Of a DNA stretch of 20,268 nt, positions 1 through 20,268 are shown piece by piece. Below the pieces are notes generated by a model. That model did not search any database. It worked only from the letters and a program-made list of their open reading frames with translations, and had not been told where the DNA came from. Numbering within the stretch: the first letter of the stretch is position 1; every line of letters begins with the position of its first letter. The DNA is from Chiloscyllium plagiosum (Eukaryota): positions 2,468,046 to 2,488,313 of the forward strand of contig NC_057718.1 in the NCBI RefSeq assembly GCF_004010195.1. The letters are read 5' to 3'. The position numbers and the translations under genes were made by a program.

Positions 1-179
1 CCTAAGGCATCCTGAATCACTCAATGCGAGAGCACAGAAACACCACGCTCAGACCATCAACAATTACACTGATCGAATTCTTCATGAGAACTATGGAGTA
101 TGATCCCACATCCCCTACTCTTCAAGCTATTATCTAAACCATCGTGAACTCAACACAACAGACCGTTTCATGAATCTTT

Positions 180-475
180 AAGTGCTGTAATTCCAATGTT
201 CTCCTCATATGTTATCTTTTAAAGTGCAAGCATTCCTTTCAGGACAAATGAAGCAGCCAATCTGTGCACAGAAAGGTCCCGTGAATTGCAATGAGACAAA
301 TGCAGAGTTTAGTTCTTATTACAGACATTGGTCAGGGGTGAAAATTGACCAGGTCATCATCAATACTGGGACCTCTTACCCCACCTCTCTCAGCACTACC
401 CAGGAAATGTCAATACGTGTTCCGTGTTCAAGTAAAATTAGAATCCATGAATTTCTGACTTATTGGGAATAGAGA
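180..475 (-). mobile_element. Old DeuSINE/SacSINE1-like SINE remnant
   Basis: GCAGCCAATCTGTGCACAGAAAGGTCCC...GCAATGAGACAAATG...TTGGTCAGGGGTGAAAATTGACCAGG resembles the reverse complement of the DeuSINE body and tail as recalled. Highly diverged. Confidence 0.4.
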
Positions 476-2231
476 TACTTGAGAAATTATTTTCACTGTA
501 GGTGATTAAGGATTGCTCTGTGATATCTTCATGGTTATCATGGCTTAAAATGGAACATCACTGCCTTTGGCTGGTCTGAAAACAGCAAAGACCCAAATTT
601 ATCATAGGCATTATCATAAACATTTCTGCACATCATGTGGTTTCATCACAACCCATCACTGAAAGAATTAAAATAAATTTCCCATAAAAGGCAAATCAGT
701 TTCAGCTAAGTAGATCCTCACAGACACCCGATGCGCTGACTGCTGTTGCCGTTCTTTAATTTTCTATTATTGTGGACTTTCATTACAGTCAAGTCAGGGC
801 TCACCTGAAGTGATGCGTTTCATTTAACACTGCCCTGTCACACAGTGGGAACTCAATTCAAATGGAATGGAAGTTCCCTTCCCGAGAGATTAGAGGGCTT
901 CAGATTTGCTCTTTACAGAGTTCTAGGTCAACGCCAACTCATTCTTGTGTTGCTTCAGATGTCTCGTCCGTGTCGCTTTATTGATGGGAAAGAACTTGTA
1001 CTGTATTTAAAGCAAAACTATATTTAAAGACATGGGACTCTGGTCCTGCACTGTCCACTTGGTGCTGGATACAGGAGTTTTAAAAAGGGGAAAATTGTAA
1101 CTTTCCAGTGAAACTGCAGATATTTCACTGGATAGGGACTCAATAGGATCTGCTGGAACCCTGTTGTGACGCCCCCTCAATATTATTCTACTTTAGCTTC
1201 AGTTGATGTGCAGGTATCCAGCCAGTTTGTGTCTCACCCCATGACAGTGATTAACTAATCCTATTTGGGTCAAAGACAGAAATGTTTGAATCTCTTCATT
1301 GGTTCATTGAATAGTCAACTCCTTTTCTGCACTAAAGCACCACAGATAGAAATCTGGTTTCACAAGAAGCTAGGGCATCATACAGACTACTGTGTAGCCT
1401 GTAACCAGTCTTTCCACAAGAAAAATTGTATCGTCTGCGGTAATGAACAGACATTTCAGCAAGTATAAAAGCTGACCTACATCAGGGGCTCAAGAAAGCA
1501 GTCAGAGCGCATGATGAGTAAAACAAAATCTTCCACGATTCCATTACCTTGGGTCCCAGTTTCTACTTGCAACTCCTACTTCTGAGAAGAGAAAGTTTCC
1601 CATCCTTGGGCTTACACATGAGGTCACACCGAGGGCAAAACCAATCACCATTCTATAATACTCACTCAATCTTACTTCAAGACTTTCTACTGCCAAACTC
1701 TTTCACTGTGACACTATCATTCCCAAACAAGAATATCCCACCACTGTCTTGGCCACCTATTCTATATTCTACCCATCCAGAATGCCATTGTTCTGATGGT
1801 ATCGTACAGCACCACCTGAGCAATCATTGTATTGGTCGCTAACTCGTGTAATCTCCAGCCTCCCCAATTTCTCAAATGCAATATTCTCATGCTAGGGCGT
1901 TAGCCCTCCCAGATTCACTGAATTTACACAGACCCTGGCTATTTGATCCTTCATTCCATTATTTGTGGTCATGTCTCAACTGGAATCTTCTTTCGGTATT
2001 CCTTGCACACCATTTTTTCAATCCCAGCCTCTTTAAACAATTCGTGAGCCCAATCTCTCTCATTGACATTGCTACTGTTTGTTCGATTTTACCTCCACCA
2101 AGTTCTTCAGCGTATTTTAGGAAACACAAGCTGTGAAGCTGCCCTATAATTCACAATACAATGCCAATTTCCCAGCAAGAAAAGGCTGGGCGAGGGTAAG
2201 AAAACCCAAGAAGTGGGTCTGATACAGGAAT

Positions 2232-2366
2232 GAGGAGAAAGTGAGGTCTGCAGATGCTGGAGATCAAAGTTGAAACTTTATTGCTGGAACAGCACAGCAG
2301 GTCAGGCAGCATCCAGGGAACAGGAGATTCGACGTTTCGGGCACAGGCCCTTCTTCAGGAATCCAT
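2232..2366 (-). mobile_element. Short non-autonomous retroelement (Penelope-like terminal-repeat type) with intact hammerhead motif and 14-bp TSD
   Basis: Perfect direct repeat TCTGATACAGGAAT at 2218-2231 and 2367-2380. A near-identical second copy lies at 10269-10419. Confidence 0.85.
2326..2363 (-). ncRNA. Minimal type-I hammerhead ribozyme motif
   Basis: Minus strand reads GATTC-CTGAAGA-A-GGGC-CTGT-GCCC-GAAA-C-GTC-GAATC: stem I GATTC/GAATC, core CUGAAGA, stem II GGGC/GCCC, GAAA, palindromic ACGT in place of stem III, GUC cleavage triplet. Confidence 0.8.
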
Positions 2367-3639
2367 TCTGATACAGGAATCTATTCTCAGATGTGTTTGA
2401 CACCACAGCTGCCTTTACTGTACTACTCTTTACCCAGCACCTTGCAACTACATAAACTTCATGTCCACAAAGTCCTTAATTAGTACTTTTCAATATACAG
2501 GGTCAATTGTAACTCCTTGTCATTATAAGCTAAGCCAGTTCTGTGCTCTTTAAATACAGTATCTGAAGGCAGGGAGTGTACAATCACTTCACCTCACTAT
2601 TAGCCAGAGAGCCCATGCAAAAGAGTTTTCTCAAAAGTTGTGGTGGATCAGAACTACAGAGGTCTTTTATGTGGTTTCATTAGAGAGAATCACTTTTCAT
2701 TAATAGAGGCACAACAGGATATTCTCAGAACTCACGTAAGTTCAGGCTGAACCGTACATTTTGTGATTACACAACATGATGAAATAGGAACATTTGTGAG
2801 CTCATGCATTTTCCTCAATAAACACAGAAACCAGTGTGTACAATTCTAGAAATTCACTTCTCGGTAAATAGATTTAACAAGTTCGGTCATTACCATAAGT
2901 GGTTAGCACTGGTGTCTCATAATACCAGAGATTCCAGATGATTGTTTCAATTTCCAAACTAATGCGACAAAATACATCACAACCATCAAAGAGCTGCAGG
3001 CCACTCAAACCACCAAGTCCATGATTTTCAGACTGTACACAACCTGCATGGTGGAAATCCCATCAATTCAATTATATTGCAAGGATGAATTTGCACAAAT
3101 CTTGTCCTGTGCCTATTTGGAAATGAACCAAAGCAGCAAAGACCCATTGAACTCCATATTCTTGAGAAAGGAAAGGCAATCACCTCTCCACTCATCATTA
3201 CAGCTCTGAATTCCATTTTCCCTACACAGTATTACCCCAGCTCCTTTTATTGACGTGTTATTCGAAACATCATCAATTGCTTACATTTGGGTAAGGAATA
3301 ATTTGCAGTCTCTGATCAAATGTCCTCTCGAATGTACCAAATAAAGCTCAGTTCAATGCCATCTCAATGCAAGAACCTCCGCAGTGCCTTAACAGCTTAG
3401 AATCTTCAAAACGTCGCTTGGCTAAATCGCTCTCGCTATTCCAAGGACAGTCTTACCATGTGAAAAGACCAGAATTAATTCTGGTGAATCCTGAAATCCC
3501 TTCAGATACAAGTTGATAGTCGAACACTTTGATAACTTCCATACTTCTTCAAATTTCACAAAATCTTCTTGTTGGTTCAGAAACCTGTCATTACAAACAG
3601 CATTCTCCCTCCGCTGCAGTCCCCAAAATTAAATTTTAG

Positions 3640-4085
3640 ATCATAAAAATGTGGAAGTAGGCCACTCAGCCCATCGAGTCTGCTTTCACTAGTTCCTTGT
3701 TGGAAAAAAAGGCTTCCTTAGATCAGTGTTCACGAGAACATATGAATGAGGAGCAGGAGTAGACCATCTGGCCCCTCCAGTTTCTGCCATCACACAAGAT
3801 CATGGATGATCTGATTACTCACTTCACTTGACCTTTCATTTTGCACTTAGCGAGGATCTACCTACAGTAAGGAAATTCAAAAAACTCTGTCCTTGAGGAA
3901 CAGAGTTCCAAACACACACAATCTTCAAAAAAAAACTCATCTTTTGCAGGTAACTCTCTAGTTCCAGCTTCCCCACCAAGAGGAAGCAGCCCTTTCACAA
4001 GACCGCTCAGGATTTTATTGTTTCAAGTAAATCCTCCCAACAAAATTCAGATTTCCAAGAGTTTTAATCCATCCATGTCTACTGG
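3640..4085 (-). mobile_element. Degraded CR1-like LINE 3' ends (at least two nested pieces)
   Basis: GAAGTAGGCCACTCAGCCCATCGAGTCTGCT and GGAGCAGGAGTAGACCATCTGGCCCCTCCAG...AAGATCATGGATGATCTG are reverse complements of CR1 3' UTR motifs. Boundaries approximate. Confidence 0.6.
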
Positions 4086-4335
4086 ATAGGCACACAGAGC
4101 TGAACGGTCAATGTATTGATTAAGTTACACTACATTACTCTCCAGTACATACCAAATCAACTGTAAACATCAATTCTGCCATCTTGTGGCCGATCAGAAA
4201 ATGCCAACAGTCTATACATCTGGAACTGTTTACACCTTCTGTTCTATAATTGGATGGTGTGGGCTGTTAGCTGGGAAGCTTTTTAAACTGCTGCTTACAT
4301 GACACTGTCTGCTGATAATCTCCACAGGAACTTAC

Positions 4336-4462
4336 CTGTGTCTCTTGGCTCCATGTAAAAGGTTGTCATGTTTTTCATAAATCTGGAGCTCCTGCTCCTC
4401 TTCGTGAATGGCATCAGGATCCTCTGTTGCCAGAATATCAACTGCACTGCCCAGAGGTAAGG
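4336..4462 (-). CDS. MCM3: MCM3 coding exon (exon 11 equivalent, 127 bp)
   Basis: Acceptor tttttttatttag, donor CAG|gtaagt. Translates (A)[41 protein letters not shown](R). No exon-12-like sequence (KYIHVAK) was found in 1-4335, so the gene continues past the window start. Confidence 0.96.
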
Positions 4463-4639
4463 CTAAATAAAAAAATGGCAAACATCAGATTTGGGATCAG
4501 CAGTGTTGAATTAAGAGATTGAAGTCATTAACCCTCCAATTCCATTTCTCAAACAAAAATGATATGACCACTGTCAGCTACTGATGACTGGGCAAGTAAT
4601 AAAAAGCAATGAAACTCTCTTTGAAGTTGCAGTACAGGG

Positions 4640-4955
4640 GACAGGGGTGGCAATTTCACTGATCTGTAATCCAGAGGTCCTGGACAATTTTTGGAGGATA
4701 GAAGTTTAAATCCCATCTCGACACCTTTATTTAAACGAGATTAATAAATCTGGAATGTAAAGCAAGACTCAGCGATGGTGACCATAAAGCCCATTGGTGA
4801 TTGTTGTAAGAACTAATTGCAGCTGTCCTTAGTCAGTCTCGCCCACATGTAACTCCAAACCCAGAGCACATATGGTTGACACTCGCTTCAAGGGAAATTA
4901 AGGATGGGTAACCAATGCTGCTCTTGCCAGTGATATCCACATTCCTTGAAAAACG
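4640..4955 (+). mobile_element. tRNA-derived SINE (common shark family), diverged
   Basis: GTAATCCAGAG...GTTTAAATCCCA head, AATAAATCTGGAAT, ATGGTGACCAT, CACATGTAACTCCAAACCC, tail ATGCTGCTCTTGCCAGTGATATCCACATTCCTTGA. Reverse-oriented relatives lie at 6462-6760, 9775-9950 and 15598-15880. Confidence 0.6.
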
Positions 4956-5194
4956 TGCCAGCAATAAAGGCCGACATAGAATTTAATTTTCTAAATGCTT
5001 GCGGTACCTGCTTATTAACTGTAGTTCATGTACAGGGTCCATAAAACCCCTCTCAACATCAACATTAAATATTTTGCAACCTAAAAAATAGTTTTTATTC
5101 TTCTTAGTAAAATAAAGTCTCAGATTCCCCCACATTATACTCCATCGGCCACCGTCTTTCCTCCTCATTTCTCCACGTCACTTTCCCACATAGC

Positions 5195-5430
5195 TCTGGG
5201 AGGAGTTAGTGCAGTTGGCTGGTTTGCAATGCAGAGTGATGCCAACAGTATGGTTTCAATTCCCGCATCAGTCGAGTTACCATGAAGGACTGTCCTTCTC
5301 AAACTCTCCCTTCAACTGAAGCGTGGTGGCCCTCAGGTTAAACCCCAACCAGTTGCCTGTCTGTCTCTCTGTCTCTAATGAAAGCAGCTGCCCTGCTCTG
5401 GTAAGACTATGGTAACTTTAACTTTACCTT
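5195..5430 (+). mobile_element. tRNA-derived SINE, second family
   Basis: A-box-like TAGTGCAGTTGG, B-box-like GGTTTCAATTCC, body GTGGCCCTCAGGTTAAACC, CT-rich stretch, tail GACTATGGTAACTTTAACTTTACC. Confidence 0.55.
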
Positions 5431-5786
5431 ACCCACCTAGCTTTCTATTGTTGGAAAACATGCATGTATTACCCTCAATTAAATCATAAATTACAAATAG
5501 CCCACTATTAAAATGCTGCCAAGTTGAAAATGACAACTTTCTTTAAGCCTTTAACCAATTCCTCAGTCATGCACATCAACTACCCAAGCCCTTAGATTCT
5601 GCAATGTTTTGCTTGACGGTTAATTAAATGCCTCCTGAAAATCCAAATATATTAAATCCAGTGGGTTCCCCTTAATCTTACACAGTCAATTTTAATATTA
5701 AAAAAATCTGTGGGTCAACCCTAACTCTCTTTTCAAAAACACCACGTCACATTAATGGTATTTTTTGTTTAAATGGCTTATTACTA

Positions 5787-5975
<189 letters not shown>

Positions 5976-6461
5976 CTAGCAGGGAAAGGGGAGGCAAAGA
6001 AACAGACATCAAATCAACCGAGAGAAACAAACAAGAATGTATGTCTGCGACATCCACCACATGACAGAGACTTGGCGGAACCGACTAGCCCCATTCCAGA
6101 AGAGTCTCAGCCAACGTATGGCTCTCTGCATTGACTTCTTATTAGAGCTGAAGGTACAGAAGGGATTACTGCCCCAAGCAACCACTGTCTGCCCTTTACA
6201 GTGGAATTAATGAATGGCAGCAATCCAGTTTGAGTTGGCTGGCTCTGGAACTGATTTATAATTTGAAGATTTTAGCACTGCCATTTCAAAACACAATAAC
6301 AAAGATAGCTTAGAAACCGCAAACTACAACAAAACATTTCACTCAGCATAACTCAGAGGAGTTCACAAAAGAACATTCAGTTCTGGTGAAAGGTCATCAA
6401 CCTGAAACGTTATCTCAGATTCTCCCTCCACCAAATCTGCCAGACTCGCTGAATACTTCCT

Positions 6462-6760
6462 TTATTCACACCCAGGATGTGGGAGTCAATGGCTGGGCCA
6501 GCATTATTTTACCACCCCTAGTTGCCCAGTGAGCAGTTAGTAGTCCACATGTAGGTGAGACATCAGATTTCCTTCCTTACAGGGAATTAATAAACCAGAT
6601 GGTTTTTACAGTGATCGATAATAGTGATGTGGTTGCCATTAGACTGGTTTTCATTAATTTCCAGCTTTAAAATTTACCAGCTGCCATGATAAGACGTGAA
6701 CCCATGCCCTTGGAGCATGAGCCAGGATTCTGGAGTACCAGCCCAGTAACATCCCCACTT
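6462..6760 (-). mobile_element. tRNA-derived SINE (same family as 4640-4955)
   Basis: GGATGTGGGAGTCAATGGCTGGGCCAGCATT...CACATGTAGG...TGGTTGCCATTAGACT...GGATTCTGGAGTACCAGCCCAGTAACAT is the reverse complement of that family. Confidence 0.6.
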
Positions 6761-7094
6761 TTCTCCTGCCTCCACTCAGTAGTTTCTGGCTTTATTATAG
6801 ATCTCCAGCATCCACATTATATTAGACTCATATGTTACAGATGGGGTTCTTTGGGAATAGAGTTAAAGCACTGTCTCAGAGGTCTGATCCATTGGGAGTA
6901 CAGCACTCCTGCAACCCTAATTTCCACTGCATGCCTTCAGAGGTCCAATGTGTAGAAGGGATTTCCAGATGCAGATATCCACACAGCAATGAGCCAATCG
7001 GGGGAGTGGAACCTCTCAGCAGCTCTGGGGCCACACAGCTCAAAGGAAATGTTGGTAAAGCAGAGTACAGAAACATGATTTAGAACATAAATCA

Positions 7095-7532
<438 letters not shown>

Positions 7533-8074
7533 TTACCAGCAGTCACCAGTGAAAACCTTCACATCTCGGCAGTAATGCACCTTGATGGGGTCATATTGGG
7601 AGAAAGACTTCAGCTTTGGCAGTACAACTGATTAATCCAGTGCATGCAGTGGTTTCCTTATTTTTGCTAAATATTCTGTGGAGTTCTTATCGAATCAGAA
7701 GCCAGTTAAGACTGATCCACCACTTCCCCACAGAGCACTGTTTCAGTACTGGACGGAAGCACCCATCACCACAGACCCAACTGTATGAGTCAAGGGAAAG
7801 ACACACAGCTGACCACTGTTTCTCTATGGCACGTGACTTCTCCAATTCCTACGTCACAGAAATCCAAATGGAAAGCAATTGCATCCAGAACCACTCTTAG
7901 ACAGGATGAAAACAACATGCATTGCTAGTCTACATTGGGACATAGACTTGTCCCAGGTTAAATCAACACAGAAGGGCTCTTGTAATGCAGTGGCACTGTT
8001 CCTTTCTCTGGACCACAAGGCCAGAGTTCAAGTCACACTTGCCAGAGATTTGAGGTAACATCTCTAAACAGGGG

Positions 8075-8300
8075 CAAATCTTTCTCCTAGAGGGTGGTTT
8101 GTGTGTGGAATGAACTTCCTGAGCAAGTGGTGGTTGGACAACATTTTAAAAGACATTTGGATTGATACATGAATAGGAAAGGTTTGGAGGCATGTGGGCC
8201 ACTAGCAGGCAGAACCAACCAGTTTAGTTTGGGATTCTGTTTGGCTTGGACTGGTTGGACCAAAAGGTCTGTTTTCTTGCTGTATGAGTCTTGACTCTAT
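8075..8300 (+). mobile_element. HER1/CR1-type LINE 3' end inserted in a short tRNA-like SINE (7974-8330)
   Basis: AGAGGGTGGTTTGTGTGTGGAATGAACTTCCTGAG...TTGGACCAAAAGGTCTGTTTTCTTGCTGTATGAGTCTTGACTCTAT, homologous to 19285-19510. Preceded by a tRNA-like head with GAGTTCAAGTC B-box. Confidence 0.7.
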
Positions 8301-8548
8301 AATAGACTGATGAGAAAATAACTTTAAAAAGCAACATGTTTGGAATAGTGAATACAAGGTGCTGAGATATATTAGCCCATTACCCCTCCGTGTGGCAGCA
8401 ACAAGTACTGCAAGCAGTATTATGGAGCATGCCTATGAATATCTAAAGCCCTAGCTCAATACTCTCACTATTTATCAGACATCAGACCAAAACCAGACTC
8501 CAATCTTAAATATGATGTCCTGTGGGAGAAATGTAAAATCTTTACAAA

Positions 8549-8741
8549 TACAGACAGTTCCCAAGTTGCAAATGGGTTCTGTTCTGGAGTCCATTCACAA
8601 GTTGATTTGTGCACAAATCAGAGCACATGCAGGATAATGTAAAGCTGCTGTTCATAAATTCTGGATTTTTAAAGAATAAATTGAAAGCGCATATGGGACT
8701 GCATTTGTAAACGCGAGCATTCGTAAATTAGGGCCCCTGCA
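8549..8741. mobile_element. Probable degenerate Tc1/mariner (Tigger-like) MITE
   Basis: Left TA-CAGACAGTTCCCAAGTTGCAAATG and right CATTCGTAAATTAGGGCCCCTG-CA form imperfect terminal inverted repeats about 190 bp apart. Confidence 0.4.
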
Positions 8742-8859
8742 TTGAGAATTGGTCTTGAAAAACGTAAACATATTTCTTTGTCAAGAGGAAGCCGTGGCGC
8801 CATTACAACAATACCTCATGACATTTCACACTTGTTCTAGTGCGGGATCATGAGCAAGT

Positions 8860-9095
8860 AACATCAGTAGGTCACTCAGTCCTTCAAGCTGTTCCATCAT
8901 TCAATAAGGTCGCGGCTGATGTGCCTTTGACCTCTACATTCCTGCGTATCCCTGATAACCTTTGACCCCTGGGTAATCAAGAATCTACCTCTCTCGTCCA
9001 TAGAAATATTTAAAGATTCTGCACCCAAGGTCTTTAGAGAAAGGGAATTTCAAAGACACTTAACTGTGAGAAAAAAAACATTTCCTCATCTCAAC
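8860..9095 (-). mobile_element. Degraded CR1-like LINE 3' end
   Basis: AGTAGGTCACTCAGTCCTTCAAGCTGTTCCATCATTCAATAAGGTCGCGGCTGAT...AATCAAGAATCTACC...GGGAATTTCAAAGAC...TTTCCTCATCTC. Same type as 3735-4000. Confidence 0.6.
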
Positions 9096-9198
9096 CATGC
9101 TCCCTCCACGCGACTGGCTTCAGCCCATTTTATAAACGGGTTAATTCAACAATCCCTCCCTCACGATTGCCTCCAAGGTCAGCACCACAGGCTGATCA

Positions 9199-9390
<192 letters not shown>

Positions 9391-9424
9391 TCAATTCCGG
9401 AAAGCACACACTAAGGGCAAAGCC

Positions 9425-9950
9425 AGCCCCTTGCTACCTTCGGGAAGGTGGCGATGAGCTGCCTTACTGAACTGCTGCTGTCATTCCTGTAGTTAGACGC
9501 ACAATGCCCTTAGGGTTTTGACCCAGCGGCATTGAAGGAACAGCAATATACTTCCAAGTCAGGATGGCGAATGGCTTGGAGGGGAACTTGCAGGGTGTGG
9601 TGTTCCCACGCATCTGCTGCCCATGTCCTTCGAGATGAAAGTGGTCATGGACTTGAAAGGTGCTGCCTGAGGAGCCTTTGTGAATTGTCACAGTGCATCC
9701 TATAGATAGTGCACACTGTTGTTAAGGGAAGTAAATGTTAAAGATGTTGAATGAGGTATCAAGCAAACAGGCCACTTTATCCTAGATGCTTTTTGATAAT
9801 CAATAGTGCCATGATTGCCATTAACCCAGCTCTTTATTCAAGATTCTGATGGAATTAAACGTTCAACATGCGCCAAGGCAGGATTTGAACTGATGTCTTT
9901 AGAGAATTAGCCTCAGTTTCTGGATTACTAACCCACCCACATTTCTACTG
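9425..9950 (-). mobile_element. Degraded LINE 3' region plus SINE head remnant
   Basis: GAAGGTGGCGATGAGCTGCCTT...TTTTGACCCAGCGGCATTGAAGGAACAGCAATATACTTCCAAGTCAGGATGG...GTGTTCCCACGCATCTGCTGCCC. Shares sequence with 18665-18785. 9865-9950 is a reverse tRNA-like head (GGATTTGAAC...CTGGATTACTA). Confidence 0.55.
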
Positions 9951-10268
9951 CCTCCTCATGACATTCATGCCCCGGAAATGAGGTGACTGACCTACAACAA
10001 CCACAACCATCATCGTTTATGTCAGGTACAACTCCAGCCAGCAGTTTTCCTCATCATTCTCACTGATTCCAATTGTTCCAAAATATCCTTGACACCATAA
10101 TCAATTGCTACCTTGATGCGAAGGGCAGCCATCTCCCCTCACCTTGGGAGTTCAGCTCTCTTGTTCATATTTAGACAAAGGCTGTGACATTACCACTACA
10201 GCACTGCTTCCTCCAGTATGGTGTTGGAGCTGCAGTCATTGAGGAAAGTGGACAGAGTATTCCATCAG

Positions 10269-10419
10269 GAGGAGAAAGTGAGGTCTGCAGACGCTGGAGA
10301 TCAAAGCTGAAACTTTGATCAAAGTGATTCCTGAAGAAGGGCATGTGCCCGAAACGTCGAATCTTCTGTTCCCTAGATGCTGCCTGACCTGCTGTGCTGT
10401 TCCAGCAATAAAGTTTCAG
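10269..10419. mobile_element. Second copy of the same short retroelement, with internal 5' inversion and 15-16 bp TSD
   Basis: Direct repeat CAGAGTATTCCATCAG at 10253-10268 and 10420-10435. 10269-10316 is collinear with 2232-2279, while 10326-10420 is the reverse complement of the rest of the first copy. Confidence 0.85.
10326..10363 (+). ncRNA. Minimal type-I hammerhead ribozyme motif
   Basis: GATTC-CTGAAGA-A-GGGC-ATGT-GCCC-GAAA-C-GTC-GAATC. Differs from the 2326-2363 copy only at one stem II loop position. Confidence 0.8.
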
Positions 10420-10532
10420 CAGAGTATTCCATCAGACTTGACCTGTACTGTCCAGGAGGATATTCAGATTTAGCCATGAATGTTTTCATCAGGAACCCAT
10501 CCACAGCATACAGACTGAAGAATAGAACTTTA

Positions 10533-10721
<189 letters not shown>

Positions 10722-11072
10722 CTAGTAACAGAGCACACGAGTGCAATGTAAATCAACACAATCATTGCCAGTGGGAGTAAATGATTAAGGAAATGCTGTA
10801 AACCAATGGAATATAACTAACCCCATAGTCACCCATCAAAATACTCAACTAGTTTGACTCAAGGAAAGAAAAGGACATACTTAATATTTCCTTAGAAATG
10901 TTTCAACAGAAGTTGAGATTTACCTCTCTAAAGCAAAATTTTCAACCATAAAGGATGACAAGCTCAATATTCAAAAAGCATTAACTTTATTGAAGGTTCA
11001 CTTTATTAGAGAGAATGTCTATTTTATGGTGCTACTTAATACAGGTAAAGTGATAAATTCACCAACTCCTAC

Positions 11073-11181
11073 CTTGGACCGAGATTTACTAAATTTCTTG
11101 ATTTTGGCCACATCATCCGCAGAAAACATTGGCGAAACCTCCTTGCTCATCATCTTAACGTTACACGCGATCAGGATGGTC
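11073..11181 (-). CDS. MCM3: MCM3 coding exon (exon 6 equivalent, 109 bp)
   Basis: Acceptor gttttctgtag, donor AAG|gtagga. Translates (R)[36 protein letters not shown]. Confidence 0.96.
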
Positions 11182-11729
11182 CTACAGAAAACAGCTTCGT
11201 TACACAGTTTCCAGCTCTTTAAAAAATGTGTATTCAGGTTTAATTGCTGCCCTCCTTCTTTCCCATTATTCACAGCACTAGTTGCGACTTGGCCAGACAA
11301 TCCCATGGGGTGGAAGTCATCACATTTCTTTATCCCTGTGGCTCTCCAATCAATCAATGAACCATTTAGGAGCTGAAACAAGTGAATAATCTCCCTGTTA
11401 TCTCACAGAGGCGATGGTGATTGACACATTAGAAACTCTGAATTAGGTTGATAGTCTGGAATTCCACAATCTCTGATGTTAACATTAACTCTGGGACACA
11501 GAAAAAGATGTATAGCAAAGAGCTAAGTAGTTAGAAAAAGGAGCAAAGTGATGAGCAAAAGCATTTTCTGAGTGGCTGGAAATCATAGCACGAGTGAGGT
11601 GGAGTCACGTTCAATCAGAGCATTCAAGAGGGAATGAGCGTTTTAAAAAGAAATGATGTACTGGGTTTTGGGGAAATGGTGAAAGAATGTCAACAGATGA
11701 TGATGCTCATTTGGACAGTCAGCAGAAGA

Positions 11730-12207
11730 TACATAACATATAGGAAGGATATGGAAGCTTTGGAAAGAGTTCAGAGGTGGTTTACTAGGGTGTTGCCTGG
11801 AATGGAAGGAAGGTCTTACGAGGAAAGGCTGTGGGAACTGAGGCTGTTTTCATTGGAAAGAAGAAGGTTGAGAGGTGACTTAATGGAGATGTATAAGACA
11901 ATTAGAGGGTTAGATAGGGTGGACATTTAGAGAATTTTTCCTTGGATGGTGATGGCTAACATGAGGGGACATAGCTTTGAATTGAAGAGAGACAGATTTA
12001 GGACAGATATCAGGGTTGTTTCTTTACTCAGAGAGAAGTAGGGGTGTGGAACGGCCTGCCTGCAACAGTAGTAGACTCGCCGACGTTAAAGGCATTTAAA
12101 TGGACATTGGGAATGGAATAATAATGGAACCATGTAGGTTAGATGAGCATCAGAATAATTTCACAGGTCGGCACAACAACGAGGGCTGAAGGGCCTGCAA
12201 TGTTCTA
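11730..12207 (+). mobile_element. CR1-clade LINE 3' fragment (ORF2 C-terminus and 3' UTR)
   Basis: Translation YRKDMEALERVQRWFTRVLPGMEGRSYEERLWELRLFSLERRRLRGDLMEMYKTIRGLDRVD is the typical CR1 ORF2 C-terminus. It is followed by a premature stop and the GAGGGCTGAAGGGCCTG tail. Confidence 0.9.
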
Positions 12208-12279
12208 AATAATTGAGAATCAGGAGGTGAAAGGGAAGGAGGAACGTAAAATAATTAATCACCAGGGTAAGAATATTGA

Positions 12280-13570
12280 AAGAATGTCAGAACTAAAATC
12301 TGTCATGTCCCTAGATCCGAACAGACTTCTTCACAGTCCCTTAAAAAAAAAAGGAGGTTCTTGAAATAGTAGATGCTTCAATTTTCCAAAATTCTCTAGA
12401 TTTTGGAAGGGTCCTATCAGATGGGAAAATTAAATTTTGAATCTTCTATTCTAGAGGAGATGGAAAACAGGAAATTACAGGTCGGTATGCTTAACATTGA
12501 CCATAGAGCAAGAATCTATAGTTAACAAAGTTGCAGCAGGGAAACTGGCTTTGTAAAAGGGAAATCATGTTTTGACTGATTTATTACAGCTCTTTAAGGA
12601 AGTAATAAACAATGCAGAGAAAAGGGAAACCTGTGAACGTGCTATACTTATGATGTCCAGTCAGTATCTGACAAAGTGCCCCAATGATTACTCAAGGTGC
12701 AGGTGACAAATCAGCATGAACAGAGGATTATTTGGATAACAAACAGAAACAAGAGGCAGAAATGAGCAATTCTCAAGTTGCAATGCCAAAAGTAATGGAT
12801 TGTTCAAATACTTACAATTTTCTCAATAAAGGAACCACAGTTGCTAAATCTGCCGATGACACAAAGGTAGAGGGGATAGGAAGTTGTAGACAGGACATAA
12901 GCTGACTATATCATTTGCAGACTCCTTAAGTGAATGGCCAAAAGAATTGATGTAGCATAGATAAATGTGGACTGATCCACTTTGACAGGAAGGCACTATG
13001 GAACTCTGAGGTACAGGCGAGTCTGAGTGTTCTTGTACACGAGCCCTTAAGTTAGTCTCCAGGTACAGCTGGTGATTAGAAAGACAAATGGAATATTGTT
13101 CCTTTCAAGCGAATGAGAATAATCATGTTGAAAGGATTTACAGTAGCCTTAATGCTCATTGGGGAGACCATATCTAGAGTTCTGTATACAGCGTTGGTCT
13201 TCTAAACTAGTGGATGTAAATGCATTAGAAGCATCTCAAAGAAGGTTCATAAAACTGATACCTGAGATGGAGAAGACATCTTAAAATGAAGATGATATCT
13301 TGAGAAGAAAGATTGAGACTATATCCATTGAAGTTAAAGAATGATCTTATTGAACATTCCAAGGGGACTTGACAGGCGGATGCTGAAGAGATGTTTATGA
13401 AAGAGACTAGAACAGAGGACTTAAAAATAAGGCTTGTCCAATTAACACAGAGATGAGACAGATAATTGAACTAACAAGGTTATCAAGAATGATCAGAAAT
13501 GTGGAGTTAATGCCACCATCAGATCAATCGCGATCCTACTGACTGGCACCAGAGGGGCCTGCTCCAAACG
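12280..13570 (+). mobile_element. Old, heavily degraded CR1-like LINE ORF2 fragment
   Basis: Remnants GGCTTTGTAAAAGGGAAATCATGTTTGACTGATTTA (GF.KG.SCLT.L), TCTGACAAAGTGCC (FDKVP-like), AAATCTGCCGATGACACAAAG (FADDTK-like) and GCATTAGAAGCATCTCAAAGAAGGTTCA (ALE..QRRF). Many stops and indels. Confidence 0.75.
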
Positions 13571-13632
13571 TGTGTGTTTGTATGGTCTGTGCTCCCACTG
13601 TCAGTGATTAATGCTACGTGCACCTTGCCTCA

Positions 13633-13881
<249 letters not shown>

Positions 13882-14278
13882 CTATAGGACATGAATACAC
13901 AGAGGGTTACACAACGCTCAAGCAGAGATGGTGAGTTAGCTTCCTGCTCAGATTCTTTTAAAACAAATACCACTAACTTTAGGCAGCATTTCCAGACTTC
14001 ACCGCAGCCCAAAGCGAACACCAACGCTCTCCACTGAACCAGGGTTGATCCCCTGGCTTAATGTTAATTGTAGAGCCGGGGATATGCCAGGCCATGAGGC
14101 TGCAGATTGGGTTGGAGTAGAATTGGCTGCTGCTGACAGCTCTCAATGCCTCAGATCAAAATACATGACATGACATGATGGAGGAGAATTCTCAATGTGA
14201 AGGTGGTTTCAATCGTACTGATAGTCACAGGCAAATGCCTCTGTGATTGGTGAAGCCAACTGAGGGAAATACGATGTC

Positions 14279-14551
14279 TTAGTGGTTAGCACTGCTGTCT
14301 CACAGCACCAGCGACCTAGGTTCAATTCCACTGTTGGGCGACTGTTTCTGTGAAGTTTGAATGTTCTCCCTACGCTCTGGTTTCTTCTCTCAGTCCAAGG
14401 ATTTGCAGTTTAGATGGATTAGCCCTGGTGAATGCAGGGTTACAGGGGTAGGGTAGGAGTGTGGGTTGGGTGGGATGCCCTCTGGAGTGTTAGTGTGGAC
14501 TTGATAGGCCAAATGACTTGCTTCCATGTTATAGAGTTTCTGTGATTCTAA
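14279..14551 (+). mobile_element. HE1-type SINE, diverged
   Basis: AGTGGTTAGCACTGCTGTCTCACAGCACCAGCGACCTAGGTTCAATTCC head, TGTGAAGTTTGAATGTTCTCCC V-domain remnant, tail ending TTCTGTGATTCTA. Homologous to 17610-17922. Confidence 0.75.
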
Positions 14552-14789
14552 GGTCACGTAATTTTTTCTCTTATCACCTTCCACCTACTCAGCTCAGCAG
14601 CTAGGCCTTTTATGACTCAGACAGAATGGGTCAGTGGAGCTGCTGTCAAGCCCATTCTTGCTGATGGACACTGACGTCACCACATGAAGTACATTCTTGT
14701 GTCTTTGCCACCCTCAGGTACACCATTCAAGTTGTGGCGAACATACTGGGAGGACAACTGCATCTGATCTCCATGTCACATTACAGGTG

Positions 14790-15337
14790 ATCACCATTGC
14801 ACTACACACACACACACGGACACAAGTACACACAGACACCCACCCTTACAGACACACACACACACTCCCATACATGCACCCCCCCACTGACTTAAGACAC
14901 TCTGCACTTACTACACACACACACACAACCCCCACCCCTGACAGACACACACACACAGACAGACAAAGACCCACATGCACACATATATTTTGTGGGGTGA
15001 ATTTGTACTTGCAGAGTTACATTGCACTTTGCTCAAAAACTGCATGAATGCAACTTTCAAAAAGAAAGGGTTTTGTGATTTACACATGAAAGAAGTGAAA
15101 TTATCACTGTATTCTAACAGATGAAAGGCTTAACAGACAAACAATTTTTCAATGTATAATTTCAGTTACATCACACTGCAAATTTTTGCTATAAATTCTG
15201 TGTTACGATCGAGCCCTCCACAATCACCTGATGAAGGAGCGTCGCTCCAAAAGCTTCCAATTAAACCTATTAGACTATAACCTGGTGTTGTGTGATTTTT
15301 AACTTTGTACACCCCAGTCCAACACCGGCATCTCCAT
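14790..15337 (+). mobile_element. Penelope-like element terminal fragment with CA-rich tract and degenerate hammerhead
   Basis: CA-rich 14803-14985, then an AT-rich body, CAC-CTGATGA-A-GGAGC-GTC-GCTCC-AAAA-GCT at 15225-15255, and tail ATTAAACCT..GACTATAACCTGGTGTTGTGTGATTTTTAACTTTGTACACCCCAGTCCAACACCGG shared with 18844-19113. Left boundary approximate. Confidence 0.65.
14803..14985. repeat. Interrupted (CA)n / CAGA low-complexity tract
   Basis: Several (CA)5-7 runs with CAGA and C-rich spacers. Confidence 0.85.
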
Positions 15338-15597
15338 ATCCGATCTCCTGACTGTGGACCAATTTAACATATATGGCCGTATCTGGGAAATTGAGACGTA
15401 ACGGCTTCAGGAGTAAGACCTTATCAGGCAGTTTCTCAATAAGCATGACATAGCTCTCCTAATTTTGTAAAAGGCGTTGGCAAGGAGACCTTTGTTCGGG
15501 TTACTACTGTCGATTCCAATGTCACAGTCATTGCAATTTCATTCCTTTGCAGAGGCTTTGACATAAGTAAAATGTTTTACTCTTCTATTTCAGAGAA

Positions 15598-15880
15598 CGG
15601 TTGGGAATTAACCATATTGCTGAGAATCTAGAGGCACATGTAGGTCAGACCAGGTAAGGACGAGATATCTTTCTCTAAAATTACATTAGCCAAATTAGCT
15701 GCACTAGTTGAATATTCATCAATGGTTACATGGTTATCCTTAAGCTAGTTTTTAATTCTGATTATATTGATTTCAAACTTCAGCAGCTGCTATAGTGGGA
15801 TTCATCCTCACAGTGGCAGAACATCATCCCAGGTCTCAGAATTATTAATCCAGTGGCATTATCTCTATGCACCATCTCCA
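15598..15880 (-). mobile_element. tRNA-derived SINE (same family), diverged
   Basis: TTAACCATATTGCTGAGAATCTAGAGGCACATGTAGGTCAGACCAGGTAAGGACG...TTATTAATCCAGTGGCATTATCTCTATGCACCA. Confidence 0.55.
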
Positions 15881-16176
15881 CTCCCTTTATAATCTTGTAG
15901 CTTTGTGATTAAACTGGGAAAGATTCATTTGTTGGTTTTGCTTTAAGAACTTTACAAATATTCATGCCAACAGTATCATAAGTTGCTCTTCAGTCTAAAT
16001 GACAGGTTCACTCTTGGCTACCCCACAGCCAGTAAGATTGTCCCACCCTCACTACACAGCTCAGAACCTCCAGCCTGAGAAAACTGAAAGTGACTGATTT
16101 CCAGGGGTCCAAGAGTGTATGTTATCAAACCCTGAAACCAGACCAGCCCCTTCACACTGTGCTGCAGCAACCTCAC

Positions 16177-16307
16177 CTTTGTTGGGTAAATAGCGCTGGA
16201 GGGGAAGGCTTCAAGCGATGTCATATCCGTGTACTTGCGTTCAATGGTTTTTTTTGTAGCTGGACAGTAATGGACACTACGGACCACTTTGGGACGCACT
16301 AGTGAAC
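16177..16307 (-). CDS. MCM3: MCM3 coding exon (exon 4 equivalent, 131 bp)
   Basis: Acceptor ctcattgcag, donor AAG|gtgagg. Translates (C)[43 protein letters not shown]. Confidence 0.97.
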
Positions 16308-16838
16308 CTGCAATGAGAACCGACAGCATTAGTGATAAATTCTGTTTAAGGACAATGACTGTTCACCTCGATGTAGTGTGCAGGAGACAAGAGTTTACAA
16401 TGTCACATGAGGGAAAAAGGGCATCTACACTTACCACCCAGCTCATTATTCCTCATCCCAGCAAAAATATTCAAGTTACTTTAAAGCACAACTTATCCAG
16501 CTATCTAACACAAGCAAGATCTCAAACTGCATCCAACAATCAACAAGTATCTGGCAGCACTGATTGAAGTGGAAGGTTGATTGCAAATCCAAGGAGACTC
16601 CTTGTTCTTCAAATGGTGCTTGGAGATCTTTCAAAAACACAGGAACCACTTGGAAAAGCAGTTTGTCTTTAATTTAACATTACTAGCAACGAATCATTCT
16701 CACAATGCAGCATTAAGCTATGAACTGATTACTACATGTTCATTTTCCTCACTCGATGTGAACCAACTGCCAGCATTCACTAACAAAACAGAACGCAAAT
16801 GGAGAGCAGCACCCAGTCTCACCCAATCAGACACTCAC

Positions 16839-17047
16839 ATTTGATCACAATTCCCTCCACACACACAACATTGCTGAGAAACCGAGAGGTCAAGGTTCGC
16901 GGGCTGACGTGGTTAGATCCGAAGCTGCCTTCCAGTCCGACGTAAAAATCTTCAAACTGTTTGGCATAGGTGGCATCAATTGAGGCAACAAAGTCCTTCA
17001 GCGCTCGCTGGAAGGCCAAGAGTTCTTCAAAGGAATTGCTCAGCAGT
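16839..17047 (-). CDS. MCM3: MCM3 coding exon (exon 3 equivalent, 209 bp)
   Basis: Acceptor ttttctctcag, donor AAAT|gtgagt. Translates (E)[69 protein letters not shown](C). Confidence 0.97.
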
Positions 17048-17609
17048 CTGAGAGAAAATTAGACAAAGATTAATTGCTCAGTGCATCAGCATCAGGCTTT
17101 CAAATGTTAAACCGAAGCCCCCAAACCAGCCCCAGTTCTGAGAGCAATAAGGATCAGGAACCAGAGATGACAGGTTTTACTGGAAAAAGAACCAAAGCCA
17201 TGAGGTTTGTTTTAACAAAAAGGTGAGCTTTGATCTGGAATGCACTGAAAGCTAGTGGCTACAAATTCAATGATAACTCTGAAAAGAAATCAGTTCAATG
17301 CTTGAAACTTTGCAGGCTAGCAGTGACGGAGCTAACTATTGGGGCTTAACTGGATAGACCCTTTAAACAGCCAGTACGAGCATGATGGGCTGAATTGACT
17401 CATGGAATGCTGTACATCTCTTGGAACAAGAAAATGGAACAGAATATCAATGCAGAAACAGATATTTCATGATTATTCCACCAGCTCCAGCACATTTAAA
17501 AATTGCTTTTCAAATAGATAAGAAATTTCCCTAGTTCGAGGATTGAGAATCTCTGGAATTTGTTTTCTTTTCTTACCTATCCATAGGGTGTGGCTATGGC
17601 TGGCATTTT

Positions 17610-17922
17610 GATTAGATTCCCTACAGTATGGGAACAGGCCCTTTGGCCCAACCAGTCCGCACCGACCCCCGGAAGAGTAACCCACCCAGTCCCGTTTCCC
17701 TCTGACTAATGCACCTCGCACCATGGGCAATTTAGCACGGCCAATTCACCTGACCTGCACATCTTTGGACTGTGGGAGGAAACCCACGCAGGAACGGGGA
17801 GAATGTGCAAACTCCACACAGACAGTTGCCCGAGGCTGGGACTGAACCTGGGTCCCTGGTGCTGTGAGGCAGCAATGCTAACCATTGAGCCACCATGCCA
17901 CCCTGTGAGCCACCGTGCCACC
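17610..17922 (-). mobile_element. HE1-type (V-SINE) tRNA-derived shark SINE, near full length
   Basis: Minus strand: GGTGGCTCAATGGTTAGCATTGCTGCCTCACAGCACCAGGGACCCAGGTTCAGTCCC (A/B boxes), V-domain CTGTCTGTGTGGAGTTTGCACATTCTCCCC, and HER1-like tail AAGGGCCTGTTCCCATACTGTAGGGAATCTAATC. Confidence 0.85.
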
Positions 17923-18228
17923 TTGGTGCTTGGCCAGCATTTACCTTCCATTTCTAATTGGCCTGGAGAAAGTGTCAGAAGGCTGCCGAAAGGAGCAGAG
18001 GATGTTCATTGTGGACGGAGATCGATAATGGAATATAAAACTGATCGGAAAAAGTGACAGCTGACACTGAAGATCAATTATTATCTTACTGAACAGCTGA
18101 GCATGTTCAAGCAGAATGAAGCTTGACCCAGCTCCTAATTGGTAAGATTTTTAATTTAAGACAAGAACAGTATACAATAATGAGGAAGCAAAATAGATAC
18201 AGGTAAGGGAACCTAGAAAGGTACTTAC

Positions 18229-18341
18229 TCTGCTGCTCTTTTTTCATTCTTTCTACGTAGGTCATTGATGTTGACAATCAGTCGGTACACGTTGTCATTG
18301 ATCATGTCCCTCACCTTACTTTGGTAAATCCCCTGGTCTTG
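18229..18341 (-). CDS. MCM3: MCM3 coding exon (exon 2 equivalent, 113 bp)
   Basis: Acceptor tgcccacag, donor GA|gtaagt. Translates [37 protein letters not shown](E), the MCM3 N-terminal helical domain. Not in the ORF track; read manually. Confidence 0.96.
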
Positions 18342-18843
18342 CTGTGGGCATGAATACAAAAACTTCGTCTGAAATTCCTTCAGCTGCTTCTTTACCATTC
18401 AAAAACTCGCGAAAGCAACTGATTAAATCATCATCAGGGACATAACCATCTTTGGTGACAGGTGAAAAACATTGTTGGAATCAGAGCAGTATCCATGGAG
18501 ATAAAACAAGCAAGAGTTTTGAGTCTTGACGACTCTTCATCAGGTGACTGCTTTCAAATTGGACTGACTTGATTATGTCAGAGGCAGCTTCACCCATGAA
18601 AAGGAATGAAATAAAAACAAAATGCTGCATAAACGTGACATGTCTGTCAGCATCTTTTTAAAAATTCATTCATGGGACGTGGGCATTATTGGCTGGGCCA
18701 GTATTTATTATCCGTCTCTGGTCACCCTTGAGAAGGTCATGGTGAGCTGCCTTCTTAAATCACTGCTGTCCATGCGCTGTAGGTTCTTTTGAATAAGATC
18801 AAATCAGACCCAATGTGTTAACTCATTCTCTGTACGCGGACAA

Positions 18844-19113
18844 CCGGTTGGACTGGGTTGTACAAAGTTAAAAATCACACAACACCAGGTTATAGTCCAA
18901 CAGGTTTAATTGGAAGGACACTAGCTTTTGGAGCACCGCTCCTTCATCAGGTGGTTGTGGAGGACACAATTGTAAGGCACAGAATTTATAGCAAATATTC
19001 TGTGTCTTACAATTGTGTCCTCCACAACCTGGTGAAGGAACAGCGCTCCGAAAGCTAATGTCTTTACAATTAAACCTGTTGGACTATAACCTGGTGTTGT
19101 GTGATTTTTAACT
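18844..19113. mobile_element. Inverted pair of Penelope-like terminal repeats (about 120-bp-arm palindrome)
   Basis: 18866-18985 is the imperfect reverse complement of 18997-19113 around an 11-nt spacer TTATAGCAAAT. Same family as 15185-15330. Each arm carries a degenerate hammerhead motif. Confidence 0.8.
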
Positions 19114-19117
19114 CTAC

Positions 19118-19510
19118 GAAGGCTGAGGAGTGACCTTTATAGAGGTTTACAAAATTATGAGGGACATGGATAGGATAAATAAACAAAGTCTTTTCCCTGG
19201 GGTCAGGGAGTCCAGAACTAGAGGGCATAGGTTTAGGGTGAGAGGAAAGATATAAAAGAGACCTAAGGGGCAACTTTTTCACGCAGAGGGTGGTATGTGT
19301 ATGGAATAAGCTGCCACAGGATGTGGTGGAGGCTGGTACAATTACAACATTTAAGAGGCATTTGGATGGGTATATGAATAGGAAGGGTTTGGAGGGATGT
19401 GGGCCGGGTGCGGGCAAGTGGGACTAGATTGGGTTGGGATATCTGGTCAACATGGATGGGTTGGACTGAAGGGTCTGTTTCCATGCTGTACATCTCTGAC
19501 TCTGACTCTA
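19118..19510 (+). mobile_element. HER1/CR1-type LINE 3' end
   Basis: AGGCTGAGGAGTGACCTT-ATAGAGGTTTACAAAATTATGAGGG (RLRGDLIEVYKIMRG-like), AGAACTAGAGGGCATAGGTTTA, TTCACGCAGAGGGTGGTA, tail TTGGACTGAAGGGTCTGTTTCCATGCTGTACATCTCTGACTCTGACTCTA. Confidence 0.88.
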
Positions 19511-20084
19511 TATGTGGATGCTGCCAGCCTGCTGACTTCTCCAGCATCCCTGGTTTATATTTCACAGCTCTTTGTACTTTGGTTTCAGCATGATGAATGA
19601 GTAACTGGGAAGCTTTTGAGGAAGAGATAGATACTTGATAAGTAAGAGAGAAGAAATGTTTAAGGGAGTAACTGAAGAACCAGAGTAATTGGATCAGCTT
19701 TGATCTTACTAAAAGGTAGAGCAGGACTGAGAGACAGAGTGGTCTCTCACTTCTTGTCTGTGAGCTCCATGTATAATAATTCATTTCAAACATTCATCTT
19801 GAGACAAATTATGAACAATGACGACATGAGTCAGGCAAATACCATTGGATGTTGCTTGGCAACAGGGAGGAGGTACAGGGACAGAGATCAGAGGCCAGAA
19901 GACTGGAGGAAGAGTCACTGGAAGTGAAATGTTAACTCTACTTCCTGCCCACAGATGCTACCAGATGTTTTGAGTTTCATTAGGAAATCCTGCAATAGTT
20001 TGTTTCAAATGTCCAGCATCTGCAGTTCTTTGTTTTACTTTAGGAAGGGAGACATTCAGGTTTCAGGACAAGAGGGTACTTGAA

Positions 20085-20268
20085 GCACAAGACAAGTGAG
20101 CGGACGGTTGCGGGAGTGGATGGGCAAGGGATGGGGCGTGGTGGAGAGCTATGGTTTGGAGTGGGAGAATGAATGGGGAAGGCCATGGCTTGTTGTGGGG
20201 TGCTATGGGGAGGGGATGGTTTGGTGTCTGGGGGACTATGGGGAGGGGACGGTGTGTAGTCTGGGGGG
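20085..20268. repeat. G-rich minisatellite / G-tract region in MCM3 intron 1, truncated by window end
   Basis: 33-bp unit CTATGGGGAGGGGAYGGTKTG...GTCTGGGGG starting at 20203 and 20236, with more degenerate G-tracts upstream. Confidence 0.7.

What the first reader, a model, noticed from the sequence alone, without database searches (positions are those of the whole stretch)
2218..2380. Intact minimal hammerhead ribozyme on the MCM3 pre-mRNA strand, delivered by a young 135-bp retroelement
Seen: minus-strand GATTC-CTGAAGA-A-GGGC(CTGT)GCCC-GAAA-C-GTC-GAATC, with all core hammerhead positions present, a 5-bp stem I, a 4-bp stem II and a palindromic ACGT where stem III should be. It lies in an insertion with a perfect 14-bp TSD and no coding capacity, and an AATAAA follows within the element. 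Established: Penelope-like elements and retrozymes carry minimal type-I hammerheads with a palindromic stem III that cleave as dimers. Inference: this is a recently mobile, non-autonomous ribozyme-bearing element, and this copy is transcribed in sense within intron 11 of an essential replication gene, where it could cleave if paired with another copy's RNA.
Basis: partly seen in the sequence, partly recalled or inferred. Interest (0 to 1): 0.8.

Follow-up and report, generated by a model that had tools for sequence, protein, structure and literature searches.

The report
Penelope retroelement end-piece with minimal hammerhead
A complete small hammerhead self-cutting RNA motif does lie in an MCM3 intron, but it is one of more than 100,000 copies left by Penelope-like jumping genes in this genome, a known kind of element that is probably inert at this spot.

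Summary
Window 2232-2366 (minus strand) is a 135-bp insertion with a perfect 14-bp target-site duplication. It starts with a complete minimal type-I hammerhead: 6-bp helix I, CUGAAGA, one unpaired A, 4-bp helix II, GAAA, palindromic ACGU, and cleavage after C at 2331/2330. It lies in sense in an MCM3 intron.

It is not special. The insert is the terminal unit (pseudo-LTR plus 37-nt "tail") of a young Penelope-like element (PLE). Longer copies in the same genome carry reverse-transcriptase and GIY-YIG endonuclease fragments just upstream of the same unit. The core pattern occurs 118,554 times in this 3.56-Gb genome (32 for a reversed control). The exact young-family 36-mer occurs 11,888 times. 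A second copy lies 8 kb away in the same gene.

Every feature, including the extra base after CUGANGA, matches the min-HHR class of Cervera and de la Pena (2014), which cleaves poorly in vitro and only as a dimer. Helix II shows one compensated lineage (23-fold excess). Helix I shows no covariation: 84% of typed copies carry a U.U mismatch.

A lone intronic copy has no helix III partner, and cleavage of MCM3 pre-mRNA is unsupported. The scan had already reported this element type in other windows of this genome.

The parts
2218..2231 (.). Target-site duplication, copy on the 3' side of the element (TCTGATACAGGAAT on the plus strand)
   Evidence: 14 nt, 100% identical to 2367-2380. It abuts the element end ...CTCCTC.
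2232..2366 (-). 135-bp insertion: a solo terminal unit (pseudo-LTR with tail) of a young Penelope-like element family
   Evidence: 12 other genomic places at 100% over 132-135 nt; the same unit follows the GIY-YIG ORF end and a ~110-nt 3'UTR in longer copies.
2325..2364 (-). Minimal type-I hammerhead motif. Helix I is 2364-2359 with 2330-2325. The rest is CUGAAGA 2358-2352, unpaired A 2351, helix II 2350-2347/2342-2339 with loop CUGU, GAAA 2338-2335, palindrome ACGU 2335-2332 and C17 at 2331. The predicted scissile bond is 2331/2330.
   Evidence: (0 of 300 shuffles give any hit).
2277..2282 (-). AATAAA hexamer inside the element. It is absent from the older subfamily, which has AACACA here.
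   Evidence: No poly(A) tail follows in any copy examined, so use as a polyadenylation signal is not shown.
2232..2268 (-). Optional 37-nt 'tail'. Many family copies end at about 2271-2269 instead.
   Evidence: of 19 distinct N7=A copies, 11 end at unit position ~97-101, 7 end at 135 and 1 could not be classified. Inverted arms also end at position 96-104. This matches the 30-40 bp PLE tail (PMC8557442, PMC11167929).
2367..2380 (.). Target-site duplication, copy on the 5' side of the element
10269..10419 (-). Second insertion of a sister subfamily (loop AUGU). The last ~44 nt of the unit lie in minus orientation. They are joined to an inverted arm of unit positions 5-99, so its hammerhead (10326-10363) is on the plus strand, antisense to MCM3.
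   Evidence: 16-nt TSD CAGAGTATTCCATCAG at 10253-10268 and 10420-10435.
4335..4484 (-). Open frame holding the last MCM3 coding exon seen upstream of the element (...[13 protein letters not shown]...[10 protein letters not shown]...). Exon borders were not mapped.
   Evidence: The next exon (...MRKYIHVAKIVKPVLT...) is in L103 at about 9400-9560(-), which gives an intron of roughly 15 kb.

Best explanation
The insert is a short, dead-on-arrival copy of the terminal unit of a recently active Penelope-like element (PLE). Shown: the same 131-nt unit, from ATTCC to CTCCTC, ends longer copies that carry RT and GIY-YIG endonuclease fragments and a ~110-nt 3'UTR. Family copies show the PLE signatures: partial tandems, inverted 5' arms, an optional 37-nt tail and variable TSDs. 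The unit opens with a min-HHR of the published PLE type. Inferred mechanism: the PLE RNA starts at the A of ATTCC, where tcATTCC fits an initiator motif and TTTTAT lies at -32 to -27 in the source element's 3'UTR/pseudo-LTR. The PLE enzyme nicks the target and begins reverse transcription internally at one of two sites, about +99 or +135. When it uses the site in the upstream pseudo-LTR, a 97-135-nt copy results. Here that copy landed in MCM3 intron 11 in sense. A lone copy lacks the source element's upstream sequence, so it cannot transpose again. It also has no partner for helix III, so it should not cleave. I expect no effect on MCM3.
For: Identity and youth. The TSD is perfect. Twelve other places match at 100% and seven more at 98-99%. 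The exact 36-mer has 11,888 copies. PLE parentage. L047 shows a GIY-YIG C-terminal ORF, then the 3'UTR, then the unit, with an inverted unit at its truncated 5' end. L052 and L058 show RT fragments with YIDD. L057 shows the GIY-YIG N-terminal part. In Pfam, GIY-YIG PF01541 scores 23.2 bits against a cut-off of 22.6 (E=8.5e-5), and RVT_1 scores 18.3 bits, below its cut-off of 29.6 (E=0.0021). The other 3 of 5 fragments gave nothing. PLE insertion signatures. In a position-ordered sample of 19 distinct copies, 9 have an inverted 5' arm, 3 run on into the PLE 3'UTR and 7 start within about 4 nt of ATTCC. Eleven lack the tail and 7 have it. Of the first 100 exact copies, 24 sit in head-to-head pairs less than 300 nt apart. 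Tandems with 224-nt spacing occur. Hammerhead class. The core pattern has 118,554 matches against 32 for the reversed control. An unpaired base after A9, a G10.1-C11.1 pair and a palindromic 15.2/16.2 are exactly the features listed in PMC4209133 (read). Between families the differences in the motif fall at N7, loop II and 1.3. A compensated helix II pair, GAGC/GCUC, occurs 378 times against 16.4 expected from the singles (1,333 and 1,077) and the wild type (87,506). Fold. Helix I and II pair probabilities are at least 0.96 (0.78 for the terminal G.U) in the full unit and at least 0.97 (0.43) with 150 nt of intron on each side.
Against: No cleavage, transcript end or start site was observed. 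The only raw RNA run laid gave 0 reads, so it is no test. The initiator/TATA reading is pattern-matching from recalled consensus motifs. Copies retrieved with the finding's own sequence begin with an extra TGG: 8 of 8 and 20 of 20. The PLE-internal junctions (gctc/cctc before ATTCC) lack this TGG, and I cannot fully explain it. The unbiased sample shows it in 0 of 7 solo copies, so that retrieval was biased, but this particular copy does carry it. Evidence that the hammerhead is under selection is weak. The non-ascertained hammerhead positions are no better conserved than the next 58 nt (about 74% each, window copy against 12 copies of the N7=U family). Helix I position 3 is U.U in 68,100 copies and U-A in 12,997, with the 5' strand unchanged. 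The compensated helix II lineage is a single event. Rfam models do not recognise the motif. The RT assignment rests on sub-threshold Pfam scores plus motifs read by eye, and on the older subfamily. Many longer young copies are interrupted by runs of N.
Confidence: 0.8

Rival explanations
1. The 135-nt unit is an independent non-autonomous retroposon (SINE-like or retrozyme-like) with its own master copies. It would borrow the PLE enzyme in trans through the shared 3' end, rather than being a by-product of autonomous PLE transcripts.
For: There is a constant extra TGG at the 5' end of this copy and of all 28 copies retrieved with it. This TGG lengthens helix I by G-C and G.U and is absent from PLE-internal junctions. 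Copy number is very high and length is discrete. The 2026 preprint 10.64898/2026.07.22.740005 (abstract and Results part 1 read) derives non-LTR retrozymes from PLE pseudo-LTRs.
Against: In the position-ordered sample, 0 of 7 solo copies carry TGG, and 5' ends scatter within a few nt of ATTCC. Three of 20 older copies continue upstream into a partial unit joined at the internal TGGAT pentamer, which points to template switching rather than a master. No tRNA, 7SL or 5S-like head was found. This copy is not in a tandem array.
Confidence: 0.2
2. The hammerhead-shaped sequence is kept in the PLE family for a non-catalytic reason, such as binding of the PLE protein, a promoter or start-site context, or template pairing. 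Under this reading it does not self-cleave in vivo in any copy.
For: The adjoining 58 nt are just as conserved as the motif. Helix I is mismatched in 84% of typed copies. In vitro activity of min-HHRs is low (PMC4209133). In the Anolis PLE, hammerhead mutants did not affect insertion in vitro, cleavage needed the protein, and no RNA-seq reads ended at the cut site (PMC11167929, passages read). PLE clades without hammerheads proliferate well (PMC8557442, passages read).
Against: All catalytic-core positions are intact across families whose N7 and loop II differ. One helix II pair changed by a compensated double substitution and then amplified. The youngest families have a perfect helix I.
Confidence: 0.3
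3. One reading: the sense-strand copy pairs with another copy's RNA through the ACGU palindrome and cleaves MCM3 pre-mRNA.
For: Orientation is sense. Helices I and II are predicted to form within the intron context. There are 11,888 identical potential partners.
Against: The double-hammerhead dimer evaluates at -23.1 kcal/mol against -24.2 for two monomers, and helix III contributes nothing. Motif density is about one per 30 kb, so many genes must carry sense copies. Published min-HHRs cleave weakly even in cis dimers (PMC4209133). No read evidence was obtainable.
Confidence: 0.03
4. The motif is a chance resemblance.
For: The fold z-score is only -1.57. There is no Rfam match.
Against: None of 300 shuffles gave any descriptor hit. 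The core pattern has 118,554 matches against 32 for the reversed control. The motif sits in a PLE terminal unit.
Confidence: 0.01

Closest known systems
Minimal hammerheads (min-HHR) in the pseudo-LTRs of metazoan Penelope-like elements (Cervera and de la Pena 2014, PMC4209133; whole text parts 1-2 read)
   Same: Both are type-I motifs without a helix III hairpin. Both have palindromic 15.2/16.2, one unpaired nucleotide between A9 and G10.1, a G10.1-C11.1 pair and a short helix I without a defined loop 1. In both cases thousands of mostly solitary copies are spread over the genome, pairs occur on opposite strands 100-700 bp apart, and the motif lies in the terminal repeat of an RT plus GIY-YIG element.
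   Different: Helix II here is 4 bp, against 7-8 bp in the Schistosoma families described. The copy number of about 118,000 is far above the 4,000-9,000 reported for coelacanth and Xenopus. This host lineage is not among those named in the parts I read.
Canonical PLE insertion units: pseudo-LTR, adjacent inverted 5'-truncated copy and 30-40 bp tail (Craig et al. 2021, PMC8557442, passages read)
   Same: There is strong 5' truncation and there are partial tandems. Inverted 5' arms occur in 9 of 19 sampled copies. The tail is an optional 37 nt. Young copies break the assembly into runs of N.
   Different: Most copies here are cut down to the pseudo-LTR alone, with the 5' end at the first hammerhead nucleotide.
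Poseidon PLE of Anolis carolinensis, PAc (PMC11167929, abstract and passages read)
   Same: There are two alternative 3' ends about 36 nt apart, as expected from two internal reverse-transcription start sites. Both DNA strands are used, which fits the head-to-head copies. A hammerhead is present.
   Different: In PAc the ORF starts inside the hammerhead. Here the hammerhead lies after the ORF and 3'UTR, 97-135 nt before the unit's end. No biochemistry exists for this family.
Non-LTR retrozymes of animals (preprint 10.64898/2026.07.22.740005, abstract and Results part 1 read)
   Same: They are short non-coding hammerhead-bearing units related to PLE pseudo-LTRs. Monomers are dispersed, and many lie in introns.
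   Different: Retrozymes are defined by tandem arrays that give circular RNAs. This copy is solitary. Tandems in the family (224-nt spacing) are chimaeras of the unit with PLE 5' sequence.
Viroid hammerheads with an extra nucleotide between A9 and G10.1 (De la Pena and Flores 2001, known to me only through its citation in PMC4209133 and from recall)
   Same: An extra unpaired base sits at the same core position.
   Different: Those hammerheads have a stable helix III and loop-loop contacts.

Membership tests
Hammerhead ribozyme, catalytic core | C3 U4 G5 A6 N7 G8 A9 ... G12 A13 A14 A15.1 ... U16.1 H17 in the right order | tested here: met
   CUGAAGA ... GAAA-C-G-U-C, with all positions present and H17 = C.
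Hammerhead ribozyme, canonical (Rfam Hammerhead_1 and relatives) | Three helices including a helix III hairpin, with a score above the family threshold | tested here: not met
   no hammerhead family at gathering score, nor at E<=10. Helix III is only the 4-nt palindrome ACGU with no loop.
Hammerhead ribozyme | Mg2+-dependent self-cleavage 3' of H17 | not testable with these tools
   The read search gave no usable RNA data.
PLE min-HHR (Cervera and de la Pena 2014) | No helix III or loop 3, with palindromic 15.2-16.2 | tested here: met
   A15.1-C-G-U16.1.
PLE min-HHR | One unpaired nucleotide between A9 and G10.1, and a G10.1-C11.1 pair | tested here: met
   A at 2351, G 2350 pairing with C 2339. 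GGGC..GCCC with A after the box is present in 87,506 of 118,554 core matches.
PLE min-HHR | Located in the terminal repeat of an element encoding RT and a GIY-YIG endonuclease | tested here: met
   Searches show this for longer family copies. GIY-YIG is above the Pfam cut-off. RT is below the cut-off but has a YIDD motif. This copy itself is a solo unit.
PLE min-HHR | Families within a genome show covariation in the helices | tested here: inconclusive
   Helix II has one compensated lineage, 378 observed against 16.4 expected. Helix I position 1.3 is A, U or C opposite an unchanged U; 68,100 copies are mismatched and 12,997 are paired.
PLE insertion unit | TSD of variable length, 5' truncation, inverted 5' arms, partial tandems and an optional 30-40 bp tail | tested here: met
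Non-LTR retrozyme | Head-to-tail tandem array of hammerhead units giving circular RNA | tested here: not met
   This copy is solitary. Circular RNA is not testable here.
SINE | Head with a pol III promoter derived from tRNA, 7SL or 5S | tested here: not met
   no such Rfam family at E<=10 in 2150-2450.

The most novel reading that the evidence does not exclude
About 12,000 identical young copies exist, and many must lie in sense inside introns. Nascent transcripts could then form intermolecular double hammerheads, with helix I and the ACGU helix swapped between two RNAs, and cut host pre-mRNAs. For MCM3 the cut would fall at window 2331/2330. A recent PLE burst would then act as a genome-wide modifier of transcripts. 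A second, more sober reading that the evidence also leaves open concerns the PLE template RNA. The hammerhead would sit at its exact capped 5' end. Most insertions would then be pseudo-LTR-only copies, because reverse transcription starts at the first of two copies of its internal start site.
Probability: 0.03. Interest if true: 0.65.

Novelty: new member of a known kind. Interest (0 to 1): 0.15.

Why it matters
There is little consequence for MCM3. The value lies in the family. It is a very recently active PLE lineage in a large vertebrate genome, so insertions like this one are likely to be polymorphic markers. The genome also offers a natural mutant series for the open question of what PLE hammerheads do. 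Helix I position 1.3 is A in the youngest families (perfect helix), U in the most abundant ones and C in an old one. One lineage has a compensated helix II pair. The clustering of copy 5' ends at the first hammerhead nucleotide gives a testable idea about where PLE RNA starts and why most insertions are pseudo-LTR-only.

Tried and rejected
1. Rfam at gathering score and at E<=10 gave no hammerhead family. The three weak matches (IS009, TCL6_1, snoZ119) are chance.

2. A motif scan for downstream MCM3 exons inside window 1-5800 found nothing. They lie beyond the window start.

3. The sequencing-run search listed no RNA holder.

4. The raw single-cell RNA run X20 gave 0 laid reads in a 6% sample, so it is no test. 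Start, end, strand and level of any RNA therefore remain unknown.

5. Looking for an uninterrupted full-length young element failed. Loci around the 5' coding region and the 3'UTR are internally deleted, chimaeric, interrupted by other repeats or broken by runs of N. I did not try to piece one together.

6. Pfam found nothing in the putative N-terminal ORF (L014), in the C-terminal GIY-YIG fragment of L047, or in a second L052 fragment.

7. The five-sequence hammerhead alignment misaligned the most divergent motif. I did not build a covariance model and used exact pattern counts instead.

8. I first thought the constant 5' TGG defined the unit. The unbiased sample showed this was an artefact of retrieving copies with the finding's own sequence.

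9. A look-up of earlier scan notes by sequence found nothing. Look-ups by words and by place did find notes.

I corrected and resent them.
Full report
**What is there.** On the minus strand, window 2380-2218 reads as follows. First comes a 14-nt repeat. Then comes a 135-nt insert beginning A-TGGATTC-CTGAAGA-A-GGGC-CTGT-GCCC-GAAA-CGTC-GAATCT and ending ...AATAAA...CTCCTC. Then the same 14-nt repeat follows. One search confirms the direct repeat (2218-2231 and 2367-2380, 100%).

In hammerhead numbering:
- Helix I is 2364-2359 paired with 2330-2325: five Watson-Crick pairs and a terminal G.U.
- The 5' box is 2358-2352.
- One unpaired A is at 2351.
- Helix II is GGGC/GCCC around loop CUGU.
- GAAA is 2338-2335.
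- A15.1-C-G-U16.1 is the palindrome ACGU.

**Chance.** A descriptor of my own found two hits in the 20,268-base window and none in 300 dinucleotide-preserving shuffles. The 45-nt segment has helices I and II as its minimum-energy fold (-12.1 kcal/mol; z = -1.57, 9 of 200 shuffles as good). The pairs keep probabilities of at least 0.96 in the whole unit and at least 0.97 with 150 nt of intron on each side. The terminal G.U falls to 0.78 and 0.43. Rfam does not see the motif. This is expected, because its hammerhead models require a helix III hairpin.

**Host gene.** The minus strand of the window carries MCM3. Window 13630-13881 matches MCM3 residues 178-259 of solved structures at E=1.5e-45, with other MCM paralogues at E=1e-12 or worse. 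I recognised ten coding exons upstream of the element. The last lies in the frame 4335-4484. No later exon is in the window. In the 20 kb before the window start, the remaining exons follow on the same strand down to the C-terminal one (L103 2562-2768, MCM3 residues 743-808, E=1.5e-21). So the element lies in sense in an intron of about 15 kb. 'Intron 11' fits if one further first exon exists, which I did not see.

**What the insert is.** In the window's own 3.56-Gb assembly the 135-nt query had 392 first-look candidates, of which 40 were scored. Twelve other places matched at 100% over 132-135 nt, and seven more at 98-99%. An older group is at about 92%. It differs in loop II (UUAU), in helix I (GAUUC after the cut site) and in lacking AATAAA.

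One locus (L005) has the unit three times within an ~820-bp insertion, together with sequence that translates like the start of a retroelement ORF. Searching with that sequence (2,876 candidates) and with the stretch that precedes the unit in such copies gave several kinds of copy:
- In some, the unit follows a ~110-nt untranslated stretch and the C-terminal part of a GIY-YIG endonuclease ORF (L047).
- Others carry reverse-transcriptase fragments with a YIDD motif (L052, L058). Pfam RVT_1 scores 18.3 bits, below its cut-off of 29.6.
- Another carries the GIY-YIG N-terminal part (L057). Pfam PF01541 scores 23.2 bits against a cut-off of 22.6.
- Three of the five fragments scanned gave no Pfam match.

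RT plus a C-terminal GIY-YIG endonuclease is the hallmark of Penelope-like elements.

The family also shows the structural habits described for PLEs (PMC8557442, passages read). I took a position-ordered sample of motif copies from the first 0.7 Mb of contig 1: 30 loci, 35 motif instances, and 19 distinct copies of the N7=A families.
- Nine have an inverted arm abutting the 5' end.
- Three run on into the PLE 3'UTR.
- Seven start within about 4 nt of ATTCC next to unrelated DNA.
- Eleven end at unit position ~97-101, seven end at position 135, and one could not be classified.

The two 3' ends are about 36 nt apart. This equals the 30-40 bp PLE 'tail' and the two internal reverse-transcription start sites shown for the Anolis element (PMC11167929). 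The inverted arms also end at position 96-104. Of the first 100 exact young-family copies, 24 form head-to-head pairs less than 300 nt apart. The finding's copy is a solo unit with a tail.

**Abundance.** The pattern CTGANGA-N13-GAAACGTC occurs 118,554 times, and the same pattern read backwards occurs 32 times. That is about one per 30 kb, or 0.67 expected per window of this size. The young family's exact 36-mer occurs 11,888 times. A second copy lies in the same gene at 10269-10419. It has a 16-nt TSD and is a short minus-strand 3' piece joined to an inverted arm, so its hammerhead is antisense to MCM3.

In favour:
- Families differ at N7 (A, U, some G or C), at all four loop II positions (CUGU, UUAU, UCAU, UAAU, AUGU, UUUU, AUUU) and at 1.3.
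- The bulged A and GGGC/GCCC are the majority form, in 87,506 of 118,554 core matches.
- The double change GAGC/GCUC, which turns a G-C pair into A-U, occurs 378 times. The single changes occur 1,333 and 1,077 times. Independence predicts 16.4 doubles, so the excess is 23-fold.
- Nearly all doubles share one haplotype. This is therefore one old lineage that kept amplifying after a compensated change: one event, not many.

Against:
- I compared the window copy with 12 copies of the N7=U family. The 23 hammerhead positions not fixed by my search pattern are about 74% identical, and so are the next 58 nt. There is no excess conservation.
- Helix I does not covary. Position 1.3 is A in the two youngest families, U in the most abundant ones and C in the old compensated lineage. 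It always lies opposite an unchanged U.
- Genome-wide, 68,100 copies have the U.U mismatch and 12,997 have the U-A pair.

**Would this copy cut?** It has no helix III of its own. The double-hammerhead dimer (helix I and ACGU swapped between two molecules) evaluates at -23.1 kcal/mol. Two monomers give -24.2, and the dimer without the ACGU pairs gives -23.4. So nothing in the nearest-neighbour model favours a trans dimer.

The literature points the same way. Single min-HHRs did not cleave, and dimers and trimers cleaved weakly (PMC4209133). In the Anolis PLE, cleavage needed the element's protein, did not matter for insertion in vitro, and left no RNA-seq ends (PMC11167929).

I could get no RNA evidence. 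No RNA holder was listed, and the raw RNA run gave no reads.

**Mechanism proposed (inferred).** Copy 5' ends, and the junctions of chimaeric copies, cluster at the A of ATTCC. In source-element context that A sits in tcATTCC, with TTTTAT 27-32 nt upstream, in both subfamilies. From recalled consensus motifs this looks like an initiator with a weak TATA-like box. Penelope's start site is known to lie in the pseudo-LTR (PMC8557442).

If RNA starts there, every transcript begins with the hammerhead and meets a reverse-transcription start site 97-135 nt later. That would explain why pseudo-LTR-only copies dominate. Head-to-head copies then follow from priming on both cut DNA strands.

One point is unexplained. 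This copy and all those retrieved with it carry an extra TGG before ATTCC. That TGG equals the start of an internal TGGAT pentamer. Three of 20 older copies continue upstream into a partial unit joined at that pentamer. This suggests template switching.

**Comparison and novelty.** Every defining feature of the PLE min-HHR class is met: no helix III, palindromic 15.2/16.2, a base between A9 and G10.1, a G10.1-C11.1 pair, location in a PLE terminal repeat, and massive dispersed occurrence. The Rfam-type canonical hammerhead definition is not met, and activity is untested. The element is not a retrozyme in the strict sense, because it is not in a tandem array, and it is not a SINE.

Eight earlier notes of this scan on other windows of the same genome reached the same classification. 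I had written my reading down before seeing them and tested it independently. This is a new member of a known kind, and interest is low.

Literature searching consisted of one full-text search for 'Penelope-like' plus 'hammerhead' (37 papers). I read four of them, to the extent stated with each citation above. Supplements were not consulted, so the species lists in those supplements may already include this lineage.

Noticed in passing
window 10253-10435: A second insertion of a sister subfamily (loop AUGU) lies in another MCM3 intron, with a 16-nt TSD. It is a 44-nt 3' piece in minus orientation joined to an inverted arm of unit positions 5-99. In the pre-mRNA its arm is complementary to about 95 nt of the finding's copy, 8 kb away.
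   Followed up: partly
L005 3025-3076 (minus strand); L012 239-286 (plus strand): Two other hammerhead-like motifs appear here. The first is CTGAGGA-G-GTC...GAC-GAAAC-GTC with only 2 bp of helix I. The second is CTGAAGA-A-AGGT...ACCT-GAAA-TGTT with helix I GAGTT/AACTC. In the second, both helices differ from the main family by paired changes, but homology was not established.
   Followed up: no
window 2231-2377, laid against runs X2, X4 and X8: Contigs of runs labelled as three other organisms (B, C, D) hold the element at 95-100% identity but none of the flanking intron. There were 1, 673 and 4,588 contigs respectively. In X2 the contig runs on into the same PLE 3'UTR. The family is therefore shared with other species. 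Whether those runs are RNA is only a guess.
   Followed up: partly
L026, L031, L037; unit positions 51-55: Solo copies retrieved with the finding's sequence start with TGG. This TGG is not in the source element's junction, and it matches an internal TGGAT. Three of 20 older copies carry an upstream partial unit joined exactly there. This looks like template switching at a 5-nt microhomology.
   Followed up: partly
L014 about 722-1000 (minus strand); L018: The putative N-terminal ORF of the young PLE contains a tandem array encoding repeats of PPPRSVTTPNPA-like peptides (6 or more copies in L014, 14 or more in another frame in L018). It is partly lost in assembly gaps.
   Followed up: no
window 14688-15129: A GT/CA-rich low-complexity tract lies in an MCM3 intron. 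It shows up as long His/Thr- or Cys/Val-rich open frames.
   Followed up: no
window 11598-12138 and 19127-19427; L104 3250-4350: Fragments of LINE-type retrotransposon ORF2 and its conserved 3' end (…VWNxLP… motif) lie in the MCM3 introns and upstream region. Several are in both orientations.
   Followed up: no
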